This document shows positions 1 to 64,000 of a stretch of DNA of 64,000 nucleotides, piece after piece; the stretch's first letter is position 1, and each line of letters starts with the position of its first letter. The stretch is taken from sequence record ON528743. The stretch is one strand, 5' to 3'. Origin of the DNA: Shigella phage ESh33. The position numbers were made by a program, and so were the translations under genes. The notes below the pieces were generated by a model. That model was not told the origin of the DNA, made no database searches, and saw nothing but the letters and a program-made list of their open reading frames with translations.

Positions 1-701
1 TCAGGAGTATTTATACCCTCAGTAATAGTGCTTTCATCTTTATTAGACTTCTTCACCATTTCTACGATGGCACTCAATTTACTTGAGAATGCATCTGAAT
101 AATCCATACCTTCGACCAGAGCAGAGACTTTTTCTTTTTGAGACTCAGTCAGATCTTTAGTACTTTCGCTCAATGCCACTTCACGCTGCACATAATTGAT
201 ATATGCGTCACGCTTATTGAGTTCTTCGAACAGACGAGCTGATTCTTCTTTATGTTCTTGCAGTTCTTCTTCCATTTCAGCTACAACATCAACTGATTCT
301 TCTGGAACAACAACGTTGTGTTCAACGAAGAGCTCTTTCAATCCACCAAGCATGGATTCAAACAGTTCGGCTTTGATGCCTTTATCTACTGCTAATTTAT
401 TTTCAGTGAGCCATTCTTTTGCAAGATGGTCAAGGAATTTAGAAGCTTGCTCAGCGATTTTCTTCTCAGCTTTTTCTTCTGCTTCTTCTTTATTTTTTTC
501 TACTTCTTCTTCTGCTTTTTCAGCAATTTTAGCGATATGAGATTCAGCTAATTTAACGGCGTGCTGCTTGACGGTAGCTTCGAATACAGTGCCGAAAGTT
601 TCTTTTGCTTCCGGAGAAATATTAACTGATTCGAAAATACTATCAAGAGCAACGGAAGCATCAATTTTCTGCGCTTCAGCAATCAGTTGTTCTTTAAGCA
701 T
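1..701 (-). CDS. 22: prohead core scaffold protein gp22, N-terminal part (ATG at 699-701; gene runs off the window start)
   Basis: Minus-strand translation from 701 reads MLKEQLIAEAQKIDASVALDSIFES..., Ala/Glu/Lys-rich scaffold-like; lies downstream of gp21 as in T4 order 20-67-68-21-22; absent from ORF track because truncated. Confidence 0.8.
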   Translation of the reverse strand, partial: MLKEQLIAEAQKIDASVALDSIFESVNISPEAKETFGTVFEATVKQHAVKLAESHIAKIAEKAEEEVEKNKEEAEEKAEKKIAEQASKFLDHLAKEWLTENKLAVDKGIKAELFESMLGGLKELFVEHNVVVPEESVDVVAEMEEELQEHKEESARLFEELNKRDAYINYVQREVALSESTKDLTESQKEKVSALVEGMDYSDAFSSKLSAIVEMVKKSNKDESTITEGINTP

Positions 702-731
702 TTTGTAGTCCTGTTGTTTAGATAATAATAT

Positions 732-1370
732 TTATAACGCTTTTTTCATGGCCTCTGCGAGAGCCATATAGGCGTCATCGGCACTTGTATCGGCTTCCGC
801 CGTCTGTGATTCGGTAATTTCCTTAGGAGTTACCCATGCATCTGGAGCACTTGGACCCCATACTGCATCAACACCTACAGTTAATTTGAATCCTTCGTTT
901 ACGATACGATAACCTTTATTTGTGTCAGTCAATGAACCTAATCCACGAGAAGAAACTCCTGGAATCCATCCGGCACGAATATTAGCTGCTAATTTATCTC
1001 CAGGACCATGGTCACCTTCAATAACACGAGCTCGTCCGTATACGTCATTTCCTTTCCACCACATATCTTCTATAATGATAGCGGCTTGCATCGGGTCAAC
1101 ATTAGCGCGTGGAGGATGATTTAATTCTCCGAGAGCTTGTTTAGTTAAAACTTGCTCATTAATATAGTCTTTTACCGCTTTTTCTAATATACGTTTTGGA
1201 TAAAGACGTTTATTTCTATTGACGACTTCCGCTTGCATGAATATTCCTTCGATGTATAAACCAGGTTTTAAACCTAAGTCTTTTCCATCATGAGATTCAA
1301 GCATTGGTACGCCATCAATAATTTCGCCAGGTTGACCCCAAGTTTCAATTAGTAATTGGGGTTCATTCAT
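732..1370 (-). CDS. 21: gp21 prohead core protease
   Basis: 212 aa; N-terminus [31 protein letters not shown] matches recalled T4 gp21; synteny. Confidence 0.95.
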   Translation of the reverse strand: MNEPQLLIETWGQPGEIIDGVPMLESHDGKDLGLKPGLYIEGIFMQAEVVNRNKRLYPKRILEKAVKDYINEQVLTKQALGELNHPPRANVDPMQAAIIIEDMWWKGNDVYGRARVIEGDHGPGDKLAANIRAGWIPGVSSRGLGSLTDTNKGYRIVNEGFKLTVGVDAVWGPSAPDAWVTPKEITESQTAEADTSADDAYMALAEAMKKAL

Positions 1371-1795
1371 TAGCTTAATCCTAATGCTTTACGGCGTTTA
1401 AGAGCTTTTTTACGCTTACGCTGAGCACGAGATTGACCTGCTGGATTGGCAATCTTCGTTTTGGTAGCTTTACGAGCAATTTGTCTACGTTTTGCTTTAG
1501 ACAACCCGGTAGTTTGAAATGCATTACGTTCGCGGGTTTTGCGATCTTTAGTGCGAGTAATTTCACCACGGGCAGAAACATGTTTAACGATAAATTCATT
1601 TAACGGCATATTTTCATTAATAGAAGCTAATGCAACCGCTAAATCAGTTTCATCATCAAGCATATTCTCGACAATTGTATTTATATCGTCTTTATTTAAA
1701 GCAGAAGACAATTCGTCAAAGCGACCCTGTGCTTCAGGAATAAGTGCTTCGACATTCTCGAGAACTAATTCATGAGTTTCAGGGATCAGAAGCAT
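1370..1795 (-). CDS. 68: gp68 prohead core protein
   Basis: 141 aa, basic C-terminus; position between gp67 and gp21 as in T4; stop/start overlap with neighbours. Confidence 0.85.
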
Positions 1796-2039
1796 TATTC
1801 ATCATCCTCGTCTTCGTCAGAGTCTTTGTCTTTTTTGTCGTCTTTATCATCACTATCTTCGTCTTCGTCTTCGTCATCATCCTCGTCATCAGGTTCTTCA
1901 CCTTCGATTAAGAAATTACGAGCGATAGCGATTTTTTCTTCTTTAATTAAATCAGTCGTTCTTGCAGCCATGGCTTCAGCAAATAATTTACGAGCGGCTA
2001 CGAGGTCGTTTGATTTAATAGCTTCAATTAAACCTTCCA

Positions 2040-2040
<1 letters not shown>
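1795..2040 (-). CDS. 67: gp67 prohead core protein (highly acidic)
   Basis: 81 aa with Asp/Glu-rich C-terminus; position between portal and gp68. Confidence 0.85.
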
Positions 2041-3665
<1,625 letters not shown>

Positions 3666-3697
3666 TTAAGCAGGATGGGGATTTCTCCCCATTCATT

Positions 3698-4189
3698 TTA
3701 TTCCCAATAATCGAGAGCAAGAGTTACTTCAAAGGTTTGAATTTCATTGTTTGAATCCCAATCTAATTGAAGTTCACCCACGTTAGTAGGCCACAGACCT
3801 TTAATTTCAATTTCTTTTGTTACTGTTTTAGCGTCACGAGCATATTGACGAACGATAGCGCTCTTTTTATACTCTGCAGGTTTTCCACCAGTAATTTCGT
3901 TTCCTTGTCCCGCAGCAATGCTTTGCCAATCAACGAACTTCTGGCGAGCATCATGAGCTTCATCGTTCATTACTGTAACAGTCCAGTCATCGAATGTACG
4001 ATCGCCTGCTACGTTAATTTTACGGTTCATAAATCCGACTGGAATTTTTTCTACAATACCAGCTGGTAAAGCAGTGGCTTTACATTGGAACGTAAAATTT
4101 TGTCCAAGATAAGAAATTTCTACTTGGAATAAGTTAGGTCGAGCAAAATCACCAGATTCAAACGCTCGTGTTACATCATCTACAAACAT
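3698..4189 (-). CDS. 19: gp19 tail tube protein
   Basis: 163 aa; MFVDDVTRAFESGDFARPNLFQVEISYLGQNF matches recalled T4 gp19. Confidence 0.95.
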   Translation of the reverse strand: MFVDDVTRAFESGDFARPNLFQVEISYLGQNFTFQCKATALPAGIVEKIPVGFMNRKINVAGDRTFDDWTVTVMNDEAHDARQKFVDWQSIAAGQGNEITGGKPAEYKKSAIVRQYARDAKTVTKEIEIKGLWPTNVGELQLDWDSNNEIQTFEVTLALDYWE

Positions 4190-4203
4190 ATTAGCCTCTG
4201 TAG

Positions 4204-4211
4204 TATTTATA
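4204..4211 (-). promoter_or_regulatory. late promoter TATAAATA upstream of gene 19 (second copy at 4263-4270)
   Basis: TATAAATA on minus strand 15-20 nt upstream of gp19 ATG; hairpin GGCCTGCCGAAACAGGCC at 4272-4289 lies just after the gp18 stop. Confidence 0.55.
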
Positions 4212-4305
4212 TCCCTATGTTTAACCTAGGGCATATAGAATTAAAGAATTAAGGATATAGTGTATTTATATGGCCTGCCGAAACAGGCCTTTAGAATGCA
4301 CCGTA

Positions 4306-6285
4306 TTAACCTGCAAGACCAGTTAACTCATCGAAATCTGCACCAGTAGCAGTTGCGACGAAATTCAAAGTAATATAATTTATACTGCGCGCCGGTTGGA
4401 TGTAGAATGTTGCAACAAACTCATTTCTATCAATTACTGACGGAGTGTTATTTGTTGTATCGCAAACTACACGATATTCATAAATTCCACCGAGAGCTTT
4501 AATTCCCTGTAAGTACTGGGCAGTTTCTGTGCGGAATGATGAACGAGTAAACGCGTTGTTTAATTCGAACAAACGATATTTTGAACTACGTCCGATGTTC
4601 GTTTTCAACATATTAAACAGACGACGAACGTTAATACGATCAAATGGAGAAGGAACAGAAGTAGCTGTTTTATCACCATACAATACGTAACCATCACCAC
4701 CTGTACCAGTTACCGGGTTGATAGCTTCTTGGTATAAACGGTCGCGCTGAGCCTGGCGAGTTTCAATAGCCAGTTTAATAACGTTAAGAATCTGGCCACG
4801 ATTATAACCAGCTGGAGACATCCAAGTCTGAGATACGTTATCAGTTCTTGCGCATAAACCAGCAATATCAGCTGCTAATGGAACCCAACGATTCACATCA
4901 TTATATTTGTCATACTGATACTTATAGTTACCATCAATTGCTGCATAGGTTGAACTGATATTAAAGTTATTATCAGTGTATGAACCTGTTGCGGTTCTCC
5001 AGTTGACTAAGTTGTCAACAGCGCGAGTTACAGGAATTCCAACTACAGTTTCACGCGGTGGTGAGCACAATACTAAGCAATCCTGGCGAGCATCCCCAAT
5101 TGAAACGACGTGTTTTTGGACAGTAGATGCTGTTTCTAAAGATTCACCGGCACAAGAACCCGCAATAAACAGTTGAACATCAACGGATTCACGGTCAGCA
5201 AAGAAGTCCCAAGCTTCCATCAAATCTCCTGCTGTTACTTCAGCATTTGATGATAATCCACCAGACAGAGTTAAAATTCCAGAGAAGCCTTCTGGCCAGT
5301 TTTGTGCAGTTGCAAAAATATATTCTGAGCCGCCTTTTGCGAAAAAGTCATCGATATAGATGTTACTATCGTAAATATCTTTTTCACCACGCTTAGTTGA
5401 AAGAACAACGCTTTGAACAATAGCATCATTGCGACGAACTATAATAGCGTACTGTGAATCAGTTTGTGGTCCATATCCAAACACTGCTTTAGCAGTAGAT
5501 GCACGAGTACCACCACCTGGATAAATTGGGAGTAATGCAGAAGCTCCTTTTGCATAGTCAGCTTTAGATACGATTTCAATTTCAATTTTATCGCCTAATT
5601 CGCCTGGATAAAGAGCTACTACTCCTGGAATTCCGTATTTTTCGAGATTTGCTTGAAAGTCAACCGCTGTCATAGCAGCTTCAGCATTTTCAATTTCAGC
5701 TAATAAAATACCAGAATCAGTAATAATTTTTCCAAGAGTTATTACTGCAGCTAAACCAGAGGAAGACGAAGAAATTTCCGCAGTCCAGTTAGAACCTAAT
5801 TCCGGATATTCACCGACTTCTTTCGCTTTAGCGATAATTTTTGCAGTAGGAATATTAATTTTCTTAATTTTTCCATCTGCGTCTACTTCGGTAATTTTAC
5901 CTTCAGTTTCAATATCATCTGAAACATATTTGACCGTGATTTTATCTCCAACTGCATAGTTACTACCTGGGGTAGAAATTGTGTATTCAATATTACCAGC
6001 AATTGGCGATGAGTTTTTAGCGGTATCTCTATCAACAGCACGAACTACTCGTAAGTCATTTCCGTATTGTAAGAAATTCATTGCAGACATAAAATAGTCA
6101 GCAGTTTCAGCTGTAGGTTGACCAAAAGTATTAACTAAATCTACTTCATTTGTAACCTGTTTAATTTGAAAAGCAGGACCCCACTGGAATTTACCGGCCA
6201 AAGCTGCTGTACCAGTAGAGTTATTAACCACGGTGCTTTGAACCGTAGTTTCTTTGAGCTCAATGCCCGGAGATAATAAAGTCAT
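4306..6285 (-). CDS. 18: gp18 contractile tail sheath protein
   Basis: 659 aa; MTLLSPGIELKETTVQSTVVNNSTGTAALAGKFQWGPAFQ; length and sequence match T4 gp18. Confidence 0.95.
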   Translation of the reverse strand: MTLLSPGIELKETTVQSTVVNNSTGTAALAGKFQWGPAFQIKQVTNEVDLVNTFGQPTAETADYFMSAMNFLQYGNDLRVVRAVDRDTAKNSSPIAGNIEYTISTPGSNYAVGDKITVKYVSDDIETEGKITEVDADGKIKKINIPTAKIIAKAKEVGEYPELGSNWTAEISSSSSGLAAVITLGKIITDSGILLAEIENAEAAMTAVDFQANLEKYGIPGVVALYPGELGDKIEIEIVSKADYAKGASALLPIYPGGGTRASTAKAVFGYGPQTDSQYAIIVRRNDAIVQSVVLSTKRGEKDIYDSNIYIDDFFAKGGSEYIFATAQNWPEGFSGILTLSGGLSSNAEVTAGDLMEAWDFFADRESVDVQLFIAGSCAGESLETASTVQKHVVSIGDARQDCLVLCSPPRETVVGIPVTRAVDNLVNWRTATGSYTDNNFNISSTYAAIDGNYKYQYDKYNDVNRWVPLAADIAGLCARTDNVSQTWMSPAGYNRGQILNVIKLAIETRQAQRDRLYQEAINPVTGTGGDGYVLYGDKTATSVPSPFDRINVRRLFNMLKTNIGRSSKYRLFELNNAFTRSSFRTETAQYLQGIKALGGIYEYRVVCDTTNNTPSVIDRNEFVATFYIQPARSINYITLNFVATATGADFDELTGLAG

Positions 6286-6316
6286 TTTTAATCCTCTTTA
6301 ATATGCTTTAATATAT

Positions 6317-9454
<3,138 letters not shown>

Positions 9455-9495
9455 GATTTCTCCTAATCTGGGCTTTAATTAGTTTATAATATTTA

Positions 9496-11197
<1,702 letters not shown>

Positions 11198-11229
11198 TTA
11201 AAAATCCTTTGGGGCCTTGCGGCCCCATG

Positions 11230-12693
11230 TTATGCTGGTGATAAAAAGGTAGAAAGTAATACCCATTCGCCGTCTTTACGAACGTAAGCTTGGCCATCTT
11301 TTGGAGCTTCAGGAATATAACCTGCTTCTTGGAGAGCTTGAACATCACCTTGCAGAGAAGATATACTACCTTTAGCGGTATTCACTTCTTGTGTAACTGA
11401 TGCAATGTTGGTTTCGTTAGCTTTTATTGAATTGGTTAATCCGCGTTCTTCGACAGTTGAACCATTTGGGTTAGTTCCATTTACTAAAGTATTTAACGCT
11501 ACAACTTGCCCTTTAATTCCTGTGCTGTTATTACCAATTTCTACCTGTAGGTTTTGAACATCGTTATTCAAGCCTGAAACAGAAGTTTCAATTGTAGAAA
11601 CTCGGTTTAAAAGAGACCCAGGAGGAGACGGTTGTCCACCGCTAGAATCAGTTCCAACAATTTGGTTTAACCACGAAACATTCGCTCTTAAACCGGATGA
11701 AGTGTTTTCACCCACAATTCCGTTTAGAGCTTCGATTGAAGTTGTATTATCTTTGATTTGTCCTTTAATACTCGAAGGAATATCGTCTGAACCAATAGAA
11801 GTTTCAATAACGGTTAAACGCTGTTTAATACCTCCACTTTGATTTAGCTCTAAATTAATAGATGCAATATTATCAGTGTTTGTATTAACACTCGTGATAA
11901 TCGAATTATTTCCCGGATATCCTATTGAGGTCTTAATAACACTAATGTCAGACTCAACTGTTGTCTGTTTAGTGTCAATTTCATTTAAACGACTATAAAC
12001 AGTTTGGGAAAATGACGGCGGTTTCGGTCCAAGCTCTTCACGAAGATTGCCAACTTCAATAGTCAAAGAACCTACATCAGATTCAATAAATTTTGTTTCT
12101 AATTCGCTTAAACGTATTCCCTGTGAAGTAATGACATCAGTATTATTAATAATGCGATGCTTCATTCCAGTGCTAGGATTTCCTACAACAGGAAGACCAT
12201 TAATATCTTGACCTGTATATTGACCTAATTCACGTTTAATCCAAAGTAAATCATTTCTGATCGTTCTATATACAGAGTTGGCCTCAGAGTTAAATGGACC
12301 AATATCAGCAAGAATGCTGTCAACCGTACTATTAGTTCCATTTAATATTTCTGTATGTTCACTGGTTAGCGTTTTAAGGTCAGAAATATCCTTTTTATTG
12401 ATACTTATTTGAGCCAAAGCTTCAATATCACCAGATACATCTAAGATGCCCTGGATGGTTTTAATATCACTATTTGCGGTTTCTAAAGATGTTTTAAGTA
12501 TTCCAATGTTTTTATCAAGAACTTCAACATTTCTTAGTACAGAAACTGTAGGTCTATTCATTGAACCTTCGCTTCCATACTGTGTGTCAGCTCCTAATAT
12601 TTCTTCGCCGTTTTTAATCCAGGAAATGCGGCTCTGGCCCTCCGCAGGAGGGCCGTCAACGAATGGTAAGTCATTCAGTACAATATCTGTCAT
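11230..12693 (-). CDS. wac: fibritin (whisker antigen control), coiled-coil with C-terminal foldon
   Basis: 487 aa; C-terminus [27 protein letters not shown] is the foldon (T4 has R where this has K at PKDGQ). Confidence 0.95.
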
Positions 12694-14273
12694 TCTTTTA
12701 CCTTAATTATGTAGTTTAAAGAAATGTTCCATGGACGTGTTTCATTTCCAATTAATTCAGGACGATTTAATGTATATTTGGAATTTCGTTGTGATGCCGG
12801 GTCAATTTCATATCCGTCATTGGTGAAGTATGAACGGTTATCCCAGTCAAGTCCTTTACGTGTACCAACAAAATTTGATCTACGGGTATTACCGAATGCT
12901 CCAGAATCATCATGCTCACCAAATCCGCCAGCATGTTTATGATAAGACATCTGTTGTTTCTGTACTTCACCAACATATCCACCAGTACAACCTACACCTA
13001 ATCTAGGCTTACCAAACTGGTCATTACCATTAACATTTGGATTTGTTAAGTGAGAGCCACGACCAGAGCCGCGAACAAAAAGACCACGCATATCAGGTAA
13101 TCCAGGATTTGATGAACTTCCGCCGTATCTTGTTCCAATTCTAGAAGCATATAATGGACAATCTGATGCTGAAACAGTTCCACCGTGGCAAAAACGCCAA
13201 GCATCACTAGGAAGACTATCAGCGGCCCACATCATAATAGCTCCGACAGGAATAGTTCTATCTATTTCATTCTGCGTTACAACACGCTTACCCTGAATAT
13301 AACCACCGGTCATGTTAACTGTTCCGGTAATATTTGCTCCGCCTGAAGCTATTGTGAGCGTATTATTAATGCGAAGTGTTCCATTAATCGTTTGACCACC
13401 TCTTTGATGGATAACGTCAGCATTCCAAGCTAGTGCTGATGAAGCATCACCTCCACTCTGTGAGCCGGCGGTTGTAGTTAATTTAACTACGCCTCTCATT
13501 GACGTTGTAGAACCACGACCATTAAGAGTTGCGCCAGTAACCGCAACAGAAGCATTATTCGAGTTAACTTCTGATTGTGTTCCTAATTTAATTACGCCTT
13601 TATATTCTTCAGTAGCAGTAGAATTCATTAGCGTATAAGGAGAAATTGCATAGCCTTCTCTTAAGGTTCCTTGACGAACTTGAGCTACTGTCGCTAATTG
13701 AACAACACCTTGGTCCGATTCGGTAGCTGTGGTTTCAGAAGGAGCGATTTGCGCAATTAGTTTAATAGCTAACTGCTGCGTTTTTAACGGAGTCATCGCA
13801 GTAGTATCATCTGCGCCAGCTAATGCTTGCGGTAGAGATGAAATTTTAATAACTCCATTTGATGATTCAGTTGAAACTCGTGTTTCAAATGCATTATTAA
13901 GGGCAACAGTAAATTTAGCAGGAGTTATAGAAGATTCATTATTAACTCCAGCAATCGCTTCATCATCTGTTGAATATCTTGTTAATCCGTAAACAGTTTC
14001 AGTTGCGTTTGGATAAGATAATCTTGTTGCCAACGTTGCGGGTGTAACTGCTTTGGTATTATCAGTTCCGTCGATAACTTCTTGTTCAGTGGCAAGAAAT
14101 AAAATTCCTTTTGTTGTTGATGATGCATCAGGAACTCCATTTACACCAGCAGGAGAAATGGCTGCTATAGCAGCCTGAACATCAGTAATCTCTGCCGGAA
14201 AATTTGTACCAGTTGGATCAAATTTTACATAGCGAGATTCATTAGAAACGTGTTGATATGTATTATTACTCAT
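12690..14273 (-). CDS. 12: gp12 short tail fibre
   Basis: 527 aa; position between gp11 and wac; length matches T4 gp12. Confidence 0.9.
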
Positions 14274-14929
14274 GCTGTTCTCTCAAAATGATAAAGTACT
14301 ATTGGAGTTTGCTGATTATCTAAAGTTACAGTTTGTGCACCAAGCAAATTCCATGTGCCATATCCAGGCTTAGATTCTGAAATAATTTCTTGGGAAATAG
14401 TTATTCCATATGTGGAATATGTGCTTAATACATGTTTCTGATTATCTAAATAAGTAACTTCTAATTTACTACCATCGGTTGGATGGTCTTTATATGAATT
14501 GATAGCAGTAAATGACGCAATAGCTTCTTGTAGAGCAACACGAACTTTGGCGACAAACTCAATAGCTGTCATTCCGGTTGTTGCTGAAACTGGAAGACCG
14601 AATACTAATACAGTAACAGGAGAACCAGGAGGAAGCGAATCATCTGTTACAGTTCCCGAAAACGCCCAATAATCAGTTTGAGAAACACCCTCAGGAGAAA
14701 CACCAGTTTTATTAGTAATAATTGTACCAACGTCTTTTATAGAAAAATTATGAACATCATTAATAGCTGATTCTACGTTTGGTTCATAGAATCCTTTCGC
14801 TAATTGAGAAATTGTCACTGACCCAACTGATTGATGATTCATTACATCTATATTACCAGCTTTAGGTCTAAAACCAAGAAAATCGGCTAAGCGGGAAATA
14901 ACTCCCGCTTTATTATTAAGTAAACTCAT
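14270..14929 (-). CDS. 11: gp11 baseplate wedge/short tail fibre connector
   Basis: 219 aa from [20 protein letters not shown] (internal ATG of the track ORF, abutting the gp10 stop). Confidence 0.9.
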
Positions 14930-16737
14930 TATGCAATCCTTATCCAACGATAAACTGTAATATATGGTTGAATGTTAGTTATTGATGTTGGCGGAGTGTG
15001 AGTAGAGTTAGTAGATGCTTTAGCTTCACGGTATTTAGTGTAAATTGGACCGGATTCATCTGGATCGTATTGACACCCACCAACAATGACTGATCCATTT
15101 TCATCAACTATTAGAACTTCTTCATCTGTTTCAGTTGCAGGAAGATTAGCATTTTCCAATGTAACAGAAGTAGAACCACCTGTTCCACCTGCAGTATGCG
15201 AAGGATTTCCGCCAGAATCTAAATCGTTGTTATTTAGAGCAAAATTCGGATCTGAAATATCTTCATTCCATCCAACTAAAACTTTTCCTTGCCCAAATAA
15301 TTTCCATGAGCCGAATCCCATATATGTAACAGGGTTGTTTGGATTAACAGCGTTTTCATATATAGTTCCAATAGGATAAATCGTATCAAAGATATTTGAA
15401 ACAGCATTAAATTCGCGTTGATAAGATTGAACTGCTTCTACATTTGGCCAACCAATTTTATCGAAGTCTGTTAAATTTACATCACCGGAAATATCTACTC
15501 CTGGTCCTTGCGATACATAGAGATTATCAGTTTCATCAATAATCTCATCTTTTGTTAATAATGTACCTAAATCATTATTAAACCAGGTGATATTGATAAT
15601 GTCGCCATGCTCAAATACTCTATCGAAATGTAAAATTTCTGGTATGCCGTTTTCATCAGTTTCAACTGAATAGTCTGTGTGAGACTGTTCCCAAGTTCCA
15701 CCTAAAACAGAGCATTCTACTTCGTCGTCTGAATCAGCACCAACACAATGAAATAATGGCATTCCAACTGTTCCAGCCAATTCTTGTAAAATTCCATTAA
15801 AACGAACCTCAAGAGAATTAGGATTAATAGGTTCACCTGGAATTAATCCAAAAGCTGAAAATGGAATTGATTTCATTGTTGATAAATCAGTAACGTAAAT
15901 GCTTCCTTCTAAAGAAGTCTTTGACGTTAATTTTGAATCTAACACTCTAATTTGACGTCTTGTATATGAACTTCTCCACTGTGATACGCCATCCATAAAT
16001 GTTTCAATTTGAACAGTATCACCAATATTACAAGGCTGTCTTAATCGAATATTAAATCCATCAAGAGGAACTAATTCACCTTCGCTTTCGCCCGGAGAGC
16101 CAAAATCGCTGTTTTCGCTAAATACATCGCCATAATATAATTCGTTACCACGATGTTTTACTCTGATGTTATTTACATTATAACTAGTTCCACGGAAAAC
16201 ATCTAAAAAGTCTGTTTGTCCTTGGACTTCGACTAAAAATTCTTTACGAGCTACATTACTAATGTCTGAACTGGTAATTTTGTCAATTTGCTTATTTTTG
16301 ACATATTCCCAACGTCCTGGGGCGCAATACACTAATTCCAAATCGCTGAATTGAACATTAATTTCAACTGGTACCGCAGACCCTTTAATTGTATCGCCGG
16401 AAGCAGCTACTAATGTAACTGGGTTGACGTTCCATGTAGCAAATACGTCTCTAGCTCTAATTACCTTGTTGTAATCATTGACAGTTCCTTTTGGAAGATT
16501 TATAGTCACTCTTCCAGAAGAGGTATTAATAGCGTATGATTTTCCCCATTCGGCTTTTAGTGTTTGACCAGATGAAGCATCATAAGTTTTCCAGGCACCG
16601 GCTGAATATGGAACATCTCCATCACCAAGCTCGTAATAAAGCTCATCAAAGTTTTCATTTATTTTTATACCACCTTTACGCAGGTAGTCACCGGTACCAT
16701 CATCTACAACATTACCGATATTAATATTTTGTTTCAT
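14929..16737 (-). CDS. 10: gp10 baseplate wedge protein
   Basis: 602 aa; synteny 9-10-11; length matches T4 gp10. Confidence 0.9.
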
Positions 16738-17603
16738 TATTGAGCCACCCCGATTTTCTGCGTAGCGATAACTTTAACTGCTGCTCTCATACCGACAGTT
16801 GAAGAACTTATAGTCGCCGTTACGTAATTTTCTTTAATACTAAATGCAATATTAGCGATTTCGTCTTCTTCGGTTTCATTCCCAACTCGCATGACAGCAT
16901 ATTCAGAAGAAATGACCTCTGAATTAACAGTATCCACAAGAATATTTATTTCTGCTGTTTTAATTTTTCTTCCATCTACCGATTGGCATGTAACTAGCAA
17001 TTTAGCCATATTGTATTCAGTGCGATGAAATAATGGAATATCAACTGATCCGGATGTAGAAATATTCCATGTACCTTCAGCTGGTGATTCCTTTTGTCCA
17101 AACATGCTTTCAATAGAATAATTCCAAACCGATGTAGAATTATCAGATGAAATACAGCGTAAAGTTACTTTACTATATGGGCTAGTTACTACTAAATTAC
17201 CCGAAACACCTTTAATTGAATCAATCGCTTGAATCGTTAAAGGATTAGTAACTGATATAGATCCATTTGAGTTAATAAATTCAACACAGTCGCCAAGTTC
17301 GCCTCTTTCAATGATAACTTTAACACCTACAGTAGAGGTATCAATATCATGCCTAGTGCCAACTTTTACTGGAGTTGCGTACTCTGCAATAGAGTGTTTT
17401 TGATAATATCCAGTAGCATGAATAATTTGGCCATCTGCTCCAGTTCCATTTGCTACTGCCATTTTACGTTGATCGCCAAACGCATTATAAATTGCGTTAA
17501 AATCACTATTAATTTTATTACCACCGTCGAATAAGATATCACCAGTAGAAGCGTTACCAATTTCGCCGGTATCAATCAATTTCTTTGGTTCTTGAATGAA
17601 CAT
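16737..17603 (-). CDS. 9: gp9 baseplate wedge/long tail fibre socket
   Basis: 288 aa; synteny; length matches T4 gp9. Confidence 0.9.
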   Translation of the reverse strand: MFIQEPKKLIDTGEIGNASTGDILFDGGNKINSDFNAIYNAFGDQRKMAVANGTGADGQIIHATGYYQKHSIAEYATPVKVGTRHDIDTSTVGVKVIIERGELGDCVEFINSNGSISVTNPLTIQAIDSIKGVSGNLVVTSPYSKVTLRCISSDNSTSVWNYSIESMFGQKESPAEGTWNISTSGSVDIPLFHRTEYNMAKLLVTCQSVDGRKIKTAEINILVDTVNSEVISSEYAVMRVGNETEEDEIANIAFSIKENYVTATISSSTVGMRAAVKVIATQKIGVAQ

Positions 17604-17627
17604 AGCGGTTTCCTTATGAGTTTATAG

Positions 17628-17635
17628 TATTTATA
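17628..17635 (-). promoter_or_regulatory. late promoter TATAAATA upstream of gene 9
   Basis: TATAAATA on minus strand between the gp8 stop and gp9 start. Confidence 0.55.
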
Positions 17636-17652
17636 AAGAAAAAGGGAGCCCA
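17635..17652 (-). terminator. palindromic GC hairpin after gp8 (likely intrinsic terminator/RNA-stabilising hairpin)
   Basis: GGGAGCCCATGGGCTCCC perfect palindrome flanked by A-run/T-run. Confidence 0.5.
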
Positions 17653-17666
17653 TGGGCTCCCTTAAG

Positions 17667-18671
17667 TTAAAATGTAAACAGAATATTGATTTCTTCTGTT
17701 TGATCCATTGCCATGATAATAGGTGGCCTATTTTCCATATAAATCATTTCGCCCGAATGCCTCATTAAATCTTCCGGATCATAATAATCCTTTTCAGCTT
17801 TAACGTTTGGGTCATTTGGATGAGCTTTAGCTTCAAGAGGATTCGTGATTATTGATATTTGTCTAAATCCTTTATTTCCCGGCAATGCAGCTTCTGGAAA
17901 ATAAACTGAATCTAAATATGCTTTAAAACGGATAGTATTTGCCTTAACACGGTAAATTAATCCAAAATCATCTTGTTGCCAAGTGAGATTATCTTCATAC
18001 CCCCATCTAGCCGGGTCTTCTTTTAATTCCTCAGGCCAAGGAACCACGATATATTCATTCGTGCATCTATTTATAGATACATCAGGCGGAATCTCAAAAA
18101 GATATTCCCAAACATATCCGTCTCCTGGTTCGATTGTTCCTTCCGCGTCTCCTCGACCTTCAGGAGGAGTCATTGACCTAACAGAAGGAGTCCATTTTCC
18201 ACCTAACTTAAGGCATTCATCTTTATCAGTTAAAGATGCTATTGAACACATTCCTGTGTCAGGAACATCTAAACAGCGATATACTAACCAGCCTGCGCCT
18301 GATTCAGTAGCATTGTAAGGAGCTGAGTTACACACTACAATATCGTTAATTCTAAATGTATATGGATCCGGATATCTAGTATCTCCCCAATCTCTACGAG
18401 GAATAACTGCATCAAGCATAGATGGAAGAACCTTTACGGTTCCCATCATATGCGTCCACATGTCAGTTACGCCTAATACAGAATCAGTTGGATAAGGTGG
18501 AGCAAAGCCCACCTCATTTTCATTTGATGACCACGGTTCTGATCTTCCAAATGTGATAAAGATAGTGTTTTTATCCGGACCACTTCCAATTGAATTATAA
18601 AAATTCAACATTTTTTCTGTTCTAAATTTTGAAGTAACTATCGCACGATAGATAACACTTGAATCATTCAT
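17667..18671 (-). CDS. 8: gp8 baseplate wedge protein
   Basis: 334 aa; synteny; length matches T4 gp8. Confidence 0.9.
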   Translation of the reverse strand: MNDSSVIYRAIVTSKFRTEKMLNFYNSIGSGPDKNTIFITFGRSEPWSSNENEVGFAPPYPTDSVLGVTDMWTHMMGTVKVLPSMLDAVIPRRDWGDTRYPDPYTFRINDIVVCNSAPYNATESGAGWLVYRCLDVPDTGMCSIASLTDKDECLKLGGKWTPSVRSMTPPEGRGDAEGTIEPGDGYVWEYLFEIPPDVSINRCTNEYIVVPWPEELKEDPARWGYEDNLTWQQDDFGLIYRVKANTIRFKAYLDSVYFPEAALPGNKGFRQISIITNPLEAKAHPNDPNVKAEKDYYDPEDLMRHSGEMIYMENRPPIIMAMDQTEEINILFTF

Positions 18672-21600
18672 CTATTTTAACCTGTGTTGGATTTTCAGGG
18701 TCTCTTGGATTTCCTATATTATCTTTTAGACGTTTATTAACTAAATCTCTAAATTGCGCAAATGTTGTTCCAGATGCGTCAAATAGAGGACTCATTAATT
18801 TACGTCGTTCAGACGGCAATTGACCTTGAAATATTGAATTGTTATTTTCAGCATTATAGTCATCAGGAAGAGGATATTCTACACCAGCCATTGGGCCAGG
18901 CTCATAAATTGCTTCGCCTGTTACCGAATCATGCTCAATTTCACCAGTCGGAGTTAATTTAGCTACTCTATCAGCATATTCAGTAGGCAATCCAGAATCC
19001 CATTTATAGTTTTTGTATTTATTAATTATGGTCTCTGTATGTTTAAGAGTTAAACCAACATTAATAAACATAGTTAAAAGGGTAATTGCTATAAATCCAA
19101 ATCCTACTGGATGAACAAAACGAATAACGTCAGATTTCCAGCGGGAAGAAGGTAAGTTGGATTTAATTTTCATTACATAATATGATCGACTTCTATTAAT
19201 ATAGTCTATATTATTTTGAAGCAAATCCTTTCCTTTAACCCCACGAATAATTTCGCCTTCAAAACTAGGAAGTCTTTCTGCTTTAACTTCTTGACCGGCA
19301 ATCAATCTTCCCAAAAGATTATGAATAGTTACGGTCCATTGCAATTTACCATTAGAATAGCTTCTTTCTATATAAGTAACATTACATCTTCCTGTAGCTG
19401 TATAAATCGTTTGTCCTACTAAGTCTTCAGTCAAAGAATCAGATTGAACGATTATATCATATTCAGTACCAGCCCCAGATTCAATTTCAATTTCAACTTC
19501 TTCATTATAAAGAACTTTAAAAAGAAATTTGTATGATGCTTCAATTCCTTTAGTAGAATAAAAATCATAGCTACGTGATTCGAAAAATCTTGTAACAGCA
19601 TCACGTTTGTCAGCATTTAAATAAATGTTTCTTTTATATATCTCTGACCACAAATATTCCCATGCATGCTCTTCTCGTGGATATTTGTTACGAATTAAAT
19701 TTCGTAAATTGTTATACTGAGTTCCATATCCATCAGAAAGATACTGAATATATGCTTCGCAAAATGCCTCAAAATTCGAATCCTGCAACAAATAAGAATC
19801 AGGCATCATTGTGCCAATCAATGGTCTTAAATCAGGGTCAGCTAATCCACGCTCTTCTTCGGGCGACCAAGGAGTTTCATGCTCTTGGTTTTGTAAAAAT
19901 GCTTTTAAAAATACTTCAGTTGGCTTCCAAATAATTTCGACAGTGTCTCTAACACGATAGTTAAAATCATAGTAAGAAATTATTTCACCAGAGGCTTTAT
20001 AGAAAAGCATCCCAGATGCATATTTTTTAAATCCAGTGAATTTAACATTTGGCATTACTATAGTACAATCGCCATCATCCCAGTATTCATGAACTAATCT
20101 ATCTGGTGATGTTTCCGGAATATTTTCTATAACTTTAGTGTATTTTAAATCAGCATAAACTACTACAACCTTATCGGAGTTGTTTATCCAACAACGTGTG
20201 TTAGATTTTTTAGACCAGTTAAAGAACGGTTCTGCGTAGTATTTCATCGGCTGAGGCGTAAAAGTTTCCCAATCAGACTTTTCATCTGCTATAAATGCCA
20301 TCATATGATAATGCTTATCAGCTAACCATTCACGAGGAAATTCATATTTAACAGCACCGATTAACTGATATTTTGCTGCAGTTTCAGGGTCATTAACAAC
20401 ATTATCACTTAAAAATTTAAAATTACTCGATGATAGAGAAACTAATTTACCATCAGTTGACATATTCGCATACCCCGGTTGAATACGTCTTCTTTCTTCT
20501 TCAGTGTTGCCAAAAACTCTTTTCCACGTTTTTGTGTCGTGATTTAAAACATATATTCCTTTATCAGCAGAATCAATTATTTTTGATGTTCTAGGATTAG
20601 CATTTAATGTTTCAACTTCACCGATAATAAGAGCAAAAACTTTATCACCGATAGAATCCATTTTATAGCATACTGCTTTAGGATTTCCGGTTATAGTCAT
20701 CGTATCAGGTTCAAAAAGCCTTTCCGAATATGTTGGAGATAATGGATCAGAATCTATAGGTGCATTGCTCGTTTTTATGTATCTAACTTTGTCTCTGGCG
20801 ACAACGTAAATGTAGTCATCGGTGCAAGTAATAGCTTCTGCAATGCGATATACATTCGCTGGTAAAGTCGCGTAAGTGGCAAAAATTTCTACATCAAATC
20901 CTAAATGTAATTGGTCGCCAAGTTTAGCGAATGTTATATCCTGAGAACTAAATCTGACATCATCAGCTGACCATCTAACATCAGTCGATTTGCGGCTATA
21001 GAAAATCTTGTCGTATCCTAGAACGTATGTTGTGTTCGCAGATTGGTAATATACTGTCTTAGATAAAGGATATCCTACGCGGTCATTGAAGAGCTTTACA
21101 GCTTTCCAAGTTTGTCCTTTATCATTGGATACTTTAACTACAGGTTGATAACGCTCAAAAAGGTATAGAATCCCTTCTGATTCCATCAAATAAACTCGGT
21201 TAATATCCTTACATACTTGCTGAATAGAACCCTGTATTTCATGATACTCATTTTCACCAATAATAAAATTACTTATTGATGAAACATCAACATATGATGG
21301 GCTGAACTGAAATGATTCATTCATCAATGCAGCCATTATAGTGTCATTATTAAAATTAACATAATCAGAATTATTAAGAGTAAATTTTTCCTGAATGAAT
21401 TTATTAGCTAATTGCATTTCAATCATGTTTTGAAATGTATAAGCATTTGTAGCAAAAGTTTCAAACTCTTCGGTATAAATCCAATCAGACTGCTCAAAAT
21501 CTTGCGCAGCTGTAGCTACTCTAATAACGTATGATGTCAATGGGTCAGCATCATCAAAAAAGAAGCTGTTATTTGCAGTATATCCTAAGTTAATCCATCT

Positions 21601-21762
21601 GTATTGATTACTCGGGAGATTTTCCCCCGAGTTTGTTTTTGTCTCAGCGATTTCTACAAAATAGTAGAAATTAGCACCAACGTCATCCCAGCGTACTTGC
21701 ACCTGATTTGCGGATAACTTGGAAATTCTGAGACTAGTGACTGAAGGTGCTTTTACTGTCAT
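18664..21762 (-). CDS. 7: gp7 baseplate wedge protein
   Basis: 1032 aa; synteny 6-7-8; length matches T4 gp7. Confidence 0.9.
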   Translation of the reverse strand: MTVKAPSVTSLRISKLSANQVQVRWDDVGANFYYFVEIAETKTNSGENLPSNQYRWINLGYTANNSFFFDDADPLTSYVIRVATAAQDFEQSDWIYTEEFETFATNAYTFQNMIEMQLANKFIQEKFTLNNSDYVNFNNDTIMAALMNESFQFSPSYVDVSSISNFIIGENEYHEIQGSIQQVCKDINRVYLMESEGILYLFERYQPVVKVSNDKGQTWKAVKLFNDRVGYPLSKTVYYQSANTTYVLGYDKIFYSRKSTDVRWSADDVRFSSQDITFAKLGDQLHLGFDVEIFATYATLPANVYRIAEAITCTDDYIYVVARDKVRYIKTSNAPIDSDPLSPTYSERLFEPDTMTITGNPKAVCYKMDSIGDKVFALIIGEVETLNANPRTSKIIDSADKGIYVLNHDTKTWKRVFGNTEEERRRIQPGYANMSTDGKLVSLSSSNFKFLSDNVVNDPETAAKYQLIGAVKYEFPREWLADKHYHMMAFIADEKSDWETFTPQPMKYYAEPFFNWSKKSNTRCWINNSDKVVVVYADLKYTKVIENIPETSPDRLVHEYWDDGDCTIVMPNVKFTGFKKYASGMLFYKASGEIISYYDFNYRVRDTVEIIWKPTEVFLKAFLQNQEHETPWSPEEERGLADPDLRPLIGTMMPDSYLLQDSNFEAFCEAYIQYLSDGYGTQYNNLRNLIRNKYPREEHAWEYLWSEIYKRNIYLNADKRDAVTRFFESRSYDFYSTKGIEASYKFLFKVLYNEEVEIEIESGAGTEYDIIVQSDSLTEDLVGQTIYTATGRCNVTYIERSYSNGKLQWTVTIHNLLGRLIAGQEVKAERLPSFEGEIIRGVKGKDLLQNNIDYINRSRSYYVMKIKSNLPSSRWKSDVIRFVHPVGFGFIAITLLTMFINVGLTLKHTETIINKYKNYKWDSGLPTEYADRVAKLTPTGEIEHDSVTGEAIYEPGPMAGVEYPLPDDYNAENNNSIFQGQLPSERRKLMSPLFDASGTTFAQFRDLVNKRLKDNIGNPRDPENPTQVKIDE

Positions 21763-23741
21763 TGTGATATAGGCTCCAAATCGATAGTTAAGTATTGTGG
21801 ACGTAAGTCATTTTCAAATACAATCAGTGAACCATCGCGAGTAAAGATAACATCATCGGTTGGGTCAGAATATAATTCAATAGTCTGAACTTCAAATTTT
21901 TCAGATGTTAAATTAATTTTAGCGATATTCCAATAAATCACATCAGCTGGGTAATTTATTTCACCGATAACATAGTATTTGTCGCGTCCATCAGAATTTG
22001 CTAATTTGTTAAAATCGTTGCCTGTATACGGCTGAATGTTTTCATTTTCTGTAACATCGCCAGAAGCAAATGGACCAATAATAACTTTACCAATTCCTTT
22101 AGAATCTCGGTCTGTTGATACTATGCGAACGTCATATAATACATCTTCTTCTAAACCAGTATCAGGATTTACAACCTTTCGTCCGGAATTAAATGAAAAC
22201 GTATTAGATTCCATAGAACGATCTTTTATTTGATTATTGTATTTAATACCTGCTTCAGGCGTTTTATAGAAGTTTTGTACTTCACGAACAATTTGAATTG
22301 TCGCTGATGAGCCAATGATAGAATGATCTGCATCATCTACATATGTCAACATCTTAGATTTAGCGAAAGATGAGTTAAAAATTTCTACATCTTCGGTATA
22401 ATAACGATCAATTTTATCAATTATTTGACCTTCGAGCCACTGTTCGGATTCTTGCAGCTTATTTAAAGCATATGTGACTTTTAAATTAGTCTTAATAAAA
22501 AGATAATTAGGAGAAATAATTGATGGCGTAATAGGAGCTAAATTATAGTCTTTGAGATAATTTTTAATATCTTCGCGCTGTACAGTCGTTAAATATAGCC
22601 CTGATTTAGGTTTAGCAGCAATAAATGCATAACCAGGTTTAGTAGAATCAGTGAACGTCTGAACTGCTTGAATAATAGAACCAAATCTCTCTGAAACGAA
22701 TGTATCATAGTCAGTCGCAGTTACGCAGCGTTGCTGGGTTTCGCGTTTAATAGTACCCAATTCGCGAATACGTTCAATATCTTCTGGATCACCGCCGCCA
22801 TCTGCCCCAACAAAATCTGGGTCATCGTTTGGATTTTCATTAATATTGATGACAGTTATATTTGTTAATGTATCTGCGTATGAAAATCCGACTGCGCCAT
22901 TCGCATCTGCACCGTTAGTACTGATGTACTCAATAACAATCGTAGAGTTCTGGGTAGGCTTAAGACCTCCAATATAATTAGCAGTCAATGCTCCTTCTGC
23001 CGCATTAACAGAAATCTCGCCTTCACCAAAATAAAACTCAGTATTTCCATCAATAGTTTCACGCATGTAGTAAATTGTTGATGTAGAACCAGCATGAACC
23101 ATTGACTTTCTTGTCCAGTTAATCCATTCTGCTCCATCAACGTACAGTTTAACTTGGTTTCTATCAATATTTTTATCATAAATGATAATAGGTGTTAATT
23201 TATCATAAATGATTTCAGTTCTTACTATACGTCCCTGAGCCAATTTTAAACGCGGAAAATATTGGTTATTTTTATCACGAATGGCAATAACGTCTTCGGT
23301 AGAAACGAAGTTATATGGATTAACAGAAGTATCTTTTGCATATGCTAAAAAGCGAGTTCCGCGAGGAATAGTAATGTAATTCCTATTCAATGCGTCTGTA
23401 CAAGTTAACATAATTTCAGTCTGCGCAGCGGATTTTGAAGTAGGTAAATATCCATTATCTTGTGCCGCTTGAACTACTGAACTACGTAAGTTAGCAGTAC
23501 GCATAAAGCTTTCATACACGGCAGCATTACCAAACTGCTGAATGTACAATGTATTATAAGCCAAAAGGTCGCACAGAACGTTTAATCTTGAGCCTTCAAA
23601 ATCATAATCCAAAAATTCATTTTGGCCATTAAGCCATTCAATGAGGTTTTGTTTTATTTCAGCAAATGTACCCCCGACGAATATCTCGGGAATAGCATTT
23701 GCTGTTCTTGTTAATTGATAATTTACAGGGGTATTTGCCAT
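21759..23741 (-). CDS. 6: gp6 baseplate wedge protein
   Basis: 660 aa; synteny; length matches T4 gp6. Confidence 0.9.
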   Translation of the reverse strand: MANTPVNYQLTRTANAIPEIFVGGTFAEIKQNLIEWLNGQNEFLDYDFEGSRLNVLCDLLAYNTLYIQQFGNAAVYESFMRTANLRSSVVQAAQDNGYLPTSKSAAQTEIMLTCTDALNRNYITIPRGTRFLAYAKDTSVNPYNFVSTEDVIAIRDKNNQYFPRLKLAQGRIVRTEIIYDKLTPIIIYDKNIDRNQVKLYVDGAEWINWTRKSMVHAGSTSTIYYMRETIDGNTEFYFGEGEISVNAAEGALTANYIGGLKPTQNSTIVIEYISTNGADANGAVGFSYADTLTNITVININENPNDDPDFVGADGGGDPEDIERIRELGTIKRETQQRCVTATDYDTFVSERFGSIIQAVQTFTDSTKPGYAFIAAKPKSGLYLTTVQREDIKNYLKDYNLAPITPSIISPNYLFIKTNLKVTYALNKLQESEQWLEGQIIDKIDRYYTEDVEIFNSSFAKSKMLTYVDDADHSIIGSSATIQIVREVQNFYKTPEAGIKYNNQIKDRSMESNTFSFNSGRKVVNPDTGLEEDVLYDVRIVSTDRDSKGIGKVIIGPFASGDVTENENIQPYTGNDFNKLANSDGRDKYYVIGEINYPADVIYWNIAKINLTSEKFEVQTIELYSDPTDDVIFTRDGSLIVFENDLRPQYLTIDLEPISQ

Positions 23742-23749
23742 TTTAAATC

Positions 23750-24043
23750 CTATTTAATGAATACTTTAGATGATGCCTGAGCCACAGTATCACCGCATGA
23801 TATTGGATCAGCCATTTGAACAGCTTTCTTTCCAGTGACATATACCTTAGAAGTTCTAGGTTGTGTCACTCCGCCATGTGTTTCATATGGCTTTTTAATT
23901 TCTGTATGTTCTGTAATTGGATCACCTGCTACGAGAACAGCAATTCCTCCAGTGAATACTTTACTTTGCGTAGCATTCACAACTGTTGGAGGCCATGCTT
24001 CATGGCCGGCAGTAACACACTTATCATAACTTAATCCTGACAT
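23750..24043 (-). CDS. 5.4: gp5.4 PAAR-repeat spike tip protein
   Basis: 97 aa directly upstream of gp6; length and position match T4 gp5.4. Confidence 0.8.
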
Positions 24044-24627
24044 TTATAATACCCCGCTTTAACTCGCCCCTTTAAGGTACTATAATTTATATTAAGAGCT
24101 TTAGCTGCGATTTTAATACTTTTATATAAAACGCCGTTGATAATAACAGATTTAGCATTAGGGGCTATTTTGCCATACCTTGGGTTATTGGCGCCACACA
24201 TCTTCAGAGTTTTACCTCTAGGCCCTCTAGGCCCTCTTTTTCTAGACGATTTAATGCTAATTTTCAATCTAGTTTCACGCGAATGAGATTTACCGTAAAA
24301 TCCATTTTTAGCACCCGCTGTGTTATGTTTTGGGAAGCCACCGATACCGCCTAGTTTCATATTATAAGTTTTCTTAGATTTAACAAATTCCTCTGTGACT
24401 ATTTCTGCCTCTGCGTCATACATAGCTTTTTCAGATTCAAAGAATTTTATAATATGCTTATAAAAATTATCTATGCCATATTTTTTAATGGCATTTTTAA
24501 TGGCAACGCCAGAACCCATATACCCATCATCCAAATTTGAAGTTTTGTGGACGCCTACATAAATTTTTCCTGTTGTTTTATTAGTTATTGAATACAAATA
24601 AAAATATTTATGGTCTTGCATAGACAT
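24031..24627 (-). CDS. segC: GIY-YIG homing endonuclease (Seg family, SegC-like by position)
   Basis: 198 aa; N-terminal [23 protein letters not shown] is a GIY-YIG motif; basic C-terminal DNA-binding tail; sits between 5.1 and 5.4 overlapping both. Symbol is positional recall, not verified. Confidence 0.7.
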
Positions 24628-25165
24628 ATTCTCTCAATTTATTAGCCCAACGACTCCAATTTCCAACTATAGTTTTTGTGTAATTTTTAACAAGAGTTTT
24701 TCTTATTGGAGCTGGAGGATTCGTTGGTTCAGTAGTATCAGAAGATGACCTAGAATTACTGCCAGAACCTCCAGATTCACCTTGTTCTTGGTAGTCATAT
24801 ATTAATGTTACTTCGTAAGTGAATGTCTTCTGGAGGTTTTGAGGAGCTTTCCATAAATATAACTGAGTATTAGAATCAGTTGGAAGGTCTTCCCATGAAG
24901 CAGCGGTTTTAAATTCATTATCTAAACGATATTTCAACGCATCATTTCCAAATCCAAATACAGATTCATACGTTCCATATAAACGATTTTCTTCTACTAA
25001 AACCCCAGGAGTTTCTTCGTAACTAGTTATATTTATAGATACTAACGTTTCACCTGTTTCTAATTGAGCGGTAAAGGTGACGTCGATAGAAGAACCTTCC
25101 ATGGATTCTCCTAAATCAGTGCTCATTGGAAGTATATTAGCCAATGTCAATCCTCGATCCATCAA
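24608..25165 (-). CDS. 5.1: gp5.1-like conserved protein downstream of gene 5
   Basis: 185 aa ORF overlapping the gp5 stop; position as in T4; function unknown. Confidence 0.6.
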   Translation of the reverse strand: MMDRGLTLANILPMSTDLGESMEGSSIDVTFTAQLETGETLVSINITSYEETPGVLVEENRLYGTYESVFGFGNDALKYRLDNEFKTAASWEDLPTDSNTQLYLWKAPQNLQKTFTYEVTLIYDYQEQGESGGSGSNSRSSSDTTEPTNPPAPIRKTLVKNYTKTIVGNWSRWANKLREYVYARP

Positions 25166-26864
25166 TTGTGTATTGACCAGATGAAATAGAACTCATAGAT
25201 GCCATTTTTTCTGTCCAATCGCCACCAACGTCCCAATCAACTGTCCCAGCAACTTTCCAAGAAAGATTTCCATTTACTGTATTAGTCTGATTTCCTTCAA
25301 CTAAAGTGGTAGCATCTCCTTTAACTGTAATGTCAGCATTACCTTCAACTACAATAGTAACATTACCTTTAACTAGGATAGTTCCATTACCTTCAACTGT
25401 CTTAGTTTCATCGCCACGTACAAATATTGTATTGCTTCCATCTATTTGGTGAAGACGATTATCCATGTTGTAATAAATTTCTGATCCACCGACGTTAGTC
25501 TTTTTATCGCCGGCTACCAAAAAATTACCATCAGCATTTGTTATATCATACAAATTATCAACAGTTTTTCTTGTTCTTCTCCCTGACGGTGATACTTCTT
25601 CATAAGTTCCAGTTGGATGAACTAATCTATATCGTTCTTGCCCAGGGGTATCATCAAATTCCTGAATATGCCCACTTTCAGTTTCCATTGTATGCACATA
25701 AGGATATTCGCCTTTATATGAAGAAACTGGTTCTTTGAATAAAATTCTTGAATCATTTGGAATAGGAGGGTCAGCAGGGTCAGAAGATTTAGCTACAGTC
25801 GCAGCCATTGCCGATAAAGACCTAGCTGGAGTTTTCACTTCAACACCATATGATTCCAAATTCCCCGTAAGAATAATCATGGTAACACGGGATGCACGGC
25901 CTTTTGTTTGTTGATACCACAATGAATCACGACCGGCTTTATATGCTTTTTCCCAATCTCCTGCTAACATAGCAGTTAACATTGTGTTAAATTTAGCTAC
26001 ACCGCCAACACCCATCTGAAATGCCATATTTTCTAATGCCATTTGACGAGAACGATTGACAGCTTGCCAGACTGGTCCTACTTTAGAATGTGATTTAATG
26101 TCACGTTGCATATCAGCCAAATCACGCTCAAATAAAGTCGTCGCCTCTTCCATTGTAATAGAACCTGGGTTTCCAGTAATTTCACGACCAACTTGTTTTG
26201 ATAAAACTTTATTAATTTGAGCCATATCACGAACTGGCTGCTTCATGATAAGATGACCAATTCCAATTGTCGGATATCCTTCGGTATCCCAATAAACTTT
26301 TAGTCTTAATCCTTCATCACGGCGAAGCATTTCAGCCATTGACATATTTGGATTATCATCAGTTGGAATCTCTGATAGTGGTCTATCATCAGGATTTATT
26401 GCAGTGTCTAAGTTACTATCTTGGATAACGTTAGAAGACGAATCATATCCTACTTCTCCGCCTTGGTTTAGTACGTTAGTATCATTTCCTAAACGTCTAG
26501 GATATTGCCCAGTTGGGTCAGAAAATCCTTCAAGTCTATTCGGTTTTTCGCGAACTATTCCACCATACGTGCCAAGGACAATTCCGTTAGTTTTCCATTT
26601 GTCCAAAAAATGACCATAAACTCTAGTTCCTTCTACCGGTCCAGTAACAGAACCTCCAATTCCTGACATTGCTGCAGAAGTTATAGGTTGAATAACTGAC
26701 ATCCATGGTAATTTTTCAGTTGGAATACCCATTACATCACCTTGTGCTCTTTGAGGTGGATGCAAACCAACCACACGAACACGAACACGACCTAATTTCA
26801 ATGGGTCCATTCTATCTTCAACAACACCAACAAACCAATTGAGGTTATTACTTATCATTTCCAT
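25137..26864 (-). CDS. 5: gp5 baseplate hub/cell-puncturing device with lysozyme domain
   Basis: 575 aa; internal lysozyme-like segment MAEMLRRDEGLRLKVYWDTEGYPTIGIGHLI resembles T4 lysozyme; C-terminal VxGxxxV beta-helix repeats. Confidence 0.95.
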   Translation of the reverse strand: MEMISNNLNWFVGVVEDRMDPLKLGRVRVRVVGLHPPQRAQGDVMGIPTEKLPWMSVIQPITSAAMSGIGGSVTGPVEGTRVYGHFLDKWKTNGIVLGTYGGIVREKPNRLEGFSDPTGQYPRRLGNDTNVLNQGGEVGYDSSSNVIQDSNLDTAINPDDRPLSEIPTDDNPNMSMAEMLRRDEGLRLKVYWDTEGYPTIGIGHLIMKQPVRDMAQINKVLSKQVGREITGNPGSITMEEATTLFERDLADMQRDIKSHSKVGPVWQAVNRSRQMALENMAFQMGVGGVAKFNTMLTAMLAGDWEKAYKAGRDSLWYQQTKGRASRVTMIILTGNLESYGVEVKTPARSLSAMAATVAKSSDPADPPIPNDSRILFKEPVSSYKGEYPYVHTMETESGHIQEFDDTPGQERYRLVHPTGTYEEVSPSGRRTRKTVDNLYDITNADGNFLVAGDKKTNVGGSEIYYNMDNRLHQIDGSNTIFVRGDETKTVEGNGTILVKGNVTIVVEGNADITVKGDATTLVEGNQTNTVNGNLSWKVAGTVDWDVGGDWTEKMASMSSISSGQYTIDGSRIDIG

Positions 26865-27438
26865 AAGATTTCTCCATTATACGTATAAGGTCGTTCATAA
26901 ATGAATTAATGTCTGATTTTGCTATTATTTTTATTTGACGAAGTTTTTCATTTTCAAGAACAGCAGCTTCATACGTATCGACCGCAGCAAGTGCTCCTTC
27001 ATATTGAGGATATTTTCTAGCTTTATCACCTTTGTCATACCAAACATATGGATTATCATCGTATGATACTAAATTATAAAATTTTTCACCGTTCTCATTC
27101 ACATGATATACTATTTGGTCTCCACCTACGTTTTTGTATTTTTGTATAGATGCTTGATAAGCAGCTTCTTGTGAAGTAATCCATCCATAATACGGATCAT
27201 AATTATCATTACACATCAATAAAACCCAATACAACTGCGGATTTCCATATATAGTATTTGCTAATTCTTCCGGGCGTGGTGAACCTTTAATATAATAAGT
27301 ACGTAAGCGGTATCCCGCAAGAGCACGTTTGAAATAGTCTTTATAGTTTCTAAAAATATCTGTCATAGGAATAGTCGGCGCGTTTTTATTCACCGTTTTG
27401 GCCGCATATTCAATCGGATCAAAAAATGTAAAGAGCAT
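26848..27438 (-). CDS. 53: gp53 baseplate wedge protein
   Basis: 196 aa; position upstream of gp5; length matches T4 gp53. Confidence 0.9.
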   Translation of the reverse strand: MLFTFFDPIEYAAKTVNKNAPTIPMTDIFRNYKDYFKRALAGYRLRTYYIKGSPRPEELANTIYGNPQLYWVLLMCNDNYDPYYGWITSQEAAYQASIQKYKNVGGDQIVYHVNENGEKFYNLVSYDDNPYVWYDKGDKARKYPQYEGALAAVDTYEAAVLENEKLRQIKIIAKSDINSFMNDLIRIMEKSYGNDK

Positions 27439-27451
27439 GGGCCCTCCTGTT

Positions 27452-27474
27452 TATAAATATATTATCTATTTATA
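27452..27474. promoter_or_regulatory. divergent late promoters (TATAAATA on + at 27452-27459 for gene 4; on - at 27467-27474 for gene 53)
   Basis: Two back-to-back TATAAATA boxes in the 47-bp gap between divergently transcribed gp53 and gp4. Confidence 0.6.
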
Positions 27475-27485
27475 AGGAGAATCCA

Positions 27486-27938
27486 ATGGCATATTCTGGA
27501 AAATGGGTTCCTAAAAATATATCAAAGTATAGAGGTGACCCTAAAAAAATTACGTATAGATCAAATTGGGAAAAATTCTTTTTTGAATGGTTAGATAAAA
27601 ATCCAGAAATTATTGCATGGGGTAGTGAAACAGCAGTAATTCCTTATTTTTGTAATGCAGAAGGGAAAAAACGTAGATACTTCATGGATATTTGGATGAA
27701 AGATTCTTCTGGACAAGAATTTTTTATTGAAATAAAGCCTAAAAAAGAAACACAACCACCAGTTAAACCAGCACATCTAACAACTGCAGCGAAGAAAAGA
27801 TTTATGAATGAAATTTATACATATTCTGTTAACACCGATAAATGGAAAGCAGCGCAAGCTTTAGCTGAAAAGCGTGGAATAAAATTTAGAATTCTAACAG
27901 AAGATGGATTACGAGCTCTTGGCTTTAAGGGGGCATAA
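27486..27938 (+). CDS. 4: gp4 head completion protein
   Basis: 150 aa; [30 protein letters not shown]; length/sequence match T4 gp4. Confidence 0.9.
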
Positions 27939-28762
27939 TGGCTATTTTTCAAATAATTAATGAAAGCACTCCCCAAGTTCCAAAGGTTAAGCAATCATTA
28001 AACGAAAAGAAATGGATTCAGATAGGTCTTGAATATAAAAAGGCCAAAGCAAAAGGAATGGCAGGAAAGCAATTTGCTGAAGAAAGAGGAATCAAATACT
28101 CTACGTTTACTTCGGCAATGTCAAAATATGCTTCAGGAATTAAAACAGCTGAAAAGATTCAAAAGCTTGAATCAAAACCAATGAACAAGCTAAATAAGCA
28201 AGAAAGACAATTGCTTATGATAAATTCATTCAGACAAACATTGCGCGATAAAATTCGTAATGAAGGTGCAGCAATTAATAATAAAACCAGAAAATGGTTT
28301 GCTGAAACTATTAAGCAAGTAAAAGGACATAAAGTTGTTCGCCCGCAGCCGGGACGAATATATGCTTTTGCTTATGATGCTAAACACAAGGAAACTCTTC
28401 CTTACTGGGATAAATTTCCTTTGATAATTTACCTTGGTTTAGGTAAGCATAATTTAATGTACGGATTAAACCTGCACTATATTCCACCTAAAGCTCGTCA
28501 GCAATTTCTAGAAGAGCTTTTAAAGCAATATGCAAATACACCTACTATTACTAATAAAACGAAATTAAAAATTGATTGGAGTCAAGTGAAAGGATTTAGG
28601 GGTGCAGACCAAATGATTAAGGCATATATACCCGGTAATATTATGGGTAGCCTTGTTGAAATCGCCCCGAAAGACTGGGCGAACGTTGTGTTAATGCCAC
28701 TTCAGCAGTTCGTTTCAAAAGGAAAACGTTTCTCTGCAAACAAAGTCTGGTCAAATATCTAA
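27938..28762 (+). CDS. 2: gp2 DNA end protector protein
   Basis: 274 aa; synteny 4-2-3; length matches T4 gp2. Confidence 0.9.
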
Positions 28763-28868
28763 TTCTATTATCTTCCATTCTTTTCTGTTGTTTGTTCTAA
28801 ATGGAATTGAATGGAAGGGACTTAGACCCATTATACCACCAACAGTTATAAAGCATTATGAGGAATAT

Positions 28869-29399
28869 ATGTCGCAAGCTCTGCAACAAATTTTTAACCA
28901 AGCAAATACAACTAACTTTGTAGTATCAATACCACATAGTAATACTACATCTGCTTTTACTTTAAATGCTCAGTCAGTTCCTATTCCAGGAATTAGAATA
29001 CCTGTTACTGATACCGTGACTGGGCCGTTTGGACTGGGTAGAGCACAACGTCCAGGTGTTACATTTGAGTATGATCCACTCATTGTGAGATTTATAGTTG
29101 ATGAAGAGCTTAAGTCATGGATAGGAATGTATGAATGGATGCTAGGAACTAGTAACTATCTTACAGGCGAAAATACTGCCCAAAAAACAGGTCCTGAATA
29201 CATTACGCTTTACATTTTAGATAATAGTAAAACTGAAATCGTGATGTCAATAAATTTTTATAAGCCCTGGGTTTCTGACCTGTCTGAAGTAGAATTTAGC
29301 TACACAGAAGATTCAGACCCAGCCTTAGTATGCACAGCAACGATTCCTTATACGTATTTTCAAGTAGAAAAAGATGGAAAAATTATAGCAGAAGTTTAA
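28869..29399 (+). CDS. 3: gp3 tail completion/tube terminator
   Basis: 176 aa from ATG 28869 (MSQALQQIFNQ, RBS GAGG upstream); track ORF begins at an upstream TTG. Confidence 0.85.
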   Translation: MSQALQQIFNQANTTNFVVSIPHSNTTSAFTLNAQSVPIPGIRIPVTDTVTGPFGLGRAQRPGVTFEYDPLIVRFIVDEELKSWIGMYEWMLGTSNYLTGENTAQKTGPEYITLYILDNSKTEIVMSINFYKPWVSDLSEVEFSYTEDSDPALVCTATIPYTYFQVEKDGKIIAEV

Positions 29400-29448
29400 T
29401 GCTTCAGTTTTGTGTGTTATAATCTTAATTAAATTTGAGGAGAAACAC

Positions 29449-30161
29449 ATGAAACTAATCTTTTTAAGCGGTGTAAAGCGTAGTGGAAAAGATACTACTG
29501 CTGATTTTATCATGAGCAATTATTCTGCAGTTAAATACCAACTTGCTGGTCCTATTAAGGATGCATTGGCTTATGCATGGGGAGTATTTGCAGCAAACAC
29601 TGACTATCCTTGCTTAACTCGTAAAGAGTTTGAAGGAATTGACTATGATCGTGAAACTAATTTAAATCTGACTAAATTAGAAGTAATTACGATTATGGAA
29701 CAAGCATTTTGCTATCTTAATAGTAAAAGCCCAATTAAAGGTGTGTTTGTTTTTGATGACGCAGTTAATTTCGTAGCATTTAACAAGATTGCTGACGTTA
29801 TAAATAATATTGAAGATCAATGGTCAGTCCGTCGTCTGATGCAAGCCCTAGGTACGGATTTGATTGTTAATAACTTCGACCGCATGTATTGGGTAAAATT
29901 ATTTGCTTTAGATTATCTTGATAAATTTAACTCAGGTTATGATTATTATATCGTTCCTGATACTCGTCAAGATCATGAAATGGATGCGGCTAGGGCGATG
30001 GGTGCTACAGTAATTCATGTAGTTCGTCCTGGTCAAAAATCCAATGATACTCATATTACAGAAGCTGGATTGCCAATTCGTGATGGCGATTTAGTAATTA
30101 CAAACGATGGTTCTCTTGAAGAACTTTTTTCTAAAATTAAAAATACACTAAAGGTACTATA

Positions 30162-30162
<1 letters not shown>
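29449..30162 (+). CDS. 1: gp1 deoxynucleoside monophosphate kinase
   Basis: 237 aa from ATG 29449 (RBS GAGGAG); P-loop LSGVKRSGKDT; position before 57A. Confidence 0.85.
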
Positions 30163-30859
<697 letters not shown>

Positions 30860-30871
30860 TTTCACAAAGTT

Positions 30872-30901
30872 GTTTACATGCTGATGAGGTAGTGATACTA
30901 T
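30872..30901 (+). promoter_or_regulatory. early promoter (GTTTAC ... TACTAT) upstream of ipI, overlapping 10-bp inverted repeat
   Basis: Preceded by AATAATTTCACAAAG UP-like element; TGATGAGGTA/TACCTCATCA arms flank the -10. Confidence 0.5.
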
Positions 30902-30932
30902 TACCTCATCAAAATTAATTAGGAAAAATAAA

Positions 30933-31217
30933 ATGAAAACTTATCAAGAATTCACTTCAACGACTAGCGCTTCTACTTTGACTGAAGCGACCCTTACTTC
31001 TGAAGTTATTAAAGCAAACAAAGGACGTGAAGGTAAACCGATGATTAGCCTGGTTGATGGCGAAGAAGTCAAAGGTACTGTTTACCTGGGTGATGGATGG
31101 TCCGCTAAGAAAGATGGTGCTACAATCGTTATCTCCCCTGCTGAAGAAACTGCTTTGTTTAAAGCCAAGCATATTTCAGTAGCTCAGCTTAAAATTATTG
31201 CAAAAAATCTTCTATAA
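30933..31217 (+). CDS. ipI: internal protein I (capsid-packaged, injected; anti-restriction in T4)
   Basis: 94 aa; N-terminal capsid targeting sequence MKTYQEF followed by LTE cleavage motif; position after 57B. Confidence 0.85.
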   Translation: MKTYQEFTSTTSASTLTEATLTSEVIKANKGREGKPMISLVDGEEVKGTVYLGDGWSAKKDGATIVISPAEETALFKAKHISVAQLKIIAKNLL

Positions 31218-31219
31218 TA

Positions 31220-31249
31220 GTTTACAACTTGATAGAACTATGTTATAGT
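31220..31249 (+). promoter_or_regulatory. early promoter-like element (GTTTAC N18 TATAGT) overlapping a perfect 12-bp inverted repeat
   Basis: GTTTAC at 31220-31225, TATAGT at 31244-31249. Confidence 0.45.
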
Positions 31250-31260
31250 AGTTCTATCAA
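31229..31260 (+). repeat. perfect 12-bp inverted repeat with 8-bp spacer (TTGATAGAACTA-TGTTATAG-TAGTTCTATCAA)
   Basis: Arms are exact reverse complements; a second copy with compensatory base changes is at 50874-50905. Confidence 0.8.
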
Positions 31261-31285
31261 AACAAATGTGAAATTGGAGAATAAA

Positions 31286-31471
31286 ATGAAACGCTGTGAA
31301 TTAATTCGAAATGTTGCTATTGCAATTTCTGCTTCCGCTTTTAGTTTTTCAATGTTTGTTGGATTTATATGCGGATTATTAACTACAGCAGAAAATGTGT
31401 TTTCGCTTGTAGTAGCATTTTTAATTGGTTTAATCGCTATCGTTATGGATAAAATTTCTAAAGGTGAATAG
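31286..31471 (+). CDS. small hydrophobic (membrane) protein, 61 aa
   Basis: ATG 31286 after RBS GGAGAA; sequence MKRCELIRNVAIAISASAFSFSMFVGFICGLL is a predicted TM helix. Confidence 0.5.
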   Translation: MKRCELIRNVAIAISASAFSFSMFVGFICGLLTTAENVFSLVVAFLIGLIAIVMDKISKGE

Positions 31472-31472
31472 A

Positions 31473-31853
31473 ATGTATAAAGTGTACGCGGATTATCAGG
31501 CTAATCCATCTGAAAAGCCAGATTGCCAAATTGGATGGGCTCATGATACCCTGCTTGAAGCAGTAGATGCTGCTCAAAAATTAGGATATAGTTATGTAGA
31601 TATTGTTCAACCTGGCGGAACAGTTATTACTCTTGAAGAGTTTAATAATATTAAACCAAACTTTTTACTTTTTGCAGGTGATAATTATTATCCTCGTGGT
31701 GGATATGCTGATTTAATCGCGAAAGCCGCTACCGAAGATGAACTCCGTGACATTATCAAAGAAAATGAGAACAAACCAATGTATGGTTCTAATCGCTTTG
31801 ATTGGTGGCAAATTGTAAATGCCCACACTCATACTATTGTTGATGAAGGGTAA
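31473..31853 (+). CDS. hypothetical protein, 126 aa
   Basis: ATG 31473 after RBS AAAGGTGAA (track start is an upstream GTG). Confidence 0.55.
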   Translation: MYKVYADYQANPSEKPDCQIGWAHDTLLEAVDAAQKLGYSYVDIVQPGGTVITLEEFNNIKPNFLLFAGDNYYPRGGYADLIAKAATEDELRDIIKENENKPMYGSNRFDWWQIVNAHTHTIVDEG

Positions 31854-31856
31854 ATA

Positions 31857-32147
31857 ATGATTCTTTATGCTAAAGTATCATCAATTGAAAATGGATATAA
31901 ATATGATCAAGACGCGGCTAAAGCCTTGATTGATGATTATGGTGTTTTAACATGTTTTGAAGTTGAAAAGGTTTATGTTGACCGTTCATCTTCTCAAGTT
32001 AAATTAGTGAAGGAAGACCATAAATTTAATACAGTAAATTTTGATTTCTTTATTGAAACAGAAAAAGGTCCTCTTGAATATGATATTTTCAAGAATCCTT
32101 TGGGTCTTGAATGTATTCAGAAAACGTATATTAATGCAGCGTGGTGA
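31857..32147 (+). CDS. hypothetical protein, 96 aa
   Basis: ORF tightly packed after the previous gene. Confidence 0.5.
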   Translation: MILYAKVSSIENGYKYDQDAAKALIDDYGVLTCFEVEKVYVDRSSSQVKLVKEDHKFNTVNFDFFIETEKGPLEYDIFKNPLGLECIQKTYINAAW

Positions 32148-32149
32148 AA

Positions 32150-32665
32150 ATGAATATTTGTTTAGGTACTACAATTCCACAGGGTTACGTAATTGATGTC
32201 ACTACCTGGGAAAATGATGGTGACAACTATAAAACTAAAACACTGTTTGGCGTAGAAGAGCATGAAATCTTACAATTCCAATATCTTTTAAAGAAGTTTA
32301 AAAGCAGACATTCTAGTACTAAAGCTGAACGTTATTGTGGTAATGGCTTGTTCAGCGAGCAATCGCTTTTTATTTATGAATACTTGGTTGAAGGACTGTT
32401 CTCAGAACAACTTTATCCAGAATTCATTAAAAAGGTCTTTGACATAGAAGTTGACCTTGGTAATAAATCCGAAGAAGACGAAGAACGTGTATTTGACTTA
32501 TTCTTTGTGAATGGTAATAAAGTGCTTGAAGGACTTATTAATATTTTAGGTAATGCTTCTGAGTATTATGATTATGATTTTTTGCGTGTAGTTGAGAGTG
32601 TTAAATACTCTTATATAGAAGAAGAAATTGTTTTGCCGACCGTTAAGATGTTTAATTTGCTTTAA
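32150..32665 (+). CDS. hypothetical protein, 171 aa
   Basis: ATG 32150 (MNICLGTT...); acidic KSEEDEERVFDLFF segment. Confidence 0.5.
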   Translation: MNICLGTTIPQGYVIDVTTWENDGDNYKTKTLFGVEEHEILQFQYLLKKFKSRHSSTKAERYCGNGLFSEQSLFIYEYLVEGLFSEQLYPEFIKKVFDIEVDLGNKSEEDEERVFDLFFVNGNKVLEGLINILGNASEYYDYDFLRVVESVKYSYIEEEIVLPTVKMFNLL

Positions 32666-32752
32666 GAATTATTTGTTATTATTAACTCATACCGCACTGA
32701 TTAATACCCTCTATCATCAAGGGTTCTTATTTGAGAGCCTTTGTTAATAATT

Positions 32753-32824
32753 GGGAATTAGCCAAGTTGGTAAGGCACTGGATTTTGATTCCAGGATGCA
32801 AAGGTTCGAGTCCTTTATTCCCAG
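32753..32824 (+). tRNA. tRNA-Gln (UUG)
   Basis: Acceptor TGGGAAT/ATTCCCA; anticodon stem CTGGA/TCCAG, loop TTTTGAT; T-loop TTCGAGT. Confidence 0.85.
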
Positions 32825-32825
32825 C

Positions 32826-32912
32826 GCGAGAATGGTCAAATTGGTAAAGGCACAGCACTTAAAATGCTGCGGAATGATTTCCTTGTGGGTTCGAGTCCCA
32901 CTTCTCGCACCA
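32826..32912 (+). tRNA. tRNA-Leu (UAA)
   Basis: Acceptor GCGAGAA/TTCTCGC; anticodon loop CTTAAAA; long variable arm; 3' CCA encoded. Confidence 0.85.
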
Positions 32913-32917
32913 AATTT

Positions 32918-32991
<74 letters not shown>

Positions 32992-33001
32992 ATTTAATTT
33001 A

Positions 33002-33075
33002 CTCCGTGTAGCTCAGTTTGGTAGAGCGCCTGATTTGGGATCAGGAGGTCCAAGGTTCAAATCCTTGTATGGAGA
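33002..33075 (+). tRNA. tRNA-Pro (UGG)
   Basis: Acceptor CTCCGTG/TATGGAG (two G-U pairs); anticodon stem CCTGA/TCAGG, loop TTTGGGA; T-loop TTCAAAT. Confidence 0.8.
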
Positions 33076-33078
33076 CTG

Positions 33079-33167
33079 GAGGCGTGGCAGAGTGGTTTAA
33101 TGCACCGGTCTTGAAAACCGGCAGTCGCTCCGGCGACTCATAGGTTCAAATCCTATCGCCTCCGCCA
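33079..33167 (+). tRNA. tRNA-Ser (UGA)
   Basis: Acceptor GGAGGCG/CGCCTCC; anticodon loop CTTGAAA; long variable arm; 3' CCA. Confidence 0.85.
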
Positions 33168-33172
33168 GTTTT

Positions 33173-33248
33173 GCTGATTTAGCTCAATAGGTAGAGCAAC
33201 TCACTTGTAATGAGAAGGTCGGCGGTTCGATTCCGTCAATCAGCACCA
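33173..33248 (+). tRNA. tRNA-Thr (UGU)
   Basis: Acceptor GCTGATT/AATCAGC; anticodon loop CTTGTAA; T-loop TTCGATT; 3' CCA. Confidence 0.8.
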
Positions 33249-33249
33249 A

Positions 33250-33324
33250 GGCCCTGTAGCTGGAAGGTTCAAGCAAGCGACTCATAATCGCCAGATGGTG
33301 GTTCAATTCCACCCAGGGCCACCA
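33250..33324 (+). tRNA. tRNA-Ile (CAU; lysidine-type as in T4) or tRNA-Met
   Basis: Acceptor GGCCCTG/CAGGGCC; anticodon loop CTCATAA; T-loop TTCAATT; 3' CCA; Ile assignment by analogy to T4. Confidence 0.75.
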
Positions 33325-33330
33325 AATTAA

Positions 33331-33417
33331 GGGGAGTTATCCCGTAGAGGTAGCGGTGTGGACTGTAAATCCATTGTCATTGCGACTCGGGTGGTTCGAC
33401 TCCATCACTCCCCACCA
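33331..33417 (+). tRNA. tRNA-Tyr (GUA)
   Basis: Acceptor GGGGAGT/ACTCCCC; anticodon stem TGGA/TCCA, loop CTGTAAA; long variable arm; T-loop TTCGACT; 3' CCA. Confidence 0.75.
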
Positions 33418-33421
33418 ATTT

Positions 33422-33496
33422 GGATGTGTAGCTCAATGGCAGAGCGATCGCCTGTTAAGCGATTGGTTATAGGTTCGAATCCTATCACGTCCGCCA
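33422..33496 (+). tRNA. tRNA-Asn (GUU)
   Basis: Acceptor GGATGTG/CACGTCC; anticodon stem ATCGC/GCGAT, loop CTGTTAA; T-loop TTCGAAT; 3' CCA. Confidence 0.75.
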
Positions 33497-33501
33497 AATT
33501 T

Positions 33502-33612
33502 GTGACAACTGTCACATTAATATCTACTTGACGCGATTATAGGGGTTGAACTGATCACTCTTCTCTTAATTTCGTGTGAAGACATCATGATTGTTGGAGT
33601 AGATATTAATGT
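33502..33612 (+). repeat. structured tRNA spacer: palindrome GTGACAACTGTCAC plus 15-bp inverted repeat ACATTAATATCTACT / AGTAGATATTAATGT
   Basis: Left arm 33514-33528, right arm 33598-33612 (perfect reverse complements); right arm overlaps first bases of tRNA-His. Confidence 0.7.
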
Positions 33613-33686
33613 GGCCGTAGTTCAGTTGGTAGAACTCGAGATTGTGATTCTCGTAGTCATGGGTTCGACTCCCATCGGTCACCCCA
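33610..33686 (+). tRNA. tRNA-His (GUG)
   Basis: Acceptor GTGGCCG/CGGTCAC; anticodon stem CGAGA/TCTCG, loop TTGTGAT; T-loop TTCGACT; 3' CCA. Confidence 0.7.
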
Positions 33687-33690
33687 ATTA

Positions 33691-33766
33691 CGGGGCATAG
33701 CTCAGAAGGAAGAGCAAGGACCTTCTAAGTCCTAGGTCGTAGGTTCGATCCCTACTGCCTCGACCA
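33691..33766 (+). tRNA. tRNA-Arg (UCU)
   Basis: Acceptor CGGGGCA/TGCCTCG; anticodon stem AGGAC/GTCCT, loop CTTCTAA; T-loop TTCGATC; 3' CCA. Confidence 0.8.
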
Positions 33767-33784
33767 ATTATAAGTGAGGAAAAT

Positions 33785-34135
33785 ATGAAAGGTAATGTTT
33801 ATTTAGTAGTTCATGATTTAACATTCTATTTTAATCATAATGATACTGCTATTTCTGAACGTGTAATTAATTTACTTTATCAGCATGCAGATTATGTTTA
33901 TGTTGAAAATGAATTTGGCCATTGGCAATTTCTCAAAAATCGTTCATTTGGTTTAGATGGTTACGAATACTTTGATCGTAAAGACCTTTTAGATACAATT
34001 CCATTATCTACACAATATCAAAATCATAAGTCTTTACATAAATGCCGGCTAATTCGAAATGCTGAATCTGCGTATGAAGCAATTGATTTATGGCGTAAAC
34101 GCCGTGAACAGATTGATGCTTTAAAAGAATATTAA
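33785..34135 (+). CDS. hypothetical protein, 116 aa
   Basis: ORF starting 19 nt after tRNA-Arg with RBS GAGGAAAAT. Confidence 0.5.
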   Translation: MKGNVYLVVHDLTFYFNHNDTAISERVINLLYQHADYVYVENEFGHWQFLKNRSFGLDGYEYFDRKDLLDTIPLSTQYQNHKSLHKCRLIRNAESAYEAIDLWRKRREQIDALKEY

Positions 34136-34139
34136 GAAA

Positions 34140-34475
34140 CCGGGTCGCTACCGGTAAGTCGTCGGACTGATGTTCCCTGTTTAAGGACTGGCATTAATAA
34201 ATCTTTATGTTTTGTTAATGTCCCCTTATATCACAGCAGAAACGGCGCACCGAATTATCGATTCGAGGAAATATCTTTGCCGTAAGCCGAGTAGCGTTTT
34301 TGACGGAACGTTCGGATATGGTCGAGATATGGCCTTTTAAAAATATTGAGTAGCGTCAACTGCTTGATAACCGGGTTCGAATCCCGGCGTTTCGTACAAA
34401 CACTTGCCTTAGCAGGTGGAACCCCGACAAGGTTGCCGCAAGGCTTAGCCCCAGCCGAAAGGTTGGGGCTTTTTA
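34140..34475 (+). ncRNA. putative structured stable RNA region (GC-rich, no ORF, tRNA-like T-arm hairpin), possibly T4 species 1/2 (rnaC/rnaD)-like
   Basis: No ORF of 60 aa or more on either strand; GC-rich vs flanks; CCGGGTTCGAATCCCGG at 34370-34386; hairpin CGAAT-TATCG-ATTCG at 34250-34264; ends in terminator. Confidence 0.35.
34446..34473 (+). terminator. intrinsic terminator (AGCCCCAGCC-GAAA-GGTTGGGGCT + T-run)
   Basis: 10-bp GC stem, GAAA tetraloop, TTTT. Confidence 0.7.
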
Positions 34476-34520
34476 GTATAAATAAGTATATTAAATCTAC
34501 AAATTAAAACAGGAAATAAG

Positions 34521-34994
34521 ATGAAATCATATACTCAATTTTTAAATGAAGCGGTGTTAAATGAAGCGTCTAGCACCGAAATTCAAGCTGTCGCAAAAGC
34601 AGCCATTGCAGCGGGTAAATATTCCTATAAAGATGCTTCTGATGAATCACGATTCCAATTTGCTCGCGACATGAAAGCAGAAGGATTTACGGGGAATGCT
34701 GTTAGTATGGCCTGGAAAAGTTTAGTTGCTACTGGCGCTGCTTTTGCAAAGGCTTCAGGTAAACCTGCTCCTAAAGCAGATCCTAAAGTCACACAAGAGA
34801 AAAATATCGTTAAAGGAATTATCTCCAAATATGAAGCTATCCTTAAAGAGCTTTTAGTAATCAAAACTGAAGGCCAAAAGCTAGCTCGTGCTTATAGTTT
34901 CAAAGATAACCCACATGTTCACTCTCTTGAGTATGTTGAAGACATCCAAAAAATTATTAAAGACCGCATTTGGTCTGCTAAACAAATCAAATAA
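34521..34994 (+). CDS. internal-protein-like capsid-targeted protein, 157 aa
   Basis: N-terminus MKSYTQFLNEAVLNEAS resembles the IP capsid targeting sequence with LNE cleavage motifs; bracketed by near-identical terminators. Confidence 0.6.
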   Translation: MKSYTQFLNEAVLNEASSTEIQAVAKAAIAAGKYSYKDASDESRFQFARDMKAEGFTGNAVSMAWKSLVATGAAFAKASGKPAPKADPKVTQEKNIVKGIISKYEAILKELLVIKTEGQKLARAYSFKDNPHVHSLEYVEDIQKIIKDRIWSAKQIK

Positions 34995-35001
34995 CATTCT
35001 T

Positions 35002-35029
35002 AGCCCTAGCCAAAAGGTTGGGGCTTTTT
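35002..35029 (+). terminator. intrinsic terminator (AGCCCTAGCC-AAAA-GGTTGGGGCT + T-run), near-duplicate of 34446-34473
   Basis: Same stem with two substitutions that keep pairing via G-U, then TTTTT. Confidence 0.7.
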
Positions 35030-35162
35030 GATATCTAGGCCTTTCCAGGCCTCTCTAGACATCGTTTAGTTTCTACCCTTTATAATATATTATCCTATCC
35101 TTTGATTTCCCCTCCCTGCCCTAGAATTCCCCAAAACTTTTTAAAAATTTTTTCACAAAACT

Positions 35163-35192
35163 GTTTACATCCTTGTCCTTCCATGGTACTAT
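35163..35192 (+). promoter_or_regulatory. early promoter (GTTTAC N18 TACTAT) with upstream A/T-rich element
   Basis: AAAAATTTTTTCACAAAACTGTTTACA ... GGTACTATACAACTATCAA; same cassette recurs at 50596 and 52297. Confidence 0.5.
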
Positions 35193-35235
35193 ACAACTAT
35201 CAACTACTGATACAGAAAACAACTTGGAGAATGAA

Positions 35236-35499
35236 ATGGATAATTACGGTGAGCTGTTCAACTTCTTTATGAAATGTGTTTCAGAAGATTTCGGTCGTAC
35301 AGTGAATGATATTAAAGTTATCGGTCCTGACCATCCGATGTTTGAAACCTATGCAGTAATGGGTAATGAAGATGGTCAGTGGTATACTGTAAAGGTTGTG
35401 ATTAATATGTTCACTGCTGAAGGTTATGTTAAACTGTCTTCTAAAGTTTACCATGATAACGATGAAATCGCAGAAGAATATTTCAATAATATGAAATAA
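35236..35499 (+). CDS. hypothetical protein, 87 aa
   Basis: ATG 35236 five nt after GGAGA (MDNYGELFNFFMK...). Confidence 0.5.
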   Translation: MDNYGELFNFFMKCVSEDFGRTVNDIKVIGPDHPMFETYAVMGNEDGQWYTVKVVINMFTAEGYVKLSSKVYHDNDEIAEEYFNNMK

Positions 35500-35567
35500 T
35501 TGTGTACAAACACCAAGGACGGTGTTATTATAGACTTATCAAAACAAATACAGAAACGGAGAAATAA

Positions 35568-35744
35568 ATGACTACTTTAATTATTTGGTTTGACGAAAAT
35601 GAAGAAACATACTGCGTGAACATTGGCGAAAGCCCAATGCCAGAATTTGAATCTTCGGATAAAAACTCGGTTATATCTTGGGCTGAAGGTTATAAAGCAG
35701 CAAAAGGCGATGTTGAAATAGTTTATAAACTATCCGGAGTATAA
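35568..35744 (+). CDS. small hypothetical protein, 58 aa
   Basis: ATG after RBS GGAGAAATAA; MTTLIIWFDENEETYCVNIGE...; below the ORF-track length cutoff. Confidence 0.4.
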   Translation: MTTLIIWFDENEETYCVNIGESPMPEFESSDKNSVISWAEGYKAAKGDVEIVYKLSGV

Positions 35745-35787
35745 TACTCTCACGGATTTTAAATCTTAATCAACCTAAGGAAATACT

Positions 35788-36381
35788 ATGAACACACTGA
35801 AGAAAATTGTTGAGTTTATTCGCACTAAACTTGGTTCTGCTATGGCTAAAAATTTATCTGTTGAAGAACAGTATACTGCCGCAGCAGCAAAACTACTTGA
35901 TAAAATTAAAGATCTAAAAACTGCTTCTGTTAAATCTATTAATGAAGAAAAGCGTATTCGTGAACTTATTGTCGAAAAGAATAAGCAGGCCGAATCAAAA
36001 GAGCGTGAAATTCGCAAGCTTCTTTCGGAAGGTCAAGATGTAACAATGCATGCTAAACTTGGTTTACTATATCGTCGAACAGCTGAGCAGTTGACTACTA
36101 AAGCTGATGGTTATGCTGAAATGCGAATTGAAATCGCCAAGAAAGTAGTTGAGTTAGATGATGCTCGCCAAGAACTTGCAGTTAAATTGGAATATATCCG
36201 TGAAACTCGCGCCGCGAATGCCCTCGGAATTAGTACTGCTGATGATGTAGTTGAAATTGCAGCACTGACTAAGGTTGATATTGAAGATACTCTTGCTCGA
36301 GTTGAAACCTTTAATGGCAATATTTCTGGGGTTGAAACTACCTCTGCCGATGTTCAGGAATATATTAATTCTCTGAAATAA
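35788..36381 (+). CDS. coiled-coil protein, 197 aa (possible PspA/IM30-like fold, unverified)
   Basis: Strong heptad-like Ala/Glu/Lys/Leu pattern throughout; followed by hairpin GGGGCTTCGGCCCC at 36388-36401. Confidence 0.55.
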
Positions 36382-36422
36382 TGATAAGGGGCTTCGGCCC
36401 CTATTACTTGGAGTAAGTAGGA

Positions 36423-37028
36423 ATGAAAATGCAAAGTGATTTCAATTCAATGTTTGAAGAGTTCCAAAGACGAGTTGATGTTCCGGACCAATTATTAAAT
36501 GCTCTTAAACGTATGGCAGAAGGACGTAATTATTATTGGGGTTCTTCATATGAAACTGATGAAAGTCTTTCTGGATTTTATAAAGGTAAAAAGTCTTTAA
36601 TACGTCCTGGAATACTTATTAACAGTATTGAATCAATTCATTCATTAACATGCGATTTTGACGTTGAATTTACTGATTTTGTTTCTCCTGAATGGACGGT
36701 CTGTTATTTAAACGACGATTATGATTATCTTGGCGTTTATAGTTTAAGTGATGCATGGTTTAAACGTAATTTACAAAAGTCAAATTTATTCTATATTGAT
36801 ACTACTGTAAAATTTCAGGGCAAGAAATATTTCTTTACTCTTATAGTTGATTCTGAAACAAAGCATGAAAATAAACGTATTCTTAGTAAAAAGAATATCT
36901 TAACTATTGTTGATGATCTTTTTGATAAATTCGTAGAAAATCCTAATTTTGAAAGCGATTTATTATTAGAAAAATTTGTTAAGGAATGTAGAGAATATGT
37001 CAAAGCCATCACTATACCTTCCAAGTGA
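36423..37028 (+). CDS. hypothetical protein, 201 aa
   Basis: ORF; C-terminus EKFVKECREYVKA shares a motif with the next three genes. Confidence 0.55.
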   Translation: MKMQSDFNSMFEEFQRRVDVPDQLLNALKRMAEGRNYYWGSSYETDESLSGFYKGKKSLIRPGILINSIESIHSLTCDFDVEFTDFVSPEWTVCYLNDDYDYLGVYSLSDAWFKRNLQKSNLFYIDTTVKFQGKKYFFTLIVDSETKHENKRILSKKNILTIVDDLFDKFVENPNFESDLLLEKFVKECREYVKAITIPSK

Positions 37029-37389
37029 ACCTGTGAAGTATGAACTAAAGCGTCAGCTAATTCCTACTGATGTATTAATAGGTCCTGTGACAGCTATATC
37101 ATTTGTAATTCTATTGATTGTTGGAATGGTTATAGACTTTATGACTGATATTGAATCTGGCGTAATATTTTTGTTAGTATTAATTCTTCCATTAGTAGTT
37201 CCATTTTTATTGGTACCTGTAAATTGGGTAGGATATTGGTATCAAGGAAGGCATTATCGTAAACGTGTACGTGAATGGAAAGCTCAGTGTAAAAAGATTA
37301 AAAAGGAACACCAGCTTAAACTAAATATGTATGAATTTAATGAAATTATGAAATTTGTTAAGGAATCACGATGCAAAAGCCAAAACTAA
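36997..37389 (+). CDS. small membrane protein, 130 aa
   Basis: ATG 36997 (MSKPSLYL); two predicted TM helices; C-terminus EIMKFVKESRCK. Confidence 0.55.
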   Translation: MSKPSLYLPSEPVKYELKRQLIPTDVLIGPVTAISFVILLIVGMVIDFMTDIESGVIFLLVLILPLVVPFLLVPVNWVGYWYQGRHYRKRVREWKAQCKKIKKEHQLKLNMYEFNEIMKFVKESRCKSQN

Positions 37390-37745
37390 ATAAAGTCAAA
37401 TATTCTTTTTCTGAGTCATTTTTAATTTTTGCTGTGGCGTTGGCTGCAGCTCTTGCTGGTAGTCTTATTGGATTAATGATTGACTGTATTATTTTAAACA
37501 TCCGCAGTAACGTCAGCGGTATAGTAGATATAATAGAAGTTTGGAGTGAACTTCATTATACTATAGCAATTTCATTATTTTCATTCTTTAGTATCATTTT
37601 ATATTTTCATTATGATAATTTTAAAATAAATTGGCAAAGAAAAAAGGATTACAAAATACAATTAAAAGAATATAATAACTACATGTCTTATATTGAAAAT
37701 GAATCAATGAAAGAATTCGTGAATGATTGTAGGAAAATCAAATGA
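37371..37745 (+). CDS. small membrane protein, 124 aa
   Basis: Overlaps previous gene; predicted TM helices; C-terminus MKEFVNDCRKIK. Confidence 0.55.
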   Translation: MQKPKLNKVKYSFSESFLIFAVALAAALAGSLIGLMIDCIILNIRSNVSGIVDIIEVWSELHYTIAISLFSFFSIILYFHYDNFKINWQRKKDYKIQLKEYNNYMSYIENESMKEFVNDCRKIK

Positions 37746-38226
37746 TTTTAAAAACTCGCTGGTATGATTTAGATGATGGGGACGATGGCATTTCAGTCGA
37801 TAGAGTTGACTGGAGCGGCTGTTCTGAAGATACAAAGAAACGATTAATTAGGGAGTTTAGAATGGGATATCAAGCAGTTAAGCCATCTACTGTAACAGAT
37901 GATAAATTCGTGTGTATTCAAAATGGTCGTGCTAAGTTAACGAACGCTGATTGGTTCACAGATAAGAAGGTTATTCTGTGGTATATTATTAGTTTTCCTG
38001 TGACATCATTTGTATTTTGCTTCTTTGGAGAAAGTCCAGTAGGCAGAACGGAAGATTGGATTCTTTTAATTATACTTGTTAATATTTTTACAGCAGCAGT
38101 ACTATCAGGAATATGGTGCGTGTTCATTGAAATGCCATGGCGGTTACGTAGACAGCAAAAGATTTTTGATGAAAAGAAATATACTCAAAATTTAAATAAT
38201 TTTATCACTGAATGCAGGAAATTAAA

Positions 38227-38230
<4 letters not shown>
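37742..38230 (+). CDS. membrane protein, 162 aa
   Basis: ATGA overlap with previous gene; predicted TM helices; C-terminus NNFITECRKLK. Confidence 0.55.
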
Positions 38231-39199
<969 letters not shown>

Positions 39200-39203
39200 A
39201 GTT

Positions 39204-39233
39204 GTTTACTTTCTCCTAGAACTGTGATAGTAT
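39204..39233 (+). promoter_or_regulatory. early promoter (GTTTAC ... TAGTAT) upstream of denV
   Basis: GTTTAC at 39204-39209, -10-like TAGTAT at 39228-39233. Confidence 0.45.
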
Positions 39234-39258
39234 ATTCACAGTTACTTGGAGGGATAAA

Positions 39259-39675
39259 ATGACTCGTATTAATTTGACTTTAGTATCTGAACTTGCTGAT
39301 CAGCATTTAATCGCAGAATACCGTGAATTGCCGCGTGTTTTTGGTATAGTTCGTAAACACTTGGCAAATGGTAAGCGGGTTAAAGATTTTAAAATATCTT
39401 CCGAGTTTATTTTAGGTTCTGGTCATGTTACGTTCTTTTACGATAAGTTAGAATTTTTGCGAAAGCGTCAATCAGACATTATAACGGAATGCTTAAAACG
39501 TGGGTTTAGTATAAAAGATACTGAAGTTCCTGACATCAGTGATATTCCAGCAGAATGGAAAAATGATTATAATCCATGCAAATCAGCTATTAAATTGAGT
39601 CAACAACGACTCGATGAAAAAATTTTAATGAAGCCACACTGGTACAAGTATTACGGCAAAAATATTTACATTTAA
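39259..39675 (+). CDS. denV: endonuclease V (pyrimidine-dimer DNA glycosylase)
   Basis: 138 aa; [29 protein letters not shown] matches T4 DenV. Confidence 0.92.
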
Positions 39676-39684
39676 AGGAAACAT

Positions 39685-40002
39685 ATGAAAACGTATAAAG
39701 AATTTATTGCAGAATCTGCCGCAGGACAACGTGTAGAAGGCGGTTATATCTGGATTGAACAAGTTGAGCCGCCAAGTCGCACTTCTACAGGTAAATGGAA
39801 AATCACTGTTGATGGTCCTGGCGGTAAACGTAGGACTCTTAAAGAAATTAACGGGTACTATGAAGAAGCTCTTTCTGACGCGGGTACTTATATGATGCAA
39901 ATCATGATTAAAAACCCAGAAAATCGTTTTGCGGCTAGAGTTTTCCGCCGTATTGGAAATAAGCTTTATGATGCATATTCTAAAAACTTCCCTAAAGAAT
40001 AA
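39685..40002 (+). CDS. internal protein (IPII/IPIII family), 105 aa
   Basis: N-terminal capsid targeting sequence MKTYKEFIAE; which T4 IP it corresponds to is not resolved. Confidence 0.7.
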   Translation: MKTYKEFIAESAAGQRVEGGYIWIEQVEPPSRTSTGKWKITVDGPGGKRRTLKEINGYYEEALSDAGTYMMQIMIKNPENRFAARVFRRIGNKLYDAYSKNFPKE

Positions 40003-40018
40003 AAATTAAAGGAAACAC

Positions 40019-40492
40019 ATGAAAACATATCAAGAATTTATTACTGAAGCAGCTATTAATTCTCAAATTATTGCTGAATCTTTTACTGATCTTTTGAAAT
40101 TTAAAAAAGGTCAAAAAATCACTGCTGTATTGGATGATGGTACAGAAGTTGAGATGGATGTACAAGGATATAATTATGCAGTAGATGGAAAACTGTATAA
40201 TAAATCTCATGCTAAATTTGATTCATTTGACGACTTTGTTAATGCAGTTGAAGATGAAAAAACTCGTCGATCCATTGCAACTGGTGATGCTAAGGTTCTT
40301 ATGGCACATGGTCATGAACGCATTCGCGCTAAACAGAATAAAATGGGTGAAGATAATTTTGCATTAGTTGGTTATCAATCTGGTAAACAAACTTATGGTT
40401 ATCAGCGTACTGCTACCATGTATAACAAAAATGGTAAAATCGCTTTCGTGAATAGTAAAGGTTCTGTTCAGTACGTCAAATCATTCAAATAA
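40019..40492 (+). CDS. internal protein (IPII/IPIII family), 157 aa
   Basis: N-terminal capsid targeting sequence MKTYQEFITEAAINSQIIAE. Confidence 0.7.
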   Translation: MKTYQEFITEAAINSQIIAESFTDLLKFKKGQKITAVLDDGTEVEMDVQGYNYAVDGKLYNKSHAKFDSFDDFVNAVEDEKTRRSIATGDAKVLMAHGHERIRAKQNKMGEDNFALVGYQSGKQTYGYQRTATMYNKNGKIAFVNSKGSVQYVKSFK

Positions 40493-40645
40493 GCAAATAA
40501 GAAATATGGGAACAAGCTGGACCTCATGATTCTATGAGGGATTCCCGCCAACCTGTAATAAGGTCGAGCCCAAGTGCGGTAATGGGTAAATACAGAAATG
40601 GACAATTCATGCGCCACGGAATGGCCCAAACTTAGAGAGAATAAA

Positions 40646-41185
40646 ATGAGAACATTTTTAACTGGTCCTTATCTATCCCTGATGAATGCTTTTACACACC
40701 ATTCTGATGCTAGAGTAGAAGAAATTTGTAAGAATGATTATCTTCCACCAATGGAAGATATGCTCAAACAGTACTGCACACTTCGATTAGATGGTGGACG
40801 TCAATCCGGTAAATCAATTGCTGTGACTAACTTTGCTGCTAATTGGCTGTATGATGGTGGAACAGTTATTGTTCTTTCTAATACTTCAGCTTACGCTAAA
40901 ATTTCTGCAGGCCACATTAAAAAAGAATTTTCTCGTTATTCTAGCGATGATATTCGATTCCGTTTATTTACCGATTCTGTCCGTAGTTTTATCGGTAATA
41001 AAGGAAGCAAGTTCAGAGGTTTATCGCTTTCGCGGATTTTGTATATAATCGATGAGCCTGTTAAATCTCCTGATATGGATAAAATTTACGATATTCATAT
41101 TGAAACTGTGCAACACTGCTGCAATAGTAAATGTTGCATTGGTGGTATTACTCGTCCACAGTTTTTCATAATCGGAATGCAATGA
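40646..41185 (+). CDS. P-loop NTPase-like protein, 179 aa
   Basis: Walker A-like GGRQSGKS and Walker B-like ILYIIDEP; ATG 40646 after RBS GAGAGA (alternative start 40598). Confidence 0.5.
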   Translation: MRTFLTGPYLSLMNAFTHHSDARVEEICKNDYLPPMEDMLKQYCTLRLDGGRQSGKSIAVTNFAANWLYDGGTVIVLSNTSAYAKISAGHIKKEFSRYSSDDIRFRLFTDSVRSFIGNKGSKFRGLSLSRILYIIDEPVKSPDMDKIYDIHIETVQHCCNSKCCIGGITRPQFFIIGMQ

Positions 41186-41511
41186 TGACAGACACGCAGC
41201 TTTTCGAATATCTTTATTTTTCGCCAAAAACTATTAAAAATAAATTGGTGAATCATTTTGAAATTTTGGCAAATAACAACGTCTTGAGCGAATTTTATCC
41301 TAAGCAATACAAATTACAAAAAGGTGTATTCAAAGGATGCAGAGTTTTGTGCACTGCTCCTAACGCGCAGTTAATGAATAAAATTCCATATTTTACCATG
41401 GAATTTATTGATGGACCTTTTAAAGGACTAATCACCCAAAGTTTAATGGCATATGATTCTGAGCCATTTTTAATTAAAGAACAATCTTGGATAAATTTAT
41501 TTTCTAATTGA
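41182..41511 (+). CDS. hypothetical protein, 109 aa
   Basis: ATGATGA stop/start overlap with previous gene. Confidence 0.5.
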
Positions 41512-41518
41512 GGTTTAT

Positions 41519-41881
41519 ATGAAAGCATATCAAATTCTTGAAGGCACGCATAAAGGTACTATTTATTTTGAAGATGGTATTCAAGCACGAATTATTGTCT
41601 CTAAAACCTTTAAAGAGGACTCTTTTGTAGACCCAGAAATTTTCTATGGTTTGCATGCCCGTGAAATTGAAATTGAGCAACAGCCTACAGTTAAAATTGA
41701 AGGTGGTCAACACCTGAACGTTAACGTTCTGCGTCGCGAAACTCTGGAAGATGCAGTTAAGCATCCGGAAAAATATCCGCAGCTGACCATCCGTGTATCA
41801 GGTTATGCAGTTCGCTTTAACTCTCTGACTCCGGAACAGCAGCGCGACGTTATCGCTCGTACCTTCACCGAGAGTTTGTAA
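41519..41881 (+). CDS. autonomous glycyl radical cofactor (GrcA/YfiD-like; T4 Y06I-type)
   Basis: C-terminal glycyl radical motif [27 protein letters not shown]. Confidence 0.8.
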
Positions 41882-42102
41882 TGGCAAAGATAATTATTGA
41901 AGGTTCTAAAGATGTGCTAAATGCTTTCGCCGAGTGGTTTAGTAATTCAGGCGAACAGCAATTTAATGAAGCCTGGAATATGGGTGATATTGATGGAATT
42001 TATCCTACGACAGAAATTTCTGTTCAAGGATATGGCATTCATGAACCTATTCGTTTAGTTGAATATGATTTATGCACTGGTGAGGAAGTCAAATATGATT
42101 GA
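41881..42102 (+). CDS. hypothetical protein, 73 aa
   Basis: ATG overlapping previous stop. Confidence 0.45.
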   Translation: MAKIIIEGSKDVLNAFAEWFSNSGEQQFNEAWNMGDIDGIYPTTEISVQGYGIHEPIRLVEYDLCTGEEVKYD

Positions 42103-42361
42103 AGATATTAAAGGTTATAAGCCGCATACCGACGAAAAAATCGGTAAAGTAAATGCTATTAAAGACGCTGAAGTTCGTTTAGGACTTATCTTTGATGCTT
42201 TATACGATGAATTTTGGGAAGCATTTGATAGCTGTGAAGATGATGAACTCGCGAAGAATTACGCCGAAAGCCTCGATCAGTTAACTATTGCTAAAACGAA
42301 ACTCAAAGAAGCCAGTATGTGGGCTTGCCGTGCTGTGTTCAAACCAGAGGAAAAATACTAA
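42095..42361 (+). CDS. hypothetical protein, 88 aa
   Basis: ATG 42095 after RBS GAGGAAG. Confidence 0.45.
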
Positions 42362-42639
42362 TGGCTCAATTAAGCGCAGGGTTTGGTTATGAGTATTATA
42401 CTGCACCTCGTCGTGTATCTGCCGCTCCTAAGAAAATTCAAAGTCTTGATGACTTCCAGGAAGTAGTCCGTAAAGCTTTCCAGGACTATGCACGCTATCT
42501 TAAAGAAGATTCACAGGACTGTCTCGAAGAAGATGAAATTGCTTACTATGAACAGCGTCTTGAACAGCTTAAAAACTTACATGAGGTTCGTGCAGAAGTT
42601 TCAAAGTCTATGAATAAATTGATTAGATTTAAAGAATAA
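42361..42639 (+). CDS. hypothetical protein, 92 aa
   Basis: ATG 42361 ([13 protein letters not shown]). Confidence 0.45.
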
Positions 42640-42641
42640 CT

Positions 42642-42671
42642 GTTTACTTTTCCTCTTGACTGTGGTATAAT
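42642..42671 (+). promoter_or_regulatory. early promoter (GTTTAC N18 TATAAT) upstream of regB
   Basis: GTTTAC 42642-42647; TGTGG TATAAT 42666-42671. Confidence 0.55.
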
Positions 42672-42698
42672 TTTTCTATCAGTTAAGAGGAGAATAAC

Positions 42699-43160
42699 AT
42701 GACTATCAATACAGAAGTTTTTATCCGTCGAAATAAGCTTCGTCGTCACTTTGAGTCGGAGTTTCGTCAAATTAACAATGAGATTCGTGAGGCATCAAAA
42801 GCAGCAGGGGTCTCATCGTTTCATCTAAAATATTCTCAGCATCTTCTTGATCGTGCAATTCAACGGGAGATTGATGAGACATATGTTTTTGAATTATTCC
42901 ACAAAATAAAAGACCATGTTTTAGAAGTTAATGAATTCCTGAGTATGCCTCCGCGTCCTGACATTGACGAGGATTTTATTGATGGGGTTGAATACCGTCC
43001 TGGACGTTTAGAAATCACAGATGGAAATCTTTGGCTTGGATTTACAGTTTGTAAACCTAATGCGAAGTTCAAAGACCCGTCACTTCAATGTAGGATGGCA
43101 ATTATTAACAGTCGTCGTTTACCAGGAAAGGCTTCTAAAGCAGTAATTAAAACTCAATGA
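42699..43160 (+). CDS. regB: RegB site-specific endoribonuclease
   Basis: 153 aa; MTINTEVFIRRNKLRRHFESEFRQINNEIREASKAAG matches T4 RegB. Confidence 0.92.
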   Translation: MTINTEVFIRRNKLRRHFESEFRQINNEIREASKAAGVSSFHLKYSQHLLDRAIQREIDETYVFELFHKIKDHVLEVNEFLSMPPRPDIDEDFIDGVEYRPGRLEITDGNLWLGFTVCKPNAKFKDPSLQCRMAIINSRRLPGKASKAVIKTQ

Positions 43161-43167
43161 GGTAAGC

Positions 43168-43713
43168 ATGAGAAAAGCACTACTCGCTGGTCTATTGGCC
43201 ATTTCAATGATGGCACATAGCTCCGAGCATACTTTCAGTAATGTCCAACTCGATAACATGCGTTACGCGTATCAATTCGGGGAACAGTTTTCTAAGGATG
43301 GAAAATATAAAACACACAAAAATATCCACAAGAGCGGATTAGGTCATATAATGGCTGCTATTTTATGGCAAGAAAGCTCTGGCGGAGTTAATTTAAAATC
43401 TAAACCAAAGCATCACGCCTACGGAATGTTCCAAAATTATTTGCCTACTATGCGAGCAAGAGTTAAGGAACTTGGTTATAATATGACCGATGCTGAAATA
43501 AAAAGAATGTTGAATAAACGGTCCAATTCAGCTTCCTGGGCGTACATTGAACTTTCTTATTGGTTAAATATACATAAGGGCGATATAAGAAAAGCAATAT
43601 CCTCTTATAATTCGGGATGGAATGTTAAAGCTGGTTCTAAATATGCTTCTGAAGTCCTAGAAAAGGCTAATTACCTTAAAAATAATAAACTTTTGGAAAT
43701 AGTAAATGACTAA
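43168..43713 (+). CDS. secreted lysozyme-like/lytic transglycosylase-like protein, 181 aa
   Basis: N-terminal signal peptide MRKALLAGLLAISMMAHS; ILWQESSGG resembles the catalytic Glu-Ser region of SLT/goose-type lysozyme folds. Confidence 0.5.
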   Translation: MRKALLAGLLAISMMAHSSEHTFSNVQLDNMRYAYQFGEQFSKDGKYKTHKNIHKSGLGHIMAAILWQESSGGVNLKSKPKHHAYGMFQNYLPTMRARVKELGYNMTDAEIKRMLNKRSNSASWAYIELSYWLNIHKGDIRKAISSYNSGWNVKAGSKYASEVLEKANYLKNNKLLEIVND

Positions 43714-44053
43714 AATTTTGGTTTTATGTATAGGATTAATTTCATTTTCTGCTTCTGCATCAGCAGATACATCATATACTGAAATTAGAGAATATGTAAA
43801 CCGCACTGCGGCAGATTATTGTGGGAAAAATAAAGCATGCCAAGCTGAATTTGCACAGAAATTAATATATGCATATAAAGACGGAGAAAGAGATAAATCA
43901 AGCAGATACAAAAACGATACATTGTTAAAACGATATGCTAAAAAGTGGAATACCTTAGAATGTTCAGTTGCGGAGGAGAAAGATAAAGCCGCTTGTCATT
44001 CAATGGTTGACCGTTTGGTAGATTCTTATAATCGAGGATTGAGTACTAGATGA
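43706..44053 (+). CDS. secreted/periplasmic protein, 115 aa (T4 vs-region ortholog?)
   Basis: Signal peptide MTKILVLCIGLISFSASASA; four Cys; length equals T4 vs by recall but identity not verified. Confidence 0.5.
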   Translation: MTKILVLCIGLISFSASASADTSYTEIREYVNRTAADYCGKNKACQAEFAQKLIYAYKDGERDKSSRYKNDTLLKRYAKKWNTLECSVAEEKDKAACHSMVDRLVDSYNRGLSTR

Positions 44054-44529
44054 TTGTAAAATATATCAAGGGCGATATTGTCGCCCTCTTTCTTGAAGGT
44101 AATATTATTGCGCATGGGTGTAACTGTTTTCATACAATGGGCAGTGGTGTAGCTGGTCAATTAGCAAGAGCCTATCCCAAAATTTTAGAAATAGATAAAA
44201 CCACTACTGAGTACGGTTCTCGTGATAAATTAGGCGATATGTCTATTGTTTTTAAACATAAACCTAATGGTTTTGGCATATGTTATAACTTGTATACGCA
44301 ATACGAACCAGGTCCTAATCTTGATTATGGTGCTTTAGTAAACTGCATGATAGAATTAAATCTACAGGCAGAAACCCTTTTGTTTAAACCAGTAATTTAT
44401 ATTCCACGCATAGGTTGTGGTATTGCTGGCGGTGATTGGGATAAGGTTTCTAAATTAATTGACATGTTTACTCCTGATATTGATTTAATAGTGGTGGATT
44501 ATGAAAGTACATTACCCACATCCGTTTGA
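44050..44529 (+). CDS. macro domain (ADP-ribose binding/hydrolase) protein, 159 aa
   Basis: Gly-rich macro-domain-like motif IIAHGCNCFHTMGSGVAGQLARAYP and GCGIAGGDW. Confidence 0.6.
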   Translation: MIVKYIKGDIVALFLEGNIIAHGCNCFHTMGSGVAGQLARAYPKILEIDKTTTEYGSRDKLGDMSIVFKHKPNGFGICYNLYTQYEPGPNLDYGALVNCMIELNLQAETLLFKPVIYIPRIGCGIAGGDWDKVSKLIDMFTPDIDLIVVDYESTLPTSV

Positions 44530-44713
44530 TCCTAAAAACAAAGTGGAAATTATTCGTCAATGGGAACGCATTTGTCGTACTAAATGTCCAATTAATAGTC
44601 CACATGATGTAGATAAAGACTACATTGGAACATTCGTTGAATATACCTTTATTGATAAGAAAGGTCGTAAACAACATGTAGAAGAATATTGCTTAAAGGT
44701 TACATGGTTATGA
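44501..44713 (+). CDS. small Cys-containing protein, 70 aa
   Basis: ORF overlapping macro-domain gene 3' end. Confidence 0.4.
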   Translation: MKVHYPHPFDPKNKVEIIRQWERICRTKCPINSPHDVDKDYIGTFVEYTFIDKKGRKQHVEEYCLKVTWL

Positions 44714-44916
44714 GCCAAACTAGTATTCTTAAAAATGCCCACTGTGAAAAGTGTAAGTGGCCGGTTGTTTTTGCTTTATGCAACGATGAAATGGCTTGTG
44801 ATTTCGATTATTGGTGCTATTGTTCTAATAAAGGATGCATCAATCATAAAGGTGAAGGATTTTATTCAGGATTTTATCCTTATCCTGATTTCGTTAAAGA
44901 AGGTAAACCAAAATGA
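44710..44916 (+). CDS. small Cys-rich protein, 68 aa (possible zinc binding)
   Basis: ATGA overlap; CEKCKW...CNDEMACDFDYWCYCSNKGC. Confidence 0.45.
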   Translation: MSQTSILKNAHCEKCKWPVVFALCNDEMACDFDYWCYCSNKGCINHKGEGFYSGFYPYPDFVKEGKPK

Positions 44917-45092
44917 ATAGTTTTGAGTTACAATACGAAGTGTTACGTGAGCTTGATAATTTAATTGAACTCGCTGTTAATAAAGGTTTTGCCATTGGAA
45001 TCGGTCAAAAAGATACTGGTCATTTAACTATGGAAATATTTAAGCAAAAGCGAATTATTTTAAAACTCCTGGAAATTAATATACGAGTCTAA
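44913..45092 (+). CDS. small hypothetical protein, 59 aa
   Basis: ATGA overlap with previous gene; followed by an open +2 frame to 45268 lacking an ATG with RBS. Confidence 0.4.
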   Translation: MNSFELQYEVLRELDNLIELAVNKGFAIGIGQKDTGHLTMEIFKQKRIILKLLEINIRV

Positions 45093-45277
45093 GTAAAGAA
45101 CAAAAAGATAAATTGTTTGAGCTTATCCATGAACTTCTAGATGAGCATACAGAAGCAAACACCTTTTATGATGAATATGGCCCGCTATCTCCCGAACAGC
45201 AGGAAGAATTTGCTGATCGGTTTGATAAGAAAGAAAACGAATTAATAGCTTATGTGAATACGCTTTAAGAAGGTGAT

Positions 45278-45859
45278 ATGGCGAGTTTAATTTTTACTTA
45301 TGCAGCAATGAATGCTGGAAAATCTGCTTCTCTTTTGACTGCTGCACATAATTATAAAGAACGTGGAATGAGTGTATTAGTTCTTAAGCCTGCTATTGAT
45401 ACTCGCGATTCTGTCTGTGAAGTCGTTTCTCGCATTGGAATTAAGCAGGAAGCGAATATTATTACAGATGATATGGATATTTTCGAGTTCTATAAATGGG
45501 CTGAAGCACAAAAAGATATTCATTGCGTATTTGTAGATGAAGCTCAGTTTTTAAAAACTGAACAAGTGCATCAATTGAGCCGAATTGTTGATACATATAA
45601 TGTTCCTGTTATGGCTTATGGATTAAGGACTGATTTCGCTGGAAAATTATTTGAAGGTTCTAAAGAACTTTTAGCGATTGCAGATAAACTTATTGAACTA
45701 AAGGCAGTTTGTCATTGCGGTAAAAAAGCGATTATGACAGCTCGATTAATGGAAGATGGAACACCAGTTAAAGAAGGTAATCAAATCTGTATTGGTGATG
45801 AAATTTATGTTTCTTTGTGTAGAAAACATTGGAATGAATTAACTAAAAAGCTCGGTTAG
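45278..45859 (+). CDS. tk: thymidine kinase
   Basis: 193 aa; P-loop AAMNAGKSASLL; C-terminal zinc ribbon CHCGKK...CRKH; matches T4 Tk. Confidence 0.92.
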   Translation: MASLIFTYAAMNAGKSASLLTAAHNYKERGMSVLVLKPAIDTRDSVCEVVSRIGIKQEANIITDDMDIFEFYKWAEAQKDIHCVFVDEAQFLKTEQVHQLSRIVDTYNVPVMAYGLRTDFAGKLFEGSKELLAIADKLIELKAVCHCGKKAIMTARLMEDGTPVKEGNQICIGDEIYVSLCRKHWNELTKKLG

Positions 45860-45901
45860 TGCAAAAGTTATAAATAGGTTTATCTAACTAAAGGGGTATA
45901 T

Positions 45902-46114
45902 ATGCTACAATTAACTGAAAAGCAACTTCGCAATCTTACTGTGCTTCAATTAGATGAAATTCGTAGGGAAGTTGGAAATATCATTTCAGCTTTGCGTCGA
46001 GAAGTATCACTCAACCAATCTCCGGCAGACTATACTAGATTGCGAAATTTTGAAAAATACCTTGATAAAGTTAAGGCCGTGCATCGGCATAAAGTAAATA
46101 CAGGACAAAAATGA
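45902..46114 (+). CDS. hypothetical protein, 70 aa
   Basis: ORF between tk and rI with RBS AAAGGGGTATATATG. Confidence 0.5.
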
Positions 46115-46126
46115 TAGGAGGCCTTT

Positions 46127-46420
46127 ATGGCCTTAAAAGCAACGGCACTATTTGCCATGCTAGGATTGTCATTTGTTTTATCTCCATCGATTGAAGCGAA
46201 TGTCGATCCTCATTTTGATAAATTTATGGAATCTGGTATTAGGCACGTTTATATGCTTTTTGAAAATAAAAGCGTAGAATCGTCTGAACAATTCTATAGT
46301 TTTATGAGAACGACCTATAAAAATGACCCGTGCTCTTCTGATTTTGAATGTATAGAACGAGGCGCGGAGATGGCACAATCATACGCTAGAATTATGAACA
46401 TTAAATTGGAGACTGAATGA
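46127..46420 (+). CDS. rI: lysis inhibition regulator RI (periplasmic antiholin)
   Basis: 97 aa; MALKATALFAMLGLSFVLSPSIEA signal-anchor; matches recalled T4 RI. Confidence 0.85.
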   Translation: MALKATALFAMLGLSFVLSPSIEANVDPHFDKFMESGIRHVYMLFENKSVESSEQFYSFMRTTYKNDPCSSDFECIERGAEMAQSYARIMNIKLETE

Positions 46421-46803
46421 AATTCAGCGACTTTTCACAAAGTGGAAAACCTTCAAAGGCAGATGAATACTTGGGTTTATTAATGGCTGCACAAGCTTAT
46501 TTTCATTCTGCACATTTTGAAACTAAAAGTTATGCTAGACACAAAGCATACGATTTTATTTTCTCCGAGTTGCCAGATTTGATTGACAAATTTGGTGAGC
46601 AGTATTTGGGGTATTCTGGTAGAAAATACACACCTTCAATTCCAGATGCTAGTAAACTTCCTACCGACACAATTAAAATGATTGATCGCATACTAGACCA
46701 ATCTAACAGCATTTATAAAGAAATGCCTCCAGCCATCCAAAGCACGATAGATGATATTACTGGAATGTTTTACCAAAGTAAGTATCTTCTTTCCCTCGAA
46801 TAA
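46417..46803 (+). CDS. hypothetical protein, 128 aa
   Basis: ATGA overlap with rI; followed by terminator. Confidence 0.5.
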
Positions 46804-46808
46804 CATTA

Positions 46809-46829
46809 GTCTCCTTCGGGAGACTTTTT
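46809..46829 (+). terminator. intrinsic terminator (GTCTCC-TTCG-GGAGAC + TTTTT)
   Basis: Perfect 6-bp stem, TTCG loop, T-run; immediately followed by an early promoter. Confidence 0.7.
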
Positions 46830-46839
46830 CATTTTACCG

Positions 46840-46869
46840 GTTTACTTTTCGTTTGAGCCGTGGTACTAT
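46840..46869 (+). promoter_or_regulatory. early promoter (GTTTAC N18 TACTAT)
   Basis: GTTTAC 46840-46845; TGG TACTAT 46864-46869. Confidence 0.55.
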
Positions 46870-46897
46870 ACAACCATCGGATAAAGAGGAGAACATC

Positions 46898-47086
46898 ATG
46901 AAAATTGAAGCACTTAATCAAGAAGGAAATATCTACGTCATCATTAATGGTGATTTTTTCGTCGACATGGATGAAGTTACTAGTGAAGAACTTGTAGAAC
47001 TTCTTAAGAAACGTTATAATATGTGTGATGAAGTTGCAACTCACATGGCGTGTGCAATATTCTCTCTTTCATATGTGGTGGAATAA
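46898..47086 (+). CDS. small hypothetical protein, 62 aa
   Basis: ATG after RBS AAGAGGAGAA. Confidence 0.45.
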
Positions 47087-47289
47087 TGATTAGTGTAGAG
47101 CAAGCGGATAAAATCAAGGAATTAGTGGCTTCAATTCGTAAAGCAGATGAGGAACTTAGTGACTTTGCTTGGTTTTCGTCAGGCATTGCAAATAAAGGTA
47201 TTGATGAACTTGAAGCTAAAGTTGATAATGCTTTAGAAGCGTTAGATATGTTTCTTGATGAAATTATCGATCATAATACGAGAGTTTAA
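47086..47289 (+). CDS. small hypothetical protein, 67 aa
   Basis: TAATG stop/start overlap (GGTGGAATAATGA). Confidence 0.45.
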   Translation: MISVEQADKIKELVASIRKADEELSDFAWFSSGIANKGIDELEAKVDNALEALDMFLDEIIDHNTRV

Positions 47290-47291
47290 GT

Positions 47292-47486
47292 ATGCTAACA
47301 CGCGAACAGTTTGAAAAAATCATTAAATTAGCACGTGATATTGAAATAGATTCATATCAATTAGCAGTTGAGCATTGTGAAGGATATTCATACGACGGTA
47401 TAGAAGCAGCTAAAAAGGATTTGGATAAATCTAAAGTTAAGTTAGTTCAATATCTTGAAATGATTAGGTGGAATAATGAAAACTGA
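47292..47486 (+). CDS. small hypothetical protein, 64 aa
   Basis: ORF tightly packed. Confidence 0.45.
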   Translation: MLTREQFEKIIKLARDIEIDSYQLAVEHCEGYSYDGIEAAKKDLDKSKVKLVQYLEMIRWNNEN

Positions 47487-47649
47487 AAAGCAGATGTTTT
47501 TAATGAAACTAATTGAAGAATATGCTAATGCAGTTTCTGACTATGAATGTTCTTCTCGGGAAAGAGGTACAGCTTTCGCCAAAGAAGAAATGAAAATCAT
47601 GGTTGATGCTCACACAAAGCTTCAAAATTTTATTGAAAACGTCATTTAA
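47476..47649 (+). CDS. small hypothetical protein, 57 aa
   Basis: ATG within repeated junction GGTGGAATAATGA; overlaps previous gene 3' end. Confidence 0.4.
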   Translation: MKTEKQMFLMKLIEEYANAVSDYECSSRERGTAFAKEEMKIMVDAHTKLQNFIENVI

Positions 47650-47651
47650 TG

Positions 47652-47681
47652 GTTTACAAGTTGGCAAGGTTATGGTATAGT
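47652..47681 (+). promoter_or_regulatory. early promoter (GTTTAC N18 TATAGT)
   Basis: GTTTAC 47652-47657; TGG TATAGT 47676-47681. Confidence 0.5.
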
Positions 47682-47813
47682 AATCTTGTCAACTGTCAAG
47701 GAGAAGAGAATGAAAATTTTGTTTGTTGTGTATGTGGTGATTCAATATAATTACCCAATGTTTACTTATAATCTGGTGAACAACATTATTGATATGATTC
47801 AGAGGAGTATGTA

Positions 47814-47999
47814 ATGACAAGTGAGCAGGCTTTTAAATTAAGAGAATTAATTGAGACGTATAGTAAAGCTGTTCATACATCAACAATTATTGATGAATCA
47901 GCTTTCTCCGGACATGCTAACAAGATTAAATACAAAACTCTTATGGAAGAAGCTAAAGTAAATCTTGATTCTTATATTGAAACTTTAATTGGTAAATAA
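47814..47999 (+). CDS. small hypothetical protein, 61 aa
   Basis: ATG after RBS GAGGAGTATG. Confidence 0.45.
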   Translation: MTSEQAFKLRELIETYSKAVHTSTIIDESAFSGHANKIKYKTLMEEAKVNLDSYIETLIGK

Positions 48000-48000
48000 T

Positions 48001-48543
48001 ATGAAAGCTGTAATTGAAACAACTGATTTGTTCGGTGACCTGGTTATCGAAAAACGTGATAATGTATACGTTCTGACGCAGGAAGACGATAGTATTACTA
48101 TTCTTCCTATGGAACTGGCTGCGATTTTATCTTATGCTCCCTCAGGAGTTACCGGTGTAACTAATATTACAGGCGACCTCCAAGTTCGTTTTTATCGTGG
48201 CCTTTACGGCGGTAATATTGAAACTGAATTTATGTGTCTTTCTATCAACAATTGGGCAACATTCGTTGCCAAGGTGAAAGAATTCTTAGAATCTGAAACA
48301 GTCGAAACACCCGAAAAGGCTAAACTTCAATGGGCTAAAGATCGCGGTGCTAACATTATTAATCCAGTAGCTGCAAACTATACTACGACTTTGGATGTCA
48401 AGACTTCTTATGAAGATGGCGATGTCGTACTTGTTCGCCAAAATGATGATTCTCGAGCACATATTGTCACATTTACCAAAGACGAAGCTATTGCGCTAAA
48501 GACTTATCTTGATTCTGTCATTCTAACTATGATTTCAAAGTGA
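48001..48543 (+). CDS. hypothetical protein, 180 aa (paralog of next gene; internal two-module repeat)
   Basis: ATG 48001; modules NVYVLTQEDDSITILPMELAAI and VRQNDDSRAHIVTFTKDEAIALKTYL. Confidence 0.55.
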   Translation: MKAVIETTDLFGDLVIEKRDNVYVLTQEDDSITILPMELAAILSYAPSGVTGVTNITGDLQVRFYRGLYGGNIETEFMCLSINNWATFVAKVKEFLESETVETPEKAKLQWAKDRGANIINPVAANYTTTLDVKTSYEDGDVVLVRQNDDSRAHIVTFTKDEAIALKTYLDSVILTMISK

Positions 48544-48549
48544 GGAAAT

Positions 48550-49071
48550 ATGTTTATTTCAAGTGGAAGTGGTTTAATTCGTGTTGAATTTAAAAATGAC
48601 ATCTTTCTTATTCAAGGAGATGATATTATTAAAATGAGTTATGACGAAATCAAGAAAATTTGTCATGCTCTTGAAAGTCATGGAAAAGTGAACGCTGTTA
48701 TTGATATTGGCGATTTATGGGTGACACTTTATGAAGTATCCGAAGGATTTAACATTGAAGATGAAAATAACATTTTAGCTATTGATAAAAGAAGTGATTT
48801 GTTTGATGTATTAAAAGTTTATGAACAGTCAAATGGCGGAAGAAAAGCTGCATTGATTTATCAAAAACCGCATTCATGTGGAACTGCTTCAATCATTTCA
48901 AATATTGAAGATGAAGTTGATACTTATATGTGTGTTTTAAAAGCTGGTGGTGACCGTCATCCGGATTTTATTTCTATTCGTCAAAACAATGGAGAAATTT
49001 CATTATCAAAATCAGAAGCTGAAGCTATGATTAAGTATTTAACAACTGTTACGCCTTCAATGAAAGGATAA
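48550..49071 (+). CDS. hypothetical protein, 173 aa (paralog of previous gene)
   Basis: Shares IFLIQGDDIIKMSYDEIKKI and IRQNNGEISLSKSEAEAMIKYL modules with 48001-48543. Confidence 0.55.
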   Translation: MFISSGSGLIRVEFKNDIFLIQGDDIIKMSYDEIKKICHALESHGKVNAVIDIGDLWVTLYEVSEGFNIEDENNILAIDKRSDLFDVLKVYEQSNGGRKAALIYQKPHSCGTASIISNIEDEVDTYMCVLKAGGDRHPDFISIRQNNGEISLSKSEAEAMIKYLTTVTPSMKG

Positions 49072-49073
49072 TT

Positions 49074-49535
49074 ATGATTATTAATGAAAACGCTTGGCAC
49101 TATAAATTATTCAAATTGTTTAACGATGAATGGCAACGACCTAAGACACTATGCGCATATTTTTGGTCTATTGCCATTCCTACATTTTTCGTTTCTATTT
49201 TTGGATGTGCTATACTCGTAGGGCTAACAATTATTTGTGCAGAAAGCCTACAACGTTGGCTTATTTTCGGTAGTTTATGGACTCTTATTCCATCAGCATT
49301 TATACTTGCCATTTTGTTTGTTTTACTTATTATTGGTTCATTTGTTATTCCTGCACAACTGCATGAAAAATATAAAGATTATAAATGGAAAAAGGATTAT
49401 GCTTTACATGTAGAAAATATTGATAGGGCGTATAAGGGTTTACCTCCTATTCAACCCAAGAAATCTATTATCGTCGAATTTTTAAAAGCGCGTAAAGCTA
49501 AAGTATGTCCTGTTATTGAATATAAGGCTGAATGA
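49074..49535 (+). CDS. membrane protein, 153 aa
   Basis: Two long hydrophobic segments. Confidence 0.5.
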   Translation: MIINENAWHYKLFKLFNDEWQRPKTLCAYFWSIAIPTFFVSIFGCAILVGLTIICAESLQRWLIFGSLWTLIPSAFILAILFVLLIIGSFVIPAQLHEKYKDYKWKKDYALHVENIDRAYKGLPPIQPKKSIIVEFLKARKAKVCPVIEYKAE

Positions 49536-50545
49536 TGAAAACAGTAATGAAAAGCTATTTTGGTAGTCATCTTTATGGAACTTCTACCCCAGAATCTGAT
49601 GTAGATTTTAAAGAAATCTTTGTTCCTCCTGCTCGTGATATTCTTATCGGAAATGTTAAAGAGCATATGAGTAAAAACACTAACAACACATCATCTAAAA
49701 ACACTAAAGATGATATTGACCATGAACTATACAGTCTTAAATATTTCTTTAAATTAGCAGCAGATGGTGAAACTGTAGCATTGGATATGCTCCACACTCC
49801 GCCGGAACTAGTGGTTAAATCTGATTTGCCTGATGTATGGAAATTTATCCAAGACAATCGTTCACGGTTTTATACAACTAACATGAAATCCTATTTAGGA
49901 TATGTCCGCAAGCAAGCTTCTAAATACGGTGTCAAGGGTTCTCGTTTGGCCGCATTACGTGATGTATTGAAAGTAGTTAATCAAATCCCTGACCAGTGGG
50001 TCGACTATCAAGAAGGAATCCCTGATAGACTTCGTCGTACTAAGGTAGAAGATATCAAACACAGACTCCCTGAAAACGAGTTCTGTGAATGGGTGTTCCA
50101 TAATCACGAGAAAACAGGCCCGCAAACGTTCTACACTGTGTTGGGTCGTAAATATCAGACAACACTTTCTCTTATTGAGCTTAAGCAGTCACTGAACAAA
50201 TTAGATGCTGAATATGGTGAACGTGCTCGTAAAGCCGAAGCTAATGAAGGTATTGATTGGAAAGCTCTGAGTCATGCTTGTCGTGGTGGACTTCAACTAT
50301 TGGAAATTTACAAAACTGGTGACTTGATTTATCCACTCCAAGATGCTCCATTTATTCTCGACGTGAAGTTGGGTAAGCATCCATTTAAAACAGTTCAAGA
50401 GTTTTTGGAAGATGTGGTCGATCAAGTAGAAGCAGCATCTACTGAAGCTTCTAAGAACGGTATGCAGCAAAAAGTAGACATGAGTTTCTGGGATGACTTC
50501 CTTGAGAAGGTCTATCTTGAAAACCACCGAAGTTATTATAAATGA
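49532..50545 (+). CDS. nucleotidyltransferase-fold (Pol-beta superfamily) protein, 337 aa
   Basis: N-terminal motif FGSHLYGTSTPESDVDF (hG[GS]-x10-DxD) plus downstream VALDML acidic strand; ATGATGA overlap with previous gene. Confidence 0.6.
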   Translation: MMKTVMKSYFGSHLYGTSTPESDVDFKEIFVPPARDILIGNVKEHMSKNTNNTSSKNTKDDIDHELYSLKYFFKLAADGETVALDMLHTPPELVVKSDLPDVWKFIQDNRSRFYTTNMKSYLGYVRKQASKYGVKGSRLAALRDVLKVVNQIPDQWVDYQEGIPDRLRRTKVEDIKHRLPENEFCEWVFHNHEKTGPQTFYTVLGRKYQTTLSLIELKQSLNKLDAEYGERARKAEANEGIDWKALSHACRGGLQLLEIYKTGDLIYPLQDAPFILDVKLGKHPFKTVQEFLEDVVDQVEAASTEASKNGMQQKVDMSFWDDFLEKVYLENHRSYYK

Positions 50546-50547
50546 TA

Positions 50548-50571
50548 GGGAGCCTTCGGGCTCCCTTTTTT
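50548..50571 (+). terminator. intrinsic terminator (GGGAGCC-TTCG-GGCTCCC + TTTTTT)
   Basis: Perfect 7-bp GC stem, TTCG loop, 6 T. Confidence 0.75.
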
Positions 50572-50595
50572 ATTTCAAAAATTTTTCACAAAACT

Positions 50596-50625
50596 GTTTA
50601 CAAGCATAAAGCTTTATGGTACTAT
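50596..50625 (+). promoter_or_regulatory. early promoter (GTTTAC N18 TACTAT) with AAAAATTTTTCACAAAAC upstream element
   Basis: Near-identical to the cassette at 35163-35192. Confidence 0.55.
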
Positions 50626-50663
50626 ACAACTATCAAAACAAATGAGTAAATTGGAGATACAAA

Positions 50664-50864
50664 ATGACTACTTTGAATAAACGTTTCGGTAAAGCTAAAT
50701 CTGGTTGTGCAGCTGAACGTCGTTATGTTTTCGCTCAGTTAGAAGATGTAGAGTATCAGATTAATCAAGTTCACATTACTGGTATCGAGCCTATGTGTGG
50801 CCTTGAAGCTCTTCGTGAAGTTCGTGACGGGTATCGTCGTGACATCGAAGAAATGTCAAAATAA
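50664..50864 (+). CDS. small hypothetical protein, 66 aa
   Basis: ATG after RBS TGGAGATACAAA. Confidence 0.45.
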   Translation: MTTLNKRFGKAKSGCAAERRYVFAQLEDVEYQINQVHITGIEPMCGLEALREVRDGYRRDIEEMSK

Positions 50865-50873
50865 GTATACAAA

Positions 50874-50905
50874 CTGATAGGACTATGTTATAGTAGTCCT
50901 ATCAA
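50874..50905 (+). repeat. inverted repeat CTGATAGGACTA-TGTTATAG-TAGTCCTATCAA (second copy of the 31229 palindrome, with compensatory changes)
   Basis: Arms complementary at 11 of 12 positions; A-to-G / T-to-C change relative to copy 1 keeps pairing; lies before the AAA+ ATPase gene. Confidence 0.75.
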
Positions 50906-50921
50906 ATCAAAGGAGAATAAA

Positions 50922-51890
50922 ATGAAAACTGTAACTATCAATAAGGGTATCTACTTTGGCAAAGAAATCTCTGGAACTTTTGAGCTCTTAGGCGAATGGT
51001 TCCCAGATAATGCTCCGGTAGATGCGCAAGGAGATGGTAAAGTTTTTGTTGAAATTGACGGTAAACGTCGCGGTGTTTGGGTTTACAAATCAGACATTTC
51101 ATATGATGGTGTAAAAGTTGAAGAAGTTAAAGAATCATATGAAGATATGAAAACCCGCATTAATAAAAGATTTAATGTTATGGGAATGATGACGAATGGT
51201 ATTATTAACGGAAACATTCGTTCATTAATTATCTCTGGTGCGGCGGGTATTGGTAAAACGTATTCTTTAGATAAAGCTTTAAATAAAGCAAATGATATTG
51301 GATACATTGAATATAAAAGCATTAACGGTAAAATCTCCGGTATCGGTCTTTATGAACAGCTTTGGAATAATCGTGAAGAGAATTCTGTCCTTTTGATTGA
51401 TGATGTGGATGTTTTCTCTGATATGGACATTCTTAATCTTCTGAAAGCTGCTCTGGACACTGGAGAGACCCGTAAAGTCTGCTGGAGCACCGCATCTTCT
51501 TACTTAGAAGAAAAAGGCATTGAGCGTGAGTTTGAATTTAAAGGAACGATTGTTTTTATCACAAACGTTGACATTGACCGCGAATTAGACCGTGGTACTA
51601 AACTTGCTCCACATTTACAAGCATTAGTGTCCCGCTCAGTTTATTTGGATTTGGGTGTTCACACTAATGAAGAAATTATGGTCAGGGTTGAAGATGTTAT
51701 TCTTTCAACTGACATGATGCAAAAGCGCGGTCTTTCTGATGAAGAAACTTATAAAGCATTATCATGGATGAAAGTCAATGTTAATCGTTTACGCAATGTT
51801 TCACTGCGTACTGCTCTTTATCTTGCTGACTTTATTATGACCGACAAAAATGGTTGGGAAGAAATTGCTGAGGTTACTCTTCTGAAATAA
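50922..51890 (+). CDS. AAA+/P-loop ATPase, 322 aa
   Basis: Walker A ISGAAGIGKTY, Walker B VLLIDDVD, sensor-like IVFITNVD. Confidence 0.6.
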   Translation: MKTVTINKGIYFGKEISGTFELLGEWFPDNAPVDAQGDGKVFVEIDGKRRGVWVYKSDISYDGVKVEEVKESYEDMKTRINKRFNVMGMMTNGIINGNIRSLIISGAAGIGKTYSLDKALNKANDIGYIEYKSINGKISGIGLYEQLWNNREENSVLLIDDVDVFSDMDILNLLKAALDTGETRKVCWSTASSYLEEKGIEREFEFKGTIVFITNVDIDRELDRGTKLAPHLQALVSRSVYLDLGVHTNEEIMVRVEDVILSTDMMQKRGLSDEETYKALSWMKVNVNRLRNVSLRTALYLADFIMTDKNGWEEIAEVTLLK

Positions 51891-51988
51891 TTCATAAGAG
51901 GCCTTCTATGACAAAAAGGCAGTTCAGAAATAGATTATATGGACTGCCATCAAAAAGATGACTAGAATTAAACTGGTAAATGGAGGTA

Positions 51989-52294
51989 ATGATGTTATAC
52001 TCAAAGGCTCGTGAAATTTACGAAACTAAAATTAAAGAAGCAGTATTTCAGTTCGCAACGACAATGCGTTGGACAAATGACTGGGAATACTCCAAGAATC
52101 ATAAGAAGCCCTTGGTGACAAGAAAGGCTCATATGTTAGTGTTAATAGACCGTGAGCAGATTAAAGCCCGAGAAGCCCTCCAGAATCATAAAAAGGCTGC
52201 CTTTGAATGGTTTATGGATAACACTGCTCCTGAGACTAAGAAAGCAGTGAGCGCTTGGTTCAGTGGAAAAAATTGTGAAAGAAGTTTCTTTTAG
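51989..52294 (+). CDS. hypothetical protein, about 101 aa
   Basis: ATG after GGAGG RBS (track start 51980). Confidence 0.45.
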   Translation: MMLYSKAREIYETKIKEAVFQFATTMRWTNDWEYSKNHKKPLVTRKAHMLVLIDREQIKAREALQNHKKAAFEWFMDNTAPETKKAVSAWFSGKNCERSFF

Positions 52295-52296
52295 TT

Positions 52297-52326
52297 GTTT
52301 ACAAGACTGTTCCTCTGTGGTATTAT
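52297..52326 (+). promoter_or_regulatory. early promoter (GTTTAC N18 TATTAT)
   Basis: GTTTAC 52297-52302; TGG TATTAT 52321-52326; leader CAACTATCAACTAC as at 35192. Confidence 0.5.
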
Positions 52327-52354
52327 ACAACTATCAACTACGGAGGAACAGAAA

Positions 52355-52882
52355 ATGAATGCTAAAGATATTTTCAACTTGGTAAACTACAATGATGGTA
52401 AATTTAAATCTGAAGCTCAAAGCAAGTTCTTTAATGATGTCTCAATCGGTGGTGAAATCACGGTTGATGGAGGACAAATTTACAAATCCCGTTGGAATTG
52501 GATCGTTATTATCGATGAGATTGGTATTGTAGAAATTTACAAAAATACGAATAAAAATCGTACATTACACTGGTCTCGTGATACTAACGAACAGTACAAA
52601 AAGGATAAAGCATCTAAATTATCTCGTGTAACTCAAGAAGATATTGAGTTCATCAAGAAAGATATTTTGATGTATGATAACTTAATTGCTGAAGAGCAAG
52701 CTGTTATTGATAAATTTGACGAGATTAAAGCTTCTCGTGAAATTCCTGATTTTATGAAAGAATCAGTAAATGAACGATACACTCTCATTTCAGAGCGTAT
52801 TGAAACTTACAAAAAGCAAAGAGCTGAACGCCAGAATACTCTTCGGAAGTTTGAAGAACGGTTAAAGACGGTACTCGCATAA
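52355..52882 (+). CDS. hypothetical protein with C-terminal coiled coil, 175 aa
   Basis: ATG 52355 after GGAGGAACAGAAA. Confidence 0.5.
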   Translation: MNAKDIFNLVNYNDGKFKSEAQSKFFNDVSIGGEITVDGGQIYKSRWNWIVIIDEIGIVEIYKNTNKNRTLHWSRDTNEQYKKDKASKLSRVTQEDIEFIKKDILMYDNLIAEEQAVIDKFDEIKASREIPDFMKESVNERYTLISERIETYKKQRAERQNTLRKFEERLKTVLA

Positions 52883-52937
52883 CCGCTTTATACCAAGGAT
52901 GGTATAATGGTTCTAAGCCCTTTTAATTGAGATTATT

Positions 52938-53339
52938 ATGAAACAGTTGATAATTAAAAGATTGAATTTATTGATATGTTGTTTATGTATAGTAGTTGCA
53001 TATGGTTATTATGCTATTAATGATTATATGCATTATAAAGATTATGATGTTACTGTAGTTAATACCCTTACAGGAACTCAAGGAAAGGGGTCTAGTTTAT
53101 CGTTTATTGCTGTATATGAGCTGAATGATGGTTATAGATTTAGCGAATATATTTCACCAGAGATGTATTCGTCAATAGAAAAAGGTGATAATATTACTGT
53201 AAGTTTACGTCCTTTCGACGTAAAACAGACATTGTTTGATAATATCGTTTGGTTCTTTGGAATGGTATTAGTTCAATCTATATGCGGTGCTTATATAGTC
53301 TTTTCCATCATATTCTGTATATTTAGTAAAATTGAGTGA
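52938..53339 (+). CDS. membrane protein, 133 aa
   Basis: N- and C-terminal hydrophobic helices. Confidence 0.5.
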   Translation: MKQLIIKRLNLLICCLCIVVAYGYYAINDYMHYKDYDVTVVNTLTGTQGKGSSLSFIAVYELNDGYRFSEYISPEMYSSIEKGDNITVSLRPFDVKQTLFDNIVWFFGMVLVQSICGAYIVFSIIFCIFSKIE

Positions 53340-53346
53340 GGAAAAT

Positions 53347-54234
53347 ATGTCAGTAGTAATTAATAATGTTAATGCAGTAATTAAATCTTTAGTTAATAAA
53401 AAATTGAATGAATGGACTGTACTTCGTCGTGGAGAGCCAGATAAATTTTTTCATAGATTTAACCCAACTTTGGATTTGAATGTTATTGACAGAGATGTTC
53501 ATGCAGAAATTTTAGATAAGTTTAAAGTTGATATTGGATTTGGATTAGAAAAACATTTACAGCGAACAAACGGGTCTGGAATGGGTTTATCTAATCGCAT
53601 TATGAAAGCCCTTAATAAAATTGGAGCATTGTCTCGTATTAATGCAAGTGAAATTCTTCGCAATTATAATAAAGGATATGACCTTTATGGTCGACTAATG
53701 CCAAAATTATCATTCGATCAAATGATTGAGGATTTGTGGGAAAATCAACGACGATTATTAGCATTAGGCGCTCGATTAGCTAAAGGTCTAGATAAACAAA
53801 TGATTTTTAAGACCAATAATACAGAAGACCTTAAATGCTTTAAATTTAGTATTCGCGGCGATGATTATTACGTCAGAGCTCGCTCTACAGATTATGTTAA
53901 TATGGGGCATCATCTCTGTTTAGCTTTTGAAGTTTTAAAAGAAGCTGGAACATTAGAATATTCATCTGGTGCAAAATGCCCGATTGGTTCAAGTTGTATT
54001 TTAATTTATCGCCCGGATGAATCCAGTTCAACTAAATTGCCTACAAACCCTGTACCAGTTCGTAGTAACGAAAAACATTCTGAGCAAATTGATTATTTTA
54101 ATAAGCAAATTGAAGAGCTGAATATTTCTATTCAACAGTATGACGATGAAATTTTCAGACTATCTGGATTGAGTAGTAAAGCTAAATCTGAGCGTGAAAA
54201 ATTAATTAAAATTGTTGATTTACTTAAATCTTAA
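53347..54234 (+). CDS. paralog family member A (coiled-coil C-terminus), 295 aa
   Basis: ATG 53347 after GAGTGAGGAAAAT; motif RLLALGARLAKGLD; C-terminal coiled coil. Confidence 0.55.
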   Translation: MSVVINNVNAVIKSLVNKKLNEWTVLRRGEPDKFFHRFNPTLDLNVIDRDVHAEILDKFKVDIGFGLEKHLQRTNGSGMGLSNRIMKALNKIGALSRINASEILRNYNKGYDLYGRLMPKLSFDQMIEDLWENQRRLLALGARLAKGLDKQMIFKTNNTEDLKCFKFSIRGDDYYVRARSTDYVNMGHHLCLAFEVLKEAGTLEYSSGAKCPIGSSCILIYRPDESSSTKLPTNPVPVRSNEKHSEQIDYFNKQIEELNISIQQYDDEIFRLSGLSSKAKSEREKLIKIVDLLKS

Positions 54235-54242
54235 GGAACACT

Positions 54243-55247
54243 ATGAAAACTCGTTCTCAAATTGAAGATATGGTTCGTAATGCCAGCTATACCCGTAATG
54301 TTATGACATTTTTGTGCCAAAATAATTTAGACCCTGATAAAGTTAATCGTGATATTCACTTTAAGTATATGAATAGCAGTGAATGGTTACGTCATTTTAG
54401 TAAAGCGGGATATATTACACAAATGACTGCTCGTGAGCAGCTCACCGATTTCTGTAAAACTATTGATTATAAAAATCCTCTATTTGTTCAAGGCGTTGGT
54501 CAGAGTAAGGTTGATTTATCAACAGGATTTTTTAATCCAAATCATTATCGTATTGAATGGAGATTTATTGCTCTATTTCGTAAACAATTAAAGCAAATTT
54601 TGTCTACTGCTAGTCGATTAAAGGGCTCTGATATTAACTTAAAGAATCTGAAATTTGATGGTTATACTCTTCAGATGGAAGTAAGACCATTAAAAGAAAA
54701 TAATAGAACTGCACGAATTAGCTTTAAACCTAGTACTAAAAATTCTCTTTCAATTTGTGAATGTCTTAAATCACAGTTGACAGAAGCATTTAAGTATATG
54801 GATGTTGTTTCTGCTGTTCAGTCTAAGATTTCGCAGCATTTCGAACGATTTAAATTAGATACGACAACATATGAACTTGATATGATCGTTTCATTTAAAT
54901 ATGATTTTTTGAGAAAGGACGAAGTTACACAAGAGAAAAAACCTGAACCCCAAACTAATTACTCATCAAACGATCCTAAATTTTGGATGTATAGTTCAGG
55001 TAATAATGATGCATGGAAATTCAATAAAGTGAATTTTCTTCCTGTTGAAAATCCGAGTCTTAAACCTGTTGAAAAATGGCACGCGGATGCGATTGAGAAG
55101 TCTATCAAGGCAGTAGATGATGAACTCGTTAAAGCAACTAATGAAGTGTTAGAAGCTGAAAAGATGCTAGAAAAAGCTCAAGAAAAAGTAAAAAATCTCA
55201 CGAAGCAACGTTCTAAATTGAACAACGCACTAAATGCACTAAACTAG
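54243..55247 (+). CDS. paralog family member B, 334 aa
   Basis: Motif RIEWRFIALFRKQLKQILSTASRLKGSD; C-terminal coiled coil ending LNNALNALN. Confidence 0.55.
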   Translation: MKTRSQIEDMVRNASYTRNVMTFLCQNNLDPDKVNRDIHFKYMNSSEWLRHFSKAGYITQMTAREQLTDFCKTIDYKNPLFVQGVGQSKVDLSTGFFNPNHYRIEWRFIALFRKQLKQILSTASRLKGSDINLKNLKFDGYTLQMEVRPLKENNRTARISFKPSTKNSLSICECLKSQLTEAFKYMDVVSAVQSKISQHFERFKLDTTTYELDMIVSFKYDFLRKDEVTQEKKPEPQTNYSSNDPKFWMYSSGNNDAWKFNKVNFLPVENPSLKPVEKWHADAIEKSIKAVDDELVKATNEVLEAEKMLEKAQEKVKNLTKQRSKLNNALNALN

Positions 55248-55276
55248 TTTACTTCGCCACAAGGATGTGGTATAAT
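55247..55276 (+). promoter_or_regulatory. early promoter (GTTTAC N18 TATAAT)
   Basis: GTTTAC 55247-55252; TGTGG TATAAT 55271-55276. Confidence 0.55.
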
Positions 55277-55304
55277 GTTCTTACTTTCTACTGAGGAGAT
55301 TAAT

Positions 55305-56306
55305 ATGACTCGCAACGAATATATTAAATCGTTCAACAGCGTTATTGATGATAAAGTTAAACCTATGTCTAGTCAGAATAGTGTGATTTCTATTATCAAT
55401 CAATGGCTCAATAATACTGATGCAAGTATTGTTTCTTCCGGCAAATTTATTCATGAAGTTCGTGAAATTTCTAGTCGTACAGATAAAGATGACATTAAGA
55501 AAACCTTTAAAGGGTCTCGTCTTCTTTCATACTTAGTCAACAGAGATATTCTTAGTAAATTTGGGAAAGAAATTAAACGAACTAAAGATGTAGTAGGATA
55601 TAATTGGTTCGGTGATGTTAATTCTTATCATCTTAATAATAAAGAATACCCTGAGAATATTTTTACTCGTCGTTGGATTAGTAATTTCAGACTTTTCAAA
55701 GGACAAATTCTAAAATCAGCTTCTAAATTATGTTATGGCGATTATCGTCAAATTCATCCTTTGGCTTCTGATATGATTATCGTAAAAGAATATGAGCTTG
55801 ATGAAAATAAAGTAGCTATTTTTGTGAATTATGGATTTTTTACACCAAACGCTAACCAAAAGAATATTAATAAATTTTTCTCAATTGCTAGCACTATAAC
55901 TTATCAATTAGAGGCGGTTTTGGGCTGTATGGAAACTGTAAAAAGTATTCATACATATCCTTTCAAAAATATGTGTGGTTGGGAAGGATATAAAATTATA
56001 ATTAGCCTTCGTGAAGTAAAGTGTGCGTGCTCATCGACTGATAAAGAAATTTACCAACAAAAATGTGATGAAATTGTGAATACTCCTAAAGAAGAAACTA
56101 CCCTTGAAGAACTAATGGAATGTCTTGACGATTCACCTGAACCGATAGAAATTCGTCCAGAAGTTATTGCACTAGAAAAAGCTTATAAAGAAGCTCTAGA
56201 AATTTCTAATAAAGCACAGAAAGAATATGAGAAGGCTAAAAGGATTTGGGAAGAATCTGTTAATCGCCTGGATCGTCTTGAACAAGCTTTACAGTTAATT
56301 AAGTAA
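55305..56306 (+). CDS. paralog family member C, 333 aa
   Basis: ATG 55305 after GAGGAG (the track ATG at 55275 lies inside the -10 box); motif RRWISNFRLFKGQILKSASKLCYGDY; coiled-coil C-terminus. Confidence 0.55.
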   Translation: MTRNEYIKSFNSVIDDKVKPMSSQNSVISIINQWLNNTDASIVSSGKFIHEVREISSRTDKDDIKKTFKGSRLLSYLVNRDILSKFGKEIKRTKDVVGYNWFGDVNSYHLNNKEYPENIFTRRWISNFRLFKGQILKSASKLCYGDYRQIHPLASDMIIVKEYELDENKVAIFVNYGFFTPNANQKNINKFFSIASTITYQLEAVLGCMETVKSIHTYPFKNMCGWEGYKIIISLREVKCACSSTDKEIYQQKCDEIVNTPKEETTLEELMECLDDSPEPIEIRPEVIALEKAYKEALEISNKAQKEYEKAKRIWEESVNRLDRLEQALQLIK

Positions 56307-56358
56307 TTTAAAGCCAAGGATGGCTCGGAGTATAAACCATTAACCAAGTGAGAAGAAT

Positions 56359-57288
56359 ATGAAAACTCGTAAACATTATATTGATTATTTTGACAGTCTT
56401 ATTACTAAACACCGTAATTATCAGATCGGGCACAGAACAGTAATCAATAATATTCTTCGTGATTTCCTTCAATATGTTGGTCAGGAAAATCATATCTGTA
56501 AAGATACTCAAAACGCTTATTCTCATTCGTTAGGCAATTTGCTTGAATGGTTTAAACGTTCTCGTATGTTATCTTCTACTGTAGCTCATGAGAACATTAA
56601 AAACTTTATGAAGCCGAGCTTCATTAAATCTGAGACATCTATAACCGATTTGGTTGAATTTACTATTGTTAATGATGTTAAAAAGACTCATTTGGCTGAT
56701 TGGTTTTCTACCATTCCTGAAACTAATTTTGCTGATAAATTTGCTTGTCAATTCAATGACCAAGTGAATATGCTTTTTAAGCATGCTCGCAAACTATTTA
56801 CCGCGGGCGATGACCGTACAAATACAGTTCATGTTAAGGACTGGGTTATTGCTGATGAAGTAACACATAAGCCAGGTGGTTCATCAGTATTAATTAATAT
56901 CCAGGTTCCTTATTATTACTCACGTAATCTTGGCACCATGACAGCTAAAGAAATTAATAAGCACAACAAAACTATTCGTTCGTTATCTTATAAACTCCGC
57001 ATGATGTTAAAAATCATGGACGTAGTAGAAATGTATGACGAAACCGAAGATAATGGTTCAATGTTATACAGTTCACGCATTTTAATTAAACTGAAGAACC
57101 CTAATACATATAAGACAGTTGTAAAAGAGCCTAAAGTAGAAAAGATTGATAACTTGAGCGAAGAACGTGAATACCTCAAATCTCGACTAGTTGAAGTTGA
57201 AGCTCAGATTGCCGAACACACTAAATTGTTAAAAGCTCTTAATGCAAAAGCAAATGGTTTACGTAATGCTATTGAGGTATTGAAATGA
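56359..57288 (+). CDS. paralog family member D, 309 aa
   Basis: Motif NMLFKHARKLFTAGDD; coiled-coil C-terminus ending LRNAIEVLK. Confidence 0.55.
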   Translation: MKTRKHYIDYFDSLITKHRNYQIGHRTVINNILRDFLQYVGQENHICKDTQNAYSHSLGNLLEWFKRSRMLSSTVAHENIKNFMKPSFIKSETSITDLVEFTIVNDVKKTHLADWFSTIPETNFADKFACQFNDQVNMLFKHARKLFTAGDDRTNTVHVKDWVIADEVTHKPGGSSVLINIQVPYYYSRNLGTMTAKEINKHNKTIRSLSYKLRMMLKIMDVVEMYDETEDNGSMLYSSRILIKLKNPNTYKTVVKEPKVEKIDNLSEEREYLKSRLVEVEAQIAEHTKLLKALNAKANGLRNAIEVLK

Positions 57289-57674
57289 AAAAGCGTCTAT
57301 TAGAAGATATTGCAGCTTCAAGTAATTCCAGTCTAATTAAAATTATTATGGCTGGTGAAGAAGACGATCTGGAAATGCGCGGAAAGATTCATGGTTGTGA
57401 TGATTTAGATTTTAAACCTCCAGCCTGGGATGCTATTATGGTTATGGTTGAACGTCGCGAAAGGGCTTCTAAAAACGTTCCTAATTGTCCTGAATGCGGT
57501 ACTGAACAAGTTCAATTGATTAACTGGCGTAAACCGGAACTTGAATATAAATGCCGTCATTGCAAACATAAATTTAGTAAGCATGCTCCGGAAATGGTTA
57601 AATTACCTGACTCTACTGAGTTCTTTAAAGAACTTGCGAGTGTTCAACCAATGCCTAATAATATTTTGGATTAA
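57285..57674 (+). CDS. zinc-ribbon protein, 129 aa
   Basis: [31 protein letters not shown] (CPxCG...YxCxxCxxxFS) resembles IS1/IS1595-type N-terminal zinc ribbons; no transposase catalytic domain. Confidence 0.5.
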
Positions 57675-57675
57675 A

Positions 57676-57918
57676 ATGACAAAGCGTAAAGAATATATGG
57701 AGACTGCTGAAAAGGCAGTCCGTGAATTAGCAATAGCGTATTATAATGAACACGGTAAATTTCCTGATAGATATAGCGTGCTTAAATCTGCTTTAACTCG
57801 TTCATATAAAAATATGCTATCAGAAGTAAGTGATATTATATACAAACATAAAGAACAAACAGGTCAAAGTCTTGATTACGACGAGACTTTTAAACAAGTA
57901 CTAGGAATTAAGGAATAA
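57676..57918 (+). CDS. hypothetical protein, 80 aa
   Basis: ATG 57676 immediately after previous stop. Confidence 0.45.
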
Positions 57919-57919
57919 T

Positions 57920-58183
57920 ATGTTTAAAGTATATGGTTATGATAGCAACATCCATAAATGTGTGTATTGCGATAATGCAAAACGTCTCTTGACTGTGAAG
58001 AAACAGCCATTTGAATTTATCAACATTATGCCGGAAAAAGGTGTTTTTGATGATGAGAAAATCGCTGAGCTTCTGACGAAACTAGGTCGTGATACTCAAA
58101 TTGGTTTGACAATGCCACAAGTATTTGCTCCTGATGGAAGTCATATTGGTGGATTTGACCAATTGCGGGAATACTTTAAATGA
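57920..58183 (+). CDS. nrdC: glutaredoxin/thioredoxin NrdC
   Basis: 87 aa; MFKVYGYDSNIHKCVYCDNAKRLL with CVYC active site; matches T4 NrdC. Confidence 0.92.
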   Translation: MFKVYGYDSNIHKCVYCDNAKRLLTVKKQPFEFINIMPEKGVFDDEKIAELLTKLGRDTQIGLTMPQVFAPDGSHIGGFDQLREYFK

Positions 58184-58395
58184 TGCTCGAAGGAACTGAT
58201 TATATCCATGACTACCGCGGAAGCGCGGTATATGTAGGTGATGAGGTTACAGTTTATTACGGGTATGGAACTTTGATGACAGCAAAGGTTATTCAAATTA
58301 AAAATAATCGTGCTAAACTCGAAGTTTATTATTCTAACGGTGAAAAGTCTATTTCTAAATGGAAATATGGCGATTGCATGGTCAAACTGGGGTAA
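58180..58395 (+). CDS. hypothetical protein, 71 aa
   Basis: ATGA overlap with nrdC. Confidence 0.45.
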   Translation: MMLEGTDYIHDYRGSAVYVGDEVTVYYGYGTLMTAKVIQIKNNRAKLEVYYSNGEKSISKWKYGDCMVKLG

Positions 58396-58397
58396 AT

Positions 58398-58568
58398 ATG
58401 ATTTACGATATTAGTGTATCAAGAACTCCGTCAATGGTTACTATTCCAGCCGAAGAATTAGATCGTCTTCAGAAAATTGAAGAGCTTCTTTGGGAAATTG
58501 AATCTGATTTGCCATCAGGACTAGAATCTTGGATTGATTATGAAGAACTTAATAAATTGCGAAATTAA
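58398..58568 (+). CDS. small hypothetical protein, 56 aa
   Basis: ATG 58398 after GGGGTAAAT. Confidence 0.4.
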   Translation: MIYDISVSRTPSMVTIPAEELDRLQKIEELLWEIESDLPSGLESWIDYEELNKLRN

Positions 58569-58578
58569 TTGGTGAAAA

Positions 58579-58899
58579 ATGAATATTGAAAATAAATTAG
58601 ATGTTGATGCAGTTCTGAGCGAAATCATCGAAGACCATGATGCATTTTCAGAAAATTATGATTTCGATTTTTCGGATTATCTTAAACCTATCGAAATAGA
58701 AGACTGGGTGCAAGATGGTAAATGCCAATATCGTCAGTGTGTTTATTTTAGTCCAAAACATAACGTTCATGTGTCTGTAAATGAATCTCGCTCAGGTTCT
58801 TACCATTCTGACTGGTATTATGCAGTTCCGACTGTTGAACTAGTCGAGCCCCGTGAACGTGTAGTAACTCAGACAGTACGAGAATGGATTACGCTATAA
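58579..58899 (+). CDS. hypothetical protein, 106 aa
   Basis: ORF with acidic N-terminus. Confidence 0.45.
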   Translation: MNIENKLDVDAVLSEIIEDHDAFSENYDFDFSDYLKPIEIEDWVQDGKCQYRQCVYFSPKHNVHVSVNESRSGSYHSDWYYAVPTVELVEPRERVVTQTVREWITL

Positions 58900-58952
58900 A
58901 ACCTTGGTGGGCGGCTAGATGGGAAACAGTAGAGCCAGAGCCGGAAGAACCG

Positions 58953-58982
58953 GTTTACACTGATGAAGAAACAGTATATAAT
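58953..58982 (+). promoter_or_regulatory. early promoter (GTTTAC N18 TATAAT)
   Basis: GTTTAC 58953-58958; TATAAT 58977-58982. Confidence 0.5.
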
Positions 58983-59022
58983 GAACCGACGATAAATGAC
59001 TTAATTGATATGGAGATGGGGT

Positions 59023-59469
59023 ATGATTGCAGTAGATAAGTGGTTTAGAATTAATCGTGCTGATAAAGGGCTGTGTAATTACTGGCCGGAACTTAGTGCA
59101 GGTACTGTCTTTAAAGTTCGTGAACTTGCAAAAGAATGCGAAGATGATATAGAACCTGATACTGGAATTATTGAAATTGAACTTTCTGATGGAAAGATTA
59201 TTAACATCTACGATAAGCCAATTACGTATTGGTGCTTGTGGAATACTGAATCCGCAGAAAATGGCGAAATTGAAGAAGTTGTAGAACGAATTGATCAAGT
59301 TCTTCATAAACCTAAAGCTGGATTTCAGGGTGAACGCATTTCATATGCATTATCTAAATCGGCGTTGAAAAAAGATATTGATGATTACGAAGGAAATTTA
59401 ATGCAAGCCGCGGCAGAATATATTGAATGGCTTGAAACTCAAATTTCTTTTTCTGACCGAGCGTTTTAA
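59023..59469 (+). CDS. hypothetical protein, 148 aa
   Basis: ATG 59023 after GGAGATGGGGT (track start is upstream TTG). Confidence 0.45.
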   Translation: MIAVDKWFRINRADKGLCNYWPELSAGTVFKVRELAKECEDDIEPDTGIIEIELSDGKIINIYDKPITYWCLWNTESAENGEIEEVVERIDQVLHKPKAGFQGERISYALSKSALKKDIDDYEGNLMQAAAEYIEWLETQISFSDRAF

Positions 59470-59645
59470 TGAAAACCGAATTAATTTATACTGAAAAGTT
59501 AAATGGTGGTAAGGTTTGGAAACTTTTTATTAAAGGAAGTCCTACTGACCCTAATATGACCACTTGTATAGGAACTTATTCTCGTCCTACTAAAAAGATG
59601 ATTCGACAATATAAGCGATTGCATCGAATGTTTTACAATACTTGA
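59469..59645 (+). CDS. small basic protein, 58 aa
   Basis: TAATG overlap; MKTELIYTEKLNGGKVWKLFIKG...; below track cutoff. Confidence 0.4.
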   Translation: MKTELIYTEKLNGGKVWKLFIKGSPTDPNMTTCIGTYSRPTKKMIRQYKRLHRMFYNT

Positions 59646-59687
59646 AAATAATAAATACCCTTATCTATTTAAGGTAAGGGTTTTATT

Positions 59688-60161
59688 ATGTTATTGACTG
59701 GCAAATTATACAAAGAAGAAAAACAGAAATTTTATGATGCACAAAACGGTAAATGCTTAATTTGCCAACGAGAACTAAATCCTGATGTTCAAGCTAATCA
59801 CCTTGACCATGACCATGAATTAAATGGACCAAAAGCAGGAAAGGTACGTGGATTGCTCTGTAATCTCTGCAATGCTGCGGAAGGTCAAATGAAGCATAAA
59901 TTTAATCGTTCTGGCTTAAAGGGACAAGGTGTTGATTATCTTGAATGGTTAGAAAATTTACTTACTTATTTAAAATCCGATTACACCCAAAATAATATTC
60001 ACCCTAACTTCGTTGGAGATAAATCAAAGGAATTTTCTCGTTTAGGAAAAGAGGAAATGATGGCTGAGATGCTTCAAAGAGGATTTGAATATAATGAATC
60101 TGACACTAAAACACAATTAATAGCTTCATTTAAGAAGCAGCTTAGAAAGAGTTTAAAATGA
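59688..60161 (+). CDS. 49: endonuclease VII (Holliday junction resolvase) gp49
   Basis: 157 aa; MLLTGKLYKEEKQKFYDAQNGKCLICQRELNPDVQANHLDHDHELNG matches T4 endo VII. Confidence 0.95.
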   Translation: MLLTGKLYKEEKQKFYDAQNGKCLICQRELNPDVQANHLDHDHELNGPKAGKVRGLLCNLCNAAEGQMKHKFNRSGLKGQGVDYLEWLENLLTYLKSDYTQNNIHPNFVGDKSKEFSRLGKEEMMAEMLQRGFEYNESDTKTQLIASFKKQLRKSLK

Positions 60162-61975
60162 CAATTGAAAAAGAAATTGAAGGATTGATTCATAAAACTA
60201 ATAAAGACCTTTTGAACGAGAATGCTAATAAAGATTCTCGTGTTTTTCCAACTCAACGGGACCTTATGGCTGGTATTGTGTCTAAACACATTGCCAAAAA
60301 TATGGTCCCGTCTTTTATTATGAAAGCGCATGAAAGCGGAATTATTCATTTCCATGATATTGATTATTCCCCTGCTCTTCCATTTACTAATTGCTGTTTA
60401 GTAGATTTAAAAGGAATGCTTGAGAACGGATTTAAGCTCGGTAATGCACAGATTGAAACTCCTAAATCAATCGGTGTTGCTACTGCAATTATGGCACAAA
60501 TTACTGCACAGGTTGCTTCCCATCAATACGGTGGAACGACTTTTGCAAATGTAGACAAAGTCCTTTCTCCTTATGTTAAACGCACCTATGCAAAACATAT
60601 TGAGGATGCAGAAAAATGGCAAATCGCTGATGCGTTGAATTATGCCCAATCTAAAACAGAAAAAGACGTATACGATGCGTTCCAAGCTTATGAATATGAA
60701 GTAAATACTCTCTTTAGTTCAAATGGACAAACGCCTTTTGTAACAATTACATTTGGCACGGGAACTGACTGGACTGAACGAATGATTCAGAAAGCAATTC
60801 TGAAAAATCGTATTAAAGGCCTTGGTCGCGATGGGATAACTCCTATTTTCCCTAAGCTTGTTATGTTCGTTGAAGAAGGTGTTAATCTTTATAAAGACGA
60901 TCCGAACTATGATATTAAGCAGCTTGCTCTAGAGTGTGCAAGCAAAAGAATGTATCCTGATATTATTTCAGCTAAGAACAATAAAGCTATCACAGGTTCA
61001 TCTATTCCTGTTTCTCCAATGGGTTGCCGCAGTTTCTTGAGCGTATGGAAAGATTCGACTGGTAATGAAATTCTTGATGGACGTAATAATCTTGGCGTTG
61101 TAACACTGAATCTTCCTCGTATTGCATTAGATTCTTATATTGGAACACAGTTCAATGAACAGAAATTTGCCGAATTGTTCAATGAACGAATGGATTTGTG
61201 TTTTGAAGCATTGATGTGTAGAATTAGTTCATTAAAAGGAGTTAAAGCTACTGTTGCTCCTATTCTTTACCAAGAAGGTGCATTCGGGGTTCGTCTTAAA
61301 CCCGATGATGATATAATTGAGTTATTTAAAAACGGTAGAAGTTCAGTGTCCTTAGGATACATTGGTATTCACGAATTGAATATTCTTGTCGGTCGTGATA
61401 TTGGACAGGAAATTTTAACTAAAATGAATGCTCGTCTTAAGCAGTGGACTGAAAGAACTGGTTTTGCTTTTAGCTTGTATTCTACACCTGCTGAAAACCT
61501 TTGTTATCGCTTCTGTAAACTTGATACTGAGAAATATGGAAGTGTAAAGGATGTTACTGATAAAGGCTGGTACACTAACAGTTTCCACGTTTCAGTAGAA
61601 GAAAATATTACTCCGTTTGAAAAGATTTCTCGCGAAGCCCCATATCATTTCATTGCGACAGGCGGTCACATTTCTTATGTTGAACTTCCTGATATGAAAA
61701 ATAACCTAAAAGGTCTTGAGGCTGTATGGGATTATGCTGCACAACATTTAGATTATTTTGGTGTTAACATGCCAGTAGATAAATGTTTTACGTGTGGAAG
61801 TACCCATGAAATGACTCCTACTGAAAACGGGTTTGTTTGTTCTATTTGTGGAGAAACTGATCCTAAAAAGATGAACACAATAAGAAGAACTTGTGGTTAT
61901 TTGGGAAATCCGAACGAACGTGGATTTAATCTCGGCAAAAATAAAGAAATCATGCATAGGGTTAAACACCAATGA
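60158..61975 (+). CDS. nrdD: anaerobic ribonucleoside-triphosphate reductase NrdD (uninterrupted)
   Basis: 605 aa continuous ORF; C-terminal glycyl radical region and CxxC...CxxC zinc ribbon (CFTCGSTHEM...CSICGETD). Confidence 0.95.
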   Translation: MTIEKEIEGLIHKTNKDLLNENANKDSRVFPTQRDLMAGIVSKHIAKNMVPSFIMKAHESGIIHFHDIDYSPALPFTNCCLVDLKGMLENGFKLGNAQIETPKSIGVATAIMAQITAQVASHQYGGTTFANVDKVLSPYVKRTYAKHIEDAEKWQIADALNYAQSKTEKDVYDAFQAYEYEVNTLFSSNGQTPFVTITFGTGTDWTERMIQKAILKNRIKGLGRDGITPIFPKLVMFVEEGVNLYKDDPNYDIKQLALECASKRMYPDIISAKNNKAITGSSIPVSPMGCRSFLSVWKDSTGNEILDGRNNLGVVTLNLPRIALDSYIGTQFNEQKFAELFNERMDLCFEALMCRISSLKGVKATVAPILYQEGAFGVRLKPDDDIIELFKNGRSSVSLGYIGIHELNILVGRDIGQEILTKMNARLKQWTERTGFAFSLYSTPAENLCYRFCKLDTEKYGSVKDVTDKGWYTNSFHVSVEENITPFEKISREAPYHFIATGGHISYVELPDMKNNLKGLEAVWDYAAQHLDYFGVNMPVDKCFTCGSTHEMTPTENGFVCSICGETDPKKMNTIRRTCGYLGNPNERGFNLGKNKEIMHRVKHQ

Positions 61976-62442
61976 ATTATGATAGATTTTATCCTTGCGA
62001 TTTTGTGAATGGCCCTGGATGCAGGGTCGTTCTTTTCGTTACAGGTTGTTTGCATAAATGTGAAGGGTGTTATAATAAATCAACATGGAACGCTAGAAAT
62101 GGCGTTCCATTCACTGGTGAAACACTAGAACAATTAATTGAATGTTTGAATAATGATTATATAGAAGGATTAACTATAACTGGAGGAGACCCTCTCTATC
62201 CTGATAACCGAGATGTTGTTCATTGCATTGTTCAAACAGTAAAAAATTTTTATCCCAATAAAAGCATTTGGTTGTGGACAGGATATAAATTTGAAGATAT
62301 TAAACAACTAGAAATGCTTAAATATGTTGATGTTATTATTGATGGGAAGTATGAGAAAAATCTTCCGACCAAAAAGCTGTGGCGAGGATCAGATAATCAG
62401 CGACTTTGGTCAAATACCGATGGGGTGTGGAAACATGATTAA
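61972..62442 (+). CDS. nrdG: anaerobic RNR activating protein NrdG (radical SAM)
   Basis: 156 aa; CLHKCEGCYN radical-SAM cysteine motif; ATGA overlap with nrdD. Confidence 0.92.
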   Translation: MNYDRFYPCDFVNGPGCRVVLFVTGCLHKCEGCYNKSTWNARNGVPFTGETLEQLIECLNNDYIEGLTITGGDPLYPDNRDVVHCIVQTVKNFYPNKSIWLWTGYKFEDIKQLEMLKYVDVIIDGKYEKNLPTKKLWRGSDNQRLWSNTDGVWKHD

Positions 62443-62556
62443 ATTGAATTATATTATGGACACTATAAATGATATGATTTTTCATTTTGGTCCAGAATTT
62501 TATTCGCAATATAGTTTAGTGCTTATCAATGCTTGGTTAATCAATTAAGGGTAAAT

Positions 62557-62769
62557 ATGTATAAATTTCGTAAAGGTTTAGCTGATTTTCTTACAACCGT
62601 AACATTCTTTTTGTTTATGGCAGTTGGAGCTATTTTCCTTATTCCTTTTATTGCTATATTTTTCGTGATTAGTTTGATTTCTCCAGAAAAAGGACTATCT
62701 TCTAGTGAGTTCAATGAGCGTCTGGATAAAATTACTAATAAGCTGAATGCTGCTCTTAGTAAGGAATAG
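62557..62769 (+). CDS. small membrane protein, 70 aa
   Basis: ATG 62557; TM helix TTVTFFLFMAVGAIFLIPFIAIFFVISLI. Confidence 0.45.
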   Translation: MYKFRKGLADFLTTVTFFLFMAVGAIFLIPFIAIFFVISLISPEKGLSSSEFNERLDKITNKLNAALSKE

Positions 62770-62771
62770 TT

Positions 62772-63080
62772 GTGAAACAAAACAAGATTGAAGTCTATGG
62801 AATTCCAGATGAAGTAGGTCGTTGTCCTGGATGTCAATCAGTTACAAAACTTCTAAAGGAGCTCAATGCTCCTTTTACTTTCTATAAAGTTCTTACAAAT
62901 AATGGTAAGATTGAGTATGATCGTCCACTGATTGTATCTCTTGCTAAACGCGCTGGATTCACATCTCTTAACATTCGTTATCCAGTCATTTTCATCAATG
63001 ATTCTAGACAAAAGAACATTAAACACTTCAAAGAAACTCTCATTTCACTTGGATATGATAGAGATATCATAGAAGACTAA
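62772..63080 (+). CDS. nrdH: glutaredoxin-like NrdH
   Basis: 102 aa with CPGC redox motif; apparent GTG start; position after nrdG as in T4. Confidence 0.8.
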   Translation: MKQNKIEVYGIPDEVGRCPGCQSVTKLLKELNAPFTFYKVLTNNGKIEYDRPLIVSLAKRAGFTSLNIRYPVIFINDSRQKNIKHFKETLISLGYDRDIIED

Positions 63081-63083
63081 GAC

Positions 63084-63105
63084 GGGCCCTCTGGGCCTTT
63101 CTTTC
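63084..63105 (+). terminator. hairpin GGCCC-TCT-GGGCC followed by TTTCTTTCT (probable terminator)
   Basis: GC stem then T-rich run after nrdH stop. Confidence 0.45.
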
Positions 63106-63163
63106 TCGCATTCTGTATATTACCATTCTAAGCTATCGTTCCCTAAAATAATTTCACAAAGTT

Positions 63164-63193
63164 GTTTACAAGAAGTTCAAACTGTGGTATTAT
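63164..63193 (+). promoter_or_regulatory. early promoter (GTTTAC N18 TATTAT) with AATAATTTCACAAAG upstream element
   Basis: Same upstream element as at 30857-30871. Confidence 0.5.
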
Positions 63194-63223
63194 TAACATA
63201 TGAATTGCCTTTGAGGATTTGAT

Positions 63224-63400
63224 ATGGTTGATAAAGAGATTAAAAAGGATCAGTATTATCGTGTTAACGGACATATTGTTATTGTTACAGCAGTAGATGA
63301 TCTAGATGTTCATTATACTGTACTTAAATGGAATAAACAGATGATTTGCGATCGTGCTGTATTTAGTTCAGTTGCTAAGGAAATTAAACTCCATGGGTAA
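63224..63400 (+). CDS. small hypothetical protein, 58 aa
   Basis: ATG after GAGGATTTGAT; below track cutoff. Confidence 0.4.
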   Translation: MVDKEIKKDQYYRVNGHIVIVTAVDDLDVHYTVLKWNKQMICDRAVFSSVAKEIKLHG

Positions 63401-63686
63401 AACGTATCGTCGTAAAGATTTAAAAGTACGTGATTATGACTATTTCGGAAAGCGTAAAGCTCCTGATGGTGTAAGTCATAAAGATATGGTTGAAAACATT
63501 TTTCGCTCAGATAAATGGCGTAGAATGAAAGGCATTGATTCAGAAGTTAAAGATGAGTTAAATCGTCAATTACGTGGTGAAGTAAGAAAGTTGAAAAAAT
63601 CAGTTTACATTGACGATGATTTTGATTACAATACTTCTCAACGAGTTGCTAAGCGTAAATCAAACGAGTGCTATCGTTACAGCTGA
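63393..63686 (+). CDS. basic hypothetical protein, 97 aa
   Basis: ATG 63393 (MGKTYRRKDLKVRDYDYFGKRK...). Confidence 0.45.
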   Translation: MGKTYRRKDLKVRDYDYFGKRKAPDGVSHKDMVENIFRSDKWRRMKGIDSEVKDELNRQLRGEVRKLKKSVYIDDDFDYNTSQRVAKRKSNECYRYS

Positions 63687-63693
63687 GGAAAAT

Positions 63694-63825
63694 ATGAATA
63701 TCAAACGCATGCTTTTTAAACAGGGATTATATACTTTAAATGTTGCTCCAAAAGGCGATACGACCAAGTGGTCAGTAAATGACTGGATTAAATTTATTGA
63801 TGAAAATGGTAATTGGAAAATTTAA
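63694..63825 (+). CDS. small hypothetical protein, 43 aa
   Basis: ATG after GAGGAAAATATG. Confidence 0.35.
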   Translation: MNIKRMLFKQGLYTLNVAPKGDTTKWSVNDWIKFIDENGNWKI

Positions 63826-64000
63826 ATGAATCCTGAATCTAAATTATCGCAACGAATTGCTGAAGCTCGTCGCCAGTTCTTTGAAAATATGATAGACCAG
63901 GGTATTGATGACGAAGTTTTTCTGAACTGGTTTTGGAATCACAAATATTCAAAATGCGCAGGAGCAATATTAATATCAGCCGCAATGATGTACGAAGGCT
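63826..64000 (+). CDS. hypothetical protein, 5' part (continues past window end)
   Basis: ATG 63826 overlapping previous stop; open to end of window. Confidence 0.4.
   Translation, partial: MNPESKLSQRIAEARRQFFENMIDQGIDDEVFLNWFWNHKYSKCAGAILISAAMMYEG

Follow-up and report, generated by a model that had tools for sequence, protein, structure and literature searches.

Gene content and features of the locus

The DNA analyzed here is a 64,000-nucleotide window of Shigella phage ESh33 (sequence record ON528743), a Tequatrovirus. It contains four consecutive plus-strand open reading frames (ORFs) of 295 to 334 amino acids, designated A to D (Table 1), which lie where the original prediction had placed them. 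These genes are the orthologs of T4 nrdC.6, nrdC.5, nrdC.4, and nrdC.3, and the gene order matches that in T4 and KMB42. The prediction had recognized no characterized family and had regarded the function as unknown. This part did not hold, as all four genes are catalogued in Pfam and PHROGs and a function of nrdC.5 has been published. The T4 orthologs of D, C, and A, encoded in the same order, are described as "conserved hypothetical proteins."

ORF A belongs to phrog_2257 (E 1e-152), and PF26899 was found on all 105 of its homologs. ORF B matched the Pfam family DUF7235 (PF23882) with an E value of 1.1e-116 and 390 bits (cutoff, 30) over model positions 1 to 307 of 307, and phrog_2351 with an E value of 1e-164. 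A tblastn search with T4 NrdC.5 led to positions 54243-55217 (90% identity, 331 residues), between nrdC.6 and nrdC.4. ORFs C and D have phrog_1435 in common (E 8e-165 and 7e-115, respectively), and PF26897 was present on every NrdC.3/NrdC.4 homolog among the matches listed.

Two alternative start codons were rejected. An in-frame TTG at 53332, upstream of ORF A, is not used by T4. The mechanical start of ORF C at 55275 is an ATG within the promoter -10 box; the start adopted for ORF C is the ATG downstream of a GAGGAG Shine-Dalgarno sequence.

The early promoter previously noted within the array (55247-55276) matches the T4 early type and precedes ORF C. It consists of a GTTTAC -35 element, a 17-nt spacer, and the extended -10 element TGGTATAAT (TGnTATAAT). 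Neither hexamer varies among T4, KMB42, and the Dhakavirus KIT01, and the promoter is conserved across genera; the spacer of KIT01 is different. The promoter is predicted to drive ORFs C and D.

Table 1. Features of the nrdC.6-nrdC.3 block of phage ESh33 (nucleotide positions in the window unless residues are indicated; helices, coiled coils, and linker are predicted)
Feature	Position	Strand	Description
ORF A	53347-54234	+	295 aa; T4 NrdC.6 ortholog, 97% aa identity
ORF A motif 1	53587-53667		
ORF A motif 2	53749-53793		RRLLALGARLAKGLD
ORF A C-terminal helical hairpin/coiled coil	54070-54231		
ORF B	54243-55247	+	334 aa; T4 NrdC.5 ortholog, 90% identity
ORF B motif 1	54375-54461		
ORF B motif 2	54591-54632		Motif string KQILSTASRLKGSD
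ORF B disordered linker	residues ~221-274		
ORF B coiled coil	55065-55244		
Early (sigma-70) promoter, T4 type	55248-55276	+	TTTACT-17-TATAAT, extended -10 TG; sequence scan
ORF C	55305-56306	+	333 aa; T4 NrdC.4 ortholog, 89% identity
ORF C motif 1	55497-55571		
ORF C motif 2	55701-55742		Motif string GQILKSASKLCYGD
ORF C C-terminal helix	56154-56303		
ORF D	56359-57288	+	309 aa; T4 NrdC.3 ortholog, only 60% identity
ORF D motif 1	56539-56613		
ORF D motif 2	56764-56811		Motif string VNMLFKHARKLFTAGD
ORF D coiled coil	57145-57285		

Domain architecture and predicted structure

The four proteins appear to share one plan: a basic N-terminal domain with two motifs is followed by a helix, two strands, a second helix, and two further strands, after which a variable linker leads to a heptad helix at the C terminus. 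Within the N-terminal globular domain, the first 45 to 85 residues are variable, and the core behind them, which is conserved, comprises the two helical motifs and the helix-strand-strand-helix-strand-strand unit. The degenerate motif that had been proposed as shared is indeed present in all four proteins at equivalent positions. The linker is variable and partly disordered in all four, with an acidic linker after motif 2 in ORF C, and the predicted C-terminal amphipathic heptad helix comprises 45 to 60 residues. The N-terminal domains have pI values of 9.2 to 9.6 and net charges of +7.5 to +12. A DNA-mimic anti-restriction function (Ocr/ArdA type) was considered and rejected, as it needs a strongly acidic surface.

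The order of secondary structure elements given above, ending in a long helix after the linker, was found in both AlphaFold models, those of A (pLDDT 78) and B, the latter being poor overall (pLDDT 47). The B model ends in a single C-terminal helix at residues 275-333 (pLDDT ~80 to 88), and the A model contains C-terminal helices at residues 247-276 and 282-299. A crude heptad score reached its maximum at the C terminus in all four proteins; for every protein except C, this maximum was above 95% of those obtained after shuffling. The heptad peaks and the helices of the two models are compatible with the predicted C-terminal coiled coil, although C stays below the shuffle threshold. PDB sequence matches of the C-terminal region were weak and limited to coiled-coil proteins.

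A Foldseek search of BFVD with the A model returned uncharacterized proteins of 304 to 335 amino acids from other T4-like genera, with E values of 1e-6 to 9e-4 and TM scores of only 0.36 to 0.47. Profiles A2, A4, and A5 gave no significant match among all PDB chain sequences, and no DSR2-system protein was among the matches listed. The NCBIfam (housekeeping) and PADLOC (defense) models yielded only sub-threshold matches of a coiled-coil type or spurious nature; no significant housekeeping homology was found in NCBIfam.

Homology among the four proteins

Plain pairwise comparison was insufficient to relate the four proteins. With BLASTP, the sole significant pair was C-D (E 1.2e-6, 24% identity over 225 aa), the A and B profiles matched with an E value of 0.2, and both Pfam and PHROGs split the proteins among three families. 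These observations would fit nonhomologous proteins whose common length, motif, and coiled coil arose by chance or convergence. However, profile alignments argue against this. With hhalign, C matched D with an E value of 7e-15, and B matched the combined C+D profile with an E value of 2.2e-8 (probability 95%, 151 in-register columns). ORF A reached only 0.005 against B+C+D, but 2.3e-6 (probability 89%, ~72 aligned columns) against a B+C+D profile enriched with seven remote members found independently; the reversed-A control gave an E value of 0.02 against the same enriched profile. The profile alignments are in register over both motifs.

Bridging proteins were matched from both sides. A 332-aa Karamvirus protein matched the A hidden Markov model (HMM) with an E value of 2e-6 and the extended B+C+D HMM with 2.7e-8, and Yersinia phage gp94 matched the A HMM (7e-5) and the D HMM (5e-4), both of its alignments covering the motif-2/strand region outside the coiled coil. 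In addition, the A and B models agree in the order of their secondary structure elements, and members of the family from other genera were recovered with the A model. Nonhomology is thus very improbable and largely refuted. The four proteins are paralogs, as had been proposed, with ORF A the most divergent, and the array is the product of a tandem expansion, specific to this lineage, of a single protein family exclusive to T4-like phages (Straboviridae). Whereas databases list NrdC.6, NrdC.5, and NrdC.3/4 under three families with neither a known function nor a relationship to one another, DUF7235, PF26897, PF26899, and the three PHROGs merge here into one Straboviridae-restricted superfamily. 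This paralogy across three Pfam/PHROG families appears not to have been recorded before.

Sequence divergence and distribution

Divergence increases along the array from A to D. Identity to T4 is 97, 90, 89, and 60% for A, B, C, and D, respectively, compared with 97 to 100% for the conserved flanking genes. The corresponding dN/dS ratios are 0.07, 0.15, 0.21, and 0.27 (for ORF D, dN 0.32 and dS 1.19), while those of the conserved flanking NrdC.11, NrdC.10, NrdC.9, NrdC.8, NrdC.1, NrdC, gp49.2, and gp49 are 0.00 to 0.06. The array genes thus undergo nonsynonymous evolution 3 to 5 times faster than their conserved neighbors and are still under purifying selection; as dN/dS is below 0.3 in all four, positive selection is not demonstrated. 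ORF D/NrdC.3 is a multi-allelic gene with allele classes within the genus, while ORF A is conserved at 95 to 99% over ~500 Tequatrovirus genomes. The description of the paralogs as rapidly diverging holds for B and C, and most of all for D, but not for A. Within the genus, A and B vary most in their N-terminal segment and linker, and D varies most in its linker.

Family members were restricted to T4-like phages, with only 20 found at E ≤ 1e-3 among 1.84 billion protein representatives. Copy number ranges from one, in several genera including the Karam-, Jiaoda-, and Moonviruses, to three or four in Tequatro-, Mosig-, and Dhakavirus; three members are retained in related genera in differing combinations. 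The family always lies in the nrdC.10-to-nrdC interval, with the exception of Yersinia phage gp111, a weak candidate upstream of nrdC.10. Each of the four genes occurs in a large majority of the ~500 Tequatrovirus genomes. ORF C is absent from ~35 of the ~500 records, phage ACG-C40 lacks C completely as well as the larger part of both B and D, and phage Manna is without B. Such variation in copy number and alleles, chiefly of the multi-allelic nrdC.3, could help explain differences in host range among therapeutic T4-like phages.

Known and putative functions

T4 is the best-studied large phage, and about half of its early genes are without a function. T4 NrdC.5 is early and nonessential, and ORF B shares its position and its Pfam family. 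Expression of T4 nrdC.5 restored infection by a deletion mutant on cells that carry Dsr1 from E. coli ECOR17 in plaque assays (Srikant, Guegler & Laub, eLife 2022, PMC9391042). Dsr1 is a SIR2 (NAD-depleting) defense protein, which T4 NrdC.5 neutralizes; nrdC.5 was treated as a single uncharacterized gene, and its paralogs were not mentioned (PMC9391042). The ORF B allele differs from T4 NrdC.5 at ~10% of residues, and the Dsr1 activity is that of the T4 allele. In the literature searched, no publication on a direct NrdC.5-Dsr1 interaction or on the mechanism was found, nor any functional paper or phenotype for nrdC.3, nrdC.4, or nrdC.6. The counter-defense role that had been guessed for the array is accordingly supported for ORF B by the published activity of the T4 gene product, to which it is 90% identical, while we infer it for A, C, and D.

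Neighboring genes have comparable roles. NrdC.1 inhibits Septu (bioRxiv 10.1101/2025.11.20.689424), gp49.2 inhibits OLD (PMC13096335), and the nrdC.1-6 fragment can be deleted in T4 (PMC9825161). Together with the Lon inhibitor Pin, NrdC.1 and gp49.2 belong to the same early dispensable nrdC-49 cluster as the array, each acting on one host system, and all three are encoded in the ESh33 window. In contrast to the array products, they are small (80 to 160 aa), single-copy, and unrelated in sequence, and do not have the architecture of a motif core and coiled coil.

Because NrdC.5 is known to disarm Dsr1, its three other copies are good anti-defense candidates. This ties nrdC.3, nrdC.4, and nrdC.6 to a proven anti-defense neighbor and yields a concrete, testable hypothesis. 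The array is probably a diversifying battery of dispensable early defense inhibitors, as shown for the T4 ortholog of B and as we infer for A, C, and D. Its products would be protein inhibitors made early, from early promoters. The C-terminal helix is predicted to oligomerize the protein, and the variable N-terminal part would bind and block one particular host defense protein; for NrdC.5/B, this would be Dsr1, blocked through direct binding. New specificities would arise by duplication, divergence, and recombination between paralogs, and A, C, and D would therefore target other defense systems or Dsr1 variants. No informative match to the fold was found in the PDB, and hence no structural precedent for this proposed mechanism. 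Placement in a cluster of proven counter-defense genes (nrdC.1, gp49.2) appears to support the battery. Counting against it are the experimental function of only one of the four proteins and the strong conservation of A within the genus, which is unlike that of a typical arms-race gene.

The array represents no new kind of biology; tandem sets of diversifying anti-defense genes are already well established for the early regions of phages. DSAD1 of SPbeta-like Bacillus phages, which is reported to counteract or inhibit DSR2 (e.g., PMC10981675), is likewise a phage neutralizer of a defense-associated sirtuin, as proposed for NrdC.5 against Dsr1. The target of DSAD1 is DSR2, whereas that of NrdC.5 is Dsr1. 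DSAD1 is not known as a tandem paralog family. The IPI, IPII, and IPIII locus of T4-like phages is also a variable dispensable set with roles in host range and anti-defense; IPIII is required on ECOR17, and inhibition of a type IV restriction system has been described for IPI. The phage packages these internal proteins in its head and injects them along with the DNA. Unlike the array products, IPI, IPII, and IPIII do not belong to the early-transcribed coiled-coil type, and the array showed no homology to them.

The basic N-terminal domains (+7.5 to +12) would also suit nucleic acid binding, which counts against the battery. The proteins could instead be nucleic acid-binding or host-takeover factors whose coiled-coil-dimerized basic domains bind DNA, RNA, or a housekeeping machine (nucleoid, RNA polymerase, protease), with the effect of NrdC.5 on Dsr1 being indirect, e.g., through a masked or delayed trigger. 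This would be consistent with early expression from a sigma-70-type promoter (predicted), with the published record on NrdC.5 and Dsr1 described above, and with weak, sub-threshold matches of ORF D to the N-terminal SAM-like DNA-binding domain of tyrosine recombinases (E 0.003 to 0.12). However, the recombinase-domain match is far under every curated cutoff and was not reproduced in PDB-sequence profile searches, the entire block is dispensable on laboratory hosts, and the adjoining genes are specific defense inhibitors. Furthermore, nrdC.5 expressed alone rescues infection specifically on Dsr1 cells, and raised dN/dS ratios together with multi-allelism are more in keeping with a host target that varies than with a conserved housekeeping one. 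We therefore consider a nucleic acid-binding or takeover role unlikely.

It also seems quite improbable that NrdC.5 alone is a counter-defense protein and that the functions of A, C, and D are unrelated, redundant, or decaying, which would make the array a historical duplication and not a functional battery. The literature result for nrdC.3, nrdC.4, and nrdC.6 and the natural losses (ACG-C40, Manna, and ORF C) could be read in this way. However, the reading frames are intact in all four genes at dN/dS ratios of 0.07 to 0.27, the genes occur in the large majority of Tequatrovirus genomes, related genera keep three members in differing combinations, and ORF C is preceded by a dedicated conserved promoter.

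Within the battery interpretation, a scaffold common to diversifying defense inhibitors is suggested. Tentatively, NrdC.3 to NrdC.6 might form a modular inhibitor scaffold in which the oligomerizing coiled coil and the core are constant and the fast-evolving N-terminal segment and linker set specificity, with each paralog or NrdC.3 allele class directed at a different defense sensor. The gene that Karam-, Jiaoda-, and Moonviruses have in single copy could then represent the ancestral generalist, and novelty could come from tandem duplication and in-frame recombination. Natural in-frame hybrids of the paralogs do occur, with A fused to C in Manna_094 and B fused to D in P0162.

Gene content of the array

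The names of the four tandem ORFs in annotated relatives (nrdC.6, nrdC.5, nrdC.4 and nrdC.3 in phage KMB42 and T4; here A to D), together with a T4-like order of flanking genes, identify the region as the nrdC-mobD early region of a T4-like phage. As in T4, the array is preceded by nrdC.11, nrdC.10,.9,.8 and.7 and followed by nrdC.2, nrdC.1, nrdC (thioredoxin), 49.2, 49.1, pin and gene 49, and it is read in the same direction as early transcription. The 4.2-kb stretch shared 98.5% identity with Escherichia phage PinkRuby and 90 to 95% with several hundred Tequatrovirus genomes. The lengths of the four proteins were as originally predicted (295 to 334 aa). The start of A was placed at the ATG where the alignment with T4 NrdC.6 begins; TTG 53332 is merely a mechanical ORF start. 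Likewise, the start of C was placed at an ATG that is preceded by a GAGGAG ribosome-binding site and from which T4 NrdC.4 aligns, while the mechanical start at ATG 55275 was rejected, as it overlaps the -10 box (TATAAT) of a promoter.

Features of the array and its surroundings, with amino acid (aa) identity and dN/dS relative to T4
Feature	Position	Strand	Length (aa)	T4 counterpart	aa identity (%)	dN/dS
Stretch upstream of nrdC.11 differing from T4	~48000-49535
MobD.1	48004-48540			MobD.1	47
Hairpin and T-run between nrdC.11 and nrdC.10	50547-50566
ORF A	53347-54234	+	295	NrdC.6	97	0.07
ORF B	54243-55247	+	334	NrdC.5	90	0.15
Predicted early promoter	55248-55276
ORF C	55305-56306	+	333	NrdC.4	89	0.21
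ORF D	56359-57288	+	309	NrdC.3	60	0.27
NrdC.2	57285-57674		129	NrdC.2 (104 aa)	81	0.25
Small ORF in gp49.3 slot	58180-58395		71
Small ORF in gp49.3 slot	58359-58568		69
Pin region	59005-59645		154 and 58 (two ORFs)	Pin
Pin residues 1-146	59023-59460			Pin
Pin residues 144-161	59589-59642			Pin
NrdC.7				NrdC.7	92	0.21
Conserved flanking genes (NrdC.11,.10,.9,.8, NrdC.1, NrdC, gp49.2, gp49)					97-100	0.00-0.06

Homology among the four proteins

The original prediction described a tandem array of divergent paralogs. In pairwise BLASTP comparisons, which were too insensitive for A and B, this was borne out for C and D only (E value of 1.2e-6, 24% identity over 225 residues). Homologue sets of A, B and C+D were therefore collected and compared as profiles with hhalign. 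An out-of-register match between B and D (97% probability) proved to be an artefact, caused by the presence in the D alignment of P0162, a natural NrdC.5/NrdC.3 deletion chimera. After removal of this sequence, the C and D profiles matched with an E value of 7e-15, and B matched the merged C+D alignment over 151 in-register columns (probability 95%, E value of 2.2e-8) that span both conserved N-terminal motifs and the 'YMDVV / CMETV' helix. The A profile aligned in a constant register without reaching significance (E values of 0.017 against C+D, 0.2 against B and 0.005 against B+C+D).

A HMMER search with the B+C+D profile against 1.84 billion representative proteins returned only 20 sequences at an E value of ≤1e-3, six of which were new members, remote but full-length (P0263, P0269, P0270 and P0273 to P0275). 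No loci related to P0273 and P0275 were found in IMG/VR. The profile was extended with these six members and with a 324-aa protein of Jiaodavirus JD18 matched by the B+C+D HMM (E value of 1.4e-8); A played no part in choosing any of the seven. Against this extended profile, the A family aligned from motif 1 to motif 2 with 89% probability and an E value of 2.3e-6, compared to 0.02 for the reversed-sequence control. The single member of Karamvirus KMB19 (332 aa) was recognized among 127 ORFs by both the A HMM (E value of 2e-6) and the extended B+C+D HMM (2.7e-8). Similarly, gp94 of Yersinia phage fHe-Yen9-01 was matched among 31 ORFs by the A (7e-5) and D (5e-4) HMMs, with both alignments in the motif 2/strand region, outside the coiled coil. 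The AlphaFold model of A matched, in a viral structure library, uncharacterized proteins of 304 to 335 aa from other T4-like genera (E values of 1e-6 to 9e-4), namely from Pectobacterium PM2, Enterobacter IME523, Acinetobacter Acj9 and Acj61, Klebsiella Mineola, and Yersinia fHe-Yen9-01; two of these (Acj61, 304 aa; fHe-Yen9-01, 313 aa) agree in phage and length with loci found by the family HMMs. Together, these comparisons show that A to D are all paralogs. We conclude that A was the earliest to diverge and that its link is weaker than those among the others.

Shared architecture and predicted structure

An hmmalign alignment of 18 representatives revealed motif 1 (for example, IMKALNKIGALSRINASEILRNY, WLRHFSKAGYITQMTAREQLTDFCK, KKTFKGSRLLSYLVNRDILSKFGK and LLEWFKRSRMLSSTVAHENIKNFMK), motif 2, which had been noticed in the original prediction, a strand-helix-strand core, a linker that varies in both length and composition, and a C-terminal helix ending, in most representatives, in a hydrophobic-x-x-L-K/N pattern. 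The models of A (pLDDT 78, pTM 0.66) and B (pLDDT 47, from a shallow alignment) have an identical order of elements after motif 2: a helix, two strands, a helix, two strands, the linker and a long C-terminal helix, which occupies the last 45 to 60 residues. In each of the four proteins, the heptad score is highest in these C-terminal residues, and relative to shuffled sequences it was significant in all but C.

The N-terminal domains are basic (net charge of +7.5 to +12), and C has a strongly acidic linker. The idea that these proteins are DNA mimics was dropped because of these basic domains. Searches of structures, PDB sequences and family models provided no explanation of the fold among solved structures or curated families. 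Residues 30 to 86 of D resembled the N-terminal SAM-like DNA-binding domain of tyrosine recombinases below threshold (E values of 0.12 in Pfam and of 0.003 and 0.013 in NCBIfam); this candidate was rejected, being far under the cutoffs and absent from a profile search of PDB sequences. Foldseek matches of the low-confidence B model included many tail-completion, tail-terminator and neck proteins (probability up to 1.0; TM scores of ≤0.5 to the target and ≤0.27 to the query). These matches are probably meaningless and were deemed uninformative, but they are intriguing in view of the sensing of phage structural proteins by related sirtuin defences.

Distribution, hybrids and rearrangements

In all genera examined, members of the family are located between nrdC.10 and nrdC, except for gp111 of a Yersinia phage, a weak candidate upstream of nrdC.10. 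Tequatrovirus (the window and T4) has four members in the order A-B-C-D, Mosigvirus (EP32a) has three (A-, B- and D-like), as does Dhakavirus (KIT01; A-, B- and C-like), and Karamvirus, Jiaodavirus and Moonvirus have one clear member each. Tegunavirus and Acinetobacter phage Acj61 each have one clear member and a weaker second candidate.

The array is structurally plastic. In Salmonella phage Manna, nrdC.5 is deleted and Manna_094 (locus L013, 3715-4752) is a 345-aa in-frame hybrid of NrdC.6 residues 1 to ~266 and NrdC.4 residues 251 to 333, joined at a 'DEI' common to both parents. Thus, the paralogs recombine into new full-length proteins. The chimera P0162, a metagenome/Logan protein present on three contigs (the longest of about 167 kb), fuses NrdC.5 residues 145 to 266 to NrdC.3 residues 129 to 309. 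In phage ACG-C40 (locus L012, 4305-4716), an out-of-frame deletion that starts at residue 68 of NrdC.5 and ends at residue 238 of NrdC.3 leaves only NrdC.6 intact. NrdC.6 of Shigella phage Sf25 (P0001, 378 aa) contains an internal tandem duplication of ~83 residues, from the middle of the core through the linker to the first part of the coiled coil. On an 803-bp ENA metagenome contig (L011), a 173-aa protein (P0277) combines an unrelated N-terminal part (residues 1 to 115) with ~55 final residues identical to the coiled coil of the window NrdC.5; a domain swap or chimeric assembly could account for it.

Divergence and allele variation

Relative to the conserved flanking genes, dN/dS of A to D was elevated yet indicative of purifying selection (table), and the immediate neighbors NrdC.7 and NrdC.2 were also elevated. 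dS was far higher in D (1.19) and the adjacent nrdC.2 (0.61) than in the rest of the block (0.1 to 0.4), which points to allele replacement by recombination, with nrdC.2 and nrdC.3 forming one replaced block. Across GenBank phage records, NrdC.10 was ≥99% identical in 482, while identities were mostly 95 to 99% for A, 80 to 95% for B and mostly 80 to 90% for C. D falls into allele classes near 95%, 75% and 60% identity, with T4, T2 and T6 in the 60% class. The anticipated rapid divergence is evident in B and C and most of all in D, but does not extend to A. Within the genus, variability peaks in the N-terminal segment and linker of A and B and in the linker of D, and is fairly even along C.

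Early promoter within the array

The sequence ahead of C (nrdC.4) reads GTTTACT-N17-TGGTATAAT. Neither hexamer varies in T4, KMB42 or Dhakavirus KIT01, although the spacer and flanks have diverged in KIT01. As a generic scan yielded 43 promoter-like sites, compared to 35 ± 6.5 in shuffled sequence, the evidence rests on conservation and not on the scan. This comparative evidence is good and supports a functional early promoter before nrdC.4, as had been proposed from the sequence. Between nrdC.11 and nrdC.10, a GC-rich hairpin with a perfect 8-bp stem (AGGGAGCC-TTCG-GGCTCCCT) and the T-run after it were scored together as a terminator on both strands.

Proposed role in counter-defence

In previous research, compensatory deletions in an evolved T4 clone were accompanied by loss of the ability to infect Escherichia coli ECOR17 (Srikant, Guegler and Laub, eLife 2022, PMC9391042). 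Deletion of dsr1 from ECOR17 restored infection by the mutant, cloned dsr1 protected MG1655 against it, and expression of T4 nrdC.5 alone restored plating (PMC9391042), which demonstrates that the T4 orthologue of B counteracts Dsr1. Dsr1 carries a SIR2 domain and is believed to deplete NAD+ (PMC9391042), and its TPR sensor domain is reported to recognize phage major capsid proteins (2026 preprint). Two further defence inhibitors are encoded in this cluster, nrdC.1 against Septu (bioRxiv 10.1101/2025.11.20.689424) and gp49.2 against OLD (PMC13096335). B is very likely an anti-Dsr1 protein, and on balance we favor the array being a counter-defence battery. The main alternative suggested is a nucleic-acid-binding or general takeover role, with which the basic N-terminal domains would agree; however, the block is dispensable, as T4 remains viable without the fragment nrdC.1-6 (PMC9825161), the rescue was specific to Dsr1 cells, and the evolutionary pattern of the array also argues against such a role.

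Literature searches found no work on nrdC.3, nrdC.4 or nrdC.6 and none on the mechanism of NrdC.5. For a counter-defence battery, we tentatively propose direct binding combined with coiled-coil-mediated oligomerization. Each protein would oligomerize via its C-terminal helix, and its more variable N-terminal part would bind one host defence protein and hold it inactive. The targets of A, C and D would be proteins other than Dsr1, or Dsr1 variants, and new specificities could arise via duplication and recombination between paralogs.

As these are long-known T4 ORFs, one with a published function, the array does not represent a new type of system. The following seems not to have been recorded before: three separate Pfam/PHROG families constitute one Straboviridae-restricted superfamily, a proven anti-Dsr1 protein accordingly has three tandem paralogs, and divergence within the block is graded and allele-rich, with hybrid genes occurring naturally. 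nrdC.3, nrdC.4 and nrdC.6 thereby become concrete candidates for new defence inhibitors.

Variable neighbors of the array

Neither T4 gp49.3 (tblastn) nor the homing endonuclease gene mobD had a match within the window. The gp49.3 slot, between nrdC and 49.2, is occupied by two unrelated small ORFs and is another variable slot of the anti-defence cluster. MobD.1 and the stretch upstream of nrdC.11 differ from T4 (table). NrdC.2, which is longer than its T4 counterpart, carries a zinc-ribbon-like motif (CPECG...CRHCKHKF). T4 Pin aligns in two pieces that are split between two ORFs, and pin may have undergone an insertion or rearrangement of ~125 nt near its 3' end.
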